From the sequence record NC_028847.1: a stretch of DNA of 64,000 nucleotides; one strand, written 5' to 3'. The stretch is from Escherichia phage QL01. A model generated the notes under the pieces. The model was given only the letters and a program-made list of their open reading frames with translations, made no database searches and was not told the origin of the DNA. Position numbers and translations under genes: made by a program. Positions within the stretch are counted from its first letter, which is position 1, and each line of letters opens with the position of its first letter. Shown here in pieces: positions 1-64,000 of this stretch.

Positions 1-52
1 GGGAAACTACTTTCTCTTGTTCAGATTCAGATAGACATTTAATATTGAACAT
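1..52 (-). CDS. rIIB: rIIB, N-terminal fragment (gene runs off the window start)
   Basis: Minus-strand ATG near 50-52 with AAGGAAA SD; translation MFNIKCLSESEQEKVV resembles T4 rIIB N-terminus (MYNIKCL...); lies directly downstream of rIIA stop. Hand-called. Confidence 0.6.
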   Translation of the reverse strand, partial: MFNIKCLSESEQEKVVS

Positions 53-66
53 AATATTTCCTTAGA

Positions 67-2277
67 TTAAGCCGCTTCCACGGCTTTCATGAATTTAACA
101 ATTTGAGCTACAGAAGCCTCGGTAATGGATGTTCCACGACGATACATGTAGTCTGAAACTAAATGGTAATCAGATTCAAACTGTACAGTCATTTTATCAT
201 TGTTGCTTGAAGCATTATCAGTCAACTTAAAAAAAGTATTGTTACAAATTTTCTTGATAACGGAAAGCTTGTCATCAGTGATATAACCATGGAAATTCAT
301 ATAACGGAATATATCATAGAAATTACTCAGACGAGTATATGCTTCAGTCACAGGTTTATCACTGAAATACTTGGTCATGAAACCGAGCTCAGGGAACTTG
401 GCAATAATTTCAAGGTAATACCGAGCACGGGTATTACTACCAAGGTAATCATCAACATCTACCGCATCTAGAGCTTCGGCATAGGCTTCTAATGTAGCTT
501 CCATCAAGCATTCACACTGGCCTAACTTTTTAATCTTTTTGGCAATCTGAGGGCGAATGATATGGAATTCGGTAGCACCAATCAAATTAGCCATACGACA
601 CATGGTAGTGGTATTGATGTCAAAGATACCATAAGCTTCATCCATTCCCATGATATCAGAACGGCTACCAAACAGAACATAACCTGTAATTTCTTCTGCT
701 TCGGCAGCAGTCAAATACATGGTCTCTTGTTGCCAGCGCCCGTCTTTAATAAACCAACGATAAGCACTTGGTGTTTTAGGGCGCGGTTCTGATGAACGGA
801 CAGTAACCGGAATCCATGGCTTAACAATTTTATTCAGTTCAGAGACTTTATAAAAATGAATTGTGTCACCTTTAAAAAGTTCTTTAACCTTTTCAAGTTG
901 TTGCATTTGCAACATTGAATTTGGGTCGACAAAAATAAGGTCAGTTCCGTATTTAGGAATATTGTTCTCTTTAACAATTTTCTTAGCCGAAGCACTGTTG
1001 TCCATTGCCAGAGCCCAAAGACCTCGAACTAATGGCACACGACCTTTTTCATCATCATAAACAACATGGATTTCTTTCTTATTAATGCCTAATAAATTAC
1101 TAAGTCCTGCTACCGAAGAAGTATTACCACTTGACTTAATTCGTTTCAAACGTGGGTCTGAAACGACTTCGTAAACCACACCTAAATTAATAAGGTCGTT
1201 TTGAAGGGTATAACGCTGGTATAATTTCTCATATGTCAATTTTTCTGTAGTAAACAGGCTAGTTCCACCTTTTTTGGTAAGATAGTCACGAGCACTGTAA
1301 CCAAGGTTAGAAAGGTCACGATAAACATGGCGTGGATTATCAGATTCAACCCATTCCTGTGTATCGTTTTTAAAGACCACTGCATCCAGTGCTTCGATAC
1401 GGGTTGCAATATTTTCCATCGTACGTTTATCAAGAGACAACACTTCACGAGAAGGAGCAATATCCAGTGAACCCATAGGGAACTTAATATAAACTACATC
1501 ATGGCGAGTACGCATCCATGTGCCTTTATTATAGGCAGAATCCAATGGATAAACAATACCACCATAAACTGCATAAAGTCCTGAACGTTCGAAGCTGCCA
1601 TAATTTGTAGTGGTTACAGGATGGTAATCGTCAAATTCAGGGAAATAATCAACTTCAACACCGTCTACATCACCAAGACCAATGAAAGGCCGCATGATAT
1701 AACGAACTTCAGTTTCAAACTTACGGAAATCTTCTTCATCAACAGGAACCGTGATTTCGATACCTGTTTTATCACCTGGCTGCATAGGTTCTACGAAAGT
1801 AGGTTTAATCTGCGGGCCATCACCATCCATATATGCTACATAACCGCGAACTTCGCCATTGTGCCATGAGGTGATATTAAACGTTTCGGTATAACTGAAC
1901 GGAGATTTTGAACCAAGGCCAAAGCCACCGATGAAATCGTTAGAAGCCGTTTTGGATGATGCGAAATAAGAGTTGTACAAACCTGTTTCGTTTTCATCAC
2001 CACGAATTTGGAAATCACTCATACCCGGACCGAAATCACGACATACAAAGCGAGGGTCTAGTTTACCAGGAACCTGTACTTTCCAACGTTCTTTATTACC
2101 ATTTAGAATATGGGCATCAATCATGTTGGTAATTAGTTCACGAACTACGGCACGTACTTTATTACTATAAAGGTCTGATGACAAAATTTTAAAGACCTTA
2201 GGCGATGCCTGAATAGTAAAGCCTGTGGACTTAGCACCATTACCAATGATTTGTTCTTTTTCGGTTTCAATAATCAT
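67..2277 (-). CDS. rIIA: rIIA membrane-associated protein
   Basis: 736 aa ORF; N-terminus MIIETEKEQIIGNGAKS...KVFKILSSDLYSNKVRAVVRELITNMIDAH matches T4 rIIA pattern and GHKL-ATPase-like motifs; position upstream of rIIB. Confidence 0.85.
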   Translation of the reverse strand: MIIETEKEQIIGNGAKSTGFTIQASPKVFKILSSDLYSNKVRAVVRELITNMIDAHILNGNKERWKVQVPGKLDPRFVCRDFGPGMSDFQIRGDENETGLYNSYFASSKTASNDFIGGFGLGSKSPFSYTETFNITSWHNGEVRGYVAYMDGDGPQIKPTFVEPMQPGDKTGIEITVPVDEEDFRKFETEVRYIMRPFIGLGDVDGVEVDYFPEFDDYHPVTTTNYGSFERSGLYAVYGGIVYPLDSAYNKGTWMRTRHDVVYIKFPMGSLDIAPSREVLSLDKRTMENIATRIEALDAVVFKNDTQEWVESDNPRHVYRDLSNLGYSARDYLTKKGGTSLFTTEKLTYEKLYQRYTLQNDLINLGVVYEVVSDPRLKRIKSSGNTSSVAGLSNLLGINKKEIHVVYDDEKGRVPLVRGLWALAMDNSASAKKIVKENNIPKYGTDLIFVDPNSMLQMQQLEKVKELFKGDTIHFYKVSELNKIVKPWIPVTVRSSEPRPKTPSAYRWFIKDGRWQQETMYLTAAEAEEITGYVLFGSRSDIMGMDEAYGIFDINTTTMCRMANLIGATEFHIIRPQIAKKIKKLGQCECLMEATLEAYAEALDAVDVDDYLGSNTRARYYLEIIAKFPELGFMTKYFSDKPVTEAYTRLSNFYDIFRYMNFHGYITDDKLSVIKKICNNTFFKLTDNASSNNDKMTVQFESDYHLVSDYMYRRGTSITEASVAQIVKFMKAVEAA

Positions 2278-2284
2278 ATTTTTC

Positions 2285-2488
2285 TCAATTCAGGTTACGT
2301 TTAAAAATGTCTGCCACTTCAAGGAGCTCGTCCTTAGTAGCGATGTCGTTGAGTATTTTATATCTGATTTCTTTAAAGCGTTCTTTAAAATCCTCAGCCG
2401 CATTGATATCAAAAAATCGTTGGATTAACCGGAATTCTTTATGGACGGCTTTATCGAACAAATCAATATTCACTTTAAAGTTTGACAT
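2285..2488 (-). CDS. hypothetical protein (rIIA.1 position)
   Basis: 67 aa ORF immediately upstream of rIIA, overlapping next ORF; synteny with T4 rIIA.1. Confidence 0.45.
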   Translation of the reverse strand: MSNFKVNIDLFDKAVHKEFRLIQRFFDINAAEDFKERFKEIRYKILNDIATKDELLEVADIFKRNLN

Positions 2489-2798
2489 TTTTAACTACCT
2501 CATGTTGAACATATTCTCTGGTAGAACCTAGTTCAGCCAGAATTCTTCTCATAGAACCCATTGTACTTTTGTGCTCTCTGTGGCGATACATTATCTCTAA
2601 AACCTTTTCCTGGACCACAGGAGAGAGCGCCTGGTTATCTTTAATCTTTAAGGCAATAGATTTTACAGCCTTAAGGTATTCAAGTCCCTTACCGCTTGTA
2701 GTCACTACTCCTTCGTCCTTACAGTTACGAATGGCTGTTTCCATAAAGGATAGAGCCAGGTTGTCAGTGTTCACTATACTGTTATCTTGCATAATCAT
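2475..2798 (-). CDS. hypothetical protein
   Basis: 107 aa ORF with GAGGTGA SD; preceded by early-type promoter and terminator. Confidence 0.5.
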   Translation of the reverse strand: MIMQDNSIVNTDNLALSFMETAIRNCKDEGVVTTSGKGLEYLKAVKSIALKIKDNQALSPVVQEKVLEIMYRHREHKSTMGSMRRILAELGSTREYVQHEVVKNVKL

Positions 2799-2816
2799 AT
2801 TCTCACCTCTTAGAGA

Positions 2817-2846
2817 ATCGTATCATACTTTTAATCAGTTGTAAAC
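2817..2846 (-). promoter_or_regulatory. early-type sigma70 promoter (GTTTAC -35, TACGAT -10)
   Basis: Minus-strand GTTTAC, 18 nt spacer, TACGAT; follows terminator. Confidence 0.45.
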
Positions 2847-2852
2847 CCCGAA

Positions 2853-2870
2853 AAGGGCCCGAAGGCCCTT
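2853..2870 (-). terminator. intrinsic terminator (UUCG tetraloop)
   Basis: GC stem AAGGGCC/GGCCCTT, loop UUCG on mRNA, U-tract follows. Confidence 0.6.
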
Positions 2871-2876
2871 ATTAGT

Positions 2877-3077
2877 TTAGTTACTTGAATCGACCTTATA
2901 GACTTGTCCGCGGGTTTGGTAAACTTCGCCGTCCCATGTTTCAACTGTGATAGTAACGTACTCTGCAAAAAGAGGACGTGTATCTGTCCAGAGATAACCA
3001 TATTCACCTGTGACGAGCGTAACCCAGTACTTTCTCATAAAGTCTCCTTTTGTATGGCACCAATTAGTACCATACAT
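2877..3077 (-). CDS. hypothetical protein
   Basis: 66 aa ORF directly downstream of gene 39, before terminator at 2853-2870. Confidence 0.4.
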   Translation of the reverse strand: MYGTNWCHTKGDFMRKYWVTLVTGEYGYLWTDTRPLFAEYVTITVETWDGEVYQTRGQVYKVDSSN

Positions 3078-3082
3078 ATTTA

Positions 3083-4900
3083 TTACGACATCCAGGCCTT
3101 ACGGAGTTGAGGGTCATTACCAAGGAGCATTTCGAACTGTTCTTTCCAATCTTCAGGTAATTGAACAACATCAAATTTAGGGTCTTGAATCATTCGGCGG
3201 TATTCAGCTTTCTCAAGAGAACCTAGTCCTTTGATATACCGAATAGAATGTTTTGGTAGAGAGTCCTTAGCTTTGGTATAACTAGGAACATCATAGAACC
3301 ATTCCTGTTCTTTACCGACCTGGGCAATAATTACCGGAGTTTTACAGAAACGTACTCGGCCTTGTTCGAACAATTCAGGCCATTGACTAAAGAAGGCTAG
3401 CAATGATGGATAAATCGAACCAGTACCATCCACATCGGCATCGGTCATAATAGCAATATTACGATAGTTGGTTTTCTCTGCGGGTTCACCAATAACCAAT
3501 CCAGTGATTGCACAGATATCAAATAGTTCCTTGTTCTTCATGATATCTGTTGCTGTCATTCCCCAGGTATTCATAACCTTACCACGTAATGGATAGCCAC
3601 CTTGAAGGTCTTTATTACGGACTTCAATGAAAGGACCCATAGCGGAATCACCTTCGGTTAGGAACAGGGTTGTATCAGCATCTTTGCCGTATAAGTTAGC
3701 TTTAATATGCTTATGGACCTTGGCTTTAGAAGCTTTCTTAGCGGCTTTAGTTTCAGCGGCCTTTTCAGCTGCTAATTTACGTGCTAAAGCAGCTTCAACG
3801 ATAGGCATAATCAACCCATCGACCTTAAGAATAGCTGTGGCAATTTTCTTAGCATCAATTTGGATATGATTGCGAATCTCACCAAAAGGAGAGGTCAAAC
3901 GTTCTTTAGTCTGTGAATCAAAACGCATGTTGCTCATATCACGAATGAACATCACCATCGTAAGGCATTCTTTAACACGAGCTTTAGTTACTTCAATTCC
4001 ACGGTATTTCTTTTTAATGCCTGGCAGAAGGTGTTCACAAATATCATCGAATACACATTCAACGTGGTGGCCACCGTTCTTGGTATGGATATTGTTTACA
4101 TAAGTCAGTTGACGGAATCCATCCGGAGAAGGAGTAAATGCCATCGAAACATTATCAGTTTCTTGGATTACAAAGTCTTCACCAAATTGCTTAGCATACT
4201 TTTTAAAGTTGCCATCTACTTTTTTACCATTAAAAGTAAATTGAATATCAGGATAAACTACGGCCAGAGTTTGCAATCGGTCTAATGTAATATCCAGATA
4301 AATTTGTGACAGGCTATTTTCTTCGAAATGATTAAAGTCTGGGGTGAATATAACCGAAGTACCCTTACCTTTAGATTTCTTAGTAGACCAACCTTTGTTT
4401 TCCATTCCGTTTGAACAGTTAACAGTAATCTCATTCTCACCATCAGAGGTGATGCCTGTGAACAAAACAGAGAAGATATTAGTTAAACTACTACCGACAC
4501 CGTTCATGCCGCCTGTCTTACGCTCAGCGTCATCTCCAAAGTTACCACCTGCCTTTGGAATAGTCCATGCAGCTACAGGACCTGGAATCTGTTCACCATT
4601 TTGGTCGGTGACCATTGCTTGTGGAATACCACGACCATTATCAGAAACTGAAACCTGGTTATTCTTAATTTGAACATCAATTTTATTTGCGAATTTAAAA
4701 TTGGTACGAATAGCTTCATCGACAGAGTTATCAATGATTTCATCAATTAATTTAACCAGTCCAGGAACATAGTTTACCTGTGTAAAATTGCCAAACAGGA
4801 ATCGACCGTGAGCTTCATTAGCACTGGAGCCAATATACATCCCACTACGTTTTTTGATATGTTCAATGTCGGACAGTACTTTAATTTCATTCTTAATCAT
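3083..4900 (-). CDS. 39: DNA topoisomerase II large subunit (ATPase; single 605 aa ORF, gene 60 part fused)
   Basis: GHKL/GyrB-type motifs (SGMYIGS, IDEIIDNSVDEA, DNGRGIP); 605 aa, i.e. not split as in T4. Confidence 0.9.
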   Translation of the reverse strand: MIKNEIKVLSDIEHIKKRSGMYIGSSANEAHGRFLFGNFTQVNYVPGLVKLIDEIIDNSVDEAIRTNFKFANKIDVQIKNNQVSVSDNGRGIPQAMVTDQNGEQIPGPVAAWTIPKAGGNFGDDAERKTGGMNGVGSSLTNIFSVLFTGITSDGENEITVNCSNGMENKGWSTKKSKGKGTSVIFTPDFNHFEENSLSQIYLDITLDRLQTLAVVYPDIQFTFNGKKVDGNFKKYAKQFGEDFVIQETDNVSMAFTPSPDGFRQLTYVNNIHTKNGGHHVECVFDDICEHLLPGIKKKYRGIEVTKARVKECLTMVMFIRDMSNMRFDSQTKERLTSPFGEIRNHIQIDAKKIATAILKVDGLIMPIVEAALARKLAAEKAAETKAAKKASKAKVHKHIKANLYGKDADTTLFLTEGDSAMGPFIEVRNKDLQGGYPLRGKVMNTWGMTATDIMKNKELFDICAITGLVIGEPAEKTNYRNIAIMTDADVDGTGSIYPSLLAFFSQWPELFEQGRVRFCKTPVIIAQVGKEQEWFYDVPSYTKAKDSLPKHSIRYIKGLGSLEKAEYRRMIQDPKFDVVQLPEDWKEQFEMLLGNDPQLRKAWMS

Positions 4901-4927
4901 GTTATTTCCTCATGTAGTAGGAGAATA

Positions 4928-4954
4928 TTATCCCATTTCACTTAAAGCATAAAA
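4928..4954 (-). promoter_or_regulatory. MotA-type middle promoter upstream of gene 39
   Basis: Minus-strand aTGCTTTA, 12 nt, TAATAT. Confidence 0.45.
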
Positions 4955-4955
4955 G

Positions 4956-4971
4956 GGCCGAAGCCCTTAAT
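4956..4971 (-). terminator. intrinsic terminator (UUCG tetraloop)
   Basis: Stem AAGGGC/GCCCTT, U-tract. Confidence 0.55.
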
Positions 4972-5227
4972 CAAATCGAATGGTCGACTTTTTAAAGAAT
5001 AATCCAGAACAAACAGTTCCTTCAACCCTTTTACCTGTCGGACCCACAGCAATAAAGCCTGTACGTTGGAAATCATCTTCAGAGCAGCCAAATAGGTTGT
5101 ATCCTGTGATTTGGATTTGTTCGTAGCCATTTGCATCCAATACACGGGTAGCATTATCGGCATCAGTACATCCAACCAAAGAAACTGCTAATACGAGAGC
5201 TGCAATAGAACGATTAATATATTTCAT
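4967..5227 (-). CDS. putative lipoprotein
   Basis: 86 aa; N-terminal signal peptide with lipobox LVGC; terminator immediately after stop. Confidence 0.5.
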   Translation of the reverse strand: MKYINRSIAALVLAVSLVGCTDADNATRVLDANGYEQIQITGYNLFGCSEDDFQRTGFIAVGPTGKRVEGTVCSGLFFKKSTIRFD

Positions 5228-5233
5228 AATTTC

Positions 5234-5410
5234 TCACTTAGTCAGCAGGTCGTAAAAACCGCCATTAACATGTTTAGGAGCCGAGACTAACCGAACAGCC
5301 AGCCGATGGCAATCAGGACAAACATCATTATCTCTTTCAGAGATTTTCTTGATTTTTTCGTATTCTTTTGCACAGTCTTCAGATTGGCATTTGTAATCAT
5401 AAAGTGGCAT
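5234..5410 (-). CDS. small zinc-ribbon protein (CxxC...CxxC)
   Basis: Hand-called 58 aa ORF MPLYDYKCQSEDCAKEYEK...CPDCHRLAV; two CxxC pairs; fills gap between track ORFs. Confidence 0.4.
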   Translation of the reverse strand: MPLYDYKCQSEDCAKEYEKIKKISERDNDVCPDCHRLAVRLVSAPKHVNGGFYDLLTK

Positions 5411-5411
5411 A

Positions 5412-5849
5412 TTATTCCTTAAAGTGAGCTTTCAACATCTGGAAAACTGACCAGGCTTCAGAATTATTAGAGATAGTGATTTTAGTTAAAGGAAAATCAC
5501 TCGGTTCGAATGGAGCTGCATCTTCAGACCGGTCTTCGTCTTCAGAGAAACCATCTTCAGCCCATTCGTCTTCACTGTCAACTACAACCATTTCTGTAAA
5601 GAATTTACGCTCGCTTGGATATAAAACCATATCAGTGTTATCACCATAAGCCAAGTCCACGTTCATCACATAACCTGCCGCTAATCTAACAGGGCAAAAA
5701 CCTTCAGAATTGACAATAATATCTGCTATAGAAGAATTATCAAGACTCCTAATATTACTGGAATTCAGGTTACGGAATTCAGCTTCTGCCGCATCATCTT
5801 TAAAATAATACCATTTACCTTTTTCAAATTCAAGTTCTTTATTAAGCAT
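5412..5849 (-). CDS. hypothetical acidic protein
   Basis: Track ORF trimmed to Met32 so it abuts the upstream gene (TAA/ATG overlap); acidic C-terminus. Confidence 0.5.
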   Translation of the reverse strand: MLNKELEFEKGKWYYFKDDAAEAEFRNLNSSNIRSLDNSSIADIIVNSEGFCPVRLAAGYVMNVDLAYGDNTDMVLYPSERKFFTEMVVVDSEDEWAEDGFSEDEDRSEDAAPFEPSDFPLTKITISNNSEAWSVFQMLKAHFKE

Positions 5850-6060
5850 TGTAAGTTTCCTTCCAGAAGTCGGTGCCTTCAGCAGTGATTTCACGGAACA
5901 CTGCATAGATAGGATTTTTATCGCCTTGATTTTCGTATACATAAACTGACGATAAATGAGAAAACGTATCAGAATGTTCCTTTTGAACCACGATTAAATC
6001 AGGGTTGAACAGAACATCTTCAAATTCTTCACGAGTAGAGTTCACAGTAACTTTAGCCAT
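5842..6060 (-). CDS. hypothetical protein
   Basis: 72 aa ORF downstream of promoter cassette 6091-6120. Confidence 0.45.
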   Translation of the reverse strand: MAKVTVNSTREEFEDVLFNPDLIVVQKEHSDTFSHLSSVYVYENQGDKNPIYAVFREITAEGTDFWKETYNA

Positions 6061-6090
6061 TTTATTTTCCTCTCATTTGTTGATAGGGTA

Positions 6091-6120
6091 ATAGTATCAC
6101 ACTACTACCCTGTTGTATAC
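6091..6120 (-). promoter_or_regulatory. early-type promoter cassette
   Basis: GTATAC -35 variant, 18 nt, TACTAT; conserved CCTATCAAC leader. Confidence 0.45.
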
Positions 6121-6132
6121 TGTTTTTAAACT

Positions 6133-6699
6133 TTATGCAAAATGAATATCAGCATACTCAACAATAAAACTTTCAGGAACTACTTTAAAGGTGCCAAGGA
6201 ACACGATGTTATACAGCTTAACACCTTCTTCAACCCATTGGTCTGTGATGTAACCGGACATACTAGTGGTTTCATAAGTCGGACCATACTTGCAATTGTA
6301 TTCAAACGGTTTAGGTGAAACGAAAAAGACACCTTTACCTAATTTCCATTTGAAATCAACACCAACATGAGATTGGTCAATAGTTTCAACGTCTTGAGCT
6401 ACTACGCCACGGATATCATTGCTTTCACATACATACCCATCATGGGATTCAACTTCTTCAACTACAGGAGCGATGTATCCGGTAAATTCAGTCGATTCCA
6501 AGAATTTAGCACGCACATAAGCGAATTGAGTTTCAGTTTGACCATTTTTAGGAATGATACGCACTTTTACTTCAGAATTTTCTACACTGACACCTTCTTT
6601 AAGTTGGATACTAACAACTTCAACTAAACAGCCTGCAGCTTTTGAACGAGACTTTTTGGATACACGAACAATACCGCCGATATCGGAAATAGTAATCAT
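6133..6699 (-). CDS. hypothetical protein, paralog of 6773-7321
   Basis: 188 aa; C-terminus GYITDQWVEEGVKLYNIVFLGTFKVVPESF shared with neighbouring ORF; own early-type promoter. Confidence 0.55.
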   Translation of the reverse strand: MITISDIGGIVRVSKKSRSKAAGCLVEVVSIQLKEGVSVENSEVKVRIIPKNGQTETQFAYVRAKFLESTEFTGYIAPVVEEVESHDGYVCESNDIRGVVAQDVETIDQSHVGVDFKWKLGKGVFFVSPKPFEYNCKYGPTYETTSMSGYITDQWVEEGVKLYNIVFLGTFKVVPESFIVEYADIHFA

Positions 6700-6741
6700 A
6701 ATTTTTCTCTCTTGGTTAAAGGTTTATTCTCCATGAGAGCC

Positions 6742-6770
6742 ATTATAACATGGCCCTCGATAAAGTAAAC
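6742..6770 (-). promoter_or_regulatory. early-type promoter cassette
   Basis: GTTTAC, 17 nt, TATAAT. Confidence 0.55.
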
Positions 6771-6772
6771 TA

Positions 6773-7321
6773 TTAATTCAATACATTAACCACTGCACTA
6801 CGAGGTACTACACTAAAATCACCAGCATGTACAACGTTCAGAAGCTCAACACCGTCTTCAACCCACTGGTCTGTTACCCAACCACAGATAGGATTATCAA
6901 AAGGACGACGGATAGACACAGCAGCACACAGAAGGTCGGTAGGGTCTTGTTCTTCAACTTCTTGGAACAGGATGAACTCATCTTCATAAACCAGGGTTTG
7001 CTCAATTTTGTTATTGTCTAAACGACGGCCGTGGAGAATATAGGCTTTAGAGAACCACTCACTTTTGGCAAATTCTTCAACAATAAATTCGCCTTCACCA
7101 AAAACATCAGTCAGGGTTTTATGGCCGGAAATCAAGGCCTTAGTTTTAATTTCAGGTTCAACCAGTTTGTAGGTTTTGCCGATTTCGATAGTCTGAGTAG
7201 TCATAGTGGTTTCCTTAATTTCCAGTGGTTTAACAGGGCATACATAAGTGCTTAAAACATCAAAATCAATCAGTTTAGCTGCAGGATTTGGTGTATATTC
7301 AGGGTTATAATTAAATTTCAT
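6773..7321 (-). CDS. hypothetical protein, paralog of 6133-6699
   Basis: 182 aa; C-terminus CGWVTDQWVEDGVELLNVVHAGDFSVVPRS. Confidence 0.55.
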   Translation of the reverse strand: MKFNYNPEYTPNPAAKLIDFDVLSTYVCPVKPLEIKETTMTTQTIEIGKTYKLVEPEIKTKALISGHKTLTDVFGEGEFIVEEFAKSEWFSKAYILHGRRLDNNKIEQTLVYEDEFILFQEVEEQDPTDLLCAAVSIRRPFDNPICGWVTDQWVEDGVELLNVVHAGDFSVVPRSAVVNVLN

Positions 7322-7827
7322 AATTTTCTCATTTCAATAAAATCTACGAGTTCGGCATAGGATTTGCGGAACATTAATTGACGGCTACCAATGACAACCT
7401 CATCTTCAGGGATTTCGTAAACAGCAAGATAGAATCCTTTAGAAGATAATTCTTCACGCTCTTCACGAGTGAACCAGCGCATCATATCATACTCGCTGGC
7501 AAAAGCAAAATGGTAGAGATTAACAAACCAACCTGGAATATAATCATCGCAGCCTTCATAATCAGGCTGGTCCCACTTAGTTCGAATGGTTTTATTAGAA
7601 TTTTCCACCAACAACTTGTCTTGACCTGGTAGCGGAATATTTTTATTATTGGTATGGTGGTGTCTAAAATTAGGTTTGTCGAAACCTACTTCTAATAACC
7701 AACCTTCGCTCCATTCATCAAACGAGCCTCTATACGGTGTTAATTGGCGGCACTGTTGGTGAGTGATTGCTATAACATCGCTGTTATCTAAGATACTGAA
7801 CGATGACTCCACTCGATAAATTTTCAT
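7318..7827 (-). CDS. hypothetical protein
   Basis: Track ORF trimmed to Met15 (MKIYRVESS) because the longer start lies inside promoter 7855-7883; GAGGAG SD. Confidence 0.5.
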   Translation of the reverse strand: MKIYRVESSFSILDNSDVIAITHQQCRQLTPYRGSFDEWSEGWLLEVGFDKPNFRHHHTNNKNIPLPGQDKLLVENSNKTIRTKWDQPDYEGCDDYIPGWFVNLYHFAFASEYDMMRWFTREEREELSSKGFYLAVYEIPEDEVVIGSRQLMFRKSYAELVDFIEMRKL

Positions 7828-7854
7828 TTTGTTCTCCTCATGTTGATAGGGTAG

Positions 7855-7883
7855 ATAATAACATGTCATGAGGAGAAGTAAAC
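7855..7883 (-). promoter_or_regulatory. early-type promoter cassette with 9-bp inverted repeat
   Basis: GTTTAC, 17 nt, TATTAT; arms CTCCTCATG/CATGAGGAG flank the -10. Confidence 0.55.
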
Positions 7884-7887
7884 ACTT

Positions 7888-8562
7888 TTATCGATTTTTT
7901 ATACTTAATGGGTCCGGATTCTCAGGGACATCTTCCAGGCCTAAGGCATAACGTTGGGCATATTTCAGCATCAAGATATCCTTAGCACAGTCATGGATGG
8001 AGTCATGAGCAACAAAGCCGTTCAATGTTCCGTTAGGCAGAGGACACATGCTCAATCCACGAGTTAGTGAATATGCTTCAATAGCTGTACGGATGTCACG
8101 TTGGTTCCAGAATTTAACCGGTTCTAATTTACTGGTATCGATTTCATTCTCAGGAACCCCTTCAGAACGATAAGCATCACGAATAAGGTCGACTAAGATA
8201 GGAAAGTCAAAGGACATTCCACGACACCACATCTGGGATTTCCATTGGTCTACTTCGTTTTTACGGCAGTATTCCAGGAAATTACCGAGACCAATAGAAG
8301 TGGACACATCAATTTCAGATGGAGCCAGGTTTTTACGCGCTTCAGGCCCTTGCTCTTTCCACCACTGCAACGTGCTTTTAGAAAACAGTCGTTTATCACG
8401 TTGAGAAGCGAGGTCAAATTTAATACGAAGGCCTCGTTGAGTAAGCTCTTCAAACGTTTCTACAACCTCTGGATTAGGGTCGTAAGCAATTACGGCTAGG
8501 TCGATAACCGCTGCATTTTGAGTAGTGGCAAAGGTTTCAAAGTCAATAATTATATCTTTCAT
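7888..8562 (-). CDS. dexA: exonuclease A (DEDDh 3'-5' exonuclease)
   Basis: 224 aa; N-terminal IIDFETF and C-terminal H-x4-D motif (AHDSIHDCAKD); synteny next to dda. Confidence 0.8.
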   Translation of the reverse strand: MKDIIIDFETFATTQNAAVIDLAVIAYDPNPEVVETFEELTQRGLRIKFDLASQRDKRLFSKSTLQWWKEQGPEARKNLAPSEIDVSTSIGLGNFLEYCRKNEVDQWKSQMWCRGMSFDFPILVDLIRDAYRSEGVPENEIDTSKLEPVKFWNQRDIRTAIEAYSLTRGLSMCPLPNGTLNGFVAHDSIHDCAKDILMLKYAQRYALGLEDVPENPDPLSIKNR

Positions 8563-8798
8563 TTAACGTACCTCATAAGGTCTCGGATTTGACCGACGGT
8601 GTAGTCTTCAATATAAACTGAAGAGATATTGTCGTCCAATAGACGCTGTACAGCAATAAAATCACTCTCAATCTCTTTAAGAGAGTTCAGGACAGTATGG
8701 GCCTTTTGCCTAATGCTGATATTATTTTGGTTGACTTTAATAATATGTTCGGTTTCAAATTTCAACTTATAAAATTGGTCTTTAGTTACTTTAATCAT
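8559..8798 (-). CDS. hypothetical protein (dda.1 position)
   Basis: Trimmed to Met18 with GAGGAA SD; sits between dda and dexA. Confidence 0.45.
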   Translation of the reverse strand: MIKVTKDQFYKLKFETEHIIKVNQNNISIRQKAHTVLNSLKEIESDFIAVQRLLDDNISSVYIEDYTVGQIRDLMRYVK

Positions 8799-8805
8799 AT
8801 TTTCC

Positions 8806-10137
8806 TCAAACGTAGTAGGCGTCAGTACGAGCACGAGTAATACTAACATAAGCCAGCTGTGAAGCTAAATTCGCATCAGCCATATGCATGCATGGAGTAT
8901 AGATGAAACTGTTTTGGACTGTAAGTCCTTGGGATTTATGAACAGTGCTCACAGGAAGAGCTCGAACCTTACTGAACATTCGCTTGGCTTTCCAGAAATC
9001 AGCCCACTTAGGTTTCTTACCACTACCACGCATGGCTTTGTACTCTGTAGCAACCTTAGCCAAGAAATAATGGAACTTCTCAACTGAAGCCTCATCGATA
9101 ACCTTTAAATGCTCTACATAGTACTCGTCGTCTTCATCAACAGATTCTACTTGCAGGTCCCAGTAATTAATCATTTGACGAGTGCCTACATCCTTAGCAG
9201 ACAAAAACAACGAGGTATGGTTCACATCCAGAATACGAACCATTTGTCCATTATTAAAAATGGTTTCAGAGAATTTCTTACCATCGTATTCAAGTTCCTT
9301 CATAAAAGGCTCTTGCATCACTAGGATTTCGCCCTTGATATAAGGTGCATCGGTTTCATAAAGCTTTTTACGAATAATGCTATTCAGCTTTTCAACCGAT
9401 TTATTGGTATAAGCAAACATCCTATTTTCAAATAAGGCATCAGCATCTTTTACAATGGAAAAATAATTCATCATAAAATCTTTTAATGCTGTTTGGGATT
9501 TAAAACCATGGACACCATGTCCTTCGAATACACAATCTCTAAACCATCCGCCATTACGGATTTCAGTAGCAACCTCAATGATTGGAGCATTGCTACGCAT
9601 TACTTCGGTCAAATGCAATTGCTTGATTTTTGGATGGGTAAAGAACGGAGACAACTGTGGACTACCATCACTTCCAGGTTCCACTGGCTGTAGCTGAGCT
9701 CTGTCGCCAATCCCTAATACAGTACACCATGGTGGCACTGAAGATTCGATAATCTTAAACAGCTTACCGTCAATCATCGAGCCTTCATCAACAACCAGAA
9801 CGTTACATTTGCTCAAGTCAGGAGCTTCGCGTTGTTCAAAGATGTCCTGGTCTTCGTACGTAGTAGGGTTAATTTTTAGAATTCTATGAATTGTTGATGC
9901 TTCTTGACCTGCGAGTTTCGACAATACCTTTTTGGCCGCATGAGTAGGCGCAGTCAAAATAACTCCGAGTTCACCATTCTTGACTAGATGGTCAAGAATA
10001 AATTTGGTAAGGGTTGTTTTACCTGTACCAGCAGGACCGTTCAATGTAATCCATTCACCCTTACGTCGTTTAATAGCTTCAATGATTTCTTTAAAGGCCG
10101 TCCTCTGGCCGTTGTTCAAGTCTTCAAATGTAATCAT
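8806..10137 (-). CDS. dda: Dda SF1B DNA helicase
   Basis: 443 aa; Walker A GPAGTGKTT, AAPTHAAKK, VVDEGSM; close match to T4 Dda N-terminus. Confidence 0.9.
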   Translation of the reverse strand: MITFEDLNNGQRTAFKEIIEAIKRRKGEWITLNGPAGTGKTTLTKFILDHLVKNGELGVILTAPTHAAKKVLSKLAGQEASTIHRILKINPTTYEDQDIFEQREAPDLSKCNVLVVDEGSMIDGKLFKIIESSVPPWCTVLGIGDRAQLQPVEPGSDGSPQLSPFFTHPKIKQLHLTEVMRSNAPIIEVATEIRNGGWFRDCVFEGHGVHGFKSQTALKDFMMNYFSIVKDADALFENRMFAYTNKSVEKLNSIIRKKLYETDAPYIKGEILVMQEPFMKELEYDGKKFSETIFNNGQMVRILDVNHTSLFLSAKDVGTRQMINYWDLQVESVDEDDEYYVEHLKVIDEASVEKFHYFLAKVATEYKAMRGSGKKPKWADFWKAKRMFSKVRALPVSTVHKSQGLTVQNSFIYTPCMHMADANLASQLAYVSITRARTDAYYV

Positions 10138-10433
10138 GCCAATTTTACTCGCTTAACATATAAAGTGTCTAAAACTAATTTAAGTTCTCGGGCTCGTTCT
10201 TCGGTAGGATATACTGTTTTAGTTTCCCACTTATCAAACCACCATTTTCTAGGTGTGCACACCGTTTCAAGGCGTCCAAGCCGAAGATATCTTTTTGTTG
10301 ACATTTCATAAACGGATAGAGCGGTATCGGCTCCAATCTTTGTCGAATACAAAGTCACTTCACCGGCCTCTTCTAATGGAATTTCGTACCCGTCTTTGTC
10401 CTTGTGAACTAATACGTATGCATAGTACATCAC
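10134..10433 (-). CDS. hypothetical protein
   Basis: 99 aa ORF translationally coupled to dda. Confidence 0.45.
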   Translation of the reverse strand: MMYYAYVLVHKDKDGYEIPLEEAGEVTLYSTKIGADTALSVYEMSTKRYLRLGRLETVCTPRKWWFDKWETKTVYPTEERARELKLVLDTLYVKRVKLA

Positions 10434-10434
10434 G

Positions 10435-11184
10435 TTAACCTCTAATCAGTGAAAAAATTGAAGCATTCAGCGGAAGACCTTTTTTCAACTTCATTTTGTC
10501 AATAAAAGAAAGGTGTTCTAAACGCTCCAGACCTTGAATAATTTTATCATACATATCGTAACGCGTTTCTGCTTCAGACAATTTAAACTTGACACGCCAA
10601 TCAGGCCCACCAATTAAAGATTTAAGACCCTTTTCCATAGTACCTATTGAAGCGTTAGAACCATGGATACGGGCCTTAACCGCGATGACAGAAGGGGTCT
10701 TATCAGTAGCTCCTGATTTAATAAGGTCCTTAAGACGTTTTTCACGCTTTTTAAGACCTCTTTGGGTATCTTTAATATTTTTAACTATTTTACGAATTTT
10801 ATAATAATTATCTGGGGTAACTTTAAAACTATTAGGCATTTTAGAACCACCTGAAATACGGGACGCTAAACGAGTCTGTGCACGTTTCAATTCATCTAAA
10901 GACAAATCAGCTCGCAACCCGTTGTACTTAACTTTAACCGGGATTACATTACCTTCGATATAACCTATATCGTTGTTAAAGCGTTCAAACGAAATCTTAT
11001 CTTTATCTGAATTCTCATCAAAGCGCTCGCCCGAATATGCACACACTTTTTGTTCAAGAAGTCTACGAACGTACTTACTAGACAGGTTAAAGTCCTTACC
11101 ACGTTTTTTGGCAGAGGCTTTAGTGTGTTCGCGACGTTTGTAAACCTTTAACTCAAATTCATCGTTAGTTTTAATAGTAGGCAT
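10435..11184 (-). CDS. Srd-position protein, lysine-rich (possible degenerate HNH-like segment)
   Basis: 249 aa basic protein at the T4 srd locus between dda and modA/B; identity by synteny and size only. Confidence 0.4.
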   Translation of the reverse strand: MPTIKTNDEFELKVYKRREHTKASAKKRGKDFNLSSKYVRRLLEQKVCAYSGERFDENSDKDKISFERFNNDIGYIEGNVIPVKVKYNGLRADLSLDELKRAQTRLASRISGGSKMPNSFKVTPDNYYKIRKIVKNIKDTQRGLKKREKRLKDLIKSGATDKTPSVIAVKARIHGSNASIGTMEKGLKSLIGGPDWRVKFKLSEAETRYDMYDKIIQGLERLEHLSFIDKMKLKKGLPLNASIFSLIRG

Positions 11185-11224
11185 AATATTTTTCTCATCT
11201 TACGGACGATTAGCTGATAGGTCT

Positions 11225-11253
11225 ATAGTATCATGTTGCTCGGTAAAGTAAAC
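11225..11253 (-). promoter_or_regulatory. early-type promoter cassette
   Basis: GTTTAC, 17 nt, TACTAT. Confidence 0.5.
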
Positions 11254-11322
11254 ACTTTTTTGCTTTAAATTTTCGACAGTATAATGAATCAAGGACTTTG
11301 CCTTTCAATTAAACCGGGTGGT

Positions 11323-11937
11323 TCAGTAAGAAAGAACGGAAAGATTCCAAATGGTGTAATTATTCCATTTAGGATTTCTCTCAATAGAGTCTACGCGCAG
11401 CGTAGTTCCCGCAGGGAACATCATCTCATCTTCATCATTGATTAATTGTAAGTTTGCTACACGGGTAGATTCAGGAAATGCACCTGGGAACTCTTCAGGG
11501 GGCGCGGCACATAACATTTTAAAGATTTCTTCCTGATAATTGTACACAAATGGTGCATCATTAATACAAAAGATATTAAATGTGCCGTAGAAGTTATAAG
11601 ATGCGAAGTTACGAGCTACATTGAAATCTTTTGAGAAGCTCATTACTCGGTCGAATTCAATTACGGCACCTACACACATAGTAGATTCAAGATATGCCAT
11701 AGTCTTCTTAGAAATCCCACGGTACAACTTGTCAGGCACTACAGAAGTCAGGTTCTTACGAATAATTTTGTTCAGAGTTTCCTGGATAGTATCCGGTTTA
11801 TTTTCCATACACTGCCAGAGGGTACTCTGTTCTAAATCAGAATACACCTCATCAATTTCTATCTGAGTATTCTCACGGAAATCATCGCATTTGGCATTGT
11901 TGATAAATTCTGCTAATTTATGGCTTGGATATAACAT
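11323..11937 (-). CDS. modB: ADP-ribosyltransferase, ModB-like
   Basis: 204 aa; R-S-ExE signature (LYRG with Arg73, MSFSKD, NDEDEM); tandem with a paralog. Confidence 0.6.
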   Translation of the reverse strand: MLYPSHKLAEFINNAKCDDFRENTQIEIDEVYSDLEQSTLWQCMENKPDTIQETLNKIIRKNLTSVVPDKLYRGISKKTMAYLESTMCVGAVIEFDRVMSFSKDFNVARNFASYNFYGTFNIFCINDAPFVYNYQEEIFKMLCAAPPEEFPGAFPESTRVANLQLINDEDEMMFPAGTTLRVDSIERNPKWNNYTIWNLSVLSY

Positions 11938-11962
11938 ATTATTCTCCTCAGTTGATAGAAAG

Positions 11963-11992
11963 ATAGTACCACAAGCTTCCTTGCCTGTAAAC
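11963..11992 (-). promoter_or_regulatory. early-type promoter cassette
   Basis: GTTTAC, 18 nt, TACTAT. Confidence 0.5.
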
Positions 11993-12561
11993 TAAAAATC
12001 CAACATTTTTAAATGAATTGTTTTGTACTCGATTTCGTACGGGTCCCTTTTGACGGTTTCGATTTCAACAATCTCAAATCTTGATAGGCTGGAGACCATG
12101 AACTCACATTCAGTTTCAACCATATCATAGAGGTCAATACGGGTTTCATCTATTTCAAGCTCATCCACATTCCCTGCAAGAACAAGGTCGATAGCATGAT
12201 TGTAGTAGTCGAAAATGAACGGTGCATTCCTGAGACTTAAAATGGTTTTGGTTCCATATTCCCATGCCCCTGCGAATTGACGAGCCTGAGAGTATTGTGT
12301 ACTAAAAGAAGTAACTCGACCAGGAGACCATTGACAACCTACTGAAAGGAGCTCTAATTGCTCAAGTTCTCTGGTGGTAATCCCACGATACAACTCTACT
12401 GGAACCGCTGAAGTAACATGCTTGCGAACCAGTTTGTCAAGGTCGTAATGGAAGTTAGGGTCTTTTTTAGCATCCAGACATTTTTCTAAAAGATTCTGTT
12501 CGTGTTTTGAGAATTTGGAATTGATTCGGTCTTGATAAAGACATTTTTGTTCGATGTTCAT
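11992..12561 (-). CDS. modA: ADP-ribosyltransferase, ModA-like
   Basis: 189 aa; LYRGIT, SFSTQ and acidic ExE-like region; upstream member of the pair. Confidence 0.55.
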   Translation of the reverse strand: MNIEQKCLYQDRINSKFSKHEQNLLEKCLDAKKDPNFHYDLDKLVRKHVTSAVPVELYRGITTRELEQLELLSVGCQWSPGRVTSFSTQYSQARQFAGAWEYGTKTILSLRNAPFIFDYYNHAIDLVLAGNVDELEIDETRIDLYDMVETECEFMVSSLSRFEIVEIETVKRDPYEIEYKTIHLKMLDF

Positions 12562-12585
12562 ATGACCTCCGGTGATTTAGAGGTC

Positions 12586-12615
12586 ATTATAACATGAAGG
12601 GAGGAGGTGTAAAAC
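12586..12615 (-). promoter_or_regulatory. early-type promoter with inverted repeat
   Basis: GTTTTAC, 17 nt, TATAAT; arms GACCTC/GAGGTC. Confidence 0.45.
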
Positions 12616-12616
12616 T

Positions 12617-12805
12617 TTATTTTACCCAAGGGGCCCAGGGTGGAGGGTCTAAGTAATAAGAAGCAAGGTCGCTAAGAGCATCTTTAGGCAACTTAAAACC
12701 GTGCTTCTGTATAATCATATCAAGTTCATTGACAAGGTCAACAGGCGGCTCCTGAGTTGTTTCAGGCTCAGGGTCCGGAATGACGAACATATCAAACAAG
12801 TCCAT
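12617..12805 (-). CDS. hypothetical protein
   Basis: 62 aa acidic ORF, coupled to next gene. Confidence 0.4.
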   Translation of the reverse strand: MDLFDMFVIPDPEPETTQEPPVDLVNELDMIIQKHGFKLPKDALSDLASYYLDPPPWAPWVK

Positions 12806-13293
12806 TAGTAACCACCGATAGGACCGTAGCCATACATACGAGCTCGCGCCTTAGCATCACGAATAGCGTCTTCAGTCATGGTAAAGCGCAATCCGATATC
12901 AAAGTGCTTCCAAATCTGACGTTCAACTTCATTAAGGTCTTCGGTAGCGGAAATAAGATAAGTACTACCTTTAAGACGTTCGTTGGACATTCTATCGGTA
13001 TCTTTATAGAAAATGTCCATTGTTCCTTCGCCATACGGGTCTGGATAACGATAACCCTTGATATGTAATGCTTCAGCCAGGCTAAAAGGACAACCTTCAG
13101 CAACATCAACATTTTTATTATGATACGCCTTCATCATAATATTTTCTGGAAGCTTAATATCTTTTAATCGTGTTTCTAACTGGGTTATAGAATTCGTGCC
13201 ATTATCGACAAGGATAAGACATGCCGTAGCATCATAAGGTCGCGTTTGTCCGGCAGAATCACGTACATGGAATTCGAGTTCATAGACTTTCAT
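12805..13293 (-). CDS. hypothetical protein (Mrh position)
   Basis: 162 aa; size and position match T4 mrh; no motif confirmation. Confidence 0.4.
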
Positions 13294-13443
13294 TATATTT
13301 TCCTCTTTTTAGTTTACCTACTAAAGGACCATCCGGAATTTTATTTTCTTGGATGTATTTCTCGTTTTCTTCCATCATTTTACTACCAATTTTAAGAAGC
13401 AAATCCAGTGCCTCTTTAGCTTGTTTTTCGGCCTCTTCAGTAG

Positions 13444-13644
13444 TCATGATTTATCCCCATAGATGTCACGCATAATTCTAAGAGCTTCGCGTTCTAATTT
13501 CTTTTCGCGTTCTTCACGGATACCTTTAAGAATCCATTCTTCGGACTCGCGTTTCATTTCTGCATTAGCTTGGTCCAACCACCCGTCATCAAGATAATCA
13601 CCAGGACGGTCTAGCCAATCTTTAAGCCATGATAAAGGTTTCAT
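13444..13644 (-). CDS. hypothetical protein
   Basis: 66 aa ORF, coupled. Confidence 0.4.
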
Positions 13645-13979
13645 TAATCACACGAGCCGGACGATGAGTCACAGCTTCCTGAGTCATAAGACGAATAAGA
13701 AGAATCACCAGTCCAAGAACTGACAGCAGCCGCAACCATAATAGGAGTAGTATCAATATGGCTTGTGCGACGAGCTTCTAGATGCTCTTTAAACTTTTTA
13801 GAATTCAAAGGAAGGGCACCCGGGCCTACATTACCGGCTTTTTCAGGTTGACGGATAACTTCTTCCATCATACCATCGCCCACATAAACATATTCCCTTA
13901 ACTTAACGTCTGATGGACTAATAGGAACCGGCCCTTCGCCAGGGGTAATCTTGAAAAAATTCTTAAGCCAACGAATCAT
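13644..13979 (-). CDS. hypothetical protein with Ser/Cys/Asp-rich tail
   Basis: 111 aa; C-terminal SSYSSYDSGSCDSSSGSCD low-complexity tail. Confidence 0.45.
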   Translation of the reverse strand: MIRWLKNFFKITPGEGPVPISPSDVKLREYVYVGDGMMEEVIRQPEKAGNVGPGALPLNSKKFKEHLEARRTSHIDTTPIMVAAAVSSWTGDSSYSSYDSGSCDSSSGSCD

Positions 13980-14185
13980 AGGAAACCTCGTTTAAATTCA
14001 ACTTTATCAATATCATCAGTCTCGTGACGGATTTCGGCATTAAATTCGATAGAACCGTCTTCATGCATCATAAATGAATGGACAATAACTTCGGTATACC
14101 AAGGCGTATAAAAGTACTTTTTCAATACGTGGTTAGCGATAATTTCATCCAAAGTTTTATTAGGTTTAATCCAACGATTTAACAT
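13976..14185 (-). CDS. hypothetical protein
   Basis: Trimmed to Met13 with GAGGAGA SD. Confidence 0.45.
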   Translation of the reverse strand: MLNRWIKPNKTLDEIIANHVLKKYFYTPWYTEVIVHSFMMHEDGSIEFNAEIRHETDDIDKVEFKRGFL

Positions 14186-14256
14186 AGCATTCTCCTCTAT
14201 AAGATAAGACCATCTTAACATAACCTTCTTAGAAAGTAAACCCTTAAAACCAAAAA

Positions 14257-14276
14257 AGGAACCCGAAGGTTCCTTA
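14257..14276 (-). terminator. intrinsic terminator after soc
   Basis: Stem AAGGAACC/GGTTCCTT, UUCG loop, U6 tract. Confidence 0.65.
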
Positions 14277-14279
14277 TAA

Positions 14280-14513
14280 TTAAACTACTGGGGTAGGCGT
14301 AAACATCGCCGCGTTCTTAGTTCGCCAATCGGCTGCATCAGTTACTACAGTAGTGTATGCCGCCTTTTCAGAAGGAAATGTCTGATAGTGTGCATTCGCA
14401 ATACGATGCTCGTTTGAATAGATTTCAAACGGGACAGATACTTCAACACCTTTAACTTCTTTACCTTCACCAGCCGGATGCGTAAAGGTTTTAATATTAA
14501 CGAAACCACCCAT
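14280..14513 (-). CDS. soc: small outer capsid protein
   Basis: 77 aa; VNIKTF and AHYQTFPSEKAAY motifs as in T4 Soc; late promoter upstream, terminator downstream. Confidence 0.85.
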   Translation of the reverse strand: MGGFVNIKTFTHPAGEGKEVKGVEVSVPFEIYSNEHRIANAHYQTFPSEKAAYTTVVTDAADWRTKNAAMFTPTPVV

Positions 14514-14544
14514 AATTAACTCCTTTGTTGTTTAATTACAGGTG

Positions 14545-14552
14545 TATTTATA
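14545..14552 (-). promoter_or_regulatory. late promoter (TATAAATA) for soc
   Basis: Exact TATAAATA on minus strand about 30 nt upstream of soc ATG. Confidence 0.6.
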
Positions 14553-14554
14553 AC

Positions 14555-15076
14555 TTAATAACCTCGGTCCTGGCGAGCAAAGTTCTCGGCATTTTTCAGG
14601 TAATACAGTTTAAAGATTTCTTCAGCAGTCAGTCCAAGACCTTGGAACATATTCAGAACAAAGTGCAGAATATCAATCATTTCGAATTTAATTTCGAGCT
14701 GGTCTTCAGGAGACAAATCGTTAATCAGGGTTTCACGACGTTCAGCATGTTGAGCTTTCCAAGGCTTCCATACAGCGCTCGCATCTTTTTCGCCATTGCT
14801 CATGCCACCAAGAGAAGTCAGAAGTTCGCGGAATTCATCATCAATATAATCTTTCTGATTGCGCAACCAATCAACAACTTCACCTGCAGTAGCCAAGTCA
14901 TCAGGATGACGGTTATATTCAGGTTTATCTTTAGCCAAACGGACCTGTAATGATTTCTGCATATCAAGCATAACCTGCAGAGGGTCTTTATCTTCGTGAA
15001 TCAGAGCATTAAAATAAGCTTCCTCAGCTTTATCAACACCAGCAATAAGTTGTGAGCATTCGTTAAAGTGTGCCAT
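14555..15076 (-). CDS. 56: dCTP pyrophosphatase (MazG-like)
   Basis: 173 aa; size, position between soc and 61; MazG-like helical NTP-PPase pattern. Confidence 0.8.
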   Translation of the reverse strand: MAHFNECSQLIAGVDKAEEAYFNALIHEDKDPLQVMLDMQKSLQVRLAKDKPEYNRHPDDLATAGEVVDWLRNQKDYIDDEFRELLTSLGGMSNGEKDASAVWKPWKAQHAERRETLINDLSPEDQLEIKFEMIDILHFVLNMFQGLGLTAEEIFKLYYLKNAENFARQDRGY

Positions 15077-15167
15077 TATATTTTTTCCTTTTCAATTCAT
15101 TAGTAAGTTAGATAATTATAAACTGTTAGATTAAAGCGAATAAATATTAATTTAACAGGAGGATAAC

Positions 15168-15368
15168 ATGGGCAGTATTTTTTACCAAATCTGGAAATTG
15201 GCCGAAAAGAAAGACAAGAAAATGATGTTAGGTTTTCTTGCGCTAGACGTATTCCTTTGGAATCTTCTAGTAGTCCCTGTAGCCGCTAGCCAAGGGATAA
15301 TTTTACCAGCGGTTACAATGGAACACGTATTAAGCATAATTGGATTCTTTAGCGGAGTTCCTGCCTAA
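15168..15368 (+). CDS. small hydrophobic membrane peptide, plus strand
   Basis: 66 aa; AGGAGG SD 5 nt before ATG; predicted TM segments; only well-supported plus-strand ORF in window. Confidence 0.4.
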   Translation: MGSIFYQIWKLAEKKDKKMMLGFLALDVFLWNLLVVPVAASQGIILPAVTMEHVLSIIGFFSGVPA

Positions 15369-16393
15369 ATTTTAGAATATTTTGAAAGTCTCATTTTTGC
15401 CATTAAACCTTGGGCTATATTAGCTTTCATATATGCCAGTACATCATTTATATCAGCTTTATCTTTCATAATCATATCATTTATATCTTTAGAAGGCCAT
15501 GGAGCCTTGTCCCAGAATAGAACCCTTTCGCCAGCATCAACTAATCGTTGCATACGCTTAATTGTGTCAGGATGGCGGGGTTCATTGTCCATTACCCAGG
15601 CACGAGTTTCTTTACATGGAACCATAGCCAAGTCCAACGACCCGCCAGTAATTGCTATTGCATTCGGAACAAACAAAGAGTCAATAGGGCCTTCCATTAC
15701 CCACACCAACTGACGTTCGTCAACTGTATCCATTCCATATATTTTTGTAGCTTGGTCATGAGCTTTTATTGTAATATATTTTTGTGGAGCATCTTTACGT
15801 AAGGCTCGACCCTGAAAACTTTCAATTTGTTTATTCTTATTGAAAATTGGAATAACCAAACGAGGCTCAGGCATTTCTTTAGAATAGGTCCCTGGATTGA
15901 CAGAGTTCACCAATGCCGGCCATTCTTTAGTAAACCATAAGCGATTCCATTTGTTTTCAGGAATGCAACGTAGTGTTACATATTTGATAATAGGATGGTC
16001 CTTTGGCATTCTATCCAGACGTTCACAGAAATTAAGCTTTTCGATGACAGGCATCTTGGCTTTAATCTTTTCTGATATCTCCACCTTAGGTGCAGCTTGT
16101 CTCCCGAACGATTGCTCTTTATGTTTCTCAAGAATATATTCTCGATATAAATCAGGCTCATATTCGTATAGATACTTCTTAATTCCTGCTGAATAGTCAC
16201 AGTTAAAACAGTGCAGCATTACGGAGCCGTCATTGGCCGGATAGGCCCAAAAACGAGCTTTGTTCTCATCTTTTAGGGAGTCGCCACATACACGACAACG
16301 ACAGTTTAATTTAAAATCACTACCAGTTACTTGTCTGAATTTAGGTTGATAATTCAAGGCACGTACAGCAAATTCTCTATCGACATATGACAT
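15365..16393 (-). CDS. 61: DNA primase
   Basis: 342 aa; zinc-binding CRCRVCGD...CFNC and TOPRIM-like region; matches T4 gp61 size. Confidence 0.9.
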   Translation of the reverse strand: MSYVDREFAVRALNYQPKFRQVTGSDFKLNCRCRVCGDSLKDENKARFWAYPANDGSVMLHCFNCDYSAGIKKYLYEYEPDLYREYILEKHKEQSFGRQAAPKVEISEKIKAKMPVIEKLNFCERLDRMPKDHPIIKYVTLRCIPENKWNRLWFTKEWPALVNSVNPGTYSKEMPEPRLVIPIFNKNKQIESFQGRALRKDAPQKYITIKAHDQATKIYGMDTVDERQLVWVMEGPIDSLFVPNAIAITGGSLDLAMVPCKETRAWVMDNEPRHPDTIKRMQRLVDAGERVLFWDKAPWPSKDINDMIMKDKADINDVLAYMKANIAQGLMAKMRLSKYSKI

Positions 16394-16609
16394 TATTTTT
16401 CCTTGGGCTCTAAATTAATAGAGCCATTATATCATTCGTTTTCGGATTTTTCTTTACGCTTTTTAGATGGGATTTGTTCAGGCCCTTTGTTGACGACTGC
16501 GCCTGAGGTAGTTCCGGAGGCAATATTAGATGGGTTTCCACCTGCATCGCCTGCGACCATATCTTCGTTCATAACTTCTTTAAAAGATTTCATAGGCTCC
16601 TGGCCTTAT

Positions 16610-16801
16610 TTATATTACGAAAATAGCTTTATCACCATTTGCATCAGTGACTTCGTACGTATCTTCGTGGTAAAGTGGAATAATCCAAGTCACACCATCA
16701 CCGGCAATAATATGGATAGCTTCTTGGTCCTTTGATACGATTTCATACTCTTCGAATAATTCGAATACAGAAATCTTAGAGCCCGTACACATTGCACTCA
16801 T
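16610..16801 (-). CDS. hypothetical protein
   Basis: Trimmed to Met7. Confidence 0.35.
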   Translation of the reverse strand: MSAMCTGSKISVFELFEEYEIVSKDQEAIHIIAGDGVTWIIPLYHEDTYEVTDANGDKAIFVI

Positions 16802-16997
16802 ATTGTTCCCTTCTCTCAATCAGTTGGCGATGGGCCTTTTTAAGTTTACGAAGCTGGCGCTTAGTCGGCCGTGCGACATAAGCTTGAGTAGTTACTCGTC
16901 CAAAAACACCATACTTAGGTGAAGGAGAATCGATAAAGACTTCCCACTGACAAGAGTAACTATACACGGCTTTAGAGAATTGAGTTAAGACAAACAT
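16776..16997 (-). CDS. hypothetical protein
   Basis: 73 aa ORF, basic. Confidence 0.4.
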   Translation of the reverse strand: MFVLTQFSKAVYSYSCQWEVFIDSPSPKYGVFGRVTTQAYVARPTKRQLRKLKKAHRQLIERREQYECNVYGL

Positions 16998-16998
16998 A

Positions 16999-17439
16999 TT
17001 AACCTCGATTCATAAAGGCATTAAAAATCTGGTCATCTATTGAATAAACCGGAGCTTCCAGAATTTTCAACAGACTGTTTTTGATATACTTGCTAGGGAT
17101 GTCCATATTAACGCGGTCGTTCAATTCGTTGTCTGGGAGGATGTCTTTAAATTCGAATCCATCAAACTCAACCTTGTCAGGAATACCTTCGGCGAAAAAA
17201 TAAACCAATTGGTGCATTGTATTGCGAGAAAATAATTTAGACCTCACCGCAATAAGTTCTTGCCAATGGTTTAATTCTCTGTTAAGAAGTTTATGAGCCA
17301 TTGTAATTCGATCATCGCTATCAACAAGAAAATAACCTAGGTATTGGTGGTCGTCGCTCCAAAACATCCTGTATGCTTGTGCATTTGGATTTTTACAACG
17401 AAGTTTTTTGATAACTAAATTTCTGTTAATCTTATTCAC
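16999..17439 (-). CDS. hypothetical protein
   Basis: 146 aa ORF coupled to neighbours. Confidence 0.45.
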   Translation of the reverse strand: MNKINRNLVIKKLRCKNPNAQAYRMFWSDDHQYLGYFLVDSDDRITMAHKLLNRELNHWQELIAVRSKLFSRNTMHQLVYFFAEGIPDKVEFDGFEFKDILPDNELNDRVNMDIPSKYIKNSLLKILEAPVYSIDDQIFNAFMNRG

Positions 17440-17725
17440 CTGTCACCTCTTTAACGATATTTTTGTTATCGAAATTGGCATCGCAATACAAAACATAGTT
17501 ATATTGCATAACACCGCTTGAAGCCAATTGGTCTGACACTTCTTTAACCATATCAGGGCGGTCGCGTTTAGTGATGTTCATGATATCAGCATAAATCTGA
17601 TGCTCAACCGCTTCTTGATCGGCAGTCATAGACCATTCACAAAGGTCTTTATCCAATCCAGCCGTAACTGGAGCCGTGCCACATGACGCTACTGTAAGGA
17701 TTGCTGCGATTAATAACTTTTTCAT
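17432..17725 (-). CDS. sp: periplasmic protein, Spackle-like (superinfection exclusion)
   Basis: Trimmed to Met11 giving 97 aa with signal peptide MKKLLIAAILTVASCG; position between 61 and dmd as T4 61.3. Confidence 0.5.
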   Translation of the reverse strand: MKKLLIAAILTVASCGTAPVTAGLDKDLCEWSMTADQEAVEHQIYADIMNITKRDRPDMVKEVSDQLASSGVMQYNYVLYCDANFDNKNIVKEVTGE

Positions 17726-17753
17726 AATGTTCTCCTCGGTAGTTGATAGGTCC

Positions 17754-17783
17754 ATAGTATCACTACCATAGACCGTTGTAAAC
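17754..17783 (-). promoter_or_regulatory. early-type promoter cassette
   Basis: GTTTAC, 18 nt, TACTAT. Confidence 0.5.
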
Positions 17784-17784
17784 T

Positions 17785-18024
17785 TTATTTTAATGAATCT
17801 TCCAAATAAATTTTACGGAATTTACGTTTTGTCTGACGAATCTGACGCTTAGTGGGCTTCACAGGAAATTCGAAGAACTCTACGTATTCTTGTTCATAAT
17901 CGTTGTGGCCCACTGAAAGAACTAGTTCCCAGTTGTTTACGGTACGTTGGATAAACATATTATGCTTACCGAAAGATTTATTCCAAAAAGAGCTAGGAGT
18001 TGGTTTCATTAGTACGATATTCAT
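17785..18024 (-). CDS. hypothetical protein
   Basis: 79 aa basic ORF. Confidence 0.4.
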   Translation of the reverse strand: MNIVLMKPTPSSFWNKSFGKHNMFIQRTVNNWELVLSVGHNDYEQEYVEFFEFPVKPTKRQIRQTKRKFRKIYLEDSLK

Positions 18025-18165
18025 TTATTCCTCGCCTTCATGTTTATGAGCAATTTCTTCGAATTCGCTGTCACAGTCTAAACAGGTTGCGTTGTCCCAA
18101 GCATCAAATACTGCCTGGTCTTCACAGACCGAACAACCACATACTACACATTCAAATTCTTCCAT
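18025..18165 (-). CDS. Cys-rich micro-protein (CxxC...C...CxxC)
   Basis: Hand-called 46 aa MEEFECVVCGCSVCEDQAVFDAWDNATCLDCDSEF; exactly fills gap between two track ORFs. Confidence 0.4.
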   Translation of the reverse strand: MEEFECVVCGCSVCEDQAVFDAWDNATCLDCDSEFEEIAHKHEGEE

Positions 18166-18360
18166 TTAGATTTCCTCAATACGGGCATCATGTTCATAAA
18201 CTTCTACGTCGTCGACATACGCCTTAACCAAAATATTATTGACTTCAGCGAATTGGGTAGTCACCCACACGATATCGTTTTCACGCACTGAAGCTTCTTT
18301 GGTAGCGGTATCACCGTTGGCGAAATGGCCGACAAATTTTACTTTAATTGATTCAGACAT
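18166..18360 (-). CDS. dmd: Dmd-like antitoxin (inhibitor of RnlA/LsoA)
   Basis: 64 aa; VKFVGHF...VTTQFAEVNNILVKAYVDD resembles T4 Dmd; position 61.5. Confidence 0.55.
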   Translation of the reverse strand: MSESIKVKFVGHFANGDTATKEASVRENDIVWVTTQFAEVNNILVKAYVDDVEVYEHDARIEEI

Positions 18361-18690
18361 TTAGATTTCCTCACAGAAGGCCCATTCAGCATGATAAACC
18401 GTAGCGCCTTTAGTATCATTTAAACAAACCACATCTACCGGAGCAATTACACGATAAAGACGAGGTTCTCCTCCCACTGAACGAGCTGCACGTCCAGCAT
18501 AAATCTTAGCCAAACCGATATCTTCAGTAAAGAACACACGATTTAGGTTTTTCTTACGACCGGTTTCAGACAGAACTCCTGTTTCCTCAGGAGGACAAAG
18601 CATATTACCGATATTAGCGACACTACAACTTCCATGGTAATACACTTTATATTCTGCTTTACAGTCGATGGTTTTCATTTTGTTCTCCAA
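18361..18690 (-). CDS. hypothetical protein
   Basis: 109 aa; own early promoter cassette upstream. Confidence 0.45.
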   Translation of the reverse strand: MENKMKTIDCKAEYKVYYHGSCSVANIGNMLCPPEETGVLSETGRKKNLNRVFFTEDIGLAKIYAGRAARSVGGEPRLYRVIAPVDVVCLNDTKGATVYHAEWAFCEEI

Positions 18691-18702
18691 GTTGATAGGT
18701 CT

Positions 18703-18731
18703 ATAGTATCACGCCTACAGGAGATGTAAAC
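18703..18731 (-). promoter_or_regulatory. early-type promoter cassette
   Basis: GTTTAC, 17 nt, TACTAT. Confidence 0.55.
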
Positions 18732-18746
18732 CCTTAAAAACAAAAA

Positions 18747-18764
18747 AGGAGCCGAAGCTCCTTA
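18747..18764 (-). terminator. intrinsic terminator after gene 41
   Basis: Stem AAGGAGC/GCTCCTT, UUCG loop, U-tract. Confidence 0.6.
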
Positions 18765-20201
18765 AAATTTGATAGATGCTGCTAAATCGTCCAAATCACT
18801 TCTATTAACACGCGTCTGTCGATTGACCTCGGCCTGGCGATTCATCTCACCTGTAGCCTCACGAACAGTGTTCACTGGGCCTGGGTTGGAATCATCTTCA
18901 ACTTCGTACCAACGTTGATTTCCTTTCTTAACGCCAATCTTAAATTTGTTGTAGTAGCTCTTATCGCCATAACGAGATTTAAGCTGCTTAACCATCTGCA
19001 TACCCATCTGAGCGAACTCTTCTGTCTCGACCACACCCAACATGAAGTCTGCAGTATGTGCAATACCAAAGGATTCAGCAATATCGGCCATATCGATTTC
19101 GGCTGCAACGTTCGCACCACGAGTAGTCTGGGCTGCAGTCCACAACAGTAATTTCTTCTCTACTGCAAGTCCACGTAGTTCTTCAGCAACCATCTTAATC
19201 AATCCGTAACTGTTTTCAGAGAAAACTTTCGTACGAGACGATGCACAGATAGCCAAGTAGTCAACGATAACGACCTGTGGGACAAAGTTTTGTTTGAGCT
19301 TGTATTCGTTTAATAATGCACGGAATGTATCGGCATTAGCACCGCCAGTAGGATACTGTTTAATCTTTAAACGACCTAAAGTAGCAGTTGAACGCCATTT
19401 ATCCATCTTAGCTTTATATTCAGGCCACGAGACGTGACCATCATCGATATCATCCAGCGACACGTCCAGAAGGTTGGCATCGATACGCTTAGCACATACT
19501 TCCTCTGCCATCTCCATGGAGATATAAAGAACATCGTAACCAGATTGAAGGTAATCAGCAGCCAATGAACAAAGACCAAGAGACTTACCTACGTTTGTTC
19601 CTGCCAACAATACGTTTTCAGTACCAAACTCAGCACCACCCTTGGTAATCTTATTCAGAATATTAAGACGGAATGGAACCTTACGTGCTTTATCGGAATA
19701 ACTTTTGAATCGTTCTTCATAGTCATCCATCCAGTCATGACCTAATTCAGAATCGAAACAAATCGATAATGCATCACGCATGATATCTGGGATAGCACCA
19801 ATACCTGGAAGTTTTCTATTTTGTTGCTCAACTGGAAGGTCGGCATTAGTTTGGATTTCAATGATTTTTGAAGTTGCATTATACATCGCTGCTTTCTGAA
19901 CGTATTTCTCCGTCTCTTTAACCAACCATTCTTGGTCTTCAGGCCCGGCGTTCAGCGAACTTAAAAGCTCTTTAGCGCCTTGGTGTTCAACTTCTGAAAG
20001 CGTACTGTTATCTAATGCAATGCTCAATGCGTTCTTAGAAGGCACTGCATTATATTCATTGACATGTTTTTTAATTTCTTTGAAAAGGGTCTTTGCAGGA
20101 CCCTGGTCAAAATAAGAATCATTCATATAAGGCCAGACCTTAGTGAAATAATCACTATTGCCTAGCAGTTGAGCCAAAATAGTTTCTACCACTTCCACCA
20201 C
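18762..20201 (-). CDS. 41: replicative DNA helicase (DnaB family)
   Basis: 479 aa; Walker A GTNVGKS, DnaB-like C-terminal RecA fold; terminator after stop. Confidence 0.9.
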   Translation of the reverse strand: MVEVVETILAQLLGNSDYFTKVWPYMNDSYFDQGPAKTLFKEIKKHVNEYNAVPSKNALSIALDNSTLSEVEHQGAKELLSSLNAGPEDQEWLVKETEKYVQKAAMYNATSKIIEIQTNADLPVEQQNRKLPGIGAIPDIMRDALSICFDSELGHDWMDDYEERFKSYSDKARKVPFRLNILNKITKGGAEFGTENVLLAGTNVGKSLGLCSLAADYLQSGYDVLYISMEMAEEVCAKRIDANLLDVSLDDIDDGHVSWPEYKAKMDKWRSTATLGRLKIKQYPTGGANADTFRALLNEYKLKQNFVPQVVIVDYLAICASSRTKVFSENSYGLIKMVAEELRGLAVEKKLLLWTAAQTTRGANVAAEIDMADIAESFGIAHTADFMLGVVETEEFAQMGMQMVKQLKSRYGDKSYYNKFKIGVKKGNQRWYEVEDDSNPGPVNTVREATGEMNRQAEVNRQTRVNRSDLDDLAASIKF

Positions 20202-20515
20202 CTCTTAGATTTAATTTTATCCAGTTCTTCTTGTATTTGCATTGTAACACATTTTTCTACATGAAGCGCCAGCTCTTCTTTTCGGTCTTCGGAAGGTGTT
20301 CCGAAATCAACCGACACTTTTCCATCTTTCTCAATAACAATATTCATCACATAAACGATGTGAGCAGTGCCATCGGGTAAAGTAAGCATAATTTCCTGCT
20401 TAACCGATCCCATTGACTTACGGATTATATCTAATGATTTCTCATAATAACGAGGGTCACTAGGACCCTCTTCGGTATCTTTAACAAAATTATCTAAATC
20501 AGATAAATCAGTCAT
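20186..20515 (-). CDS. hypothetical protein (gene 40 position)
   Basis: 109 aa between uvsX and 41. Confidence 0.4.
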   Translation of the reverse strand: MTDLSDLDNFVKDTEEGPSDPRYYEKSLDIIRKSMGSVKQEIMLTLPDGTAHIVYVMNIVIEKDGKVSVDFGTPSEDRKEELALHVEKCVTMQIQEELDKIKSKRWWKW

Positions 20516-21680
20516 CTAAATCCATCTCTTCTAAATCGCTTTCGATGTCAGCGGCGCTTTGGGTATTTCCGCCTAATTTAACAGCAACGTTCTTAGAGAC
20601 ACGAGAGTTAATAAGGTCATTTACCGCATCGTCAACTTCTTTAATAGAATTAATTGCACCAAGCTTATACTTATTCTCGATTGCTTCACGGAACGGGGCA
20701 TGTTTAAACAGCGGTCCCCAGAACTCGACACAATCGGTAGCTTTAGCACGCCATGCTTTTTCTTCTTGAACCATTTCGCCTGTGGTTTCGTCAAGGAATG
20801 CACGATTATACCAGCCAGCTTTAGGTTTCACGACAAAGCCAATATCAGTAGCCATTTCAAGCAATCCACTGAATGGGTCGATACCACCTTCGAAGTTAAC
20901 GGTGATAGGGAACGTTGATTTCTCTTTAACCGTACGAGATTTCTCAGCCTTCAGTGTGAAGTCATAACCAGTGAGCTCGGTACCATCTTTAACCTGACGT
21001 TTAGAGATAAAGAACACGGTAGAAGCAGAGTACAGAATACCAGTACCACCACCCATAATCTCTTTAGGATACATTCCACCAATTTCCATAGCCGTGTGGT
21101 TAATTGCTACACAAGGGATATCCTTGATGGTCAGATAAGGTGTTACGATACGGAACAGAGATTTCAGTGATTTAGCACGAGTCATATCACCTACAACTTT
21201 CTCGTTCAAAGCATCTTCGGTTTCTTTCTTAGAAGCAGTGTTACCGATGGAGTCGATAAAGATAATAACCTTTTCGCCACGAGTAATTTCTTCTAACTGG
21301 TTAGTCATATCAACTTTAAGCTGTTCGACTGACTGGATTGGTGTATGAACCACACGTTCCAAATCAACACCCATCGAACGGAAATAAGATTCTGAAGCAC
21401 CAAACTCAGAGTCATAGAACAAACAAATTGCGTCTGGATATTTCTTCATATATGCCGCAACCATGGTAAGTCCAAACAACGTTTTAAAGTGTTTAGATGG
21501 AGCAGCAAAGATTGTCAAACCTGATTGTAAGCCTGCATTCAACGCACCGCCCAATGCAATATTCAGCATAGGGATACGAGTAGGAACTTCGTCACGACCA
21601 TTAAACAATTTAGATTTGGTCAGGTCGGCGGTCATTTTAGAAGTAGAAGCTTTAATCAAACGGGATTTTAAATCAGACAT
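20508..21680 (-). CDS. uvsX: UvsX RecA-like recombinase
   Basis: 390 aa; RecA-fold motifs; N-terminus as T4 UvsX. Confidence 0.9.
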   Translation of the reverse strand: MSDLKSRLIKASTSKMTADLTKSKLFNGRDEVPTRIPMLNIALGGALNAGLQSGLTIFAAPSKHFKTLFGLTMVAAYMKKYPDAICLFYDSEFGASESYFRSMGVDLERVVHTPIQSVEQLKVDMTNQLEEITRGEKVIIFIDSIGNTASKKETEDALNEKVVGDMTRAKSLKSLFRIVTPYLTIKDIPCVAINHTAMEIGGMYPKEIMGGGTGILYSASTVFFISKRQVKDGTELTGYDFTLKAEKSRTVKEKSTFPITVNFEGGIDPFSGLLEMATDIGFVVKPKAGWYNRAFLDETTGEMVQEEKAWRAKATDCVEFWGPLFKHAPFREAIENKYKLGAINSIKEVDDAVNDLINSRVSKNVAVKLGGNTQSAADIESDLEEMDLDD

Positions 21681-21757
21681 TATATTTTTCCATAGGCATC
21701 ATTATATTTTACTCACGTTTTAAGATAGGGTAATTATATCACTTCACATTTACAGCG

Positions 21758-22651
21758 TTAAAGGACCACGTCCTCATAACTTGGCATTTCGTGCTCAGAA
21801 TGGATGTGGGCACCGAAATAAATGAATTCAGCTAGACCAGGATGGAATACTAAACCGGGATTCTCATGATAAATGATATGAGGTCTTGATTTCAGAATCT
21901 GATAATATTCAACCTTACTCGGTTTGAATTTAATAATCTCTACATCAGGACGATAGTCTTCACGCTTAAATGAATCATTCGGATCGGTGATATAAAGGCG
22001 AGAACCTTCAGCCGCAGCTTGGTCTACAACTCTTTCGAATTGATAACATTTATCAGAGATACGGAATGGATGGAAAATACCATCAATTTTAATAGGCGCT
22101 AGGCCTTCAGAGTAACGCTCAATTACTGCCGGATTAATTACCTTTTGGTCTACAAAAATCTTATCAGAGGACGCACCTCGTGACACCAGGACGTCTTTCT
22201 GGCATTGATTCAGGACTGTGGTATAAATCGAACGTTCAACTGAGGACACGTCGGTATCAATAAACTCGTCGATATAATAACGAGGAACTTCAGGGTCCAT
22301 TGTAATGTTAAAGTTGAATTGTACAGTCTGAGTGCCATCATAACCTGTGATATCGGTTACCAATCCTGAGCAGTCATAGTATTCGATTAACGAATCAACA
22401 ACGAACTCGTTTTCAGACCAAAAATGTTTACGAGTTTCATAAGCATTTTCTTTATACCAAAGCGGTACAAAATTCAGTTCAGGAAATAATTCAATGCATT
22501 CTTTGATATCGCTCGAATTTCTAGGATAAGCCAGATAATCACCTGGGCAAGCACGGTTTAAATGGAGTTGAAAATTACCGTCCTTAAGGACGGCATATTC
22601 ACCTGTTTCGTAACTACGCATACTGAAAATAGGAACGATAAACAAACTCAT
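21758..22651 (-). CDS. hypothetical protein at beta-gt locus; candidate DNA glycosyltransferase
   Basis: 297 aa between uvsX and 42; does not resemble T4 beta-gt as remembered; function inferred from locus only. Confidence 0.35.
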   Translation of the reverse strand: MSLFIVPIFSMRSYETGEYAVLKDGNFQLHLNRACPGDYLAYPRNSSDIKECIELFPELNFVPLWYKENAYETRKHFWSENEFVVDSLIEYYDCSGLVTDITGYDGTQTVQFNFNITMDPEVPRYYIDEFIDTDVSSVERSIYTTVLNQCQKDVLVSRGASSDKIFVDQKVINPAVIERYSEGLAPIKIDGIFHPFRISDKCYQFERVVDQAAAEGSRLYITDPNDSFKREDYRPDVEIIKFKPSKVEYYQILKSRPHIIYHENPGLVFHPGLAEFIYFGAHIHSEHEMPSYEDVVL

Positions 22652-23346
22652 TTCAGGAATCCTCGAACGTAGTCAAAATCACGTTCAAATACGTGTGCAC
22701 TAACCATAGTATGGGAATACGTACCCAGACCAACACCACACTGTTCAGCAATAAAGGCCATCAGTTTACCCTGCAGATAGAAATCCAGCTGCATAACAAT
22801 AGCACAGTTCTGTGAACGCATATGGGTATGTGCATAAAGACGTCCATCACGAATATAATATGTCACTGAATCAGTACATGGATATTCTAAGGATTCGTCA
22901 GAATCAAGGAGGGCTTGGTCTTGTTCTTGGAGAATTTGGAACACAACTCGTCTTGAGTTAGGCTTCTCTTTAAGCTCTTTAAGTAAGGCTGGGAGTTGGG
23001 CCACAATTCTAGGTCCATAGAAAGTGTTGAAGTTTGCAGGCAATACGTCACTTTTCGGCTTATCAATGAACTTAGCAACATTAGGGTATTCCTTAAATGC
23101 TTCGGCGGCGTCAGTACCACCAGAAATCATAAACTTCCAGAAAGATTCGGCATAATCATAGTTGATACGATTAATACGAGGGTCGGTGAATTTATAGGTG
23201 CTTGCATCCAGTACTTCTACCGAAGCAGAACCAATTTCATAACAACGGCCGATACGAGAATCAACTGCAAACTGTGGAGCTTCCAGGATTTCTTCGTTCA
23301 TTTGCTTAAACGCGTTTTCAAAACTAACAGCGGTAATGTGTTTCAT
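22648..23346 (-). CDS. 42: dCMP hydroxymethylase
   Basis: 232 aa; thymidylate-synthase-like motifs SRRVVFQ and YPCTDSVTYYIRDGRLYAHTHMRSQN. Confidence 0.8.
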   Translation of the reverse strand: MKHITAVSFENAFKQMNEEILEAPQFAVDSRIGRCYEIGSASVEVLDASTYKFTDPRINRINYDYAESFWKFMISGGTDAAEAFKEYPNVAKFIDKPKSDVLPANFNTFYGPRIVAQLPALLKELKEKPNSRRVVFQILQEQDQALLDSDESLEYPCTDSVTYYIRDGRLYAHTHMRSQNCAIVMQLDFYLQGKLMAFIAEQCGVGLGTYSHTMVSAHVFERDFDYVRGFLK

Positions 23347-23879
23347 TTATTCACCTTATTTTCAATATATTCATTCAGACGTTTTAATTCTACCATATCG
23401 ACGTTAAGCAAGTTATTATGGCCGTCGTGATTTAAGATTTTAAACACGTTTTCAAAACATGTTTCATATTGCCGGATAGTTAGGTTGAACTCATCTTTGG
23501 TTAATTTAATAAGGTCATCTTCAAAGTCTTTATCCAGTGGATTACGGGTTAAAATAACCTCAATAATATTGAATTCAGATTTAAACCCTTTCCAATCTTC
23601 CAGTTCTACATAAGGGTCCATTTCACCACGAAGGAATCCAGAGTAAACAATATTACTAGGATACCCACGGTCTAAGATGTAGACAAAATTAGGGTCTAAA
23701 AACTTATACAACGTCTCGACTAAAGCCTTGTCATTATCAGTCCCTAATGAAATGCATTTGCCATTAATCTTTTTAGGGAAATCAATAAGACGATATTTCT
23801 TATCAGATAAAAGTGATTCAATTAAAGTAGACTTCCCGGAATTATCCGGGCCGTCGATAACAATGATTTTTGGTTTCAC
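23343..23879 (-). CDS. P-loop nucleoside/nucleotide kinase-like protein
   Basis: 178 aa; Walker A IIVIDGPDNSGKST at N-terminus, dNK/dTMP-kinase-like. Confidence 0.55.
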   Translation of the reverse strand: MKPKIIVIDGPDNSGKSTLIESLLSDKKYRLIDFPKKINGKCISLGTDNDKALVETLYKFLDPNFVYILDRGYPSNIVYSGFLRGEMDPYVELEDWKGFKSEFNIIEVILTRNPLDKDFEDDLIKLTKDEFNLTIRQYETCFENVFKILNHDGHNNLLNVDMVELKRLNEYIENKVNK

Positions 23880-24250
23880 GGATGATATGCCTTATAGGTT
23901 TCAAGAGTTCCTTCACGAACCATTTCTTTAAAGTGGTCAGGACGGATTGCTCGGTCATCGATGATAAAAGTATAACTCGGCTTATGTGTAAGCAGATTGT
24001 GATATTTCAATCCAATCTTTTCAAGGTTCTTAACTAATGCAGGAACTACTTCAACCAAGATTCGACCCGGGCCGCATGAAGTCATACCACGGGCAGTGAA
24101 CAAGGTAATCTCGTACCCTTCATCATAAAGCTTATTAATCATAGACACCATTTCGGTGTCCGGTTTAAAGTTTTCGTAATCACGGTCATCTTGCCAGTGA
24201 GTAATGGTATTATCGATATCAAAACACAGATGCATTAAATTTTCTTCCAT
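23876..24250 (-). CDS. HAD-superfamily phosphatase (small)
   Basis: 124 aa; HAD motif I FDIDNT, motif II LFTARG, motif IV IIDDRA. Confidence 0.55.
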   Translation of the reverse strand: MEENLMHLCFDIDNTITHWQDDRDYENFKPDTEMVSMINKLYDEGYEITLFTARGMTSCGPGRILVEVVPALVKNLEKIGLKYHNLLTHKPSYTFIIDDRAIRPDHFKEMVREGTLETYKAYHP

Positions 24251-25908
24251 TGTTTGTGGAGTTCGGTAGAACCTGTAGGTTTATATTTTACACCAGTTTC
24301 CTGGTCAAGCAAAACCCACTTATCAGGACAACGAGTGATAATTTGAGCCGTGATAGGGTCGCGAACTTCATCAACGAATTCACCTGTGATAAGCTTACGC
24401 TTACGAGGATGCCGCTTCAGCAGCACACTCAGTTGATATAGCCCATTGTAATAAGCGCCCAGAGCTTTCAGAGGGTTATTTTTAAAGTAACCTGCCAATG
24501 CCATCCAGATAACAGCAATCCAGAGCTTGTGCTTAAATGTACACATCGGAATATCATCTAAAGGCATAACCTTTTCAATATCAACGAATACACGAGTTCC
24601 GTTACGAGTTAAGCCACCCCATAGAGGGTCAGAGTTAAATTTGTCATAACCATCGATAGAATAAAGCACCTTAGCTTCATCATAAATCGCAGGGCCTTTA
24701 GAACTATTACCAAAATAACCACGTGGGTCGATGATTTTAATATTACCTTCGTCCGACAACATAATATTACTGTAGTGCGGGTCGCCATGAATAAGTTGGT
24801 ACGGTTCTTTATGTTCAGACAGAATTTCTAAGGCGTGACGAAGAAGTTTTTCTGGGTCGCCTACCTTGAAGTCGTTAACATGGGTAATACCCTGTGGAGC
24901 AAAGCCTTCAATCAATCCGGCAATAGAAGCATTACGAATAAGGACCTTGTCCAATACTTCTTTCTTAACATCAGAATACCATTGCTCATCGGACGGATTA
25001 TCGATAGTTCCACCGAACGAACGTAATGCACTAATAACCTTATAAACCATTAGGACTTTAGTTTCTTTAGACATAAACCGGTAGGCATCTGCCATGGTTC
25101 GACCAAAGATACGTTCCATTTTAATGAATTCACCTGGAGCAAAGTCTACAATGCTAGGAACGAATTCAGAATCAATAGAATTGTACCAATTGATTTCTTT
25201 AGATTGGATTTCTTTACCTAATTCGTTTGTAGGTACTTTAATAGCTAGATTCTCAGTGAACTCTAATTTATTAAATTCACGGTTAATTTCAGAATCTTCA
25301 TGGGCCTTAGCCAGTTTCAGTTTGTCACCAACATCAACTACAAAGTCTAACTTACGTTCAGTCAAATGGACCATTGAATCCAGGTTGTCAGCAAGGTCTT
25401 CACCATAATTAGAACGGTCGAAACCTGTCCAATTAGCCACCTGATACAAGCCAACTACGCCACCACCGGTACCAATTTCACGCAAGTACGGTTCTTCAAA
25501 TGTAAAACGGCAGTCAGTCCCATAGGTATAACAGTAGTCGTTATCCCACTCAACTTTATGACCTTCAGGAATAATATCACACCAGTTAAACAAGACATTG
25601 TGCCCAATGATATCTTCGGCAATGCAATCGATAGCATGAGCCGAACCATTGGCAACATCAACGTTACGAATAGTGAATTTAGGCTTATCACTATTAATCA
25701 TGTTAATGGATTTAATATAGCCTTTAACGAGGTCGTTAAATTTGCTGTGAATAACCAGAATAATTTCATCTGATTGATTACTATACAAATCATACAAATG
25801 TTTTAATACAGTATGTTGTTTGTAGTTAACCAGTACCTTCGGGATTTCGTTGGTAATTGGATACAACCGTGAGCCAAGACCCGCGCCTAAAATAACAACC
25901 TTTTTCAT
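24235..25908 (-). CDS. bifunctional sugar-1-phosphate nucleotidyltransferase / APH-like (anomeric) kinase
   Basis: Start set at Met11 (GAGGAA SD); N-terminal VVILGAGLGSRLYPIT...PKVLV, C-terminal LIHGDPHYSNIM and IIDPRGYFG. Confidence 0.65.
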   Translation of the reverse strand: MKKVVILGAGLGSRLYPITNEIPKVLVNYKQHTVLKHLYDLYSNQSDEIILVIHSKFNDLVKGYIKSINMINSDKPKFTIRNVDVANGSAHAIDCIAEDIIGHNVLFNWCDIIPEGHKVEWDNDYCYTYGTDCRFTFEEPYLREIGTGGGVVGLYQVANWTGFDRSNYGEDLADNLDSMVHLTERKLDFVVDVGDKLKLAKAHEDSEINREFNKLEFTENLAIKVPTNELGKEIQSKEINWYNSIDSEFVPSIVDFAPGEFIKMERIFGRTMADAYRFMSKETKVLMVYKVISALRSFGGTIDNPSDEQWYSDVKKEVLDKVLIRNASIAGLIEGFAPQGITHVNDFKVGDPEKLLRHALEILSEHKEPYQLIHGDPHYSNIMLSDEGNIKIIDPRGYFGNSSKGPAIYDEAKVLYSIDGYDKFNSDPLWGGLTRNGTRVFVDIEKVMPLDDIPMCTFKHKLWIAVIWMALAGYFKNNPLKALGAYYNGLYQLSVLLKRHPRKRKLITGEFVDEVRDPITAQIITRCPDKWVLLDQETGVKYKPTGSTELHKQWKKI

Positions 25909-25968
25909 TATCTGTTCCTCAAGTGAATGTAGGTACATTATACACTATTTTTAATAAATTGGTATTGC

Positions 25969-26469
25969 TTAAATCTTATCTTTACCGATTTCAATACACT
26001 GTTCTATTGCCGCCGGTGCTTTGGTCTTGAGCTTATCGATTTGTTTCTTATAATCACGAGCTTTACCGAAGCTCTCGGTTTCGAGCATTTCGTAATAACG
26101 AGCCTCGTGGATGGAAATCTGTAGATTGATATGGTTTACGCACATCGCATACAGTTTCTGCTTTTTGTACAAATCATCTTGACGCTTCATTTCTGCCTGG
26201 TGTTTGGCTAGTACCGCTTCACGCTTAGACTCTTGTTCACGTTGGAATTCGATTTCCCTTTGAGCATATTTTGCACAGTTATTACCACATTGATTATTGG
26301 CTCGGGTGTACACAAGTCCAGAACCTGCACGGAATTTCATTTCGCCATCGAATTGTTTCTGTTCAGCTGCGATACGAGCTTTACCAACTTCATCAGCCGA
26401 AACTGCATCACCATATTGGACCGCGCAACCTGATAGGAGCATACTCATTGCGATAATTAACTTTTTCAT
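25969..26469 (-). CDS. putative lipoprotein with coiled-coil region
   Basis: 166 aa; signal peptide with lipobox LLSGC. Confidence 0.5.
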   Translation of the reverse strand: MKKLIIAMSMLLSGCAVQYGDAVSADEVGKARIAAEQKQFDGEMKFRAGSGLVYTRANNQCGNNCAKYAQREIEFQREQESKREAVLAKHQAEMKRQDDLYKKQKLYAMCVNHINLQISIHEARYYEMLETESFGKARDYKKQIDKLKTKAPAAIEQCIEIGKDKI

Positions 26470-26476
26470 AATATCC

Positions 26477-26614
26477 TCAATTAAAACAGTTATACTTAAT
26501 TTGTGCTATAAGAATAATCCATCCGATGATTAGTGTCGGAATCATTGGCGGAATTGCCACTGCCCAATAAATGGTAAAGGCAGTCATTATAAGAAATAAA
26601 ATAATTATTTTCAT
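26477..26614 (-). CDS. small hydrophobic membrane peptide (imm.1-like)
   Basis: Hand-called 45 aa MKIIILFLIMTAFTIYWAVAIPPMIPTLIIGWIILIAQ; ATGA overlap with upstream gene. Confidence 0.4.
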   Translation of the reverse strand: MKIIILFLIMTAFTIYWAVAIPPMIPTLIIGWIILIAQIKYNCFN

Positions 26615-26847
26615 TGCTTAACAATAATGATTTGTGCATTTGATTTACGTTCAGCGACGATAGCCCAGATTAAAGCCACTACCCAACCAATCATCGTCCA
26701 GCCTAACAGGAGATTAAGGAAGAAAATTCCGACATTACTACGAGTGCCTCGCAGAAGAGCCAGAATCCATGGTAAAAAGTAACCGATGAACATAATAACC
26801 AGAGAACCGAATCCTAAAACACCAGCACTAACGATTAAAGCTTCCAT
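26611..26847 (-). CDS. imm: Imm-like membrane protein (superinfection immunity)
   Basis: 78 aa, two predicted TM helices; immediately upstream of gene 43 as in T4. Confidence 0.5.
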   Translation of the reverse strand: MEALIVSAGVLGFGSLVIMFIGYFLPWILALLRGTRSNVGIFFLNLLLGWTMIGWVVALIWAIVAERKSNAQIIIVKQ

Positions 26848-26877
26848 TGTAATTTCCTCATGTAGTTGATAGGAAGG

Positions 26878-26907
26878 ATACTACCACGTTCCTTGTGGTA
26901 TGTAAAC
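26878..26907 (-). promoter_or_regulatory. early-type promoter cassette
   Basis: GTTTAC, 18 nt, TAGTAT. Confidence 0.5.
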
Positions 26908-26909
26908 AC

Positions 26910-29621
26910 TTAAAAGTCGAACATATCAAATAATGTTGCTTTTTTCTCGTAGTCGATTTTAGCAGACTCAGTAAAACCGGTCAGAGGTTTGATAAAGGTC
27001 TTTTGGAACAGTACGTTGTAGTCCATCCAACGGAGGACTTGGTCACGAATCTGAACCGGAAGTTCAATACCTGACGGCCATGCCATACAAGCTTCACCAA
27101 ACGGGTTGCCTTCTTTAAGTGGCAGTACATATACCTTTTCACCATCAACGATACGAGGCATAGTCAAATCACCTGCAGAAGCACGCATGTAAGCTAAGCA
27201 ACCTTTGATGTGGTATGGACATTTAGAACCCGGGAATCCACCTTCATTATATTTCTCGATGTTGTTAGCACTGGATACTGCTGCAATGCTTACATAATCG
27301 AGTTCGTTAAATTCCTTATTAAACTGTTTGAAATATTCTTGCAAAGATGCCTCGCCTTCCTGAAGCATACGACGGATACATTCCTTCAGAGCTTTCTGAA
27401 CTGCTTTAGGTGTACTTGATTTCTGAGTTTCGAGACCCATGATTTTCAAGTGTGGTTCAGCATAACGAGTACCTTCCATGTCCCAAACGTTAAGTGCATA
27501 ACGTTTCTTGCCTGTCCAGAATCCACCAAGGCCTTTAGAACCAAGTGGAGGACCTGCGATAGCTTCTCGGTCCATGAACATCAAGTGTTGTTTGTTGTTC
27601 ATGTATTCGCACATCTCACGGAAGCCTGCATCAATAGCTGGTTCCATACGTTCACGTGCAAATTTATCTAAGAAGTCGACCCAGTGGTTAGTATCACGGA
27701 ATTTATCTTCGCCTACTTTATTGATGATTGCATCTGCCTTAACATAAATGGAGTCAGTATCACCGTAGAGCACGAACTTCTGGTTTTCAGTCTTACACAC
27801 GCTATTCAGATATTCGTTAACCTTACGTTCAATCCATTGGAGGGCCATTTGACCAAACAATGTGATTGCAGTTGCGTTCCTGAGGTCATAGTAACGGAAC
27901 CATACGTTACCAAGTGCACCATAAAGGGAGTTGATAAGCAACTTACGGTTAATCTGAGCAGTGTTACCTGCAACTTCAGTGAGCTCGGCTTTCTTCAACA
28001 TTTCTCTTAAAGAAGGCGCTGACAGTGCTTTAATCTGGGCTTTGATTTCGTCAGAGAAGTCAAAACGATAATCGATATCCAGTGGACTATCAACTGAGAG
28101 ATTAGGATTTTCCAATGCTTCTTTAATTAACTCACCATTACGTTGAGCTGCAAGCATGTAACCTTTATGTTCTTTACGCTGCAAGAATACCTTGGTGATT
28201 TCTGTCGGAATCACACCTTCACGGTCTTTATAGTACATCATGCCGTTAGGAGAGCAACTGTAGGTGTCGCTAGGACGCTGAGCAGTTCCGGCAATATATT
28301 CATGTATCGGTGCGTTAGCGAATGTCCCTGCGATGGTCTCTGGGCTTATATTCACTTGTCGAATGATACTCGGATACAGAGATGTAAGGTCGAAACTCAT
28401 TACATATTTGTAAGCGTTAGGAATCGGTTCCTTAACGAAAGCACCAGGATAAGGTTGGACCACGTGTGAGCGAGCTTGTGGAATTACCTTGCCTTGTTCT
28501 TTAAGGCTATTAAAGATAATAGCGTCCCAAGTCTTAATTGGGCTGAACACCGACTGAATCTGCATCTTGGCATAATAACCCATGTCCAAACTCAGAAGAA
28601 TGAACTGACGCTTCATATCAATCTGCACTACACGATATACGTCGATAATGTTATAGGAAATATATCGTTGGTGGTTCGTCTCACGTAACTTGGAGATTGG
28701 GCCATCATATTTCAACTTACCTACTTTCAATTCATATTCAGAAACATAATCCAGAGAATAAGAAGGCTGGTTGGTGAAGCTGAATTTTTTATAGAGGTCG
28801 ATATAATCCAGAACAGAGATACCGAACAATGTAATGATTTCACGAGCACCGTACATGTTCTCAATAACTTTAACACGAGTTTTACGATGTGGGCTTAATC
28901 GCTTAGCAGTGTTCTCACCGAACAGATTTTTCAGACGGTTATAAACGTACGGTACGTCAAACGACTCAACGTTCCATCCAGTCAAAATCACAGGAGTTTT
29001 CTGTTGCCAGAAATTCAAGTACTCAAGCATCATTTCTTCTTCAGAATTAAACGGAAGATAAACGATTTTGTCAATGATTTCTTGTGGAACTTCGTCACCG
29101 CCTTCGTCTTGGAGTTTCTCAGCGATTTTAATCGACCACTCTTCGACAGTACCATAAGGCGAAACTAAAAGGTCGAATACATAGAATTTATCGTCAATCG
29201 AGTCGTAGTGGGTAATGGCATCGATAGGATGTTTAGCCTGAGCTGGTTCAGGGAATCCATCAGGAGATGTTACCTCGATGTCGAAGTTAGCAATACGAAT
29301 CTTAGAAGAATCATATTTGATTTCTTTACGATAGGTATCAGACAAATAGGCTAATTTATAGTCGTCCATACCCAGGGCTTCGAGACCCATATCATCCATA
29401 CGTTTCATCCATTGGGATGCATCACGCATAGAATCGAATTCTTTCTTAACACAACCCTTACCATAGATATCAATGTATTTTACGGCTTGCTCTGGATTAG
29501 CATGCATAAACATTGTAGGCTTGTAAGGAACTTCACGACTACGTTCGTTACCATTTTTATCGATGTAACGTTCGAGAATATTATCACCGATTTGTTCGAC
29601 TGTCAAATAGAATTCTTGCAT
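26910..29621 (-). CDS. 43: DNA polymerase (family B)
   Basis: Start at MQEFYLTVEQIGD (AAGGAA SD), 903 aa; exonuclease FDIEV and polymerase YGDTDS motifs; very close to RB69 gp43 as remembered. Confidence 0.95.
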   Translation of the reverse strand: MQEFYLTVEQIGDNILERYIDKNGNERSREVPYKPTMFMHANPEQAVKYIDIYGKGCVKKEFDSMRDASQWMKRMDDMGLEALGMDDYKLAYLSDTYRKEIKYDSSKIRIANFDIEVTSPDGFPEPAQAKHPIDAITHYDSIDDKFYVFDLLVSPYGTVEEWSIKIAEKLQDEGGDEVPQEIIDKIVYLPFNSEEEMMLEYLNFWQQKTPVILTGWNVESFDVPYVYNRLKNLFGENTAKRLSPHRKTRVKVIENMYGAREIITLFGISVLDYIDLYKKFSFTNQPSYSLDYVSEYELKVGKLKYDGPISKLRETNHQRYISYNIIDVYRVVQIDMKRQFILLSLDMGYYAKMQIQSVFSPIKTWDAIIFNSLKEQGKVIPQARSHVVQPYPGAFVKEPIPNAYKYVMSFDLTSLYPSIIRQVNISPETIAGTFANAPIHEYIAGTAQRPSDTYSCSPNGMMYYKDREGVIPTEITKVFLQRKEHKGYMLAAQRNGELIKEALENPNLSVDSPLDIDYRFDFSDEIKAQIKALSAPSLREMLKKAELTEVAGNTAQINRKLLINSLYGALGNVWFRYYDLRNATAITLFGQMALQWIERKVNEYLNSVCKTENQKFVLYGDTDSIYVKADAIINKVGEDKFRDTNHWVDFLDKFARERMEPAIDAGFREMCEYMNNKQHLMFMDREAIAGPPLGSKGLGGFWTGKKRYALNVWDMEGTRYAEPHLKIMGLETQKSSTPKAVQKALKECIRRMLQEGEASLQEYFKQFNKEFNELDYVSIAAVSSANNIEKYNEGGFPGSKCPYHIKGCLAYMRASAGDLTMPRIVDGEKVYVLPLKEGNPFGEACMAWPSGIELPVQIRDQVLRWMDYNVLFQKTFIKPLTGFTESAKIDYEKKATLFDMFDF

Positions 29622-29636
29622 TTCATTTCCTTTATA

Positions 29637-29652
29637 GACGAGTGATTGTCTT
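29637..29652 (-). promoter_or_regulatory. gene 43 translational operator-like hairpin
   Basis: mRNA hairpin AGAC-AAUCACUC-GUCU (8-nt loop) just 5' of UAUAAAGGAAAUG... resembles the gp43 autoregulatory operator of T4/RB69. Confidence 0.45.
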
Positions 29653-29681
29653 TTGTTTGTTGATGAATCATTATACTCCAA

Positions 29682-29699
29682 AAGGGACCGAAGTCCCTT
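29682..29699 (-). terminator. intrinsic terminator upstream of gene 43 leader
   Basis: Stem AAGGGAC/GTCCCTT, UUCG loop, U-tract. Confidence 0.55.
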
Positions 29700-29702
29700 T
29701 GC

Positions 29703-29918
29703 TTAAATTTCTATTGTAAAACGTTTAATGGATGGATTGCCATATTCGTCTTTAGTTCTAATCATAGCCTGGAAGACTTGCTGGCCAGGATGTAGTAACT
29801 TTTGGAGGTCCTTTTGAAATTCTATTTGGAGCTCTTCGGAAAGGTCAAAAACAGTTTGAGTTGGAGAAAGTCCGTATACCTCTTTAAGACGTTCACACGT
29901 TTCAATTTCAAGAATCAT
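29703..29918 (-). CDS. hypothetical small protein
   Basis: Track ORF trimmed to Met23; between regA and the gene 43 leader. Confidence 0.35.
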   Translation of the reverse strand: MILEIETCERLKEVYGLSPTQTVFDLSEELQIEFQKDLQKLLHPGQQVFQAMIRTKDEYGNPSIKRFTIEI

Positions 29919-29919
29919 A

Positions 29920-30282
29920 TTAATTACCAATGGTGTACTTAGACAGTAGTTCCCAGTCATTTTTCTGCTTAAAGGAAATGACACGGAAGTTATTGGTGAT
30001 TTCGAACAGTTCAGAGTCGTCTACGATATCAATCAGTCCCCACTCCTTAAGAAGCTGGGCAATTGAATCACGACGTTGGTAGTCTTCACCATCGATATCA
30101 ACTTGGCGGCCATCCATACGCAACATCTCTTTAAAGTGGACGATATAGTATAGCCCTTGCTTTTGCAGAATGTGGCAGGATTGATATAGTTTCTTTTCTT
30201 TATTATTAGCGATACCCATACGAGTTAGGGTCTCTTTCACTTTCAAGAAGTCTTCAGGTTGTTTCAGAGTAATTTCAATCAT
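29920..30282 (-). CDS. regA: RegA translational repressor
   Basis: 120 aa; near-identical to T4 RegA (MIEITLK.PEDFLKVKETLTRMGIAN...). Confidence 0.95.
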   Translation of the reverse strand: MIEITLKQPEDFLKVKETLTRMGIANNKEKKLYQSCHILQKQGLYYIVHFKEMLRMDGRQVDIDGEDYQRRDSIAQLLKEWGLIDIVDDSELFEITNNFRVISFKQKNDWELLSKYTIGN

Positions 30283-30288
30283 TTTAAT

Positions 30289-30861
30289 TTACCATTCCAA
30301 TGCTTTCTTTTTCAAGTCTTTTTGTTCTTTAACATTTTTAGTTACGGATTTCAGGAATTCGTCCGTAACCAACCCTTTCATCTTCTTAAGCACTGCCGGA
30401 AGATGGCCTTTAATTTTATAAGTCTCGAGATAACGATAAGCGTCATCATTATTAATTGAATGGTATTTCATCAATAAACGAGTAATAAAAACTACACTAA
30501 CTTCATCATCATGGGCCTTAGCCCATTTACCAAACCTCTTACCCTTAGGAACAGTGTGTAAAAGATAGTTGAAATGACTTTGGTCATCAAGTTTCAGACA
30601 GTTAACCATTGCAGCCTGCATAATACAATCCACATGTTGGCTCAAACTATTATCGAGCCAAAATTGATTGTAGTTTTCCGACTGAGCCAAGTTACGTTGG
30701 TTCTTACCATATGTGATATCGTTCATAATGGCGAACAGTTCGTTTTCAGCCTTTTCTTTAAATGAATCGGCCAAGGCTTGAATTGCAGCGTCGTTACGTG
30801 ATTTCCAAGCAACTTCATGTTCGTTCAGTTCAACGTCATCATCAAAAAGACTTATAGCCAT
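30289..30861 (-). CDS. 62: clamp loader small subunit
   Basis: 190 aa; matches T4 gp62 (NEHEVAW, FKEKAENE, VTKNVKEQK.LKK.ALEW). Confidence 0.9.
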   Translation of the reverse strand: MAISLFDDDVELNEHEVAWKSRNDAAIQALADSFKEKAENELFAIMNDITYGKNQRNLAQSENYNQFWLDNSLSQHVDCIMQAAMVNCLKLDDQSHFNYLLHTVPKGKRFGKWAKAHDDEVSVVFITRLLMKYHSINNDDAYRYLETYKIKGHLPAVLKKMKGLVTDEFLKSVTKNVKEQKDLKKKALEW

Positions 30862-31811
30862 TGGAGCTCCAGAGCAAGTTGGATGAACAGATAAGTCATG
30901 TGAATTTCTGGGTTAGCCGCAATACCGTGGTATTGGTTATTTTCACCGACAATTTCGTACATTCTAACAATGCTTGGCCCAGGCAATTTACCATAGAGTT
31001 CGTTAGCCAGCGACATAATAAAGTTGGAATAATCGTTGACATGACGTGGAGCTAATGCACGGAGTTCTTTAAAGTTTTTATCTTTAAGTGCAGCCACTAC
31101 TTCATCGATAGGCGAATTGGTATTCATTACAATACTCAAAATGCCTGTATCGATTTTACCACTGGATGAGTAACGGTCCAGTTGGTTAACTGTTTTACGG
31201 AAGTCAGGAAAGTTTTGTTTAACTAAGGCAGCAATAACTTTAAGGTCTTCGGCTTCGATATTTTCGTTTTTACAGATTGCTACAGCACGATGAATCATTT
31301 CTTTCATCATGGATGTTTGGTCGGCCGGGGTGGCTTCACCAAATTTAATAACACGACAACGGGATTGAAGTGGACCGATAATACCATCAATATTGTTTGC
31401 TGTAATAATTACAGAACAGTTTGAGGAATAGGCTTCTAAGAACGAACGAAGGTGACGTTGAGCTTCAGCAACACCGGCGCGGTCGAATTCGTCGATAACA
31501 ATTACCTTACGCTTACCTTCGATAGATTTGGAAGATGCAAAACGAGTAAGTTCATTACGAACGAAATCAATACGGCAGTCAGAACCGTTAACAAACAACA
31601 TGTCTGAATTTGTATCAGCACACAATGCTTTAGCTACGGTAGTTTTACCTGTGCCTGGTGAAGCAGAGACTAGGATAATGTTAGGGATTAGGCCCTTATT
31701 AACAATGGCTTGGAGGGTTTCTTTATCATGCGCAGGCAGAATACACTCAGATAAAGTACCTGGACGATATTTCTGTTCCCACATGAATTCATTATTGTTT
31801 ACTGTAAGCAT
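30852..31811 (-). CDS. 44: clamp loader large subunit (AAA+)
   Basis: 319 aa; Walker A SPGTGKTT, Walker B VIDEFD; stop overlaps gene 62 start. Confidence 0.9.
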   Translation of the reverse strand: MLTVNNNEFMWEQKYRPGTLSECILPAHDKETLQAIVNKGLIPNIILVSASPGTGKTTVAKALCADTNSDMLFVNGSDCRIDFVRNELTRFASSKSIEGKRKVIVIDEFDRAGVAEAQRHLRSFLEAYSSNCSVIITANNIDGIIGPLQSRCRVIKFGEATPADQTSMMKEMIHRAVAICKNENIEAEDLKVIAALVKQNFPDFRKTVNQLDRYSSSGKIDTGILSIVMNTNSPIDEVVAALKDKNFKELRALAPRHVNDYSNFIMSLANELYGKLPGPSIVRMYEIVGENNQYHGIAANPEIHMTYLFIQLALELQWL

Positions 31812-31872
31812 ATTAATTTCCTCAGGTTTGTTTTTACATTATACTCCAAGGGAGGAATTTCCTCCCTATGCT

Positions 31873-32571
31873 TTAGAACGAGTGGCTTGAGCCTGCTTCC
31901 ATAGCCAATACATAAGAAGCTTGTGAACCTTCAAACTTGGCTGCGAAACGAGCGTCCTGGCCTTCACCACGGGCCCATAACAATACATGGTAATCGGCAG
32001 GCATCATTTTCATATTAGTTTTGTTGATAATGAATTTGAATTCAGGGCCATCATGATCTGCAACCACTAAGGAATACAATGGACGGGCCAGGTCCTTATC
32101 ATCAACTTGTTTGTAGCCATTGATTACAATTTTACCATTGTCTACAGTAATAGCAAATGTATCAATACTCAGTCCAGAGGACACACGCATCAACTGCTGG
32201 TAATCTTCGGCTTTAAGGTCAAAAATAACTTCAGCCACCGGGAACGGAATAGCTTTGCTTGGGAATGCAATTGTGCTTGGGTCGGCAATAGGCCACTTAA
32301 TAGTTGAACGTTGGTCTTTAATAATTAAAGTGGTTTGGTCTTCACTTACCGAAACTTCAGCACTTTCAGATACCAATGACAGAATACTTAAGAAGCCGTT
32401 CAGGTCGTAGATTGCGGCTTCGATATCAAAGGTGTCATTTACAGTAGCTTCACCATAACTTGCACCCGTTACTGAACGAGTTAGAATAGTGTTACCAGGT
32501 TTAAGCATGATACCTGGGTTAATACCGGAGAAGTTTTTCAGAATGTTCAGAGTTTCTTTAGAGAATTTCAT
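31873..32571 (-). CDS. 45: sliding clamp
   Basis: 232 aa; high similarity to T4 gp45 along full length. Confidence 0.9.
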   Translation of the reverse strand: MKFSKETLNILKNFSGINPGIMLKPGNTILTRSVTGASYGEATVNDTFDIEAAIYDLNGFLSILSLVSESAEVSVSEDQTTLIIKDQRSTIKWPIADPSTIAFPSKAIPFPVAEVIFDLKAEDYQQLMRVSSGLSIDTFAITVDNGKIVINGYKQVDDKDLARPLYSLVVADHDGPEFKFIINKTNMKMMPADYHVLLWARGEGQDARFAAKFEGSQASYVLAMEAGSSHSF

Positions 32572-32599
32572 AATGTTTCCTTATCAAGTCAAAAATTAA

Positions 32600-33013
32600 T
32601 TAAGCAATAACGATCATTTGTTTACGAATGGATTCAGGCAGAGATTCAATATACTCTGGAATCTGGGAAGCAACAATAGCACCAGCTTCAAGCAGTTGTT
32701 CGTCAAAATCTACACAATAATCATCTTCGAGACGTTCAGAACCATCACGGTCGATAACCAGTTTAGCACCTGCGGCCAGTGAATCATTATAGTGGCGACG
32801 CATAATTTCTACCCACTTATCGGATACGTCGTTATCAATGATACCGTAGAGCATGAACTTAGTTTCTTGTGGAAGAGACTGCAGACGACGTGCAGAGTCG
32901 GTATCAATATTCAGTACCCATGATTTACGGATACGGTTTTGATTATGTGGGTTGGAATCAGTACGAATGGTTTTAACTTGGATATCTTTAACAGTAATAG
33001 CGTTAGCAAACAT
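32600..33013 (-). CDS. rpbA: RNA polymerase binding protein A-like
   Basis: Start at MFANAI; position downstream of 46/45.2 and upstream of 45; MotA-type promoter upstream. Confidence 0.5.
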   Translation of the reverse strand: MFANAITVKDIQVKTIRTDSNPHNQNRIRKSWVLNIDTDSARRLQSLPQETKFMLYGIIDNDVSDKWVEIMRRHYNDSLAAGAKLVIDRDGSERLEDDYCVDFDEQLLEAGAIVASQIPEYIESLPESIRKQMIVIA

Positions 33014-33043
33014 AATATTTTCTCTCATTTGGTTGGTAGATGT

Positions 33044-33067
33044 ATTATAAATCAATATTTTAAAGCA
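33044..33067 (-). promoter_or_regulatory. MotA-type middle promoter upstream of rpbA
   Basis: Minus-strand TGCTTTA, 11 nt, TATAAT. Confidence 0.45.
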
Positions 33068-33073
33068 CTTAAT

Positions 33074-33265
33074 TTAATCAAAGTATTCATAAACGAACCA
33101 GGCAGGATTCCTGTTCGACATGATTCTATCATACTCTGACTTAAAAGCATTTCGGAGATAATCTTCAGTAACAAGATGTTCGTCTCCAGAGAAGTTATTA
33201 ACTAAAACATACCGCTTTAGTTCAGGAACGGCCAACAAATGCTGGCCTGTTATAAAATCACTCAT
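33074..33265 (-). CDS. hypothetical protein (45.2 position)
   Basis: 63 aa ORF coupled to gene 46. Confidence 0.45.
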   Translation of the reverse strand: MSDFITGQHLLAVPELKRYVLVNNFSGDEHLVTEDYLRNAFKSEYDRIMSNRNPAWFVYEYFD

Positions 33266-34944
33266 TCCATCACCGTGAATCGTCCAACTTTCTTCATTTG
33301 AAGATGTTGGCCATAAGCTTGTGGGTCATGGTCTCGGTGAGAGATAATGAACACGTTCGTATCCTCAAGGCTATTCAAGATGGTTGCAATGGTCTTAACG
33401 CCTTCAGCGTCAGTAGCACTGTCAAATACCTCATCAAGAATTAACGTGCTGATATTAACACCTGATACCTTAGAAGCAATATCGCGCCATGTAAAAAGTA
33501 GTGCGATATCAATACGTGCTTTCTCACCCTGTGAAAATGAAGCATAACTAAAGTCTTCACGTCCACGTGATTTAATCGTCTCATTGAACTCTTCGTCTAG
33601 TGTAAAGACGTAGTCGGCTTCCATAATCTTCAAATAAGAATTTATCTGCTTATTAAAGATAGGAATGTATTTCTTAATAATGGAACCTTTAATACCAGTA
33701 TCCTTCAACATTTCTGTCAGAATTCCACGATGGTATTTTTCCATTACCAAGGACGATTTGGTAGAGACGATTTTATCAAGCTCTGCTTGAAGCGCGGCAA
33801 TCTCTTCGGCATTACTTACGAACTCAGCAGCTGCTTGGTCGATTAATACTTTAACTTTTTTAGCTTTCTCTACGGCAGTAATGGCTTGTTGCTTATGAGT
33901 AGCTATCTGAGATTTAATAGCCAGAGCTTTATTACGTTGTTCGGTTACTTGGTCCTTAATGAGCTTGAGTTCTTGGTACTGTTCGTTAATCTTATCCAAA
34001 GATTTTTGAAGCTCAAAGTTCTTATCCTTAATTTTAGTAAGGATATTTCCATGCTCTTCCAGTCCTTGCATACATGTAGGACAACTACCACCGGTTTCGT
34101 ATAATTTCACGACCTTAGTAAAGGTTGCCATATCATTCTTGATTGCAAATCCTTTATTGCTCAGGTCACTCATAGAGTTGCTAGGGTCATCATCGACGAT
34201 GACATTGAGTAATTCATCAGTCAGTTTTTCTATATTGCCCTTCGCAGTCCTGGCTTCTTTAACGAGCTCATCGTACATTGTTTGTAGACGTGCTGCGTTC
34301 TCACCTGATAATTTACGCTGACGTTCTTCGTTGTCATTATAAATTTTAATTTGCTGGATAATAGAATCCTGTTTAACGTCGATTACTTGGATTTGGCTAT
34401 TAGTCTCACGAATCAAAGATTTGTTCAACTTGTCCATATCCGCTAATACAGAAACCTCTAAGAGGTCTTCCACAAGCTTTCGGCGCGCAGGGGTCGACAA
34501 ACCCATGAAAGGGGTATACCCTGCTGTACCAAGTACGACAATCTGTTTGAAACTGGTATATGACATTCCGATAAGCTGTTCAAATTCTGCTTGGAAGTCT
34601 TTACTGCTGGCAGATTCATCAAGACGTTCACCGCCACAAGAGATTTCAAAAACGTTCGGTTTTTGCCCGCGCTTGATATAGTATTCTTTGCCATCATATT
34701 CCATCCACAGTTCGACCAAAAGGTCTTTCTTATTACTTGAGTTAATCAACTGCCCTTTCTTAACATCACGAAAAGGCTTACCGAACAGAGCAAATGTAAC
34801 GGCTTCAAGGAACGTAGATTTACCAGCGCCGTTTTTACCGGTGACTAAGGTCTTTTGGACCTTATCAAGTTGGATTGTAATAGGTTGCTGGCCTACCGAC
34901 ATAATATTTTTATACGTTACTTTCTTTAACTTAAACGTTTTCAT
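33262..34944 (-). CDS. 46: recombination endonuclease subunit (Rad50/SbcC-like)
   Basis: 560 aa; Walker A GKNGAGKST, long coiled coil, C-terminal LILDEVFD signature. Confidence 0.9.
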   Translation of the reverse strand: MKTFKLKKVTYKNIMSVGQQPITIQLDKVQKTLVTGKNGAGKSTFLEAVTFALFGKPFRDVKKGQLINSSNKKDLLVELWMEYDGKEYYIKRGQKPNVFEISCGGERLDESASSKDFQAEFEQLIGMSYTSFKQIVVLGTAGYTPFMGLSTPARRKLVEDLLEVSVLADMDKLNKSLIRETNSQIQVIDVKQDSIIQQIKIYNDNEERQRKLSGENAARLQTMYDELVKEARTAKGNIEKLTDELLNVIVDDDPSNSMSDLSNKGFAIKNDMATFTKVVKLYETGGSCPTCMQGLEEHGNILTKIKDKNFELQKSLDKINEQYQELKLIKDQVTEQRNKALAIKSQIATHKQQAITAVEKAKKVKVLIDQAAAEFVSNAEEIAALQAELDKIVSTKSSLVMEKYHRGILTEMLKDTGIKGSIIKKYIPIFNKQINSYLKIMEADYVFTLDEEFNETIKSRGREDFSYASFSQGEKARIDIALLFTWRDIASKVSGVNISTLILDEVFDSATDAEGVKTIATILNSLEDTNVFIISHRDHDPQAYGQHLQMKKVGRFTVME

Positions 34945-35165
34945 GTATTGTTCTCACGAATTGTTTGTTCAGCATATTCTAGCATTTCTTCGGAAGAAGC
35001 AAACACGTCGTCAAGTTCCATGGCCCATGAAACACCTTCAGAATATTCAGAAGTGACATACATAGTTCCGGTATACCAAGAACCATCCACGTCCCATTCT
35101 ACATTACCGAACCAGCCATCGCCAATATGAAAATCATGTTTATACATTTTCATCATTATAAGCAT
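34941..35165 (-). CDS. hypothetical protein
   Basis: 74 aa ORF between 47 and 46. Confidence 0.4.
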   Translation of the reverse strand: MLIMMKMYKHDFHIGDGWFGNVEWDVDGSWYTGTMYVTSEYSEGVSWAMELDDVFASSEEMLEYAEQTIRENNT

Positions 35166-35403
35166 CCTTGATGCATGATTCAGCCATATGAATTAATGTT
35201 TCTGGAGTATCATCTACCATTACATTAAAGCTAAATTCCACAGCCCAATCAGTAGCAACATAAACTTTAATAAGCTCGTTGGTATCGCGAGTGCTCACGG
35301 CTTCAAACCAGAACTTAATGATATTCGTTTGGTTATCGTCATCAATAACGATGCAGTCGTGTTCTAGTTCAAGGCCTGATTTTTTGAATTCATCTAAAGT
35401 CAT
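35140..35403 (-). CDS. hypothetical protein
   Basis: 87 aa ORF between 47 and 46. Confidence 0.4.
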   Translation of the reverse strand: MTLDEFKKSGLELEHDCIVIDDDNQTNIIKFWFEAVSTRDTNELIKVYVATDWAVEFSFNVMVDDTPETLIHMAESCIKDAYNDENV

Positions 35404-36422
35404 CGTGTAACCTCATTATAAAGTTGTGCGGTCATAGTCTTAAGGGCTTTAACATCGTCTTCAGTGTGGCCATCAGGAAGGGCATCGATATAATCATACA
35501 TCATATCCAAGAGGGACTTAACTTCATCTTCCTCTTCAGAATCATCGATATCAACACTGTTATCTACCTTAGACACAATACGTAAAGAGTGAACAACCTT
35601 TTCAAGTTCAGATTCGAACTTGGTAAGCCCGTCATCAATTTTATCGACTATAACACGAACCGCAATATTTGTAAAATCTTTGTAATCGATAGTCGCATTC
35701 GGATAATGAATCTTACGATGCCAACAAGTTTCATTGATGATGAAATCCATTTTATGGGTTTCTGTATCGAAAATCCAGAAGCCACGAGGGTCGTTCTCAT
35801 CACCTGCAGTCAGGGTCCATGGCGTACCAATATACTTGACGTTTGCTGCATCAGAAATGGTGTGGAAGTGACCAGACCATACTTGCTTATACTTCTTAAG
35901 GAAATCAGGTTCTAAACCATGTGATTTCATTCCTTTATAGAAATAGAAACCATTTAATTCCCAGTGGCCAATACAGAAATCGGCAGTAGTATTTTTGATA
36001 TGGTCCATGATATCAGTCGTGTTTTCTTCACACATCCATGGAATCAAATCAATTTCTGTACCATCAAAGTTAACCGTAGTAGGTTTCTCAATAACCTTGA
36101 TATGGTCGTATTTACCCAGAACTTCAGAAGCAGCGTTCGGTGTCAAGGTATTTTTGTAGTGTGCATCATGGTTACCAACAACAGTATACATGGTAATGCC
36201 ATTTTCTTTAAGCAAATCTGAAATATGTCTGGCAAATTCCATGCACTTATGAGTAATTGCTTTACGAACATCAAAAATATCACCATACTGAATCCAGACA
36301 GTGATACCATTTGCTTTAGAATAATTGATGGCGTCTTTAATGCCTGCCAATTGAATATTTTGCACCCAAGGGTCGTCGTTCTTCACTCCAAGGTGCCAGT
36401 CACCCGTATTAAGAATTTTCAT
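35400..36422 (-). CDS. 47: recombination endonuclease subunit (Mre11/SbcD-like)
   Basis: Start at MKILNTGDWHLG (340 aa); calcineurin-like phosphoesterase motifs GDWH, GNHD, GHFH. Confidence 0.85.
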   Translation of the reverse strand: MKILNTGDWHLGVKNDDPWVQNIQLAGIKDAINYSKANGITVWIQYGDIFDVRKAITHKCMEFARHISDLLKENGITMYTVVGNHDAHYKNTLTPNAASEVLGKYDHIKVIEKPTTVNFDGTEIDLIPWMCEENTTDIMDHIKNTTADFCIGHWELNGFYFYKGMKSHGLEPDFLKKYKQVWSGHFHTISDAANVKYIGTPWTLTAGDENDPRGFWIFDTETHKMDFIINETCWHRKIHYPNATIDYKDFTNIAVRVIVDKIDDGLTKFESELEKVVHSLRIVSKVDNSVDIDDSEEEDEVKSLLDMMYDYIDALPDGHTEDDVKALKTMTAQLYNEVTR

Positions 36423-37026
36423 TACGTATCCGTTCCCACATTTTGGAGGCTGCTTTAGAAGCAGAGCCAGGAAGTTTACCTTTGACCCACCCATCAGGAA
36501 TATTAGATGGGTTAATCAGTTTATGTTCTATTCCGTTATTATACCACTTCCTGCCCTTATTATGACTAGATGCTTTATAATTAGGTGAACGACCTTCTAC
36601 ATATCCTTCGGGGACTGTAGGTGCAAAGGTTTGTTCTAATGTAATAGGATTATAGGAATGAATATACCCTTTAGCATTATGAGAGCCGTAAAGAGGGTGT
36701 TGCTCTTTAGGTAGCGAAAGCCCAAAGAATCCTTTAGGAGCTGCGACAGCCCTATTAAAGAATAGAGGATTTTGGGCCGCATTGGTTCTTAACTGGTACA
36801 TTCTTTCAGCTTCTAAAGCCTCTTCTCTTGTAGGGTGTTCACTTACAATACATGAGTCAAATAATTCTGGATGCTCTAAAAGCTCATTTTTATAGATTTC
36901 TTTATATGCTTTAGAAAGGACACTCCCGTGATATCCTTTTAAATGCTTCTCTAAAGTGGTAGACCCTATATAAAACGGTGGAAGCTTAGTCCCGGAATAT
37001 ATTGTCAGGTATGTGATGTATTTCAT
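36409..37026 (-). mobile_element. GIY-YIG homing endonuclease gene (Seg-like) with NUMOD3-like C-terminus
   Basis: 205 aa; KYITYLTIY...FYIGST (GIY/YIG), conserved R/E/N block (CIVSEHPTREEALEAERMYQL); C-terminal KWYNNG...PDGWVKG; overlaps 47 start; weak RBS. Confidence 0.7.
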
Positions 37027-37058
37027 AGATTTATTTTATCATCCGAATATAAAGCAAA

Positions 37059-37078
37059 AAAGGAGCCTAAGCTCCTTT
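37059..37078 (-). terminator. intrinsic terminator
   Basis: Stem AAAGGAGC/GCTCCTTT, U6 tract. Confidence 0.55.
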
Positions 37079-37240
37079 ACCAACTAATACACCGTACAGA
37101 GGTTCGTGATTAGACCTGAACTTGATAGGCTTATAGGTAATAGTACCTTCATTTTCTGCTTTAATACGAGCGGCTTCAAATTGAAGTATCATCTCATTTT
37201 TGTCAGATTTAATCTTATCAAAATCCATCGAATTCGTCAT
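37067..37240 (-). CDS. hypothetical small protein
   Basis: Hand-called 57 aa ORF with AAGAGG SD; stop lies in terminator loop. Confidence 0.35.
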   Translation of the reverse strand: MTNSMDFDKIKSDKNEMILQFEAARIKAENEGTITYKPIKFRSNHEPLYGVLVGKGA

Positions 37241-37298
37241 TCATACAACCTCTTAAACTTTTTCGTATTCGTCTTTCATTAGCCGCCTGTCCACGTTA

Positions 37299-37499
37299 TC
37301 ATCGTTGCCACCATTTCTTAAGTTGATGAGAATCTACCCAAACCTTGGCTACGGGCTCAATCCGAAAAATTCCATCGGAATACTGGCCGACCATTTTATA
37401 TTCGGTTTCGGACTGCTTAATACAGATATTACCGTATGAGCGAAGTCTAAAGGCGGCTCCAATAAGAAGCCGTTTAAAGGGTTTATTTACTAGGGCCAT
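37299..37499 (-). CDS. hypothetical protein
   Basis: 66 aa ORF. Confidence 0.4.
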   Translation of the reverse strand: MALVNKPFKRLLIGAAFRLRSYGNICIKQSETEYKMVGQYSDGIFRIEPVAKVWVDSHQLKKWWQR

Positions 37500-37794
37500 T
37501 GACGATTTCCCAAATTTGTTTGCGGGTAGATTCCCACATCAATTGAACAAGTTCATCAGTAACAGGTTGACGGTAAATACCACGTAATTTAATTAAAGCG
37601 TACTTATATGCTTCAAAGTTGTTTTCAAGTACAGCGCCTTGGGCATGGAGATTTAAACGACGGATTTCACGAGCATTCTTCTTAAGAATCTTAGCCGCTT
37701 GAGAATTAGCTTCTTTAATATTGTGCTCTTCTAAACGTTGCTGGGCTTCTTCAATTTGCTCATCAGTCAATTGAGAAATGTCATGGCTTTGCAT
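37483..37794 (-). CDS. hypothetical protein
   Basis: 103 aa helical, basic ORF. Confidence 0.45.
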   Translation of the reverse strand: MQSHDISQLTDEQIEEAQQRLEEHNIKEANSQAAKILKKNAREIRRLNLHAQGAVLENNFEAYKYALIKLRGIYRQPVTDELVQLMWESTRKQIWEIVNGPSK

Positions 37795-37795
37795 A

Positions 37796-38026
37796 TTAAT
37801 CCTTTGGAGTCAATTCAATAGTGAAGTAGAAATTAGCGTTCTCAACATGATAACGGTAATCTACGTTATTGTCAGGAGAAGTGAATTCAATATTCCTGAC
37901 GTTAAGTGGGTCAATATCAATAGGAAGACCTTTAACATCCCGTAATATCAATTTAATAAAATAAGGGAGTGCTTCGAAGTCTTCCATTCCATCTAAAAGT
38001 GGAGTGATATTAATCTGATGTTCCAT
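37796..38026 (-). CDS. hypothetical protein
   Basis: Trimmed to Met13; overlaps 3' end of gene 55. Confidence 0.4.
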
Positions 38027-38567
38027 ATAAAAAATCCAGTTCACCAACTTTAGGTTCGGCACTCTTATCAGACCCTGGTGCTTTAGTTAAAGAGGTTTCA
38101 TACTGAGTCATTTTGTCGTAGATATCTTGGATAAAGGTTTCATCTGCAATACCTACCATGTCGTCATCATTACTGTCATAGACATTATGGACGAAGTAGC
38201 TATATTTCTTTGCCATTTCTTTACGTTCTTTTTTGATACGCTGAACGAAGGCATTAAAACAAGCCATAGTGATATATGCATGTGGGTTGTCGTATTTTGT
38301 TTCGTCGAAGTTGTGAAGACCTTTAATCGAAGCTTCGATTCCATCAGCAATCATTTCTTGCTTCCAAGATTGGGTATATCCTGAGAAGTTGAAACGTTTA
38401 CTTAGTCCTTCAGCAATGAGCATAATAGCCAAGCCGATAACGTCGTTCTGGCGAACTATTTTATTAGGATCGGTATTTTCTCTGAGTTCTGTTTTCCATT
38501 GGGTGATAGCTTTCAGAAGCTCCTTATTATTTACATAGTTATTTTTAGTCAGTTTAATTTCGGTCAT
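38010..38567 (-). CDS. 55: late-transcription sigma factor
   Basis: 185 aa; size and sequence pattern of T4 gp55 (sigma region-2-like segment). Confidence 0.85.
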
Positions 38568-38633
38568 TGTTACCTCAGATAACTCAAATCATAGGTCTAT
38601 TATATCATAGTATTTGAAGACCCTTTTAAAGCA

Positions 38634-38897
38634 TCAACGGAGTAAGCAATAAGCCTGAAATACGGTTTCAAGGATTTGTGTGAACTCGGAATAAGAAATT
38701 GTATCAGTACATCCATGTTCAGACATATATCCACAAAATTCTTTAAAAAGACCTGGATATTCGCGATGGTTGTATTTGGAAATATGAGACTTCCATACTA
38801 AAGAAGTCTCACCACAAACAAACTCAACATCCATACAGTTATCTATTAAGAAAAATCCGAGACCTTCGTAGGCGAGGGTAGTGGATACAGGGGTCAT
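38634..38897 (-). CDS. hypothetical protein
   Basis: 87 aa ORF. Confidence 0.4.
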   Translation of the reverse strand: MTPVSTTLAYEGLGFFLIDNCMDVEFVCGETSLVWKSHISKYNHREYPGLFKEFCGYMSEHGCTDTISYSEFTQILETVFQAYCLLR

Positions 38898-39160
38898 TGT
38901 AGGAATCGAGCTCCTTCTAGTGCGTCATCAAGATTATCAAACTCGTCGACATAATCAACACCGCCAACTTCGTCCTTCGCATAAAGCCAGTACTGTTTAA
39001 ATTCGTATTCGATGATGAAGTGGTCACCCTCAATCTGGAGAGCCCCATCACCATTAAATTGAACTGCATAACCGGTAAAGCGGACATCATTCAAGAGTTC
39101 TTCTTTCATAGCAATCATTTCCAAGTTTTTATCGTAATTAGAGAGTTTTATTTTAATCAT
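38894..39160 (-). CDS. hypothetical protein
   Basis: 88 aa acidic ORF. Confidence 0.4.
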   Translation of the reverse strand: MIKIKLSNYDKNLEMIAMKEELLNDVRFTGYAVQFNGDGALQIEGDHFIIEYEFKQYWLYAKDEVGGVDYVDEFDNLDDALEGARFLQ

Positions 39161-39486
39161 TTCGCTGCCTTAACAATTTTCAGGTCAACGAATTTTTTCT
39201 TACGTTGGTTTTTCATACGACGGATAGTTTTATCCGTGATTTCGCCAGGGCACCAAGCTTTGGATTCAACACCAAAGGCAGCGACATCGAATTCATCAAG
39301 GATATATTGAACCAGGATTTCACGAATACCGTTCTTACCAATTTTCTGGTCTTTAGAGTGCATGATTGGTAACAGTTCAGCAACCCATTGGTCAAGAACC
39401 TGAGGAGTTACAAAACCTGTTTTCATCAGTTCGTTTACTTTATCGAAAGCGAAAGAGTTCAGTACGTTTTTAATAGCTTGTGACAT
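39157..39486 (-). CDS. hypothetical protein
   Basis: Start at MSQAIKNV; leader nearly identical to that of gene at 45854-46696. Confidence 0.45.
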   Translation of the reverse strand: MSQAIKNVLNSFAFDKVNELMKTGFVTPQVLDQWVAELLPIMHSKDQKIGKNGIREILVQYILDEFDVAAFGVESKAWCPGEITDKTIRRMKNQRKKKFVDLKIVKAAK

Positions 39487-39554
39487 AATAATTTCCTCAG
39501 TTTTAAAGTTATAATCCGTAGGACCATTATACTCTGGTCCCAAGAGTTTGTAAA

Positions 39555-39755
39555 CTATTTTTGACTCATTGCACCTTTCCAGCCTTCGTACATAGATGCA
39601 GCTGAAATTAATAAAGCGCCTGAACAACTTGAATATTTGTGGTTCCAAAACCAGTTCAGAAAAACTTCGTCATCAATACCTTGGGCTATCATATTTTCAA
39701 AGAACTGACGACGAGCTTCAGCAATTCGCTGTGATAATTTAGATTCAGGATTCAT
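39555..39755 (-). CDS. hypothetical protein
   Basis: 66 aa ORF. Confidence 0.4.
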   Translation of the reverse strand: MNPESKLSQRIAEARRQFFENMIAQGIDDEVFLNWFWNHKYSSCSGALLISAASMYEGWKGAMSQK

Positions 39756-39894
39756 TTAAATTTTCCAATTGCCATTTTCATCAATGAATTTAACCCAGTC
39801 ATTTACCGACCACTTGGTTGTATCGCCTTTTGGAGCAACATTTAAGGTATATAACCCCTGCTTAAAAAGCATTCGTTTGATATTCATATTTTCC

Positions 39895-40188
39895 TCAGCT
39901 ATAACGATAACATTCGTTTGATTTACGTTTTGCAACTCGATGAGAAGTATTGTAATCAGGTTCATCGTCATTGTAAACATCTTTTTTCAGCTTTCTCACT
40001 TCTTTACGAAGCTGGCGGTTCATTTCGTTCTTAACTTCAGAATCAACACCGCGCATACGTTTCCACTTGTCGGAACGGAAGATATTTTCTTCAACCAGTT
40101 CCTGACTTACGCCGTCCGGTGCTTTACGACGTCCGGAATAATAAAAATCTTTTACAGACAATTCTTTACGACGAATAGTTTTACCCAT
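39895..40188 (-). CDS. hypothetical highly basic protein
   Basis: 97 aa, Lys/Arg-rich. Confidence 0.45.
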   Translation of the reverse strand: MGKTIRRKELSVKDFYYSGRRKAPDGVSQELVEENIFRSDKWKRMRGVDSEVKNEMNRQLRKEVRKLKKDVYNDDEPDYNTSHRVAKRKSNECYRYS

Positions 40189-40190
40189 AG

Positions 40191-40445
40191 TTACCTCAGC
40201 AGTTTGTATCCAATAAGATTTTTAATGTATTGGACATCTTTGACATCCAAATCTAACTTAATATCTTTCAGGCGGTCGCACAGGGTCAAAAAGGTTACAT
40301 GTTTCCAATTCTTCACTGGGCAGCAATAAGTTTTCGGGCCGTTGGCGATTTCAATATTCTTATCAGTGACGGTGAGAAAAATCAGGCGCTCATCATCCAG
40401 ATTAAGGGTAATGATATTTTTCATTGAATGTAATTTCAGACTCAT
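40191..40445 (-). CDS. hypothetical protein
   Basis: 84 aa ORF. Confidence 0.4.
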   Translation of the reverse strand: MSLKLHSMKNIITLNLDDERLIFLTVTDKNIEIANGPKTYCCPVKNWKHVTFLTLCDRLKDIKLDLDVKDVQYIKNLIGYKLLR

Positions 40446-40624
40446 GATTTGATTTCCTTAGCTATTGAACAAAACACGCTACGGTCACATACCATCATTG
40501 GAATATTTCTATGGTCCAGTACACGATACCATACGTCTGAATCGCTAGCAGCAATTACACGAACCGCACGCCCATTCACCAAATAATACTGGTCGGCTTT
40601 AATTTCTTTATCTTGGATAGTCAT
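40442..40624 (-). CDS. hypothetical protein
   Basis: 60 aa ORF downstream of promoter cassette 40654-40682. Confidence 0.4.
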   Translation of the reverse strand: MTIQDKEIKADQYYLVNGRAVRVIAASDSDVWYRVLDHRNIPMMVCDRSVFCSIAKEIKS

Positions 40625-40653
40625 AATGTTCTCCTCATGTGTTGATAGGATAG

Positions 40654-40682
40654 ACTATAACACGTGAGGAGAGGAAGTAAAT
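40654..40682 (-). promoter_or_regulatory. early-type promoter cassette with inverted repeat
   Basis: ATTTAC, 17 nt, TATAGT; arms CTCCTCA(C/T)GTG. Confidence 0.45.
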
Positions 40683-40683
40683 A

Positions 40684-41001
40684 CTAATCTTCAATTAAAT
40701 CTTGGTCATAACCAAGTTCAATCAAAAGCGATTTGAAGGCAGGAATATTTTCTATTTTCTTATTATCGACAAATATGACAGGATAGCGTATCGCTAAGCT
40801 CTTGAAGCCTGCACGTTTGGCCAATGATACTATAAGAGGCTTGTCGTATACTGCGCCTGACGGCGTCTGGTTAATCACAGGATAGAAAGTATGTGGGATA
40901 GAAAGGGAATTTAGGAGCGATAGAACAGCAATGCACCCTGGACAGCGCATGACTGTCTCAGGGATACCGTAAATCTCAATTTTAGTTAACTTTTGGTCCA
41001 C
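40684..41001 (-). CDS. nrdH: glutaredoxin/NrdH-like redoxin
   Basis: 105 aa; CPGC active-site motif near N-terminus; thioredoxin-fold length; T4 nrdH position after 55. Confidence 0.5.
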   Translation of the reverse strand: MDQKLTKIEIYGIPETVMRCPGCIAVLSLLNSLSIPHTFYPVINQTPSGAVYDKPLIVSLAKRAGFKSLAIRYPVIFVDNKKIENIPAFKSLLIELGYDQDLIED

Positions 41002-41278
41002 AGGAAATAACTCCTTGGTAGTCCCAGGTTTTTAGAACTTCGTCCTCATTAGTTCCATACGGGACGTAAATCTGGATAAGGAACCCGGTGTCATCAAAAG
41101 AGAAGTAGACAGTCGGTTTAATACCATGAATCTCTGACAGAGCATAGATGTCCTTGAGGTCGTCTTCCTTACCTTTAAAGAATTCAGGGTTCAGGTCACA
41201 GTCATGGAAGTACCAATCATCACCAAACTTGTCCCAAGCGGTCCAATTCAAAGCTACATATTCTTCAAAACGTTTCAT
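40982..41278 (-). CDS. hypothetical protein
   Basis: 98 aa acidic ORF. Confidence 0.4.
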   Translation of the reverse strand: MKRFEEYVALNWTAWDKFGDDWYFHDCDLNPEFFKGKEDDLKDIYALSEIHGIKPTVYFSFDDTGFLIQIYVPYGTNEDEVLKTWDYQGVISCGPKVN

Positions 41279-41502
41279 TCTTTCACCTTCATCATTTTTG
41301 CAATAACACTATGAACAGCCTGGATTCGTTTGTCGAACTCGGACCCTTCAAGACCTTTTTCAGTACTCAGAGCACCAATAATCATGAACAGCAATCCAAA
41401 CGGAATAGCCAGGATTAAAAGGCATACGATAAACAGAACCAATGTTATATTAGCCAGGATATCAGAAACAGCATTACGAAATTTATTCATTAAAGAACCC
41501 AC
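41275..41502 (-). CDS. small membrane protein
   Basis: 75 aa with hydrophobic core. Confidence 0.4.
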   Translation of the reverse strand: MGSLMNKFRNAVSDILANITLVLFIVCLLILAIPFGLLFMIIGALSTEKGLEGSEFDKRIQAVHSVIAKMMKVKE

Positions 41503-41611
41503 ATGTTAGTTACAACAAATAACCATTGAGCAGGATACTCAACACCCATAATACGCACCGCATCATTCAGAGATTCGGCTAAAGCATAAAATGTGTAGCC
41601 ATAAAAATTAA

Positions 41612-42085
41612 TCATTTAAGCGATTTCCTCAGTTGTTTTTTAAATGAATCGACCATTTGTTTCTTAGTGTCAGATTCATTATAAGTCATTCCATGTGAAA
41701 GCATTTCAGCAATCATTTCTTCCTTACCTAACCTGCTGAACTCTTTGGTTTTATCAGGAACGAAATTAGGATGGATATTGTTTTCAGTATAATCAGCTTT
41801 CAGATAGACCAGCAAATTCTCTAACCATTCGAGGTAGTCAACGTTTTGACCTTTAAGACCAGAACGGTTGAACTTATGCTTCATTTGTCCTTCTGCAGCA
41901 TTGCACAGATTACATAGTAAACCACGAACCTTACCGGCTTTTGGCCCGTTCAATTCATGGTCGTGGTCAAGGTGGTTACTTTGAACATCAGGGTTTAATT
42001 CACGTTTACAAATCAAACACTTACCACATTGTGCATCATAAAGTTTTTGTTTTTCTTCTTTGTATAATTTGCCGGTCAACAACAT
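41612..42085 (-). CDS. 49: endonuclease VII (Holliday junction resolvase)
   Basis: 157 aa; near-identical to T4 gp49 (MLLTGKLYKEEKQK.YDAQ, zinc motif, HLDHDHELNGPKAGKVRGLLCNLCNAAEG). Confidence 0.95.
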   Translation of the reverse strand: MLLTGKLYKEEKQKLYDAQCGKCLICKRELNPDVQSNHLDHDHELNGPKAGKVRGLLCNLCNAAEGQMKHKFNRSGLKGQNVDYLEWLENLLVYLKADYTENNIHPNFVPDKTKEFSRLGKEEMIAEMLSHGMTYNESDTKKQMVDSFKKQLRKSLK

Positions 42086-42120
42086 AATAAACCCTTACCA
42101 TTATTAGATAAGGGTATTTA

Positions 42121-42330
42121 TTATTTTTCAAATGTACTATAAAACGAGCGATGCAACCGTTTAAATTGACGAATCATCTTTTTAGTAGGACGGGTGTATA
42201 ACCCTACACAAGTGGCCATAAACTGATCAGTAGGACTTCCTTTAATAAGAAGTTTCCAGACTTTACCGCCATTTAACTTTTCAGTATAAATCAGTTCAGT
42301 TTTCATAGTAAAACCCATATTCCATATCAA
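42121..42330 (-). CDS. hypothetical protein
   Basis: 69 aa basic ORF. Confidence 0.4.
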   Translation of the reverse strand: MIWNMGFTMKTELIYTEKLNGGKVWKLLIKGSPTDQFMATCVGLYTRPTKKMIRQFKRLHRSFYSTFEK

Positions 42331-42437
42331 TTAAATCATTGTTTGAAGGTTCATTATACTCTATTTCGGAATCGTTGTAAACGGGTTCCTCTGGCTCGGT
42401 AGGTTCTATCGTATCCCACCGAGCGACATACCATGGC

Positions 42438-42815
42438 TTAACGGTCACACCACCAACTACTTACTTCAAAATCAGGTTCACCGTGTTCCCAGTACCAAGG
42501 ACCGACTGGATGCCAATCACCGTGTTCATCTTCTTCAAATTCTTCAGATTCAAGGCCAACGTATTGCCATTGGACTTCATAAGCAGTGCCGCCGATTACA
42601 ACAGTGTTCTCGCCATATGGATGGGCTACAGCAAAGTCTATACCTTCTGCTTTAGCCAACCAAACCATATATTCGTATAGTTTATATTCCAGGTCATCTT
42701 CGGTACCATCACCTAGAAAAATGGTTTGTTCGTTTAATTCAATCATTTGAAGTTCCAGAATGAAGCACCAACCAGAAATAAAGGCCAACAAATCATAGAC
42801 GTCAACCACCAACAA
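42438..42815 (-). CDS. hypothetical acidic Trp-rich protein
   Basis: 125 aa; track start appears to be TTG with AGGTGA SD; start uncertain. Confidence 0.35.
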   Translation of the reverse strand: MLVVDVYDLLAFISGWCFILELQMIELNEQTIFLGDGTEDDLEYKLYEYMVWLAKAEGIDFAVAHPYGENTVVIGGTAYEVQWQYVGLESEEFEEDEHGDWHPVGPWYWEHGEPDFEVSSWWCDR

Positions 42816-42900
42816 AAGTCACCTGAATCATCTAATTTAGCTAGGGTCTTAGCATAACCAATACCGATGATAAGATACAAAACAACCAACATTAATTCAA

Positions 42901-43164
42901 TCATTTGAAATACGCTCGCAGTTGGTCAAAGCCACCAATATGACTTCCATCAGGGGCAAATACTTGCGGCATGGTCAAACCGATTTGAGATTCGCGACCA
43001 AGCGCAGCCAGGAGTTGAGCAATCTTCTCATCATCAAATACGCCTTTTTCCGGCATCACGTTAATGAATTCGTAAGGTTGTTTCTTAACATCAAGCAGAC
43101 GTTTGGCATTATCACAGAAAACACAACGGTGAATATTTGAATCATAACCATAAACTTTAAACAT
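42901..43164 (-). CDS. nrdC: thioredoxin (glutaredoxin-like) NrdC
   Basis: 87 aa; near-identical to T4 NrdC, CVFC active site. Confidence 0.9.
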   Translation of the reverse strand: MFKVYGYDSNIHRCVFCDNAKRLLDVKKQPYEFINVMPEKGVFDDEKIAQLLAALGRESQIGLTMPQVFAPDGSHIGGFDQLRAYFK

Positions 43165-43165
43165 T

Positions 43166-43402
43166 TTAAATTCCTAATATTTGTTTGAATGCTTCAGAAC
43201 GGTCAAGTTCTGTTCCATATTTTTCCATGTGCTCATATTTTAAATTATACACATCAGATAGTATATTATTATACGAGCGAGTTAAAGCAGATTTCAATAC
43301 TGAATAACTGTCCGGAAATTTACCATGCTCTTTATAATAAGCTAAAGTAAGTTCGCGGACTGCCTTATCGGCAGCCTCTACATATTCTTTACGCTTTGCC
43401 AT
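43166..43402 (-). CDS. hypothetical protein
   Basis: Trimmed to Met39 to remove overlap. Confidence 0.4.
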
Positions 43403-43700
43403 TTTCTTCTCGCTCAAATTTATGTTTACAATGGCGGCATTTGTAACGAAGATTACTAGTCTGCCAATGGACCAATTGAACCTGTTCTGTGCCGCACTTA
43501 GGACAGTTAGGAACATTCTTAGAAGCTTGTTCTCGTCGTGCGACCATAGCCATTACAGCATCCCAATTAACGGCATCATCATAATCATCACAACCATGAA
43601 TTTTACCAACCAATTCAACTTCAACATCCGCGGCTTTAATAAATTTCAATAAACCAGTATTAGATGCTGAAGCAATATCTTCAGCTAAACGTTGTTTCAT
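43389..43700 (-). CDS. zinc-ribbon protein
   Basis: 103 aa; C-terminal CPKCG...CRHCKHKF. Confidence 0.45.
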
Positions 43701-44707
43701 TTCAGCAGCTCCAGAGCCTGTTCAAGACGGTCTAAACGATTGGTAGACTCTTCCCAAAGTTTCTTGGCAGCAGTATATTGGCCAGTCAGTTTTTTGTTGA
43801 TAGCAAGGGCGTCTTTATACGCTTTTTCCAAGGCAACGACTTCCGGTAACTTGGATTTAGTAATTGGTGTAGGGGCCATGATAGGGCTGTTCAAGTCGTT
43901 AATCAAATCTTCTAATGTAGCAGGCTCTTTATCAGTGTTCACAATTTCCTCACATTTTTCTTTGTAAATTTCAGCATCAGTTTTTGGAACGGTACATTTG
44001 ATTTCACGGACTGTTACTAAGACCTCATATCCTTTCCAGCCTAAGTGGTGTTTAACTTCTTGGGTCTCATATTTCTCTACGGTATCCATCAGAGCTAAAG
44101 CTTGTTCGATAGTATTCAAGGTATCGTAAGCAATATCTTGATACTTTACAACTTCCGCATCATCTTTAGGTTTCCTATTAGGTGACCAAATAACAGAAAT
44201 AATAGCTTTTCCTTTATAACTATTTGTTTTAATCATGCAATTAGCCATCGGGTGAATAGTACGACAATCACCGGAAACTATAGTTTTAGAGGCCGCTTTG
44301 AGAATTAATGCAGAGTTAGCCTTGAATTCGCTAACCCAACGTTGCGGAAATAAACTATTAGGGTCCATACCTTTAATTTTGATATAACCTTTTATGGTAT
44401 CACCAAACCATTTGTAGCTAACAACACGGTTGGAACCTGGATATTTCTCTTTACCGAACTCAGAAAGGATGTCCTTATTGACCAGGCGCGAAAGCAGTCG
44501 AGAACCTTTAAATGTTTTAATGATATCATGAATGCACAAACGGCCTGCAATCTTTTCGATTTCAGCTTTGAAACAGCGCGATAATGCATCATCAATTTGG
44601 TCGACCCATTTATTGATATTAGAAACTATTACCTCGTATGGGGTTAACGGAGGGGTGTTGGTAGTGATATACGTAGTAAAGGCATTGATGTATTCAGTAC
44701 GAGTCAT
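43697..44707 (-). CDS. hypothetical protein with C-terminal coiled coil
   Basis: 336 aa; own promoter cassette 44734-44763. Confidence 0.5.
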   Translation of the reverse strand: MTRTEYINAFTTYITTNTPPLTPYEVIVSNINKWVDQIDDALSRCFKAEIEKIAGRLCIHDIIKTFKGSRLLSRLVNKDILSEFGKEKYPGSNRVVSYKWFGDTIKGYIKIKGMDPNSLFPQRWVSEFKANSALILKAASKTIVSGDCRTIHPMANCMIKTNSYKGKAIISVIWSPNRKPKDDAEVVKYQDIAYDTLNTIEQALALMDTVEKYETQEVKHHLGWKGYEVLVTVREIKCTVPKTDAEIYKEKCEEIVNTDKEPATLEDLINDLNSPIMAPTPITKSKLPEVVALEKAYKDALAINKKLTGQYTAAKKLWEESTNRLDRLEQALELLK

Positions 44708-44733
44708 GATATTCTCCTCAGTAGATTTAAAAG

Positions 44734-44763
44734 ATTATACTCCATCCATCCTTGGATGTAAAC
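44734..44763 (-). promoter_or_regulatory. early-type promoter cassette
   Basis: GTTTAC, 18 nt, TATAAT. Confidence 0.55.
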
Positions 44764-44764
44764 A

Positions 44765-45658
44765 TTATTTTAGAGCTAATACTGCCGCGCGGAGCTTGTC
44801 ACGCTGGAGTTCCATGTTCTTGATGCGAATCAATACGTCTTGAATACTCTTTTTCTCATCTTCGATCTGGCCGTTTAAACGGTGGATTGATTCCTGGAGG
44901 TGGTCCTCATGATACTTCTCGATAGGTTTCATCGTAGGGTTAGTAACCACCAAAGAATTCTCGGGTTTAATTTTCCAATGATACGGTTCAGAATTGAATG
45001 GACTCGGTACAGCCGTGGTTTTGAATCTGTCATAGGCTGCATACTGGCCTACGCTGTCACATGATACTGCAGAGATACGACGTTCCATTTGTGGTTCCTT
45101 TTGTTGGGATTGATAAGGGGCATAAGACAAAAGATATTCACGAGTTAGTTTAATATTAAAATAAACTGCATCAGCCCGCTCAAAACAATCAGCATATTCA
45201 TCGGTTGTAACTTTATATGATTCTACTGCCTTAATACGGGTCATTGCCTCTCTGAATAAGGTTTCGAATGCTTCACGAAGAGCCTTATTGCCTTTTGAGG
45301 TGGGACGGAAACGAACTTGAATACCGTCAGGCAGAATATTAATGACTAGGTTACGAGCCGTAAAATTAATATTCTTGATATTGACAGGAACCGTAGAAAT
45401 ACGTCCTGCGGTAGCCAAGAGGTCTTTGATATTAGCTCGCAGTGTTGCACCAAATAAATGAGCAGGGCAACGGCAATAATCGTTCAAAGAACTAATATAA
45501 GTCCCTTTACGACCTACACCATAAGTATAATTACCATTACAAATATGGCCAAAGTCTGCCAGCCGATCGATAGCGATACGACGAGTCGTGTCATGGTCAT
45601 AGATGGAATATTCTTTACGTGTTTTAATGTTCATATCAGAGTCCAAATAATTTTTCAT
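44765..45658 (-). CDS. hypothetical protein with C-terminal coiled coil
   Basis: 297 aa. Confidence 0.5.
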   Translation of the reverse strand: MKNYLDSDMNIKTRKEYSIYDHDTTRRIAIDRLADFGHICNGNYTYGVGRKGTYISSLNDYCRCPAHLFGATLRANIKDLLATAGRISTVPVNIKNINFTARNLVINILPDGIQVRFRPTSKGNKALREAFETLFREAMTRIKAVESYKVTTDEYADCFERADAVYFNIKLTREYLLSYAPYQSQQKEPQMERRISAVSCDSVGQYAAYDRFKTTAVPSPFNSEPYHWKIKPENSLVVTNPTMKPIEKYHEDHLQESIHRLNGQIEDEKKSIQDVLIRIKNMELQRDKLRAAVLALK

Positions 45659-45851
45659 AGAGTTTAGCGATAGGCCACAGAATTAGCATACATAACCAGG
45701 CAAAGCAAAATACTGGCCATACAAATGTAATGAATACCGCATCATAGCTTGATTCAATTTTAACCGGGTTCCACGCGCCTGTTTTATGCGCAATCAAAGC
45801 AGTAATAAATCCTATCACAAGATAAGCAAGAATAAAACCAATAATTTCCAT
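45636..45851 (-). CDS. small membrane protein
   Basis: 71 aa, two hydrophobic helices. Confidence 0.45.
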   Translation of the reverse strand: MEIIGFILAYLVIGFITALIAHKTGAWNPVKIESSYDAVFITFVWPVFCFAWLCMLILWPIAKLYEKLFGL

Positions 45852-45853
45852 AA

Positions 45854-46696
45854 TTAATCCTTAAGAAGATTTAGGATATCGATATATTTTTGACGTTCAG
45901 CCTTGGCTTTAGCATTCAGACCAGAGAGTCGGAAAATCTCATCATCTTGTTGTTGAATTGTAACATTCAAGCAAGTAAGCAAATTGCTAAAATACTCAAT
46001 CTGGGCTTGATGCTTCTCATTGCTGCGCACTGGCACAGGTTCCGGTTTAGGAGCTTGTTCTGAATGCTCTTCAGCCAGGTCTTTAATTTTATAAAGTTTA
46101 ATACGCTGACCCACCCCAGTTTCGGCATCACCAAAACTAAGAACACCGTGCTGTTCTAATTCGGACAAGGCTAATCGGAGATGGAACTTCCAGTTGTCAT
46201 ATTGACAACCACTAAAAGTTGAAATGGTATACTCATTTTCATTTCTGGGGTGGTTAACAATACTAAAGATAATCCAATCACCTGAACCATTAGTCTTAAA
46301 GGTCATTTGTTTATCTTGACCTTTTGCAAGGCGAGCACCTAGTGCTAGTAGACGTCGTTGGTTGGCATGAAGGTCTTGAACCACTTCGTCAAATGACATC
46401 GCCGGGATTAAACGACCATAGAGGTCGTAGCCTTTGTTATAATTTTTAAGAATAATTTTGGCATTAGCACGAGACAACATACCTGTTTTACGAAGAGTTT
46501 TCATGACCCGGTCTTCTAAGGTAAACGACCTGGTCTTGTCAAAGATTTTAGTGAAGTCATCTTTAACAGTACAAACGTTGAACTTGTCCCACATCATATA
46601 TAGAACCTTTTCAACCACTTCTTTAGAACTCGGAATACGACCAAATTTAACAACTTTTTTAACTTCAGAACGAATTTGATTAATTGCCTGTGACAT
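45854..46696 (-). CDS. hypothetical protein with C-terminal coiled coil
   Basis: 280 aa; starts MSQAI with same leader as 39157-39486. Confidence 0.5.
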   Translation of the reverse strand: MSQAINQIRSEVKKVVKFGRIPSSKEVVEKVLYMMWDKFNVCTVKDDFTKIFDKTRSFTLEDRVMKTLRKTGMLSRANAKIILKNYNKGYDLYGRLIPAMSFDEVVQDLHANQRRLLALGARLAKGQDKQMTFKTNGSGDWIIFSIVNHPRNENEYTISTFSGCQYDNWKFHLRLALSELEQHGVLSFGDAETGVGQRIKLYKIKDLAEEHSEQAPKPEPVPVRSNEKHQAQIEYFSNLLTCLNVTIQQQDDEIFRLSGLNAKAKAERQKYIDILNLLKD

Positions 46697-46759
46697 AATA
46701 ATTTCCTCAGTAAGTAATTAAGAACCTAGAACCATTATACCATCCTTGGTATAAAGCGT

Positions 46760-47284
46760 TTATGCGAGAACCGTCTTTAAACGCTCTTCAAATTTCTGAA
46801 GCAGAGCTTGGCGTTCAGCTCGTTGTGATTTGTACTGCTCGATACGACCTGAAGTGAGGGCGTACTGTTCGTTTACTGATTCCCGCATGAATTCAGGAAT
46901 CTCTTTACAAGCTTTGATTTCGTCAAACTTATCAATAACAGCTTGTTGTTCAGCAATCAGATTATCGAAATAAGCGATATCAGATTTAACGTTTGCCAGG
47001 TCAGATTCGGTAGGCATTAAACGTTTGTTACGTTCAGCTTGATAAGCTTGATTGGTTTCACGACTCCAGTGAAGAGTACGTTTTTTGTTAGTGTTTTTAT
47101 AGAGCTCTACAATACCAACTGAATCGATGACAACAATCCAGTTCCAACGGCTTTTGTAAATCTCTCCTCCAGATACAGTAATCTCATTACCACAAGCAAC
47201 GTCGTTAAAGAACTTGCTTTGTTTTTCGGATTTGAAATTACCATTGTTATAATTGATGAGTGAAAAAATATCTTTAGCGTTCAT
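46760..47284 (-). CDS. hypothetical protein with C-terminal coiled coil
   Basis: 174 aa; promoter cassette 47311-47339. Confidence 0.5.
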   Translation of the reverse strand: MNAKDIFSLINYNNGNFKSEKQSKFFNDVACGNEITVSGGEIYKSRWNWIVVIDSVGIVELYKNTNKKRTLHWSRETNQAYQAERNKRLMPTESDLANVKSDIAYFDNLIAEQQAVIDKFDEIKACKEIPEFMRESVNEQYALTSGRIEQYKSQRAERQALLQKFEERLKTVLA

Positions 47285-47310
47285 GTTAACCTCCAGTAGT
47301 TGATAGGTCT

Positions 47311-47339
47311 ATAGTATCATTTCTACTGGAGATGTAAAC
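47311..47339 (-). promoter_or_regulatory. early-type promoter cassette with inverted repeat
   Basis: GTTTAC, 17 nt, TACTAT; arms CTCCAGTAG/CTACTGGAG. Confidence 0.55.
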
Positions 47340-47341
47340 AA

Positions 47342-47683
47342 CTAATAGAAACTTTTTTCACCGGCTTGACCACTAAACCATGCGGATTGAGTGTTCTCTT
47401 TCCGTTGGTGTTCAATACGAATGCGATATTCATTCCTGATGGCGCAGAGTTCATCTCGGAAGTCGCCTGCCAACTTTACCTGCTTGCGGTCTAGATTTAT
47501 TAAGGCCTGGGTGTTAACGGCCAAGCGCAGTCTCCTGAAGTCTCCTCCACTACACGGATTTTTATAGAATTTCTCAGAAAACTTAGTACTACATTCATTA
47601 GTATAGTCTTCAACAGACTGTTTCATAGCTTTGGAAAAAGTCTGACCTGCGTTATAAAGATTGTAAATAAATTGTTCAAACAT
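47342..47683 (-). CDS. hypothetical protein
   Basis: 113 aa. Confidence 0.45.
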   Translation of the reverse strand: MFEQFIYNLYNAGQTFSKAMKQSVEDYTNECSTKFSEKFYKNPCSGGDFRRLRLAVNTQALINLDRKQVKLAGDFRDELCAIRNEYRIRIEHQRKENTQSAWFSGQAGEKSFY

Positions 47684-47692
47684 AATTCACCC

Positions 47693-48673
47693 TTATTTCA
47701 GAAGTGTAACTTCAGCGATTTCGCTCCAGTCATTTTTATCGGTGGCAATGAAGTCCGCCAGATAAAGAGCTGTACGTAATGATACGTTACGAAGACGAGA
47801 TACATTAGCCTTCATCCATGCTAAAGCTTGGTAAGTCTCGGCATCAGTCAGACCACGGTTTTGCATCATATCAGTGGACAGGATAACGTCTTCAACACGA
47901 ACCATAATCTCTTCGTTCGAGTGAACTCCGAGGTCTAAGTAAACTGAACGCGATACTAAAGCCTGGAGGTGTGGAGCAAGTTTAGTTCCACGCTCTAATT
48001 CACGGTCAATATCAACGTTGGTGATGAACACGATGGTGCCTTCATACTCAAATTCTTTATCGATATTTTTATCATCAAGATAAGAACTTGAAGTGCTCCA
48101 GCACACCTTACGTTTTTCACCAGTATCCAATGCTGCTTTTAACAGGTTCAGGATATCCATATCAGAGAATACATCAACATCATCAATAAGAAGAACACTA
48201 TTAGGGCCGCGGTTATTCCAAAGCTGCTCGTAAAGACCGATTCCACTAATCTTTCCGTTGATTGATTTATATTCGATAGTTTCATTTTCGTGGGCATTCT
48301 GTAATGCTTTATCCAAAGAATATGTTTTACCAATACCTGCGGCACCAGAGATGATAAGGGAACGAATTTTACCATCGATGATTCCATTAGTCATCATGTT
48401 CATTACTTTAAAACGTTTGTTAATGCGATGTTTCATTTCTTCAGCGGATTCAGTAACAACTGCAGGAGCTTCAGCACCTTCCATTTCAACGTCACATTTG
48501 AACACCCATACACCACGTTCAACACCATCAATCTGTACAAATACCTTACCATCACCGAGGTGAGCTTCGGATTCATGAATTTTATTAGGGAACCAGGTTT
48601 TACCTGAACTCATGAACGTACCGGAGATTACATTACCGCGATAGATACCTTTGTTGATTTTGATAGTTAACAT
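47693..48673 (-). CDS. AAA+ ATPase with N-terminal extra domain
   Basis: Start at Met49 because the longer ORF covers promoter 48711-48739; Walker A GAAGIGKT, Walker B LLIDDVD. Confidence 0.55.
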   Translation of the reverse strand: MLTIKINKGIYRGNVISGTFMSSGKTWFPNKIHESEAHLGDGKVFVQIDGVERGVWVFKCDVEMEGAEAPAVVTESAEEMKHRINKRFKVMNMMTNGIIDGKIRSLIISGAAGIGKTYSLDKALQNAHENETIEYKSINGKISGIGLYEQLWNNRGPNSVLLIDDVDVFSDMDILNLLKAALDTGEKRKVCWSTSSSYLDDKNIDKEFEYEGTIVFITNVDIDRELERGTKLAPHLQALVSRSVYLDLGVHSNEEIMVRVEDVILSTDMMQNRGLTDAETYQALAWMKANVSRLRNVSLRTALYLADFIATDKNDWSEIAEVTLLK

Positions 48674-48710
48674 TATATTCTCCATTTCACTCAGTAGATT
48701 TGATAGGTCC

Positions 48711-48739
48711 ATAATAACATGCTCTACGAAGGTGTAAAC
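48711..48739 (-). promoter_or_regulatory. early-type promoter cassette
   Basis: GTTTAC, 17 nt, TATTAT. Confidence 0.5.
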
Positions 48740-48762
48740 TCTTTTTTGCACTAAACCCAAAA

Positions 48763-48782
48763 AAGGAACCCGAAGGTTCCTA
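48763..48782 (-). terminator. intrinsic terminator
   Basis: Stem AAGGAACC/GGTTCCT, UUCG loop, U6 tract. Confidence 0.6.
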
Positions 48783-49022
48783 AATTGCGCTCCAAAAATT
48801 ATGGAAGCGTATATCATTTATAGCCCAGTTAACAAATTGTCTTGTCTGTTTAGGCGTAGGTTTGCACACGTACTTGATATTGACTCGACGTCCGGTTTCT
48901 TTACAGACAGCTTCAAGATACCAACGTCGGGTTTTATGGGGTCTTCCATATGATAAAAAGACCTTCATTTCTTCGTTATCGATAATAAGAGTTGTGGTTG
49001 TCAAGGTATACCTCTTCAACAA
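48780..49022 (-). CDS. hypothetical protein
   Basis: 80 aa; stop lies inside terminator stem. Confidence 0.4.
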   Translation of the reverse strand: MLKRYTLTTTTLIIDNEEMKVFLSYGRPHKTRRWYLEAVCKETGRRVNIKYVCKPTPKQTRQFVNWAINDIRFHNFWSAI

Positions 49023-49986
49023 ACTTGTCCCAGAACTTCATATCTACCTTAGCAGGCATACCGTTCTTAGATGCCTGGATGGCCAGGACTTCAACCAGGT
49101 CAACAGTGTCTTCAAGAAGTTCTTGGACCTCTTTAAATGGAAGTTCACCGGCCTTAATCAGCTTAATGATAGAGGCTTCGCGCAATGGGAATACCAGGTC
49201 GCCTGTTTGGTAGATTTCCAACAATTGATATCCAGCCCGATAAGCATGGCTCAGAGCTTTCCAATCGATACCTTCATTAGCTTCAGCCTTACGAGCACGT
49301 TCGCCATATTCAGCATCAAGCTTATTCAGAGATTGCTTGAGCTCGATTAAAGACAAAGTAGTTTGGTACTTACGTCCTAGAACAGTATAGAACGTTTGAG
49401 GGCCTGTTTTCTCATGGTTATGGAATACCCATTCACAGAACTCATTTTCAGGGAGTCTGTGTTTGATATCTTCTACCTTAGTACGACGAAGTCTATCAGG
49501 GATTCCTTCTTGATAGTCAACCCACTGTTCAGGAATCTGGTTAACGATTGCCAGTACACCACGCAGAGCAGCCAGACGAGAACCTTTAACACCATATTTA
49601 GAAGCTTGCTTACGGACGTACCCTAAATAGGCTTTCATGTTGGTTGTATAGAACCGTGAACGATTGTCTTGGATAAATTTCCATACATCAGGTAAATCAG
49701 ATTTAACCACCATTTCAGGTGGAGTGTGGAGCATATCCAGAGCAACGGTTTCGCCTTCAGCAGCCAGTTTAAAGAAATATTTCAGACTGTAAAGCTCGTG
49801 GTCAACATCATCTTTAGTGTTTTTGGAAGCAGTGTTATTCGTATTCAGGTTGGTATGGTTCATAGCCGTACCTAACAGAATATCACGCGGATGTGGAACA
49901 AAGATTTCTTTAAAATCAACATCAGATTCTGGAGTACTTGTTCCATAAAGGTGGCTACCGAAGTAGCCTTTCATAACTGTTCTCAT
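48976..49986 (-). CDS. Pol-beta-superfamily nucleotidyltransferase-like protein
   Basis: 336 aa; N-terminal GSHLYGTSTPESDVDF fits the G[GS]-x(9-13)-DxD nucleotidyltransferase signature. Confidence 0.5.
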   Translation of the reverse strand: MRTVMKGYFGSHLYGTSTPESDVDFKEIFVPHPRDILLGTAMNHTNLNTNNTASKNTKDDVDHELYSLKYFFKLAAEGETVALDMLHTPPEMVVKSDLPDVWKFIQDNRSRFYTTNMKAYLGYVRKQASKYGVKGSRLAALRGVLAIVNQIPEQWVDYQEGIPDRLRRTKVEDIKHRLPENEFCEWVFHNHEKTGPQTFYTVLGRKYQTTLSLIELKQSLNKLDAEYGERARKAEANEGIDWKALSHAYRAGYQLLEIYQTGDLVFPLREASIIKLIKAGELPFKEVQELLEDTVDLVEVLAIQASKNGMPAKVDMKFWDKFVEEVYLDNHNSYYR

Positions 49987-50441
49987 TCTTTGTCCTCGAA
50001 GTGGATTACCGGACAGACCTTAGATTTACGAGCTTTAATGTATTGAATAACGATATTTTCTTTAGTTTCTCGGCCTTCACGCTCAGCTTGAATACGTTGC
50101 CATTCCTTTTCTTCTCTACGGGCATCATACCATGCGTGTAAATTCATCGCACCGAATGCCAAACCAATGGATAGCGCAATAATAAGAGCTATTGCAACCA
50201 ATCCTAAAACAAACCCTAGACTCAACAGAACAGGGGTACTTAATACAAAGAAATGCTCTAATACACCAACACCTGCAACAGTTAATCCAAAAAGCGTACT
50301 ACCTGCAACAACAGCACAAGCAAAACAAGCCCAAACCATTTTCCAGAAGTAAGCACATAAAGAGTGCGGTCGAGAATGACTGTCATAAAAACGGTCATGA
50401 AGTTTAGCGTGCCAAGAGTTTGCATTGATAATCATAATCAT
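49983..50441 (-). CDS. integral membrane protein
   Basis: 152 aa with 3-4 hydrophobic segments. Confidence 0.5.
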   Translation of the reverse strand: MIMIINANSWHAKLHDRFYDSHSRPHSLCAYFWKMVWACFACAVVAGSTLFGLTVAGVGVLEHFFVLSTPVLLSLGFVLGLVAIALIIALSIGLAFGAMNLHAWYDARREEKEWQRIQAEREGRETKENIVIQYIKARKSKVCPVIHFEDKE

Positions 50442-50451
50442 AATATTTTCC

Positions 50452-51012
50452 TTAAGAGTTCATAGTTGGGATAACAGAGTTCAGATAAGAGACTAAAACT
50501 TTTAGTTCGTCTTTAGTAAATACCACTTCACTTTCACCATCGTGTCTTTGGGTCAAGGATAACAAATCACGGCCCTGATGTTGATACACGGTTAATTCAG
50601 TATCATAATTCAGTTCTTCTTCATCACCTTCAAAGGTTTCACTAGAACGAATCACGGCATCTTGGCCAGGGACTTTCCATTCAACTTCCGGCTTGCATTC
50701 TTCCTGGAACAGTTTGAAAATACAATCAAAGAATTTATCAGAATCGCTGATGCTCAGACATTCAATACCATTTTCCAGATTAAACCCGGTTTCATTTTTA
50801 TAGATATAGGCAAACATATCATCATTGATATCGATAGGAGCACTAGCCCGACCGTTAAGATAATCGTGTCTATCTAAAACCATTAAATCATAAAGCGGTT
50901 TAATATCAGCGATAGTCAGTACGATTTTATCGTCTTCTTGTGAAAGCTCAATTGCGTTATTAACTACTTCAGCGGACAGTTCGCCAAACAATTCAGTTGT
51001 TTCAATAATCAT
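50452..51012 (-). CDS. hypothetical acidic protein
   Basis: 186 aa. Confidence 0.45.
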   Translation of the reverse strand: MIIETTELFGELSAEVVNNAIELSQEDDKIVLTIADIKPLYDLMVLDRHDYLNGRASAPIDINDDMFAYIYKNETGFNLENGIECLSISDSDKFFDCIFKLFQEECKPEVEWKVPGQDAVIRSSETFEGDEEELNYDTELTVYQHQGRDLLSLTQRHDGESEVVFTKDELKVLVSYLNSVIPTMNS

Positions 51013-51022
51013 TTTCTATTCC

Positions 51023-51220
51023 TCAACGGTTATGTTTTAAAATACTATAAAGCTCTTCGACTTGGTCTGCATTCAGACAAATCATATCATTTTCTTGTTG
51101 GAGCGTGATTCCACCTTTTTCTTCCCAATCTTTAACAAAGACGTCATCGTCAGATTCTTCAACATCTGCTAAAAGGGCAATCACACCATCTTCAGAACAA
51201 CCATTTGGATCGTATAACAT
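51023..51220 (-). CDS. hypothetical acidic protein
   Basis: 65 aa. Confidence 0.4.
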   Translation of the reverse strand: MLYDPNGCSEDGVIALLADVEESDDDVFVKDWEEKGGITLQQENDMICLNADQVEELYSILKHNR

Positions 51221-51341
51221 TTACAATTTCCTCACTAACCATGAAAAGAATAAACCGATTAAAATAGGGCCTATAATCATTGTTGACCAAGCCCAAGGTT
51301 CAAGATAGTAAATCATCTTCAGGCTCCTGTGCCATCAGCCA

Positions 51342-51524
51342 TTATGCTTTCAACTCATTAAGATACTCAACCAAGGCCGCTTTAGAATTAGCCAAATCTC
51401 GTTTACACTGCTCTATTCCGGAATATGAATAGCCTTCGCAATGTTCTACTGCACTATCATAAGAATCACGTTCAATAGCAGTAGCTAGTTTAAGGATTTG
51501 TTCAATCTGTTCAGTAGTTAACAT
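51342..51524 (-). CDS. hypothetical protein
   Basis: 60 aa. Confidence 0.35.
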   Translation of the reverse strand: MLTTEQIEQILKLATAIERDSYDSAVEHCEGYSYSGIEQCKRDLANSKAALVEYLNELKA

Positions 51525-51528
51525 AATA

Positions 51529-51765
51529 TCACCAGTATTTGTTGATAGTAGAAATTAATTCTTGGGCTTGGGTAGTCTTCAGTTTACATCCACAACCCTT
51601 TAATGTGTCTTTAAGGAGCCACGGTTCCTTGAGCTCGTCCTTTTCTAGACGAATTCTGTATCCTCGATAATCAGCGAAGATACTTCGGTCGTCGAATATC
51701 TTAATCTCAAGGATACGACCGTTGATTTCATATTCTAATGAAACCGTAGTACTTGTAAGTTTCAT
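51529..51765 (-). CDS. hypothetical protein
   Basis: 78 aa; promoter cassette 51794-51822 upstream. Confidence 0.45.
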   Translation of the reverse strand: MKLTSTTVSLEYEINGRILEIKIFDDRSIFADYRGYRIRLEKDELKEPWLLKDTLKGCGCKLKTTQAQELISTINKYW

Positions 51766-51793
51766 ACTGTTCTCCTCATTAGTTGATAGGTCT

Positions 51794-51822
51794 ATAGTAT
51801 CATGTTCCTAGAGGATGTAAAC
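51794..51822 (-). promoter_or_regulatory. early-type promoter cassette
   Basis: GTTTAC, 17 nt, TACTAT. Confidence 0.5.
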
Positions 51823-51844
51823 ACCTAAACGAAAAAAGGTCCCA

Positions 51845-51870
51845 CCGAAGTGAGACCTTTGATTATTCTA
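51845..51870 (-). terminator. intrinsic terminator
   Basis: Stem GGTCCCAC/GTGAGACC (one mismatch), UUCG loop, U-tract. Confidence 0.5.
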
Positions 51871-52246
51871 ACGTCAGCAAATACTTAGTCTGGTAAAAGA
51901 CGCCAGTGATATCGTCCAAAGTCGACTGGATGGCCTTAGGAAGTGTATCATAGATTTTATCAGATGCTTTAAGAAGCTCGTCAAGGAAATCTACAGGGTC
52001 CTTAGGCAAGTCTGAAGCAGACGGTAATGATGCTTTATATTCTTTGCCACTGAATCCAAGATATTGCTCACTAAATTGGTCCAGCGGTCCTTGAACTTCT
52101 ACATAATAGAAGTCATACGCTTTGTGTCTTGCATAGCTTTTGGTTTCTAAATGGGCTGACTTAAAATAGGCTAAAGAAACCAGTAGCCAACCAATATAAG
52201 AATCCACTTCAGACCCTCGACTGGGTACGAAATCATTGAACTTCAT
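51863..52246 (-). CDS. hypothetical protein
   Basis: 127 aa; terminator after stop. Confidence 0.45.
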   Translation of the reverse strand: MKFNDFVPSRGSEVDSYIGWLLVSLAYFKSAHLETKSYARHKAYDFYYVEVQGPLDQFSEQYLGFSGKEYKASLPSASDLPKDPVDFLDELLKASDKIYDTLPKAIQSTLDDITGVFYQTKYLLTLE

Positions 52247-52526
52247 CTTCCACCTTCATTAGTTTTACATAACGCTCTCCGATGGCCCGACCTTCAATTG
52301 AGCACGCTTCTATAGTCCGACAACTTGAAATCTTCCAGGAAGCCGTAACATAGGCCCAATAGTCTTCGGAGGCCTTTACGCTGGGTCTACTCATTTGCGC
52401 ATAAACAGGCATCGCACTACTAGCAAATGCATCCATCAATTTATCATTGGCACCATTTGCTAGTGAAACTGTAGGGCTTAAACATCCCGCCATAAGGATA
52501 CAAGCCGCTGTACGGAAAATATCCAT
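52233..52526 (-). CDS. putative secreted/lipoprotein
   Basis: 97 aa; N-terminal hydrophobic signal with AGC. Confidence 0.4.
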   Translation of the reverse strand: MDIFRTAACILMAGCLSPTVSLANGANDKLMDAFASSAMPVYAQMSRPSVKASEDYWAYVTASWKISSCRTIEACSIEGRAIGERYVKLMKVEDEVQ

Positions 52527-52618
52527 ACAAAAGTCCTTTGTTGTTTTATACTATTTGCCTTTCGGCCTTAACCGATAGCGATTACCAAAAGCTAAAGCTC
52601 TACGGTTAGTATTATTAT

Positions 52619-52897
52619 TTATAGCTTTTTAAGCTTACGACAATAAGAATAGAACACGTCGTTAAAATTATATTCAACCCAATTCCTCTGTATAGGCGAG
52701 GTAATGGAAAGCATATAATGCGCTTTAATTAAATCCATCCCGTTTTTATTAGGACACTCTTTATTATTAGCATTATACGTCGCTGCTACAACCTCTATCT
52801 CTCTTTTGTAAGCCACATCATCCATGATAGGCGAAAGAACAATATAAGAAATAGCCACAGCGAACGCTAGAATTAAAATCTTTGAATTTAGGTCCAT
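52619..52897 (-). CDS. signal-anchored periplasmic protein (rI-position candidate)
   Basis: 92 aa; N-terminal TM/signal anchor; immediately upstream of tk as T4 rI; no motif confirmation. Confidence 0.3.
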   Translation of the reverse strand: MDLNSKILILAFAVAISYIVLSPIMDDVAYKREIEVVAATYNANNKECPNKNGMDLIKAHYMLSITSPIQRNWVEYNFNDVFYSYCRKLKKL

Positions 52898-52904
52898 AAT
52901 ACCC

Positions 52905-53477
52905 TCAACTCGTTATTTCTATCCAGTGCTTCCTGCACAATGACACGTAAGAATCGTTGCCACCTATAGAAACTTGGGCGCCGTCCTTAATTGCGATACC
53001 ATCCTGGACCCTAGCAGTCATAGTAGCTTTACGGCCACAATGGCACACACCTTTGTACTCAACGAGTTTATCTGCCGTAGCGAGTAATTCAGCAGAGCCA
53101 GGAAACAGTTTACCCTGAAAATCAGTTCTTAGCCCATAGCACATAACCGGAACATTATAATTGTCTACTATCTTTGCCAGTTGTTTTATCTGTGCAGGTT
53201 CTAAGAACTGTGCTTCATCCACAAATACACAGTGGATATCTTTTTGAGATTCAGCCCAACGATAGAACTCGTATAGGTCCATATCCGGAGTCACGGCATT
53301 AGCCTCTTGACTAATCCCTATACGAGACGAAATGCTATGGCTTGATTCTCTATTGTCTATCGCAGGCTTTAAAAGGAGTACACCCATACCGCGTTCTTTG
53401 TAGTTATGAGCGGCCGTTAGCAATGAAGCAGTCTTCCCGGAATTCATCGCCGCATAATGAAAATAAAGTTGAGCCAT
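52905..53477 (-). CDS. tk: thymidine kinase
   Basis: 190 aa; P-loop MNSGKT, FVDEAQF, C-terminal zinc motif CHCGRKA...C. Confidence 0.9.
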   Translation of the reverse strand: MAQLYFHYAAMNSGKTASLLTAAHNYKERGMGVLLLKPAIDNRESSHSISSRIGISQEANAVTPDMDLYEFYRWAESQKDIHCVFVDEAQFLEPAQIKQLAKIVDNYNVPVMCYGLRTDFQGKLFPGSAELLATADKLVEYKGVCHCGRKATMTARVQDGIAIKDGAQVSIGGNDSYVSLCRKHWIEITS

Positions 53478-53486
53478 ATTACCTTC

Positions 53487-53681
53487 TTAAAGACTATTTA
53501 CATAAGCAATTAATTCATTTTCCTTTTTAGAAAACTCATCCTCTTCACCACCTCTCCAATCCCAATCCAGAGAGTTATCAAATTCACATTCTATGTTGAG
53601 TTCCATAAGCTCATGGATAAGCTCAAACAATTTATCTTTCTGTTCTTTACTCAGACTCATAACCATTGCACCTTTAAGCAA
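53487..53681 (-). CDS. hypothetical protein
   Basis: 64 aa acidic. Confidence 0.4.
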   Translation of the reverse strand: MLKGAMVMSLSKEQKDKLFELIHELMELNIECEFDNSLDWDWRGGEEDEFSKKENELIAYVNSL

Positions 53682-53869
53682 TATTCTTCTACATGCTGTT
53701 TACGTTTATTTTTATCTATAAAAGTATATTCAACATATTCACCAATATACCATTTATCGGTGTTGTGTTGACTTTTTATAGGGCATTTAGTTACTCGTGT
53801 TTCGGTCCAGCGTCGAATAATTTCCGCTTTGTTTTTAGGGTCAAACGGATGCGGGTAATGGGCTTTCAT
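53657..53869 (-). CDS. hypothetical protein
   Basis: 70 aa. Confidence 0.4.
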   Translation of the reverse strand: MKAHYPHPFDPKNKAEIIRRWTETRVTKCPIKSQHNTDKWYIGEYVEYTFIDKNKRKQHVEEYCLKVQWL

Positions 53870-54308
53870 AATCTACCACCACTAAATTAATATCAGGAGT
53901 AAACAAATTAATCAATTGGTAAACCTTGTCCCAATCACCACCAGCAATACCACAACCAATGCGAGGGATATAAATTCTTGGTTTAAACAAAAGACCTTTT
54001 GCTTGTTGATTTAATTCTATCATACAGTTTACTAAAGCACCATAATCAAGATTAGGGCCTGGTTCGTATTGGGTATATAAATTATAGCAAATTTGGCCAT
54101 TATTACCTGTGGCTTGAGTAAACGTGCCAAGTTTTGCCAAATTACCTAAATAAGTAGTTTTATCGATAGCGAGAATAGGCGGATAAGCCTTAGCTAATTG
54201 TCCAGCTACACCTGAACCCATTGTGTGGAAACAGTTGCACCCGTGTGCAACATTATTACCTTGAAGAAACAGGGCGACGATATCGCCCTTAATATAATCA
54301 ATAATCAT
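53841..54308 (-). CDS. macro-domain-like protein (possible ADP-ribose binding/hydrolase)
   Basis: 155 aa; N-terminal IKGDIV then G-rich stretch MGSGVAGQLAKA resembling macro-domain GDIT...GGGV motifs; tentative. Confidence 0.35.
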   Translation of the reverse strand: MIIDYIKGDIVALFLQGNNVAHGCNCFHTMGSGVAGQLAKAYPPILAIDKTTYLGNLAKLGTFTQATGNNGQICYNLYTQYEPGPNLDYGALVNCMIELNQQAKGLLFKPRIYIPRIGCGIAGGDWDKVYQLINLFTPDINLVVVDYESPLPASV

Positions 54309-54661
54309 TTAGAGTTTAATCCTCGATTGTATGAGTCAACGAGTCTGTCTACCATAGACGCGCACATTTCTTTGTACTTTTTATCAGATGGAATACATTC
54401 AGTAACGTTTAGACGTTGCTCGTATCTTTTAGAAAGAGTTTTCTCTTTCATTCGGCGATGCTCTACGTCATTCTGGCCATCTTTAAAAGCAGCTGTGATT
54501 TTTGAACTGAATTCGATAATGCATTCAGTATTGCTCGGATGACAATAATCTTTTGCTGTACGGGTAGCATACTCGACAATTGAATTATTACTATCATCAA
54601 CTTGTGACGCTAATACTCCCGGAGCAATCAACATAAGCGCTATAGTCATCTGCTTAATCAT
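54305..54661 (-). CDS. secreted Cys-containing protein
   Basis: 118 aa; signal peptide MIKQMTIALMLIAPGVLASQ. Confidence 0.45.
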   Translation of the reverse strand: MIKQMTIALMLIAPGVLASQVDDSNNSIVEYATRTAKDYCHPSNTECIIEFSSKITAAFKDGQNDVEHRRMKEKTLSKRYEQRLNVTECIPSDKKYKEMCASMVDRLVDSYNRGLNSK

Positions 54662-55201
54662 TTAATACACCGCCTCAAACATCTTTTTAGATTTTAGGTA
54701 ATTGGCCTTTTCTAGAACTTCAGAAGCATATTTACTGCCTGCTTTGGCGTTCCAGCCCGCATTATAAGAAGCAATCGCTTTTCTCAGGTCACCTTTGTGA
54801 ACATCAATCCAATAAGACAGTTCAATGTAGGCCCAAGAGGCACTGTTCTGTCGTTTTTGGACCATACGAATTATTTCTTTGTCAGACATCTTCCAACCTA
54901 CCTGTTGAACACGACTTCTTAACGTAGGCAAGTAATTTTGGAACATGCCATAAGCATGGTGCTTATCTTTATTTAAACCCTGATTAATTCCGGCAGATGA
55001 TTCCTGCCATAGTAATCCGGCCATAATATATCCTAATCCTTTTTGATTAGGGTTTTCTTTGAACTTTCCCGACTTTTGGTATTGTTCACCGAAAGCATAC
55101 GCATAATGTAAATTATCGAGTTGTTCATTACTGAAAGTAGGCTCTACGCTATGGGCAGACATACTAACTGTCAATAGTAAAGTGGCTAATACTTTTTTCA
55201 T
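54662..55201 (-). CDS. periplasmic lytic transglycosylase-like protein (SLT domain)
   Basis: 179 aa; signal peptide; GLLWQESS (catalytic Glu-Ser) and AYNAG-like ASYNAGWN motifs. Confidence 0.5.
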   Translation of the reverse strand: MKKVLATLLLTVSMSAHSVEPTFSNEQLDNLHYAYAFGEQYQKSGKFKENPNQKGLGYIMAGLLWQESSAGINQGLNKDKHHAYGMFQNYLPTLRSRVQQVGWKMSDKEIIRMVQKRQNSASWAYIELSYWIDVHKGDLRKAIASYNAGWNAKAGSKYASEVLEKANYLKSKKMFEAVY

Positions 55202-55213
55202 GAGACCTCATTA

Positions 55214-55672
55214 TTAAAGATAGATTACTTTCGTGCTGGTTTTACCTTCTAAACGTTTAGAGTTAACAAATGCCATACGACATTTAAGGGAATATCCTTT
55301 ATCAGGATGTTTACGGTCTACTGTCATACCTAGCCATAAGGTTTTATCGGTAATTTCGAGACGCAATGGACGATACACTTTACCAGGGACAATTTCGGAT
55401 TCTACATCAGGTAGAGGTTCCTGGATTAAAAATTCATGAATTTCTTTAACATGGTTATGGAGTTGCTTGAATAAAGCAAAAACGTATTTTTCGTCGATTT
55501 CACGTTGGATAGCACGGTCCAACAAGTGATTAGAGTACTTAATAAAGAAGGCTGGGACTCCGCTCTTGATGGCGGCTTTTTTGATGGACGTATTCAGTTC
55601 ACGGAATTCGGTTTCGAACTGACGACGTAATTTATTGCGGCGGATGAATACTTCTGAATTAATTTCTGACAT
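55214..55672 (-). CDS. regB: RegB site-specific endoribonuclease
   Basis: 152 aa; strong match to T4 RegB (EVFIRRNKLRR.FE.EFR, YSNHLLDRAIQREIDE). Confidence 0.85.
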   Translation of the reverse strand: MSEINSEVFIRRNKLRRQFETEFRELNTSIKKAAIKSGVPAFFIKYSNHLLDRAIQREIDEKYVFALFKQLHNHVKEIHEFLIQEPLPDVESEIVPGKVYRPLRLEITDKTLWLGMTVDRKHPDKGYSLKCRMAFVNSKRLEGKTSTKVIYL

Positions 55673-55700
55673 TTTGTAATCTCCTGTAGTTGATAGGTCT

Positions 55701-55729
55701 ATAGTACCACGTCTACAGGAGATGTAAAC
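55701..55729 (-). promoter_or_regulatory. early-type promoter cassette with inverted repeat (regB)
   Basis: GTTTAC, 17 nt, TACTAT; arms CTCCTGTAG/CTACAGGAG. Confidence 0.55.
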
Positions 55730-55733
55730 TGCT

Positions 55734-55985
55734 TTATTCTTGGAATGGGGTAAGTTTTCCAGCAGCTGAACAAATTTCTACCAGTACAGGGTAAAACTCT
55801 TTCACTTGTTCAAGGCGTTGGGCTGCATACTGTACTTCACCTTCTTCGAGACAAGCCATTTGGTCGTCAAGCAAGTATTTGTGGTAGCCAGTACAGGCTT
55901 CACCGATGATACGCTGGAAATCTTGTAAACTTTCAATTTTCATCAGTATTTTTCCTCGGGTTGGAAAACGGAACGACACGCCCAC
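55734..55985 (-). CDS. hypothetical protein
   Basis: 83 aa. Confidence 0.4.
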   Translation of the reverse strand: MGVSFRFPTRGKILMKIESLQDFQRIIGEACTGYHKYLLDDQMACLEEGEVQYAAQRLEQVKEFYPVLVEICSAAGKLTPFQE

Positions 55986-56221
55986 ATGCTTGCTTCTTTC
56001 AGACGGTCAATTGCATTACGAATCTGGGTGATGCGTTCATGAGCCTGGTCTAGTTCTTGTTCAGAAACCTCTTCGGTATCTAAGTTCATATAATGAGTAA
56101 CATGTTCTTCTTCCAGAGCTTTAAACATTAACCCAAGACGAACTTCAGCATCTTTGATAGCGTTTACTTTACCGATTTTATCGTCGGTATGCGGCTTATA
56201 ACCCTTGATATCTTCAATCAT
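55943..56221 (-). CDS. hypothetical helical protein (vs.4/Acb2-position candidate)
   Basis: 92 aa; MIEDIKGYKPHTDDKIGKVNAIKDAEVRLG...KEASMWACRSVFQPEEKY; T4 vs.x region downstream of regB; tentative. Confidence 0.35.
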   Translation of the reverse strand: MIEDIKGYKPHTDDKIGKVNAIKDAEVRLGLMFKALEEEHVTHYMNLDTEEVSEQELDQAHERITQIRNAIDRLKEASMWACRSVFQPEEKY

Positions 56222-56436
56222 TTCACTTCCTCGCCAGTTGCGATATCATATTCTACCAAACGAAGGCCTTCAGTCCAACCTTGCACGGAGATATAGGTAG
56301 TCGGGTAAATCATTTCTTTACCATTCCACCGACCGCCATCCCAGACTTCCAGAAAGTCTTGTTCACCTGGTCCATTAAGCCATTCAACAAATCTTTTCAG
56401 AGCTTCTTCAGAACCTTCAATTGTCAATTTAGACAT
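56218..56436 (-). CDS. hypothetical protein
   Basis: 72 aa. Confidence 0.4.
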   Translation of the reverse strand: MSKLTIEGSEEALKRFVEWLNGPGEQDFLEVWDGGRWNGKEMIYPTTYISVQGWTEGLRLVEYDIATGEEVK

Positions 56437-56773
56437 ATTTTTTCCAATCAGAAATCATATGAATCTCTTGGTCATAAGTCAAGAGACTACGAGCAATAAT
56501 ACCCTTACAAGGCCCTGAGATGAACTCGAGAGTGAAGTAAGGAACCTGTTTCATTAATCGGATACTAGGAGCATGACATCTAAAACGAGAGCCCTTAAAG
56601 GGCCCTGTCATGAATACATATTCCAATGGGTAGAAATAAGCATATTCGAAATTTGCAGTAAGGTCCTCTCTTCGAACCTTACGTGAGAAATAACAGAACT
56701 CAAAAAGTTCTTCATCAGTCATCATTGCATTCCTATCACAAAGAACAGAGGCAAAGGCTTGTCGCCTTGGCAC
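56429..56773 (-). CDS. hypothetical protein
   Basis: 114 aa. Confidence 0.4.
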   Translation of the reverse strand: MPRRQAFASVLCDRNAMMTDEELFEFCYFSRKVRREDLTANFEYAYFYPLEYVFMTGPFKGSRFRCHAPSIRLMKQVPYFTLEFISGPCKGIIARSLLTYDQEIHMISDWKKYV

Positions 56774-57249
56774 ATAAATTTATTAATCATTACCTGGTAA
56801 GCTTCATAGAACTTATCCATCGCTGGAAGGCGCATTGGCTCTTCGATAATAATCAATAATCGAGTAACAGATAGTCCACGATACTTATGGAAATTGTCTT
56901 CATCAAGGAAACTGCGCACAGTATCATAGACAACAAAACCAGGACCTTCGACTTGGAGATGTGGGTGTGCCTTAGAAACCTGTTTTATTACATTACAAAT
57001 TTCTCGCGAGCGATGCGAAGAACTCGACATAACAATCACATCATTACCCTTGGAAACCCAATCAGCGGCGAACTGAGCAAGGGCACTTGTTTTACCTGTT
57101 TGGCGTCCGCCATCAAGTCGAAGAGTACCAAACTCTTGCATTCTTGAAGTAGGTTCATACCATGTGTATTGGTCTGAGTCTAAACGTTCAATGGCGCGTT
57201 CAGCGAAGGCGTGCATTAAGGTTAGATAAATGGGAGTTAAAAATTTCAT
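56722..57249 (-). CDS. P-loop NTPase-like protein
   Basis: 175 aa; Walker A GGRQTGKTSA, hydrophobic Walker B-like IIIEEP. Confidence 0.45.
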   Translation of the reverse strand: MKFLTPIYLTLMHAFAERAIERLDSDQYTWYEPTSRMQEFGTLRLDGGRQTGKTSALAQFAADWVSKGNDVIVMSSSSHRSREICNVIKQVSKAHPHLQVEGPGFVVYDTVRSFLDEDNFHKYRGLSVTRLLIIIEEPMRLPAMDKFYEAYQVMINKFMCQGDKPLPLFFVIGMQ

Positions 57250-57409
57250 AGTAGTCTCTTAGTGGTGGGGCCATTCCTTGGCACATAATTCGTCCATGTA
57301 TCCGTATGTAAACCCTTTACCGCACTTGGGCTCGACCTTATTACAGGTAGGGAAAGGTCCATCACTCAGAGGACGCGACGTTCATGAGGAGAGGGCCGGC
57401 TTGCCTTTA

Positions 57410-57709
57410 TTAGAAAGAACCAGAACCTCTAATTGTGTTCTGGCGACCTTTATTTTCTAATTCGGAGTGGTCGATTTCATATGCTTGTGCTACGCCAAAG
57501 GCCTTTTTAACTTTAGCTAAAGAACCTTTAGATGTAACAATATTAAAAGTATTACCTTTGGTAAAATCAACAAAATCGACTTGTACGCCCTGTTTACCGA
57601 GGCTTGCTACAATAGCATCAACATATTCTTGGTCTAAATTGCCTTGAACTCCAATTTGAAATGCTTTAGGAGCTTTGGCTTCTGTGATAAATTCTTGATA
57701 AGTTTTCAT
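57410..57709 (-). CDS. internal protein (capsid-targeting sequence)
   Basis: 99 aa; N-terminal CTS MKTYQEFITEA typical of T4 internal proteins. Confidence 0.6.
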   Translation of the reverse strand: MKTYQEFITEAKAPKAFQIGVQGNLDQEYVDAIVASLGKQGVQVDFVDFTKGNTFNIVTSKGSLAKVKKAFGVAQAYEIDHSELENKGRQNTIRGSGSF

Positions 57710-57752
57710 TGTTATTCCTTAAGTTGATAGAAGTATTCTATCACGGATTTAA

Positions 57753-58169
57753 TTAAGCGTAAATAGCCTTGCCATAATGTTTGTACCAGGTAGGACGCTG
57801 TGCAATTTTTTCATCCAAACGGGTCTGAGATATAGCAATAGAAGCTTCGTGTGGAGTATAGTCACCACGGAATTCCTGAGGAATGTCACTAATGTCCTGG
57901 ACAGTAGTATCCTTGATATTAAAACCACGTTTTAAACATTCGGCTATAAGCTCAATTTGTCGCTTACGTAAAAATTCAAGCTTATCGTAAAAGAATGTAA
58001 CATGGCCTGTGCCAAGGATAAAAGTAGGACTGATTTTGAAATCACGGACACGTTTACCATTAGCAACATGCTTACGAACTGCACCGAAAACACGTGGTAA
58101 TTCACGATATTCAGCCATTAAGTGTTGGTCAGCCAATTCAGATACTAAGGTAAGGTTGATACGAGTCAT
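57753..58169 (-). CDS. denV: endonuclease V (pyrimidine dimer DNA glycosylase)
   Basis: 138 aa; essentially identical to T4 DenV ([29 protein letters not shown]...). Confidence 0.95.
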
Positions 58170-58196
58170 TTTTAATCTCCTGTAGTTGATAGGTCT

Positions 58197-58225
58197 ATAG
58201 TATCATGACTACAGGAGATGTAAAC
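58197..58225 (-). promoter_or_regulatory. early-type promoter cassette with inverted repeat (denV)
   Basis: GTTTAC, 17 nt, TACTAT; arms CTCCTGTAG/CTACAGGAG. Confidence 0.55.
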
Positions 58226-58249
58226 AACTTTTATCAAGTATAGGCTTTA

Positions 58250-58846
58250 TTAATTACCACGGGCTGCATTAGCAACGGCGTAAGCGTACTGAATATTAGC
58301 GTCTTTAAACGTACCTTTAGAGGTATCTATCTCTGCCTTAAAGCCGCCTTTAACCATAACATCAGCAAATTCTTTACGGAAAGTCATTGCATCAAGACCT
58401 TTCCATGCGGATTTATGCTTGGCAAATTCAAGACCGGCGAAGTTAACTGCTTTAGCCAATTTATTATCAATAGTCCATTTACCTGCTTTAGGTACAAACA
58501 CCGGGCCTTTCTGTTTAGAGAACAGTTTTAAATTCCAGCGACGAAGGTCACCGTCAGCTTTAACAAAAGCTGCGTCCAAGTTACTAGCAACAACATCTTG
58601 GATATGGGCAAATTTAAGTCCATCAGCTTCAATATTTAGGTCGTTACGCCAGCGAAGTCCTTCCCAGGCGAAAGCTTTAAAATCAGAAGCTTTTGTAGCC
58701 AAGTACCGTTCAATAGGAGCTGTTTTAGCGTCAAAACCGTTTCCTGGGTTGTCAACGCCGTTTCCTTTGTAAGTCCACTCATCTTTATTAATGCCTTGGA
58801 CCTTTCCTACAGAAGCTTCGGCGATAAATTCTTTATACGTTTTCAT
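58250..58846 (-). CDS. internal protein (capsid-targeting sequence)
   Basis: 198 aa; N-terminal MKTYKEFIAEA. Confidence 0.6.
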   Translation of the reverse strand: MKTYKEFIAEASVGKVQGINKDEWTYKGNGVDNPGNGFDAKTAPIERYLATKASDFKAFAWEGLRWRNDLNIEADGLKFAHIQDVVASNLDAAFVKADGDLRRWNLKLFSKQKGPVFVPKAGKWTIDNKLAKAVNFAGLEFAKHKSAWKGLDAMTFRKEFADVMVKGGFKAEIDTSKGTFKDANIQYAYAVANAARGN

Positions 58847-58899
58847 ACGGGTTCCTTAAAGGAAAATATTTTAATTGGTCTGTTCAAGTAACTGTAGAT

Positions 58900-58928
58900 A
58901 TACTATCACAATTCTAGGAGATGTAAAC
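58900..58928 (-). promoter_or_regulatory. early-type promoter cassette
   Basis: GTTTAC, 17 nt, TAGTAT. Confidence 0.5.
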
Positions 58929-59327
58929 TTATTTATAGGTCTTCATCCAATTCTTGAACAAAGCCGCGACGTCTTTCTCTTTAACGTTCAGTTTAATGTC
59001 CAACATTTTACCACCCGCTGCTCTGGTTTGGCGAATCTTAGCAGTACCGGTTTCGCCATTCCACTCAACATAATACTGTCCAGTGTTCATTGCAATACCA
59101 TCACCGTAGTCTTCATTTTTAGAAGTGGTGAATGCTAGCTTCATAGTCTTAGATACACGAGCCTGCATGCCTGTCTGAAGGGCATTACGAACGCGAATAA
59201 CCTGAGGAGTGGCCTGGGTCAAGTTCTCATTCAGTTCTTCAGTGAACTCTTCAGATTCAAACATCGCCAAAAGTTCTTTAGATGCAGGAATTACATTCTC
59301 TGCGATAAATTCATTATAAGTTTTCAT
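58929..59327 (-). CDS. internal protein (capsid-targeting sequence)
   Basis: 132 aa; N-terminal [11 protein letters not shown]. Confidence 0.6.
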
Positions 59328-59808
59328 ATGCTTTCCAAGTACCTGTTTTAAATGTTGAAATCACGCGCTTAGCACGATTAGGAGTTTGTTTATACCAACG
59401 GGATTGAGCCAGGTTAACTGCCGCATCGTTCCAACGTTTCTGTTGGAGCATACGTAAAGAGTTAGTGAACCCTGCTACGCCTGCTTCACCCATTTGGAAG
59501 ACCATGTTAATTAAAGCACAACGACGAACTTCGTCCAGTACATCATAAACAGGTTTCAATTTAGGATTACGCAGAATAGCTCTACGAGCATTTTCAACCG
59601 ATTGGTTAAAGAGTTGTTCAGCTTCAGCCATAGTAATACGACCATTACAAACTCGACCCATAAGCTTATCAAGTTCAGCACGAGCAACATCTTTAGAAGG
59701 GTTCTTAGTAATCAATTGGCCAATACCAATAGTCCAATAACCTTCAGTGTCTTTATAAAGATTTAAATCAAGACCTTCGTCTTGACGTAACATATCAAAA
59801 ATATCCAT
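59314..59808 (-). CDS. e: lysozyme (endolysin)
   Basis: 164 aa; T4 lysozyme match incl. catalytic E11/D20/T26 context ([21 protein letters not shown]). Confidence 0.95.
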
Positions 59809-59812
59809 AATA

Positions 59813-59838
59813 CCTCCTGAGTATAGGAGGTATTTATA
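59813..59838 (-). promoter_or_regulatory. late promoter (TATAAATA) plus SD-sequestering hairpin for gene e
   Basis: TATAAATA on minus strand; CCUCCU...AGGAGG inverted repeat pairs the SD; late start falls inside the hairpin. Confidence 0.6.
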
Positions 59839-60288
59839 TCAAAAGAGCGAATCTAAAACCTTAAACATCGACGGGCCCATGACATATTCCCATTGCGGAC
59901 GTTTAATCAAAGCGAACGCATCGAATTCAGGAATAGTACGACCATCAGGGAACGTATGGTAAGCCGTACATTTGCAATCCTTGAACTGCTCGTGTTCCAC
60001 AGGCACTGTATATAAGAACAGATGTAGATTCTTATTGCTTGAATATTTGAACTCACCTAGGTCTTTCAGGAACGCAGGATCGTATGCTGTGAATCCAATC
60101 TCTTCTTCGGTTTCGCGCATTGCCGCTTGAATGGGCTCTTCGCCTGGTTCGACATGACCCTTAGGAATGTCCCATTTATGACGCATATTCTCTGGATTAC
60201 GAGAGCCTGTTACACGGCCCATGACCAGTTCTTTATCAACGGTCATGAATAAAATACCGGCAGATAGTTCTTTCACTTTCTTACTCAT
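59839..60288 (-). CDS. nudE: Nudix hydrolase
   Basis: Start at MSKKVKEL; Nudix box GHVEPGEEPIQAAMRETEEEIG. Confidence 0.8.
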   Translation of the reverse strand: MSKKVKELSAGILFMTVDKELVMGRVTGSRNPENMRHKWDIPKGHVEPGEEPIQAAMRETEEEIGFTAYDPAFLKDLGEFKYSSNKNLHLFLYTVPVEHEQFKDCKCTAYHTFPDGRTIPEFDAFALIKRPQWEYVMGPSMFKVLDSLF

Positions 60289-60517
60289 CGTCTCGTTCCC
60301 ATGATTGTTTAAAAATATCTTGCATAATAATTTGAAGTCTATTTTCTGATGATGGACTTTCACTATCAGACACTTGAAGCATATAGTCACCAATAGGACA
60401 GAACATATCCATATCGCTTTCTAAGTCTTCTTTAATTTTCTCTTCTGATGTTCCGGTATCATAGGAATACAGGTAAGAATCACATGACTCAGATTTAATA
60501 TAAATTGCAATACTCAT
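60281..60517 (-). CDS. hypothetical acidic protein
   Basis: 78 aa. Confidence 0.4.
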   Translation of the reverse strand: MSIAIYIKSESCDSYLYSYDTGTSEEKIKEDLESDMDMFCPIGDYMLQVSDSESPSSENRLQIIMQDIFKQSWERDDE

Positions 60518-61107
60518 TTACGGCATTCCTCAATAAACTCATTTAAATTCTGTTTGATTTTACCTTCGTCGTAAAGACGTTGTTGACGACGTAAACGCCA
60601 TGGCATTTCAATAGCCAAGCACCAAATACTTAAAGCAGCGCCAGCGGCGGCAAGGTTCATTAATCCAGCGCCAATAATAGTTCGTTCTAGCGCATCATTC
60701 CAGTTGGCATCGATTAAAAATGAACTCAGCACTAACATTGGAAGTAAAGTAATAAAATACGCTACAACATATCGTCCGAACGTAAGCCATTCAGTATCAA
60801 TGAGCCTGGCCTTTCCATCTTGGAGACAAATATACTTATCGTCAGTGCGAGTGATTTTCTTTACTGGTTGCCAGCCGTTTACAATATAGCCCATTTTATA
60901 TTCCTCAATTAAAAGCTGTTTCATTTCGGCAGTACAACCTGACCAATCTATTGTACTGGCTGAAATTCCTTCATCACCATCATCAATATTTCGCCAGGAC
61001 TTTTTAATAATCATAGTCTCACCACTTGGGATAATAATTCCAGCATTTTCCGACCGACGGATGAAGTTTGTATCAATACCCATACAACCAGGTTCATAAA
61101 GGGCCAT
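60514..61107 (-). CDS. membrane protein
   Basis: 197 aa; C-terminal TM helices. Confidence 0.45.
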   Translation of the reverse strand: MALYEPGCMGIDTNFIRRSENAGIIIPSGETMIIKKSWRNIDDGDEGISASTIDWSGCTAEMKQLLIEEYKMGYIVNGWQPVKKITRTDDKYICLQDGKARLIDTEWLTFGRYVVAYFITLLPMLVLSSFLIDANWNDALERTIIGAGLMNLAAAGAALSIWCLAIEMPWRLRRQQRLYDEGKIKQNLNEFIEECRK

Positions 61108-61793
61108 TACCAGCCCTCCATAGGGAATTCCAGATATACTTGAGCATTAACGCGGATTTCATTTGTAATCTTTTTAACACGGTCTGTATTACGAGACACA
61201 CGACCAAACCAGCGCCACCCGTTACTTACTGCACGAGAACCTGTATGCCATGTTTGCCAATCAAACTGGAGTAACGTGCGGTCAGGAGCATCCCACTTGG
61301 TTAATTCATTGGACTCAATTTTTTCCAGAACTTCTTTATGCCACTGGCGATAGATAAGTTCGCCTTCAGGAATCTGACTGAACTGTGCAGTTCCGGTTGC
61401 AAAATGAGTAGGACACACATCAGCGTTAACAAGACCAAGAATATGTTCAGAATGGTATCGAGGATTATCATAATCAGGTTGCCCTGCGGTAATAAAGTGT
61501 TGACCCACCGGAATATCCGGACGTGGTACATCATCATGGTGATAACCTGGGATAGCAGGATACCAGCCAGGCATTAACATGTGTACACGGGAATCAAATA
61601 CTACATCCGAGTCTTTCCAATCGTCAGGAAGATTTTGGATAAAGCTACGAGTAATTGGGCCGCCATTATCAAAAGCAAAATTCAAATCACAGTTAAAGAA
61701 CATAGGCTCGTTTTTAATCTGGTCGTTTTTAATTGCATGAGCAAAACCGCCTACTGCACGAGCTTGACTATTAAACACTTTAGAACTATTCAT
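61107..61793 (-). CDS. hypothetical protein
   Basis: 228 aa, Trp/His-rich. Confidence 0.45.
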   Translation of the reverse strand: MNSSKVFNSQARAVGGFAHAIKNDQIKNEPMFFNCDLNFAFDNGGPITRSFIQNLPDDWKDSDVVFDSRVHMLMPGWYPAIPGYHHDDVPRPDIPVGQHFITAGQPDYDNPRYHSEHILGLVNADVCPTHFATGTAQFSQIPEGELIYRQWHKEVLEKIESNELTKWDAPDRTLLQFDWQTWHTGSRAVSNGWRWFGRVSRNTDRVKKITNEIRVNAQVYLEFPMEGW

Positions 61794-61807
61794 AATATTT
61801 TCCTCAC

Positions 61808-62020
61808 TTACTTTTTGTTGAAAAAGTACATTTTACCTTTAGGGGATAAGGATACACGAAGTGCGTTACCAATACCAACTGAACATTTAACCAGGTCAGC
61901 AGATTTCAATTCACCAAATGCTTGACGAAGGTCACCGTCACGAGTGTTAACCATCAGGCATTTAGCACCAGCTGCACGAACTTCGTTTAACATGTTGATT
62001 GCTTGGTTAGAAAGTTTCAT
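61808..62020 (-). CDS. hypothetical protein
   Basis: Trimmed to Met27 because the longer ORF overlaps promoter 62057-62085. Confidence 0.4.
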   Translation of the reverse strand: MKLSNQAINMLNEVRAAGAKCLMVNTRDGDLRQAFGELKSADLVKCSVGIGNALRVSLSPKGKMYFFNKK

Positions 62021-62056
62021 TTTATTCTCCATTTCACTCTGTTGTTTTGATAGGTC

Positions 62057-62085
62057 TATAGTATCACACCTATAGACCTTGTACA
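62057..62085 (-). promoter_or_regulatory. early-type promoter cassette (variant -35) with palindrome
   Basis: GTGTAC -35 variant, 17 nt, TACTAT; GGTCTATAG...CTATAGACC. Confidence 0.4.
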
Positions 62086-62098
62086 CTGTTTTGTGCAA

Positions 62099-63058
62099 TT
62101 ATTTTTCGAAAGGACGAATTAAATGTTGGTTACGCTTAAACCGTTCAATGTAGTCGTTTTCACCTAAAGTCTTATACATATTCACTACAGCTTGGTAGTT
62201 TTCCCATGCATAAGTGCGGAACCAACCTGAAGTGATTGAGGTGCACACTTTCTCAAGGGCCATATAGAAACTTAATGATGGTGAAATATTGAAGTCATTA
62301 GGAACCTGTGAACGTTCTAGTGCCAGGACACAAGTTTCTTCATACACACCAGCCAGTTTAATAGCTTCAGGCAAAGCCTCGAACTTCTCACGAGAGGTCA
62401 TGACTTCAGAACCTTCCTTCATATAAAAGGTATATGCAGGGCGCCCTGCCAATGCCACTGCTTCATGAATAGAGTCATGGTCCAGCGTATAAATGGTATC
62501 ATTAAAGAACGATGATTTGTTTACGTCCAATTTAGGGTGAGAATAGCTCAACGTTTCTTTTTGACGTTGCAGCATAATTTCCTGGAGTTCTTCGTTAAGG
62601 GTGATACCTTTATTACGAAGGTATTTGATGTGTGACATAGTTTTCAAGAAGAACGGATTATTCTTAAGGAAACGATGAGAGGTTTTGATAGCCAGACAGA
62701 TATCAGGGGTGGCCCAATAGAAACCAGTAAGACGGTCCTTTTTAATATGATTTTCAGCATATTTCAGGAGACGATAGCTTGAAGTGAAATCTTCGTCTTG
62801 AAGCTCACCGGTAATTTCTCGTACGTTAGTCAGAGCACGAACGATATAAGCTTCAAAATAGGTTTCTTTACCATTATGCATACATTTGAAAGCCTGGACA
62901 TCAGGATTGTCAACGTGTACATGGGCGCCGAACATACGTGCTTTAAAGTGATTCCATGAGCCTTGGTCGGCAATGAAATCCCAATCAGAATTTTCGATAT
63001 GCTTACTTTCAATCAGACCAGCGTGGTGCAGTGCACGAGAACCAATAACTAACATCAT
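62099..63058 (-). CDS. hypothetical protein
   Basis: Start at MMLVIGSRALHH with GAGGAAA SD. Confidence 0.45.
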   Translation of the reverse strand: MMLVIGSRALHHAGLIESKHIENSDWDFIADQGSWNHFKARMFGAHVHVDNPDVQAFKCMHNGKETYFEAYIVRALTNVREITGELQDEDFTSSYRLLKYAENHIKKDRLTGFYWATPDICLAIKTSHRFLKNNPFFLKTMSHIKYLRNKGITLNEELQEIMLQRQKETLSYSHPKLDVNKSSFFNDTIYTLDHDSIHEAVALAGRPAYTFYMKEGSEVMTSREKFEALPEAIKLAGVYEETCVLALERSQVPNDFNISPSLSFYMALEKVCTSITSGWFRTYAWENYQAVVNMYKTLGENDYIERFKRNQHLIRPFEK

Positions 63059-63077
63059 AATATTTTCCTCAGTAAAC

Positions 63078-63317
63078 TTAAATTTCAGCGACGTAATCGT
63101 TATGCAATTCCCACATATCATCAGAATTATTCTTAATGATAGGAATTATCTCATTAGAGATTTCTTCAGCATAAGGGTCATTGATACAGTGGGCATCTTC
63201 AAAACGAACACCGTAATCAGACTTCTTATAAGAGAAGCCATAAATCTTTTTAAACTTGGCGCGAGTAATGCGTACCGGTTCATTAGACTTATCGGACATC
63301 GGAGCGTAATACCACAT
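63078..63317 (-). CDS. hypothetical protein
   Basis: 79 aa. Confidence 0.4.
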   Translation of the reverse strand: MWYYAPMSDKSNEPVRITRAKFKKIYGFSYKKSDYGVRFEDAHCINDPYAEEISNEIIPIIKNNSDDMWELHNDYVAEI

Positions 63318-63360
63318 ATGTTCTCCTCATGTTTGTGTAGGGTAATAGTAACATGATTTT

Positions 63361-63711
63361 CTAGAGTTGTACATCACTTCTGCAATATTCTAAAAATAAT
63401 TTATCATTGTCTACTGTATCCCAACGACGCCAAGACGGGTTCCAGACCAAAGCGTTGTCACCACAATCATTGAGCTTAAAATGGTCGTAGTACATAGCTA
63501 TGTGTCTAGTCTCGTCACCAGAGAACCCCAGTATAGGCTCACCGCGGGTGTGATACATATGATGGTGCATTGAGAGGTCGCATTTGTAAAACATCTCACG
63601 TTTACCACGAACGAACAAGAAGGCCTGTCCATTCATATAGAATTCTTTATTTGTTTTCAAAAGATATTTGAATACTGAATCTTTATGCATAAGTCCTCCT
63701 ACCACATCCAT
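63361..63711 (-). CDS. hypothetical His-rich protein
   Basis: 116 aa. Confidence 0.4.
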   Translation of the reverse strand: MDVVGGLMHKDSVFKYLLKTNKEFYMNGQAFLFVRGKREMFYKCDLSMHHHMYHTRGEPILGFSGDETRHIAMYYDHFKLNDCGDNALVWNPSWRRWDTVDNDKLFLEYCRSDVQL

Positions 63712-63720
63712 GTGGTTAAA

Positions 63721-63948
63721 TTATTTTCCTAACGAAATACGAGTAGGTTTTTTACCGAAATAGTCTTCATAAGAACCATCTAAACGACCTGCTTTAGACC
63801 GACAATATGAATCGTACTTTTTGTAATAAGTCATCTCAGTATTATAACGCGGGTGTCTATCAGCCATAATAATACTTAACGGCCAACCTTTGGCATAATC
63901 GCGAAGACCATTTATTTTACGAATGTATCTTTTCTTTAATTTTAGCAT
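63721..63948 (-). CDS. hypothetical basic protein
   Basis: 75 aa. Confidence 0.4.
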   Translation of the reverse strand: MLKLKKRYIRKINGLRDYAKGWPLSIIMADRHPRYNTEMTYYKKYDSYCRSKAGRLDGSYEDYFGKKPTRISLGK

Positions 63949-64000
63949 GAGCTCGGATACCAGATTTTACCATCGGCCTGAGCAACGAAGGTGCGACCAG

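Follow-up and report, generated by a model that had tools for sequence, protein, structure and literature searches.

T4-type phages carry a family of small genes deposited under the names dam.1 (in T4T), VR7ORF033w and WG01_29, and the record note of a further homologue, in PhAPEC2, describes it as similar to RB69ORF029w. The family is already catalogued, as phrog_2024, as a hypothetical protein, and what we report here is the re-annotation and characterization of one of its members, not a new kind of element. This member lies in a 64,000-nucleotide stretch of Escherichia phage QL01 (NC_028847.1), hereafter the window. It has in common with T4T dam.1, RB69ORF029w, VR7ORF033w and WG01_29 its strand, a position convergent with gene 61, a late-promoter core, a Shine-Dalgarno sequence and a W-N...P...G...P signature in the product. 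Judged by its sequence it is a member of the dam.1/phrog_2024 family, all the family features that we tested being present in it. The protein encoded in the window is identical to WG01_29 (100%) and matched the PHROG profile phrog_2024 almost end to end (E=5.8e-28; residues 1–64 of 66 on profile positions 1–64 of 65); members of the family are 61–74 aa long. It differs from the T4-type dam.1 in that it belongs to the JS98/Marfa subfamily and is 24% identical to the T4 type.

The open reading frame (ORF) spans 15168..15368 on the plus strand of the window, with an ATG start, 66 codons and a TAA stop. To its left lies the gene for the gp56 dCTPase (14555..15076, minus strand) and to its right that for the gp61 primase (15365..16393, minus strand). 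The surrounding DNA (14500–16500) is 99.6% identical to Escherichia phage WG01 and 95% identical to JS98 (Dhakavirus, Tevenvirinae, T4-type). A sequence-only reading of the window had described the ORF as a lone plus-strand frame between genes 56 and 61, all else being on the minus strand, and the WG01 annotation agrees: over the span of the window it holds about 131 other genes, all on the minus strand, a count that is taken from this near-identical genome. The ORF is the sole opposite-strand gene, and its upstream region holds the sole plus-strand ATAAATA, in this early region of approximately 64 kb. The AGGAGG Shine-Dalgarno sequence attributed to it in that reading was located 5 nt ahead of the ATG, and this hexamer occurs five times on the plus strand of the 64 kb. 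The proposed convergent overlap with the stop of gene 61 was likewise found: the TAA (15366–15368, plus strand) interlocks with the gene 61 TAG (15365–15367, minus strand) in a 4-nt overlap that includes both stops. The features of the locus are as follows.

15139..15146, plus strand: late-promoter-like element AATAAATA, the sole plus-strand ATAAATA of the window, with a core kept in 13 lineages; presumed active.
15157..15162, plus strand: Shine-Dalgarno sequence AGGAGG, 5 nt 5′ of the ATG; GGAG(G) at similar spacing in all lineages compared.
15168..15368, plus strand: coding sequence of 66 aa plus TAA, orthologue of WG01_29, supported by dN/dS, frame openness and the phrog_2024 match.
15168..15221, plus strand: residues 1–18, an amphipathic helix (MGSIFYQIWKL) at the N-terminus with a Lys-rich cluster after it, predicted to be cytoplasmic from the AlphaFold2 model and charge.
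15222..15290, plus strand: residues 19–41, a predicted transmembrane helix with W31, N32 and P37 (Kyte-Doolittle hydropathy; AlphaFold2 helix 14–41).
15258..15308, plus strand: residues 31–47, the signature W-N-x4-P-x-A-x3-G-x2-L-P read from the alignments, at the outer helix end and in the loop that follows.
15318..15353, plus strand: residues 51–62, a short C-terminal helix with a near-invariant acidic position 52 (AlphaFold2, alignment), predicted to be periplasmic or interfacial.
15365..15368, both strands: interlocked stops of the ORF (TAA, plus) and gene 61 (TAG, minus), read from the sequence.

The same interlocked stops are present in T4, Marfa, VR25, STP4-a, CF1, Kosakonia 305, PhAPEC2 and one metagenomic contig. 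No terminator was found between the ORF and gene 61, where intergenic space is absent, and the first plus-strand terminator-like hairpin 3′ of the ORF stop is at 16594. An Rfam search of the locus returned no match.

The ORF body overlaps no other coding sequence, so that its conservation cannot be borrowed from another gene. Among the Dhakavirus and Marfavirus relatives, dN/dS (Nei-Gojobori) was 0.02–0.13; between genera, synonymous sites were saturated and dN was 0.12–0.23. Differences by codon position were 11/3/35 between the window and Marfa and 15/9/38 between the window and the second Gaprivervirus copy. Across 23 homologous copies, the annotated frame alone was open throughout. Two other candidates were rejected: a minus-strand 51-aa ORF (15182..15337), whose frame is broken in several lineages, and a dual-start motif at M19/M20, where both residues are unconserved. 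The purifying selection, the frame-specific openness in the 23 homologues and the conservation in hundreds of genomes together argue that the ORF is almost certainly a genuine protein-coding gene. The earlier proposal of a genuine, separate plus-strand gene is thereby upheld, since the codon-level conservation whose absence was to speak against it was found (dN/dS 0.02–0.13; 11/3/35 by codon position). That the frame is instead a chance opening in the spacer between 56 and 61 might be suspected from its shortness, from its A/T-rich surroundings and from the lack of any annotation in T4 (NC_000866), JS98, JS10 and PEi20; however, it is open in hundreds of genomes at 20–100% identity with change biased to third positions, it matches phrog_2024 over its full length and its late-promoter core is kept, and this explanation, already refuted by the conservation, has a negligible chance of being correct.

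tblastn placed the window protein in 293 phage records and a T4-type relative in 699, from which the family appears to be present in roughly a thousand Tevenvirinae records. Eleven genera were checked, including Marfavirus, whose record gives no Tevenvirinae assignment in its taxonomy line, and the gene was conserved in all of them. This locus holds a homologue in Tequatro-, Mosig-, Dhaka-, Gapriver-, Marfa-, Jiaoda-, Mosuguk-, Kanagawa-, Gelderland- and Moonvirus and in a metagenomic T4-like contig. In the genera checked the homologues lie on the plus strand and nearly always converge on gene 61; a gap separates the two genes in Jiaodavirus and EAWsc9. In T4 itself (NC_000866), a 66-aa ORF at 17738..17938 (plus strand) lies unannotated between dam and 61, with the stops interlocked. 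RB49 (Krischvirus) has no dam.1 gene, and its genes 56 and 61 are just 14 nt apart.

The family divides into two deep subfamilies, a T4/RB69 type and a JS98/Marfa type. The window protein is of the second type, with the N-terminus MGxxFYQIWKL and D27 in the helix. The neighbouring products have diverged less between T4 and the window, with 63% identity for gp61 and 69% for gp56, compared with 24% between the window protein and the T4-type subfamily. Gaprivervirus carries one copy of each subfamily in tandem, of which the second has a frameshift in VR20 and has been lost from EAWsc9; because the tandem copies decay in this way, the sequences point to partial redundancy and dispensability.

Names in the records vary. 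A few label homologues 'putative holin', 'holin family protein' or 'Holin', and some homologues are plainly misnamed, for example as 'DNA packaging ATPase'. Pfam gave no match to the window protein at E up to 10 and none that was significant for 20 members, and NCBIfam returned a noise match alone (SspI, E=0.12). A profile search of 1.84 billion representative proteins yielded eight matches, all but one of them small T4-like proteins; a 1433-aa repeat protein was judged spurious, its 'LSASQGxxLQ' repeats matching a low-complexity stretch. A wider word-index profile search returned 121 proteins and, among the matches listed, three off-type names. A profile search of the PDB gave noise alone (YejA and a nicotinic-receptor transmembrane helix, E at or above 0.05), and Foldseek comparison of the AlphaFold2 model with viral structures found nothing beyond family members. 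The published ASEC2201 holins were also considered and are a different family from dam.1. No study of dam.1 turned up in the literature, whether under the names dam.1 and ORF029w or among work on Ribo-seq, small proteins and lysis inhibition in T4, and the HIDEN-SEQ paper leaves the dam.1 locus unmentioned.

The region upstream of the ORF had been described as A/T-rich with elements resembling TATAAATA, and this corresponds to the late-promoter consensus of T4. The consensus, TATAAATA, occupies positions −13 to −6, and in T4-like phages its T at −13 is poorly conserved, being A or T (PMC1524935). In the window, AATAAATA stands at 15139–15146 in A/T-rich surroundings, 21 nt 5′ of the ATG, and predicts a transcription start near 15152 and a 5′ untranslated region of approximately 16 nt. 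The putative promoter carries A, not T, at −13, a departure from the consensus that counts against this reading. When the 50 nt 5′ of the start codon were aligned across 13 lineages, TAAATA was invariant (13/13) at 12–26 nt from the ATG, extended to ATAAATA in ten lineages and to TTAAATA in three; the exact TATAAATA precedes the homologue in two of the 13, Marfa and Kosakonia 305. A GGAG-type Shine-Dalgarno sequence follows the late core in all 13. The leaders of T4 and the window are nearly identical although the proteins are 24% identical.

Such sites are scarce in the window. ATAAATA occurs once on the plus strand, compared with about 14 occurrences expected from base composition, and the sole site is the putative promoter element of the dam.1-family gene; VATAAATA was seen three times against 18.8 expected. 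The same motif scan found a site upstream of soc both in the window and in T4, which lends credit to the approach. Exact copies of TATAAATA in the window lie close to soc, the rI block, the internal-protein region and e. Matches resembling sigma-70 promoters showed no excess over shuffled sequence, and no early-type promoter rose above chance. On these sequence grounds, the dam.1-family gene is likely to be transcribed late in infection. Its own gp55-type late promoter, AATAAATA at 15139–15146, would confine transcription to the late period through gp55-RNA polymerase, and the AGGAGG ribosome-binding site would allow efficient translation of the ORF.

The arrangement of the locus also bears on antisense transcription. 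Because the two genes lie tail to tail without a terminator, the late mRNA of the ORF would run antisense into the primase gene. Conversely, early and middle read-through from 61 towards 56 would be antisense to the ORF and would help to keep it silent early. A dRNA-seq study of T4 reports 150 phage transcription start sites, 22 of them antisense (bioRxiv 10.1101/2024.04.04.588121). Could the RNA be the main product, a late plus-strand transcript antisense to the primase (61) mRNA in which the ORF is incidental? The interlocked stops, the tail-to-tail order with no terminator before 16594 and the preservation of the gene 61 junction in most genera are what such an RNA would predict. It does not, however, account for strong purifying selection at the protein level with invariant residues, nor for the conservation of a strong ribosome-binding site; moreover, the coding part of 61 lies outside the ORF, and Jiaodavirus and EAWsc9 have a gap before 61. 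We regard an RNA as the main product as highly improbable, and an antisense effect in addition to the protein function as rather unlikely.

The product had been described as a 66-aa hydrophobic peptide with one or two membrane passes, and hydropathy, charge and the AlphaFold2 model agree with that description, with one pass the likelier. Kyte-Doolittle analysis (19-residue means, maximum 2.05) gave one clear transmembrane stretch, residues 19–41, together with a C-terminal segment of moderate hydrophobicity. The AlphaFold2 model, built on a 48-sequence alignment, has moderate confidence (mean pLDDT 69, pTM 0.44) and places helices at residues 3–11, 14–41 and 51–62 with a loop at 42–50. The N-terminal helix has a hydrophobic moment of 0.50. 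Because the helix at 51–62 is too short for spanning the bilayer, the model makes a one-pass topology more likely than a two-pass one. Across the 48 homologues the mean net charge is +3.4 before the helix and −1.3 after it, and the C-terminal segment holds at most one Lys or Arg. This distribution, positive before the helix and negative after it, follows the positive-inside rule, from which the modelled product is probably an inner-membrane peptide with its N-terminus inside and its C-terminus outside. The window protein lacks cysteine and hence a lipobox, which gave a negative result in the test for a lipoprotein or o-spanin.

Conservation is concentrated in one part of the peptide. Among 48 diverse homologues, W31, P37 and G43 are invariant, N32 and P47 are present in at least 90%, and A39 and L46 occur in 41 and 32 sequences, respectively; A39, L46 and G63 reach 90% in a smaller, 20-sequence alignment alone. 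Position 17 is K or R in all 48 and position 52 is E or D in 45. The window protein has W31, N32, P37, G43 and P47 together with the acidic residue at position 52. The conserved core is thus predicted to lie at the outer end of the helix and in the juxtamembrane loop on the periplasmic side. The amphipathic helix at the N-terminus is subfamily-specific, and the first 18 residues are strongly conserved within each subfamily. The hydrophobic segments contain the polar residues D27, N32, E52 and H53. In the molecule that we envisage, a cytoplasmic amphipathic helix and a Lys/Arg cluster would be followed by one transmembrane helix with the W-N...P signature, and a short acidic, hydrophobic C-terminal helix would lie at the periplasmic face.

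The same residues can be read as a cleaved signal peptide, in which signal peptidase I would cut after A39-x-[A/S/T]41 and release an active periplasmic peptide of approximately 25 residues (QGIILPAVTMEHVLSIIGFFSGVPA). P37 would then be invariant at −5, A39 would stand at −3 in 41 of 48 sequences, a small residue would occupy −1 (A in 29, T in 13 and S in 5 sequences) and G43 would be invariant at +2; the n-region is positively charged, and the T4 protein has a classic A-I-A|H-G. By the rules for signal peptides, however, an n-region and a hydrophobic core of such lengths suit an uncleaved signal anchor, and here we count about 18 residues in the n-region and about 18 in the core before P37, which would be more typical of an anchor. 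Thr, found at −1 in 13 of 48, is a poor signal peptidase I residue, and the (near-)invariance of W31/N32 in the core and the conservation of the 18 N-terminal residues are unlike a disposable targeting peptide. We consider cleavage unlikely and retain the uncleaved, one-pass inner-membrane peptide as the working description.

As to what such a peptide might do, the sequence-only reading had named holin/antiholin-like, exclusion and toxin-like peptides as possible classes. Membership of a canonical holin family was not found in Pfam, and exclusion fits poorly with promoter signals that are late only.

A second holin or pinholin would oligomerize in the inner membrane and itself form the lethal lesion. 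The window protein shares with canonical small holins (class I/II and pinholins) its size, its hydrophobicity and a probable late expression under tight control. It is small with at least one transmembrane domain, as the generic description of holins has it (66 aa, one stretch), and the polar residues D27, N32, E52 and H53 in its hydrophobic segments, the depositors' labels quoted above and sub-threshold Pfam similarities to YwcE (0.014) and GTA_holin_3TM (0.081), each in 2 of the 20 members (E 0.014–0.08), point the same way. However, other parts of that description, a hydrophilic, highly charged and usually basic cytoplasmic domain at the C-terminus and a place in a lysis cassette, do not apply: the C-terminal end is hydrophobic, slightly acidic and devoid of a basic tail, the charged domain is N-terminal, and the gene adjoins no lysis gene. 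The dam.1 product further differs from canonical holins in having one membrane-spanning helix in the AlphaFold2 model, no significant match to the Pfam holin families (window protein at E up to 10; 20 members) and no adjacent endolysin gene. T4-type phages, moreover, already encode holin T. A second holin or pinholin is therefore improbable in our estimate, and the dam.1-family product is probably not itself a canonical holin.

A peptide of this kind could also act in superinfection exclusion or immunity, blocking DNA entry or the incoming tail lysozyme in the manner of T4 Imm or Sp (spackle). Like the dam.1 product, Imm and Sp are small proteins of the envelope, and in Tevenvirinae genomes their genes lie in the same early-region neighbourhood. 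An inner-membrane protein with a conserved motif on the periplasmic side would suit such a role, and dam.1 is found, like spackle, in the Tevenvirinae genomes examined, neither being annotated in the RB49 stretch examined. Against this, exclusion in T4 is at work from the first minutes after infection, whereas the late type is the only conserved promoter signal of the dam.1-family gene (no early-type signal being above chance) and early transcripts through the region would be antisense to it. Imm and Sp are encoded on the early strand, whereas the dam.1 gene faces the other way and follows a late-type promoter; no similarity to the Imm or Sp families was found in Pfam or NCBIfam. We rate an exclusion role as quite improbable.

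Late timing as for structural genes, a strong ribosome-binding site and a membrane location would in turn be expected of a morphogenetic membrane anchor, for the prohead (gp20/gp40 initiator) or for baseplate assembly. RB49, however, lacks the gene and yet annotates the gp40 head vertex assembly chaperone, the protein diverges fast between genera (24% identity, compared with 63–69% for its neighbours), the decay of tandem copies in Gaprivervirus suggests that it is dispensable, and no link to head genes was found; such an anchor is accordingly very improbable.

A further point of comparison is the T4 antiholin RI, which like dam.1 is a small T-even envelope protein and whose block in the window is preceded by an exact TATAAATA. 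In both proteins a hydrophobic helix with many small residues stands near the N-terminus and closes with an AxA-like motif that contains Pro, a likeness that we note as a lead only; at the helix end, RI reads ...FVLSPSIEA|N and T4 Dam.1 ...FILSPVAIA|HG. RI differs in its periplasmic domain, which is about 70 residues long, and in having next to no cytoplasmic N-terminus, compared with a basic 18-residue N-segment and about 25 residues after the helix in dam.1, and Pfam, NCBIfam and the representative-protein profile search detected no homology of the dam.1 family to RI.

The reading that we tentatively favour is that the peptide assists the lysis or envelope programme late in infection, a role that we hold to be possible. 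In T4, soc, the rI block, the internal-protein genes and e have virion or lysis functions; because the exact TATAAATA sites of the window lie near such genes, and because a membrane peptide suits the lysis group better, we lean towards lysis or the envelope, with class priors as the basis of the argument. An abundant late inner-membrane factor would tune the timing of holin T-dependent lysis or preserve the membrane until lysis. The lysis genes known in T4-type phages already form a complete set (T, RI, RIII, E and spanins), which counts against a new role. The window ORF adjoins no lysis gene. RB49, again, lacks the gene, an observation that stands against a lysis or envelope role. Taken as a whole, our best explanation of the locus, a genuine late gene for a membrane peptide with, less certainly, an accessory part in lysis or the envelope, has in our estimate an even chance of being right.

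In its most far-reaching form, this reading would make Dam.1 an overlooked component of T-even lysis or lysis inhibition, in all Tevenvirinae lineages examined, that sets holin T triggering or seals the membrane until lysis; it would be produced late only, by virtue of its gp55-type promoter and antisense pairing, and its transcript might dampen late primase mRNA. We regard this form as doubtful. Were Dam.1 a true lysis component, the lack of the gene in the reference T4 annotation would be the reason why it went unnoticed for decades. T4 is among the best-studied viruses, yet a small gene under selection is conserved in all Tevenvirinae lineages examined (RB49/Krischvirus being without it) and is absent from the T4 reference annotation, on which most omics and functional-genomics screens probably rely. 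If it does contribute to the timing of lysis or to the integrity of the membrane, a classic model would gain a new player, and the gene would be relevant to the engineering of therapeutic T4-like phages.

We compared the interval between gene 56 and the 66-aa ORF in seven related phage loci (L002, L003, L004, L007, L022, L023 and L024) and found that it is an insertion hot spot: the junction of the ORF with gene 61 is constant across related loci, while the gene 56–ORF interval varies. In T4, dam lies between gene 56 and the ORF homologue; at the same position KP1079 and Kosakonia 305 have homing endonucleases, Kanagawavirus and Moonvirus an extra NTP pyrophosphohydrolase, and Marfa small ORFs. 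In IME08, VR5 and AnYang, genes for mobE or a homing endonuclease are present at other places in the locus.

Alignment of the upstream leaders (A4) revealed AAGCG (GCG in T4) directly 5′ of the late-promoter core (ATAAATA/TAAATA), at window positions 15133-15138 and their equivalents. This element is common to the Dhaka, T4, PM2 and Mosig lineages despite their different upstream neighbour genes.

In the Gaprivervirus phages VR25 and VR26 the ORF is represented by two tandem paralogues 8 nt apart, the first of the T4 type and the second of the JS98 type, with a late-promoter core before the first copy only. The second (JS98-type) copy is frameshifted in VR20 and missing in EAWsc9.

Gaprivervirus paralogue coordinates, by locus
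L005: 1295-1492 and 1501-1701
L018: 1535-1699
L020: 1495-1692

The homologous 66-aa ORF of T4 (plus strand, 17738-17938 of reference NC_000866; L004 3739-3939) is unannotated there but appears as dam.1 in the T4T record (HM137666), and those of JS98, JS10 and PEi20 likewise lack annotation. Wrong names given to homologues in public records are 'DNA packaging ATPase' for the homologues of SAKp28, VAC36, MY02 and UPEC01, and 'dCTP pyrophosphatase' both for the SEA1 homologue in UniRef and for the feature under the homologue match in phage dhaeg; 'Holin' has been given to some homologues without supporting homology. Eight weak matches to family profile residues 36-61 came from P0035, a 1433-aa metagenomic protein with many tail-fibre-like 'PLSA[NS]QGxxLQ' repeats; we judged these repeat matches a compositional coincidence.

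The T4 late-promoter consensus octamer, TATAAATA, occurs exactly five times in the window, every time on the minus strand.

Exact TATAAATA sites
14545-14552, minus strand, 32 nt upstream of soc
16607-16614, minus strand, 14 nt upstream of 61.1
52616-52623, minus strand, upstream of the rI.1/rI block
58930-58937, minus strand, internal-protein region
59831-59838, minus strand, within the nudix (e.1) gene, ~240 nt upstream of e

Judged from these motifs, late transcription from the 61.1 site and the ORF's own late transcript would converge across gene 61; the 61.1 site has no conserved counterpart in T4. Across the whole window, ATAAATA occurs once on the plus strand (at 15140), against ~14 expected from base composition, and seven times on the minus strand, against ~16 expected; VATAAATA was found three times, against 18.8 expected from shuffles. 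The core is far rarer than expected, and its scarcity suggests counter-selection of stray late promoters, above all those antisense to early genes.

Follow-up and report, generated by a model that had tools for sequence, protein, structure and literature searches.

The stretch of DNA analysed here (the window) comprises 64,000 nucleotides from Escherichia phage QL01 (NC_028847.1), a Dhakavirus. On its minus strand, an ORF of 297 codons with an ATG start occupies positions 21758..22651; a gap of 77 nt separates it from uvsX (20508..21680), which lies downstream. We predict that its product is a divergent GT-B enzyme, the base-proximal (first) arabinofuranosyltransferase acting on 5-hydroxycytosine. 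This is clearly a real gene, far beyond a chance ORF. In the ORF list of the window, the opposite strand holds no competing ORF of at least 50 aa, and the G+C content of the gene agrees with that of its neighbours. Its product has a 100% identical counterpart in Escherichia phage UGJNEcP3, annotated as hypothetical, and matches PHROG 3891, a family annotated as of unknown function, over residues 1-296 (E 1e-158). Homologs are present in 349 phage records, and a profile search with the family among 1.84 billion proteins matched 240 representative clusters. The start of the ORF and the end of the preceding thymidylate-synthase-family gene, which stops at TGA, overlap by 4 nt (ATGA; junction CTGAAATGAGT), and the five co-oriented genes running from 25938 down to 21758 all overlap or abut, forming a compact block. 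A promoter and terminator scan gave matches at chance level only.

The gene that overlaps the start of the ORF (22648..23346, minus strand) lies at the position of T4 gene 42. The earlier note on this DNA placed the 297-aa ORF between uvsX and gene 42; the ORF and its position stand, but the label of the neighbour does not. The product of 22648..23346 contains a Pfam Thymidylat_synt domain, shares 79% identity with RB69 gp48 over the whole length and just 25% with T4 gp42 over 159 aa, and matches PDB entries 9iqu and 9iqc with E-values of about 1e-125. In the alignment it bears a D169N and N177D signature (E. coli ThyA numbering). The motif at ThyA position 169 is RSQN in the window protein, RSND in T4 gp42 and RSVD in the phage's own td; in E. 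coli ThyA, which has Asp169, it is RSCD. The phage sequences in the alignment were taken from sequence records. Asn also occupies this position in five other ThyA homologs linked to the glycosyltransferase gene. RB69 gp48 uses a bound flavin, and O2 as the oxygen source, to convert dCMP into 5-hydroxy-dCMP (5hodCMP), and Asn in place of Asp169 (E. coli ThyA numbering) has been proposed as diagnostic of the synthase (PMC13326640). Judged by sequence, 22648..23346 is the ortholog of this 5hodCMP synthase, a predicted FMN/O2-dependent dCMP 5-hydroxylase, and not a dCMP hydroxymethylase.

This assignment changes the expected sugar acceptor. The earlier note had proposed that the transferase places a non-glucose sugar on hydroxymethylcytosine (hmC), which a gene 42 dCMP hydroxymethylase would supply. 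The locus does equal that of T4 beta-gt, with uvsX on one side and a ThyA-family gene on the other, and the DNA of RB69 was first reported to contain arabinosyl-hmC (PMC6024577). However, the RB69 modification has been re-determined as arabinosyl-5-hydroxycytosine, in which an ether oxygen rather than a hydroxymethyl group joins the arabinose to C5 (PMC13326640), and a second paper terms the older assignment erroneous. In addition, a tblastn search with T4 gp42 matched only the counterpart of 22648..23346, the D169N gene, in the whole closest Dhakavirus genome, and the adjacent enzyme is much nearer to a proven 5hodCMP synthase (79%) than to T4 gp42 (25%). The hmC acceptor must therefore be given up, and we consider this version scarcely credible. 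Because the neighbour is an ortholog of the 5hodCMP synthase, the acceptor would instead be the 5-OH of 5-hydroxycytosine, with no methylene bridge.

Three more genes complete the block. The first (23343..23879, minus strand) encodes a thymidylate-kinase-like (TMK-like) P-loop kinase of the RB69 gp45 type, which matches PHROG 761 ‘thymidylate kinase’ (E 2e-39), gives weak Pfam P-loop matches and is 36% identical to its HY126 homolog. It is followed upstream by a HAD-type phosphatase gene (23876..24250, minus strand; PHROG 1238, weak Pfam HAD matches) whose product, 62% identical to the HY126 counterpart, is the ortholog of HY126 AfhF and RB69 gp51. The last gene (24235..25908, minus strand) codes for a bifunctional sugar-1-kinase/UDP-sugar pyrophosphorylase, ortholog of HY126 AfhE and RB69 gp52:53, with Pfam NTP_transferase (residues 13-110) and APH (356-427) domains; PHROG 4098 and the alignment to the HY126 homolog (43% identity) both begin at residue 11. 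The mechanical ORF, of 567 aa, extends to 25938, but homology and the UGJNEcP3 annotation (CDS of 1674 nt) place the start at Met11 (25908). These phosphatase and NTP_transferase/APH genes, 1.2-3.3 kb upstream of the transferase ORF, are the sugar-nucleotide cluster that had been noticed earlier. AfhE reportedly acts as an arabinose-5-phosphate 1-kinase and UDP-arabinose pyrophosphorylase, and AfhF is a 5-phosphatase that converts arabinofuranose-1,5-bisphosphate into arabinofuranose-1-phosphate (PMC13326640, citing He et al. 2026). The 297-aa ORF thus shows both contextual features of its family, in that its neighbour is a ThyA homolog with the Asn169 of 5hodCMP synthases and it co-occurs with UDP-arabinofuranose genes (AfhE-like and AfhF-like). 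Where RB69 and HY126 carry an arabinose-5-phosphate isomerase, the window has a 166-aa ORF (25969-26469, minus strand), flanked by the AfhE-like gene and an imm-like gene (26611-26847). Its product begins with a signal of the lipoprotein type (MKKLIIAMSMLLSGC) and gave no significant Pfam match.

Comparison with the RB69 locus, which the earlier note had suggested, identifies the window ORF as the counterpart of two annotated genes: RB69 gp47 aligns with residues 1-179 (69% identity) and gp46 with residues 184-297 (63%). According to Lee et al. (NAR 2026, PMC13326640), a sequencing error has divided what is a single gene into RB69 genes 46 and 47; the gene is intact in the window, whereas the RB69 reference record splits it in two. 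The unsplit 299-aa ORF of HY126 (XAN60474) is 67% identical to the window ORF over 297 aa, and Thanatos TH1_063 is 51% identical. This full-length homology to named members places the protein in the RB69 gp46:47/DLP3 gp79 family (PHROG 3891), and by this measure it is the ortholog of RB69 gp47+gp46, HY126 XAN60474 and Thanatos TH1_063. RB69 gp46:47 and DLP3 gp79 have been published as the putative ‘arabinosyltransferase 1’, with Dhakaviruses named among the carriers of the syntenic cluster (PMC13326640). The suggestion of a candidate novel transferase is therefore not supported, since its family, predicted role, synteny and presence in Dhakaviruses already appear in that paper. As the gene family and the pathway were already described in 2025-2026, our finding is a rediscovery in which the acceptor is corrected from hmC to 5-hydroxycytosine. 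The arabinosyl-5-hydroxycytosine pathway is reportedly also treated by Mahler et al. 2025 and He et al. 2026.

The predicted structure of the 297-aa protein contains two Rossmann-like beta/alpha/beta domains separated by an interdomain cleft, the architecture of the GT-B superfamily, so that structure prediction and structural search, the check proposed in the earlier note, yielded a glycosyltransferase fold. The best structural matches are bacterial retaining GT-B enzymes of the GT4 type, namely the sucrose-phosphate synthase 6kih, BshA, MshA, PimA and WaaG, with alignments of 240-265 residues at 3.0-3.5 A and 8-11% identity; the window protein is about 60-100 residues shorter than these enzymes. 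Placement in a known glycosyltransferase family by sequence was tried and rejected. A Pfam scan gave nothing at E<=0.1, including no Glycos_transf_1 and no GT4 N-terminal domain; a search of PDB sequences with the family profile gave no glycosyltransferase at E<=10; and no profile match linked the protein to the CAZy GT4-like/Glycos_transf_1 sequence family, which is recognised by Pfam GT domains and an EX7E-type C-terminal motif. BLASTP found no similarity to T4 beta-gt, in line with the earlier note, and the protein shares with the T4 beta-gt family (GT63) neither sequence homology nor, judged by its neighbour, an hmC acceptor made by a gp42-type hydroxymethylase. Sequence homology to the group of RB69 gp3, 9iqz and DLP3 gp76-77 was likewise not found: BLASTP against RB69 gp3 showed no similarity, and hhalign between the two families gave a probability of 0.1%, although the homology search yielded no more than 5 cluster representatives of the gp3 family, too few for bridging. 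On the predicted model, the 297-aa protein is a very divergent GT-B enzyme whose fold is visible only via structure prediction. Residues R197, K246 and H270-P271-G272 are conserved in the family, with Glu at 275 in the majority, and these may resemble NDP-binding positions. The invariant residues are R12, K23, R74, R124, R197, D200, D223, N225, K246 and H270.

A GT-B fold is not specific to transferases. The top PDB matches in Foldseek are non-hydrolysing UDP-GlcNAc 2-epimerases, which also have this fold, and the ORF could in principle encode a sugar-activating enzyme, either a UDP-pentose pyrophosphorylase or an NDP-sugar 2-epimerase interconverting UDP-ribose-type and UDP-arabinose-type sugars. 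This Dhakavirus carries no arabinose-5-phosphate isomerase, as judged from the window and the closest complete genome, which would suit such a role, and TH1_063 was reported as a UDP-xylose pyrophosphorylase that makes UDP-xylose from UTP and xylose-1-phosphate in vitro, in an assay where TH1_060, the true nucleotidyltransferase homolog, was inactive (PMC12838424). No other in vitro activity of a family member was found in the published work. However, this report is hard to reconcile with the predicted GT-B fold, and the window protein gave no match to Pfam Epimerase_2. We regard a sugar-activating function as very unlikely and continue with a glycosyltransferase.

GenBank labels for homologs of the ORF include several instances of ‘RNA polymerase binding protein’ and a few of ‘glycosyltransferase’ (records H27, H32, H158, H181, H194, H218), and the neighbouring 5hodCMP synthase is variously labelled thymidylate synthase or deoxycytidylate 5-hydroxymethyltransferase. 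Given the GT-B fold and the D169N signature, the labels at odds with them look wrong.

The gene content of this Dhakavirus is also informative for what it lacks. In tblastn searches of the window and of the remainder of the closest complete Dhakavirus genome, no match was obtained with RB69 gp3 (the second arabinosyltransferase), gp55 (the arabinose-5-phosphate isomerase), gp50 (peptidase U32 family) or gp49. The same searches found no homolog of T4 alpha-gt (GT72) or beta-gt, in agreement with the earlier statement that the 47-55 locus has no alpha-gt, and Pfam scans of 20 further window ORFs revealed no glycosyltransferase domain. The 297-aa ORF is therefore the sole glycosyltransferase candidate. 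Its earlier designation as the best positional candidate is reinforced by its orthology to the putative first arabinosyltransferases and by the AfhE/AfhF-like genes upstream. RB69 gp3, the HY126 glycosyltransferase (PDB 9iqz) and DLP3 gp76/gp77 are second and third arabinosyltransferases, which act on already arabinosylated DNA. Apart from having no detectable sequence relationship to the window protein, the gp3 type differs in length (366 aa versus 297 aa) and in locus (between rIIA and gene 39), and it is absent from the window and from the closest Dhakavirus genome. The rIIA-gene 39 interval measures about 800 bp in the window. Homologs of gp3 in the phage collection form two groups only, one of records with at least 95% identity and one from Acinetobacter or Tegunavirus phages with less than 60%.

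Since a second arabinosyltransferase of the RB69 gp3 type is absent from the closest complete Dhakavirus genome, we predict that a single arabinose is added and that the base replacing cytosine in the DNA is mono-arabinosyl-5-hydroxycytosine. A precedent for one sugar exists in Thanatos, which has this glycosyltransferase family only and carries a single pentose on O-linked cytosine (PMC13326640, PMC12838424). We further infer a dependence on the host, because a phage without an isomerase of its own must obtain arabinose-5-phosphate from host enzymes (KdsD or GutQ). No chemical analysis of DNA from the genus Dhakavirus was found in accessible sources. Relative to the clusters of RB69, DLP3, HY126 and Thanatos, the Dhakavirus version is minimal, lacking the isomerase, the U32 gene, gp49 and the second transferase; its TMK-like kinase gene is upstream of the synthase gene, whereas in RB69 it is downstream of the transferase gene.

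A Peptidase_U32-family gene, absent from the window, is part of the hypermodification cluster in several relatives (RB69 gp50, L002:6493-7662; Thanatos TH1_065, L011:6927-8063; and L006:9049-10125), where it scores above the Pfam threshold at 40-43 bits. In E. coli, cytidine and uridine of rRNA and tRNA are hydroxylated at C5 independently of O2, and this requires the U32 proteins RlhA and TrhP. By analogy, the phage U32 gene might stand in under anaerobic conditions for the 5hodCMP synthase, which depends on O2. In the list of Lee et al. it appears only as a ‘sugar or heterocycle reductase’ (PMC13326640).

Taken together with the tight overlaps of the five genes, the ATGA overlap with the D169N ThyA gene and the AfhE-like and AfhF-like genes directly upstream, these data make it probable that the base-proximal glycosyltransferase of the arabinosyl-5-hydroxycytosine pathway is the product of this ORF. 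Structure prediction supplies the fold, and the activity, the sugar and the form of the acceptor are inferences. In the proposed pathway, the ThyA-family neighbour would hydroxylate dCMP at C5 to give 5-hydroxy-dCMP, as its 79% identity to RB69 gp48 suggests, and the AfhE-like and AfhF-like enzymes would convert arabinose-5-phosphate into UDP-arabinofuranose, as their HY126 counterparts reportedly do. The ORF product would then move arabinofuranose onto the 5-OH of 5-hydroxycytosine, giving an O-glycoside of the ether type, with the C-terminal Rossmann domain presumably binding the UDP-sugar and the N-terminal domain the acceptor. By analogy with T4, that acceptor would be 5-hydroxycytosine already within DNA, which is the least secure step.

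The published biochemistry does not fully agree with this last step. Purified individual glycosyltransferases, supplied with UDP-Araf or UDP-Arap, did not arabinosylate DNA containing 5-hydroxycytosine (5hoC-DNA), and the experiments of Lee et al. could not distinguish between a mononucleotide and DNA as the substrate of the first arabinosylation (PMC13326640). TH1_063 did not transfer sugar to DNA, dCMP, dCTP or cytosine, all of them acceptors without a 5-OH (PMC12838424). Among the accessible papers, we found no positive transferase assay for any member of the PHROG 3891 family, and the first transfer is the only step of the pathway for which a published positive assay was not found.

The association of synthase, transferase and kinase genes extends well beyond Dhakavirus. 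The order ThyA(D169N), transferase and TMK-like kinase recurs with distant members of the family (31-45% identity) in a 356-kb phage contig, a 383-kb contig and a marine contig of 154 kb, whose ThyA homologs all carry D169N, and the three genes have this order in Thanatos too. Outside the T4-like phages, the triad was found in Rhizobium phage RHph_I46 (Pootjesviridae; L016:3174-5609), where a ThyA homolog with the RSQN motif is followed by a gene scoring 89.7 bits against the family profile and then by a kinase with the P-loop EGLDRTGKDT. Just upstream of that triad lie genes for a gp1-type dNMP kinase and an NTP pyrophosphohydrolase. In the related phage RL38JI, the first sugar is galactose, and gp215, encoded between a kinase and the synthase, was named ‘galactosyltransferase 1’ (PMC13326640). 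The presence of the module in Pootjesviridae and the position of RL38JI gp215 make the family look like a general base-proximal transferase for 5-hydroxycytosine, irrespective of the sugar. In two jumbo-phage contigs, a Flavodoxin_2 gene (NAD(P)H-dependent FMN reductase-like; L005:1-523 and L007:6426-6932) is located at, or no more than 1 kb from, the start of the hypermodification block, about 6 kb (L005) and about 0.3 kb (L007) upstream of the D169N ThyA homolog. Such a neighbour would fit the need of the hydroxylase for reduced flavin.

The transferase is also naturally fused to an additional domain of about 200 aa in nine representatives from distant relatives. This TMK-like domain, with the P-loop EGFDRIGKD[TS], is C-terminal in eight of them (P0202, P0208, P0209, P0214, P0228, P0241, P0243 and P0245) and N-terminal in the ninth (P0218). 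An hhalign comparison of the fused domain with the neighbouring TMK-like kinase family gave a probability of 96.7% (E 4e-10, 135 columns), and two of the fusions have weak matches to Pfam Thymidylate_kin. Seven proteins (P0131, P0143, P0148, P0153, P0169, P0175 and P0193) instead start with a HAD-like domain that contains DFDG and GDD motifs and for which there is a weak Pfam match (E 0.0037); profile comparison detected no link between this extension and the window's own HAD protein. Single-sequence phmmer searches with the kinase and HAD proteins of the window against the fusion proteins returned nothing, and profile methods were needed. The conservation of the module across phage families and the transferase-kinase fusions are new here, as is the minimal gene content of Dhakavirus.

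These observations bear on when the sugar is added. It is possible that the ORF product arabinosylates 5-hydroxy-dCMP before replication, that the TMK-like kinase phosphorylates the resulting arabinosyl-dCMP, which may be too bulky to be accepted by the T4 gp1-type kinase, and that the polymerase incorporates a glycosylated dCTP analogue. The retention of the module in Straboviridae, jumbo-phage contigs and Pootjesviridae would be consistent with this order of events, as would the nine natural fusions, whose added domain shares homology with the family of neighbouring kinases. Host base-excision glycosylases attack free 5-hydroxycytosine in DNA, and a route that avoids it would be advantageous. 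The gp1-type dNMP kinase is retained in these phages and, in RB69, already phosphorylates 5hodCMP (PMC13326640), so that a second, TMK-like kinase is otherwise unexplained. The inactivity of single glycosyltransferases on 5hoC-DNA points in the same direction (PMC13326640). The strongly acidic character of the protein (pI 4.8, net charge -19, compared with a pI of 9.05 for T4 beta-gt) gives a weak hint as well, but the gp3 family and UvsX are likewise acidic, and net charge is too weak a feature for choosing between DNA and a nucleotide as the acceptor.

On the other hand, expression of gp48 and gp159 puts 5hodC into E. coli plasmid DNA, indicating that the unglycosylated triphosphate is a polymerase substrate, and the second and third arabinoses go onto DNA in vitro (PMC13326640). 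A gene fusion reflects a common pathway, not necessarily successive steps, and fusions of the transferase with HAD-like domains exist as well. To our knowledge, all known phage DNA glycosylations are post-replicative, following the T4 paradigm. On balance, we consider glycosylation of the nucleotide unlikely but a serious minority possibility; if true, no earlier case of a DNA precursor being glycosylated before replication would be known. Transfer onto 5-hydroxycytosine within DNA remains our preferred reading, and the module and its fusions provide a concrete, testable hypothesis on where the first transfer occurs, on DNA or on a nucleotide.

From a biological perspective, cytosine hypermodification governs the escape of T4-like phages, both therapeutic and model ones, from restriction enzymes, CRISPR-Cas and DNA-glycosylase defences, and it also decides if sequencing or engineering of their DNA is feasible. 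Mono-arabinosyl-5-hydroxycytosine would be expected to shield the phage DNA from restriction and CRISPR nucleases. It is the predicted product of the smallest known version of the cluster, and this cluster would then be a convenient minimal set of genes with which to reconstitute the pathway. The analysis also corrects annotations such as ‘thymidylate synthase / dCMP hydroxymethylase’, ‘hypothetical protein’ and ‘RNA polymerase binding protein’.

Elsewhere in the window, two adjacent motB-family paralogs were found at 6133-6699 and 6773-7321 (minus strand), and an AAA-type NTPase gene lies beside an RlaP-like nucleotidyltransferase gene at 47693-49986 (minus strand); as far as checked, both pairs are ordinary T4-like accessory genes. 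Outside the window, in the genome of the closest relative, UGJNEcP3, three genes in a row bear the annotation of Alt-like RNA polymerase ADP-ribosyltransferases (L012:36973-43236).

Follow-up and report, generated by a model that had tools for sequence, protein, structure and literature searches.

Which function is served by three consecutive genes that a Dhakavirus carries between gene 42 and imm/43? The window analysed, a stretch of 64,000 nucleotides in total, is 99.3% identical to phage WG01 and represents a Dhakavirus. An earlier note had read the three genes as an insertion producing an activated sugar for non-glucose hypermodification of hmC. The three ORFs were located precisely at 23343-25908, all on the (-) strand (Table 1), and the comparison drawn with T4, where nothing but imm and imm.1 separates genes 42 and 43, held. 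Followed along the (-) strand, an AfhE-like fusion precedes an AfhF-like phosphatase, a Tmk-like kinase, a 5hodCMP synthase and an arabinosyltransferase. These five genes form one translationally coupled operon, as all four junctions overlap stop and start codons (TAATG, GTGA, ATGA and ATGA, read from the sequence). Judging from the encoded proteins, we consider it very likely that this five-gene module replaces cytosine by arabinosyl-5-hydroxycytosine and that the phage itself makes the UDP-arabinose donor. An extended -10-like element, TGTATAAT, lies at 25944-25937 in the module leader; since a consensus promoter scan of the leader region gave a result not above chance, we can only infer a promoter at this site, upstream of the fusion gene. 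The fusion start at 25908 is favoured over an alternative in-frame ATG at 25938 (567 aa), because a Shine-Dalgarno GAGGA (25920-25916) lies 7 nt ahead of it and the 25938 ATG overlaps a TATAAT.

Table 1. Features of the modification module and an accessory gene in the window
Feature	Size	Position (nt)	Strand	Basis
AfhE-like bifunctional enzyme	557 aa	24235..25908	(-)	Pfam, homology, AF2, Foldseek
Fusion N-domain, sugar-1-phosphate nucleotidyltransferase	~residues 1-205	25294-25908	(-)	
Fusion C-domain, APH/ChoK-fold kinase	~residues 206-499	24412-25293	(-)	
Fusion tail	58 aa	24238-24411, then stop codon	(-)	
AfhF-like HAD phosphatase	124 aa (maximal ORF)	23876..24250	(-)	AF2/Foldseek, profile, motifs
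Tmk-like P-loop nucleotide kinase	178 aa	23343..23879	(-)	PHROG 761, HY126 homology
TS homolog, predicted 5-hydroxy-dCMP synthase	232 aa	22648..23346	(-)	9IQU homology, D169N
Predicted base-proximal DNA arabinosyltransferase	297 aa	21758..22651	(-)	HY126/RB69 homology
Module leader		25909..25944	(-)	Read from sequence
gp56-type dCTPase/dUTPase homolog	173 aa	14555..15076	(-)	Pfam dUTPase_2 3.2e-6

The largest of the three proteins had been taken for a nucleotidyltransferase (NTase) fused to an APH-type kinase, with the motifs VVILGAGLGSRLYPIT...PKVLV, HGDPHYSN and IIDPRG. Profile searches bore this out, yielding significant matches to both families (NTP_transferase, 2.5e-8; APH, 9e-6; both exceeding the gathering score). 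The AF2 model (pLDDT 93.9, pTM 0.90) matched MurU, RmlA, HddC (heptose-1-P guanylyltransferase) and APH(2'')-IIIa (3tdv) in Foldseek; MurU (4y7t; TM 0.68 on target, E 5.5e-8) was among the best fold matches, and the MurU profile NF045697 was matched at 2.2e-5. The N-domain is thus MurU/RmlA-like and the C-domain APH-like. Homologs were found in 366 phage records, with query coverage of 80% or more in every one, and both active sites are invariant across 73 homologs (G10, R14, K24, D111; K224, E238, H374, D376, N381, D394). Against the HY126/RB69 AfhE, the fusion aligns over its full length with 42.7% identity (E 3e-143). In the metagenomic proteins P0068, P0074 and P0093, HAD, SIS isomerase, NTase and kinase are fused in a single chain, an independent functional linkage of the donor-pathway steps.

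The HAD protein probably starts at the ATG at position 24235, which overlaps the fusion stop codon as TAATG and yields 119 aa. Its reading as a minimal HAD phosphatase (FDIDNT...IIDDRA) was confirmed, though not by Pfam, where the Hydrolase_3 match (0.025) stayed under threshold. Instead, the evidence came from residues D11, D13, T52, K90, D98 and D99, which represent all four HAD motifs and are invariant in 47 sequences, and from the AF2 model (pLDDT 90.1), whose best Foldseek match was 9IQW (62% identity, E 6e-17, TM 0.86; profile search against 9iqw_A, 4.9e-47). This structure, released on 2025-07-16, was deposited as [quoted passage not shown]. The HAD protein is therefore predicted to be an arabinose-1,5-bisphosphate 5-phosphatase, and the activity of its ortholog implies a sugar-5-phosphate as kinase substrate. 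The public labels of this ORF, 'phosphoheptose isomerase' and 'capsule biosynthesis protein', found no support, because it has no SIS domain. According to sections 24-28 of PMC13326640, citing He et al. 2026, HY126 AfhE combines an Ara5P 1-kinase with a UDP-Ara pyrophosphorylase, and AfhF is a Mg-dependent phosphatase; the view that such a fusion is biochemically uncharacterised has thus been overtaken. Homology to AfhE and AfhF upholds the proposal that the fusion and the phosphatase make an activated sugar for non-glucose DNA modification, and this sugar is almost certainly arabinose, as suggested by analogy to RB69-like phages.

In the proposed donor branch, the C-terminal APH-fold domain would phosphorylate D-arabinose-5-phosphate (Ara5P) at C1 to arabinofuranose-1,5-bisphosphate, the small HAD phosphatase would strip the 5-phosphate, and the N-terminal domain would combine arabinofuranose-1-phosphate with UTP to UDP-D-arabinofuranose. 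The branch has been shown for the orthologs, and we infer it for this phage. As PMC13326640 describes the ortholog, its kinase phosphorylates Ara5P at C1, not the free sugar, before the HAD enzyme removes the 5-phosphate. On the base side, the TS homolog would convert dCMP to 5-hydroxy-dCMP, 5-hydroxycytosine would enter DNA via nucleotide kinases and then replication, and the 297-aa transferase would link arabinose to the 5-OH of the base.

The TS homolog, previously taken for a gene 42 product making hmC, points to a different base. It is 79% identical (E 1.5e-125) to the protein of PDB entries 9IQU/9IQC/9IR2, the flavin-dependent 5-hydroxy-dCMP synthase of HY126, whose sequence equals the HY126 ORF (100% identity); similarity to T4 gp42 (1b49) reached only E 4.7e-6. 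In our alignment, the protein keeps the catalytic Cys, has N at ThyA position D169 like HY126 and D at N177, whereas T4 gp42 keeps D at position 169. D169N is the diagnostic residue of 5hodCMP synthase (PMC13326640). Because of this residue and the weak gp42 similarity, the most likely modified base is 5-hydroxycytosine instead of hmC. As an accessory, the gp56-type homolog, whose dUTPase_2 match exceeds the gathering score, may supply dCMP to the synthase in the manner of T4 gp56 (PMC2993671), in line with the assignment of RB69 gp28 (PMC13326640).

The P-loop protein, carrying IIVIDGPDNSGKST, is indeed a kinase (PHROG 761 'thymidylate kinase', 2.4e-39), but the sugar-pathway role assigned to it is probably wrong. 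It is homologous to RB69 gp45 and 36% identical to a 182-aa HY126 kinase (E 2e-33), and in the PDB it matches YorR weakly (E 0.033). Weak matches to Tmk and Cmk profiles of Pfam and NCBIfam, under the cut-offs, would also suit a UMP/CMP kinase that raises UTP for UDP-arabinose synthesis. Such a donor-branch role would fit the position of the gene between the HAD and TS genes, to both of which it is translationally coupled (its GTG start overlaps the HAD stop codon as GTGA), and its near-equal distribution in Straboviridae (342 records versus 366 for the fusion, with identical host genera). We nevertheless regard it as unlikely. In HY126 and RB69, the kinase gene sits at the opposite module end, adjoining the transferase and distant from AfhE/AfhF; the hexose-modifying Rhizobium phage RL38J1 retains the TS-GT-kinase trio without arabinose genes (kinase similarity weak, E 0.012); and the distant Vibrio and Sphingomonas PAU phages that bear the fusion were absent from the kinase matches at E <1e-3. 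Given that the family is syntenic with TS and transferase even in RL38J1, the kinase probably serves the nucleotide branch, where its substrate would be a nucleotide derived from 5-hydroxycytosine and not a sugar.

The last gene of the module bears on the claim that the phage has no alpha-gt or T4-type beta-gt. Homologs of alpha-gt, beta-gt and imm.1 were indeed not detected in the window or the rest of the WG01 genome (best tblastn E 0.05), yet the beta-gt position is filled by the 297-aa ORF, a homolog of RB69 gp46:47. It is 67% identical (E 6e-149) to a 299-aa HY126 ORF syntenic with gp46:47 and 24% identical (E 2e-10) to RL38J1 gp215, 'galactosyltransferase 1'; it matched PHROG 3891 of unknown function (1e-158), and neither Pfam nor PDB sequence searches gave a match. 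We predict from this homology a base-proximal DNA arabinosyltransferase. Homologs of the isomerase, the U32-like gene and RB69 gp3 were likewise found neither in the window nor in the rest of WG01. With a single transferase, the clade probably adds one arabinose, and Thanatos, another single-transferase phage, is mono-arabinosylated (PMC13326640 section 26).

The missing isomerase could also indicate that the Dhakavirus/Klebsiella/Proteus-phage clade activates another UDP-pentose by the same logic, the fusion acting, for example, on ribose-5-phosphate. The isomerase occurs in 276 phage records, as against the 366 with the fusion; Klebsiella and Proteus phages lack it, as do ~38 Escherichia phage records. 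Moreover, relative to 31 other Straboviridae-type homologs, assumed to come from isomerase carriers, the clade's fusion deviates at columns conserved to at least 95% (E85V, Y91H, C326N, N378H, F379Y) in both active-site regions, with N378H and F379Y in the kinase catalytic loop. We consider another pentose improbable, as the clade is identical at 126 of 145 such columns, N378H recurs in mono-arabinosylated Thanatos, and the phosphatase and transferase are close to arabinose enzymes. E. coli itself produces Ara5P via KdsD/GutQ in the Kdo pathway, so a phage isomerase is unnecessary, and host KdsD/GutQ probably provide Ara5P in this clade. These substitutions were counted against our best explanation, as was the modest identity, 43%, between the fusion and its characterised counterpart.

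Least probable of all is free-pentose salvage onto an hmC base, with an AmgK-like anomeric kinase, MurU-like uridylylation and the P-loop kinase and HAD protein as extra sugar steps: the domain folds suit it, Table 1 of PMC13326640 gives Ara5P -> Ara -> Ara1P, inconsistent with the 1,5-bisphosphate route of its text, and the RB69 base went by ara-hmC in earlier publications (PMC6024577), but that name was later judged erroneous (PMC13390438), and the D169N synthase, the deposited function of the HAD ortholog and the RL38J1 kinase synteny all oppose it.

The arabinosyl-5-hydroxycytosine pathway favoured here is real but already known: it was published in 2025-2026, and Dhakaviruses are listed among the clades with an arabinosylation cluster (PMC13326640). 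In this recently characterised pathway, arabinosylated 5-hydroxycytosine blocks host nucleases, and phage Thanatos cannot propagate without the ortholog TH1_060 (PMC12838424). Chemical analysis of DNA from any Dhakavirus was not found in the literature within reach.

The closest known systems are HY126 AfhE/AfhF and their counterparts RB69 gp52:53 and gp51 and DLP3 gp82 and gp81, described as providing UDP-D-arabinofuranose for arabinosyl-5-hydroxycytosine DNA (PMC13326640; 9IQW). Shared are the two-domain fusion, whose gene is overlapped by a small HAD gene downstream, the kept catalytic motifs and, in the interval from DNA polymerase to uvsX, the D169N TS homolog and a transferase of the gp46:47 type. 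In contrast, our clade lacks the isomerase, the U32-like gene and the second, gp3-type transferase, has the kinase relocated from a site beyond the transferase gene, on its downstream side, to one between HAD and TS, carries imm and a lipoprotein-like ORF between polymerase gene and module and shows a few active-site substitutions of its own. T4 uses the same neighbourhood (uvsX to polymerase) and the same order, a TS-family enzyme modifying dCMP before a transferase adds the sugar, and our phage has gp56-type dCTPase and imm homologs; however, T4 has a 5-hydroxymethyl base and draws on host UDP-glucose, whereas here the base should be 5-hydroxylated and the donor phage-made. The proposed AmgK/MurU-like logic, from Pseudomonas MurNAc salvage, holds for the folds, an APH-fold kinase yielding sugar-1-phosphate and a minimal uridylyltransferase. 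AmgK and MurU are separate proteins that start from a free amino sugar, making a phosphatase step unnecessary. By the ortholog's reported activity, our system would instead start from a sugar-5-phosphate and need a HAD phosphatase dedicated to it. Gram-negative bacteria make ADP-heptose with the SIS isomerase GmhA, the kinase/nucleotidyltransferase HldE and the HAD 1,7-bisphosphate 7-phosphatase GmhB. The order of chemistry is identical, with C1 phosphorylation, removal of the distal phosphate by a HAD enzyme and activation by a kinase-fused NTase, and GmhB structures (3l8h, 4pnh) were among the fold matches of our HAD model. The sugar here is a pentose, not a heptose, the kinase APH/ChoK rather than PfkB, and the NTase, which precedes the kinase, RmlA/MurU-type rather than cytidylyltransferase-type. 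The two systems are alike in their logic but do not belong to one family, and in this sense the pathway appears closer to HldE/GmhB than to AmgK/MurU.

Between 21700 and 26900, the window shares 99.3% identity with Escherichia phage WG01, which its record classifies as genus Dhakavirus, family Straboviridae, and 93–97% with Bp7, JS10, JS98 and IME08. Every gene in the 20508–29681 part lies on the minus strand. The earlier note had singled out three open reading frames, encoding a nucleotidyltransferase/kinase fusion, a small HAD protein and a P-loop kinase. All three were found in place with every motif quoted for them, and its comparison with T4, where imm and imm.1 alone separate genes 42 and 43, was upheld. 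The three genes are part of a run of five that continues through a thymidylate synthase (TS) homolog to a 297-aa ORF, and all four junctions in this run overlap when read from the sequence (TAATG, GTGA, ATGA and ATGA). The ATG of the fusion at 25908 is preceded by GAGGA, with TGTATAAT just upstream, and a promoter and terminator scan of the region gave nothing above shuffled expectation. An alternative 567-aa start at 25938 was discarded, as the upstream ATG overlaps TATAAT, the GAGGA ribosome-binding site precedes the ATG at 25908, and the WG01 annotation gives 557 aa. A recent horizontal insertion can likewise be dismissed, because the dip in GC content is only mild (0.35–0.36 vs 0.38–0.43) and the module occurs in 366 phage records from many genera and belongs to a coupled five-gene operon.

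Genes of the 20508–29681 region, listed in the direction of transcription
Feature	Coordinates	Strand	Remark
DNA polymerase	26910-29681	-	first in transcription order
imm	26611-26847	-	
45-aa ORF	26477-26614	-	
166-aa lipoprotein-like ORF	25969-26469	-	
NTase/kinase fusion	24235-25908	-	
small HAD protein	23876-24250	-	
P-loop kinase	23343-23879	-	
thymidylate-synthase homolog	22648-23346	-	
297-aa ORF (transferase homolog)	21758-22651	-	
uvsX	20508-21680	-	last of ten in transcription order

Two small ORFs lie between the fusion and imm. The 166-aa ORF carries a lipoprotein-type signal, MKKLIIAMSMLLSGC, and matches PHROG 1754 (unknown function, 1e-51); the HY126 and RB69 modules contain no counterpart. 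Because it adjoins imm, one may speculate about a role in superinfection exclusion. The hydrophobic 45-aa ORF matches, at 60% identity, a 47-aa ORF located between the isomerase and AfhE genes of phage HY126, and a small membrane peptide beside the module is thus conserved in both genera.

The fusion is a single chain with an N-terminal sugar-1-phosphate nucleotidyltransferase domain and a C-terminal kinase of the APH/ChoK fold. Profile searches, proposed in the earlier note as a check on all three proteins, bore out both domains above the Pfam gathering thresholds (NTP_transferase, 2.5e-8; APH, 9e-6), whereas the HAD protein and the P-loop kinase fell below curated thresholds. The chain aligns end to end with a 562-aa ORF of HY126 (42.7% identity over 557 of 562 residues, E 3e-143), which we took to be AfhE, the arabinose-5-phosphate (Ara5P) 1-kinase and UDP-arabinose pyrophosphorylase, from its synteny with AfhF (PDB 9IQW) and its description in PMC13326640. 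In the AF2 model (pLDDT 93.9, pTM 0.90), the N-domain matches MurU, RmlA, HddC and related sugar-1-phosphate nucleotidyltransferases, and the C-domain matches the aminoglycoside 2''-phosphotransferase APH(2''). A PDB sequence search returned weak nucleotidyltransferase matches only and no deposited AfhE structure. Across 73 homologs, G10, R14, K24 and D111 of the nucleotidyltransferase (GxGxR...PK motif and metal-binding Asp) are invariant, as are K224, E238, H374, G375, D376, N381 and D394 of the kinase (HGDxxxxN and the Asp of IDPRG). Based on architecture, homology and catalytic motifs, we assign the fusion to the AfhE type, with predicted Ara5P kinase activity and UTP-dependent formation of UDP-Araf. 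A Dhakavirus member of this family, IME08 gp43, had already been named a full-length homolog of RB69 ORF53_52c (Thomas et al., 2018), and PMC13326640 (section 27, citing He et al., 2026) gives RB69 gp52:53 and gp51 as the counterparts of AfhE and AfhF. A shorter homolog in Vibrio phage D486 was set aside as a guide to the module, since it lies in an unrelated NAD/queuosine context. The fusion also has a 58-aa C-terminal tail (residues 500–557; 24238–24411, minus strand) with the motif T[KR]CPxKWxLxDxET...Y.P.G. This tail is modelled as short strands (pLDDT 83–93), is kept in 42–44 of the 73 aligned homologs and is missing from those at or below 33% identity.

The HAD gene follows directly 3' of the AfhE-type gene, with a TAATG overlap at 24235–24237; the HY126 AfhE and AfhF genes overlap in the same manner, by 1 nt. 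Its product scores below the Pfam threshold; even so, 47 homologs show no variation at D11, D13, T52, K90, D98 and D99, the residues of HAD motifs I–IV (DxD, T/S, K, DD). It is 62% identical (E 1e-62) to the overlapping downstream 128-aa ORF of HY126. The AlphaFold model (pLDDT 90.1) finds its best PDB match by Foldseek in 9IQW (E 6e-17, TM 0.86, 62% identity), deposited as 'phage HY126 encoded D-arabinose 1,5-diphosphate phosphatase AfhF', and a profile search matches the same entry at 4.9e-47. According to PMC13326640, citing He et al. (2026), AfhF is a Mg-dependent phosphatase converting arabinose-1,5-bisphosphate to arabinose-1-phosphate. The public label phosphoheptose isomerase was rejected, as the protein matches HAD families only and shows no SIS match. 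An apparent second HAD paralog at 14762–14983 (tblastn E 0.006) lies inside a gp56-type dCTPase ORF and is a chance match. The earlier note had rightly recognized a sugar-activation module, whose fusion and HAD protein are probable counterparts of AfhE and AfhF.

The base to be modified had been taken for hydroxymethylcytosine (hmC), on the strength of a presumed gene 42. The gene in question, the TS homolog, encodes a protein 79% identical (E 1.5e-125) to PDB entries 9IQU, 9IQC and 9IR2, the 5-hydroxy-dCMP synthase of HY126, and the sequence in the PDB agrees with the HY126 ORF at 100% identity. HY126 is a Mosigvirus whose TS homolog shares 98.7% identity with its RB69 counterpart. Similarity to T4 gp42 is far lower (1b49, E 4.7e-6; tblastn, 25% identity, E 5e-9). 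At the position of ThyA Asp169, the alignment shows RSQN in the window and HY126, RSCD in E. coli ThyA and RSND in T4 gp42. The catalytic Cys is kept, Asn replaces Asp169, and Asp replaces Asn177, the latter being expected for a dCMP enzyme. Section 28 of PMC13326640 describes the Asp169 to Asn exchange as diagnostic; the same paper attributes synthesis of 5-hydroxy-dCMP with flavin and O2 to the enzymes of RB69 and DLP3 and lists Dhakaviruses among the clades carrying the syntenic cluster. Independently, PMC13390438 calls the earlier ara-hmC assignment for RB69 erroneous. A dCMP hydroxymethylase of the T4 gp42 type was rejected on both the Asn at ThyA-169 and the gap between the 1b49 and 9IQU scores. 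We conclude that the base is probably not hmC and that the TS homolog is a predicted 5-hydroxy-dCMP synthase, for which flavin- and O2-dependent hydroxylation of dCMP is proposed from its likeness to the HY126 enzyme. A literature search found no chemical data on Dhakavirus DNA.

No homolog of alpha-gt, beta-gt or imm.1 was found in the window or the rest of the WG01 genome, as the earlier note had held for the two T4 glucosyltransferases, but the supposed absence of any transferase did not stand. The 297-aa ORF occupies the position of T4 beta-gt and overlaps the TS gene (ATGA). It shares 67% identity (E 6e-149) with the HY126 ORF matching RB69 gp46:47, the proposed base-proximal arabinosyltransferase, for which PMC13326640 reports GT fold matches. 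A further homolog (E 2e-10) is gp215 of Rhizobium phage RL38J1, which decorates 5-hydroxycytosine (5hoC) with hexoses; gp215 is the glycosyltransferase proposed to act first in that phage. Searches with the ORF gave no Pfam match and no PDB sequence match. From homology and synteny with the TS homolog, it is a predicted GT-B DNA arabinosyltransferase of the RB69 gp46:47 type.

The P-loop kinase, publicly labelled 'thymidylate kinase' in Dhakaviruses, matches PHROG 761 of that name at 2.4e-39. It does not reach the curated cut-offs for Tmk or Cmk (Pfam Thymidylate_kin, 15.1 bits vs 27; TIGR00041, 19 bits vs 83), and the label was rejected on these scores. A PDB sequence search gave nothing useful. 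The protein is 36% identical to the 'nucleotide kinase' of the HY126/RB69 gp45 type, and PMC13326640 reports Tmk fold matches for RB69 gp45. The earlier note had placed this kinase in the sugar pathway, and here the comparison speaks against it. In HY126 and RB69 the kinase is encoded downstream of the transferase and at a large distance from AfhE and AfhF, and in RL38J1, a phage using galactose and glucose that lacks the arabinose genes, the order TS, transferase, kinase is the same as in HY126; the kinase of RL38J1 shows weak similarity to that of the window (E 0.012), where the order is kinase, TS, transferase, with the kinase directly after the HAD gene. For these reasons the three genes more likely split, two forming the donor branch and the kinase going with the TS homolog and transferase.

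The kinase could also be explained by addition of the first sugar before replication, a scheme we consider improbable. The transferase would arabinosylate free 5hodCMP, the Tmk-like kinase would phosphorylate arabinosyl-5hodCMP, and the polymerase would incorporate the glycosylated dNTP. The gp1-type dNMP kinase of RB69 already turns 5hodCMP into 5hodCDP; the bulky arabinosyl-5hodCMP would be beyond this ordinary enzyme, such that the Tmk-like kinase would be needed. Both the conservation of the TS, transferase and kinase trio from Mosigvirus to Pootjesviridae and the translational coupling of the three genes in the window fit such a route. It would also fit section 26 of PMC13326640, in which none of the DLP3 transferases gp76, gp77 and gp79, the last predicted to be base-proximal, added arabinose to 5hoC-DNA in vitro when assayed individually, and in which the experiments do not separate nucleotide-level from DNA-level addition.

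The Dhakavirus module differs from that of Mosigvirus in several respects. By tblastn with the HY126 and RB69 proteins, the arabinose-5-phosphate isomerase, the U32-like protein and the gp3-type second transferase were absent from the window and the rest of WG01. Of the records in the phage collection, 366 contain the fusion and 276 the isomerase. Klebsiella and Proteus phages and about 38 Escherichia records have no isomerase, and these correspond to the clade in which the fusion shares at least 71% identity with that of the window. E. coli itself makes Ara5P through KdsD and GutQ in the established Kdo pathway, and in the simplest reading the isomerase-less clade would draw Ara5P from these host enzymes. 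In other Straboviridae fusions 145 alignment columns reach at least 95% conservation, and 126 of these are unchanged in this clade. Among the changes, E85V and Y91H fall in the nucleotidyltransferase and C326N, N378H and F379Y in the kinase, where N378H and F379Y turn the catalytic loop HGDPNFSN into HGDPHYSN. With such clade-specific substitutions, a pentose other than arabinose is conceivable but unlikely. The Mosigvirus module (HY126 locus L004, 6543–7703; RB69 gp50) also holds a Peptidase_U32-family gene (Pfam 7e-11), absent from Dhakavirus. The U32-family proteins RlhA and TrhP act in O2-independent 5-hydroxylation of rRNA C and tRNA U, and by analogy this gene might provide an anaerobic route to 5hoC that is without counterpart in Dhakaviruses. 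Its sole label in PMC13326640 is 'sugar or heterocycle reductase'. Since the window phage has one transferase, its DNA would carry mono-arabinosyl-5hoC, by analogy with the single-transferase phage Thanatos, reported to be mono-arabinosylated (PMC13326640).

Contrary to the view that such a fusion is biochemically uncharacterized, the pathway is already known: a description dates from 2018, and biochemical and structural work resolved it in 2025–2026, with Dhakaviruses explicitly included. No assignments of the remaining Afh genes were found in open-access papers. The value of the present finding is corrective, in that public Dhakavirus annotations are misleading and 'gene 42' is no evidence for hmC. 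In RefSeq (e.g. NC_031928 ORF43-46), the 5hodCMP synthase is labelled 'thymidylate synthase' and the fusion 'hypothetical protein'. The HAD phosphatase appears there either as 'phosphoheptose isomerase' or as 'capsule biosynthesis protein', and its label goes back to PHROG 1238. Arabinosyl-5-hydroxycytosine guards the DNA of the phage against both restriction enzymes and CRISPR nucleases and leaves it exposed to type IV systems, and its carriage in therapeutic coliphages therefore matters for host-range prediction and phage engineering.

An independent clue to the linkage of these activities comes from the metagenomic proteins P0068, P0074 and P0093 (922–946 aa), which combine HAD, SIS isomerase, nucleotidyltransferase and kinase in one chain. 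All three are very AT-rich, and the one examined (locus L010, 10001–12775) is flanked by glycosyltransferase genes of the GT25, GT11 and GT2 families, which suggests that the same pentose-activation pathway serves glycans outside phage DNA modification. Among known systems, the AmgK/MurU salvage pair invoked in the earlier note shares its folds with the fusion, but the analogy does not capture the bisphosphate and phosphatase step: the window has both activities fused and a dedicated HAD phosphatase, and the ortholog substrate is, according to PMC13326640, Ara5P and not the free sugar. The closest logic is that of the ADP-heptose pathway, with the isomerase GmhA, the kinase/nucleotidyltransferase HldE and the phosphatase GmhB; GmhB and HddC structures are among the fold matches of the module proteins, although the folds of the two pathways differ.
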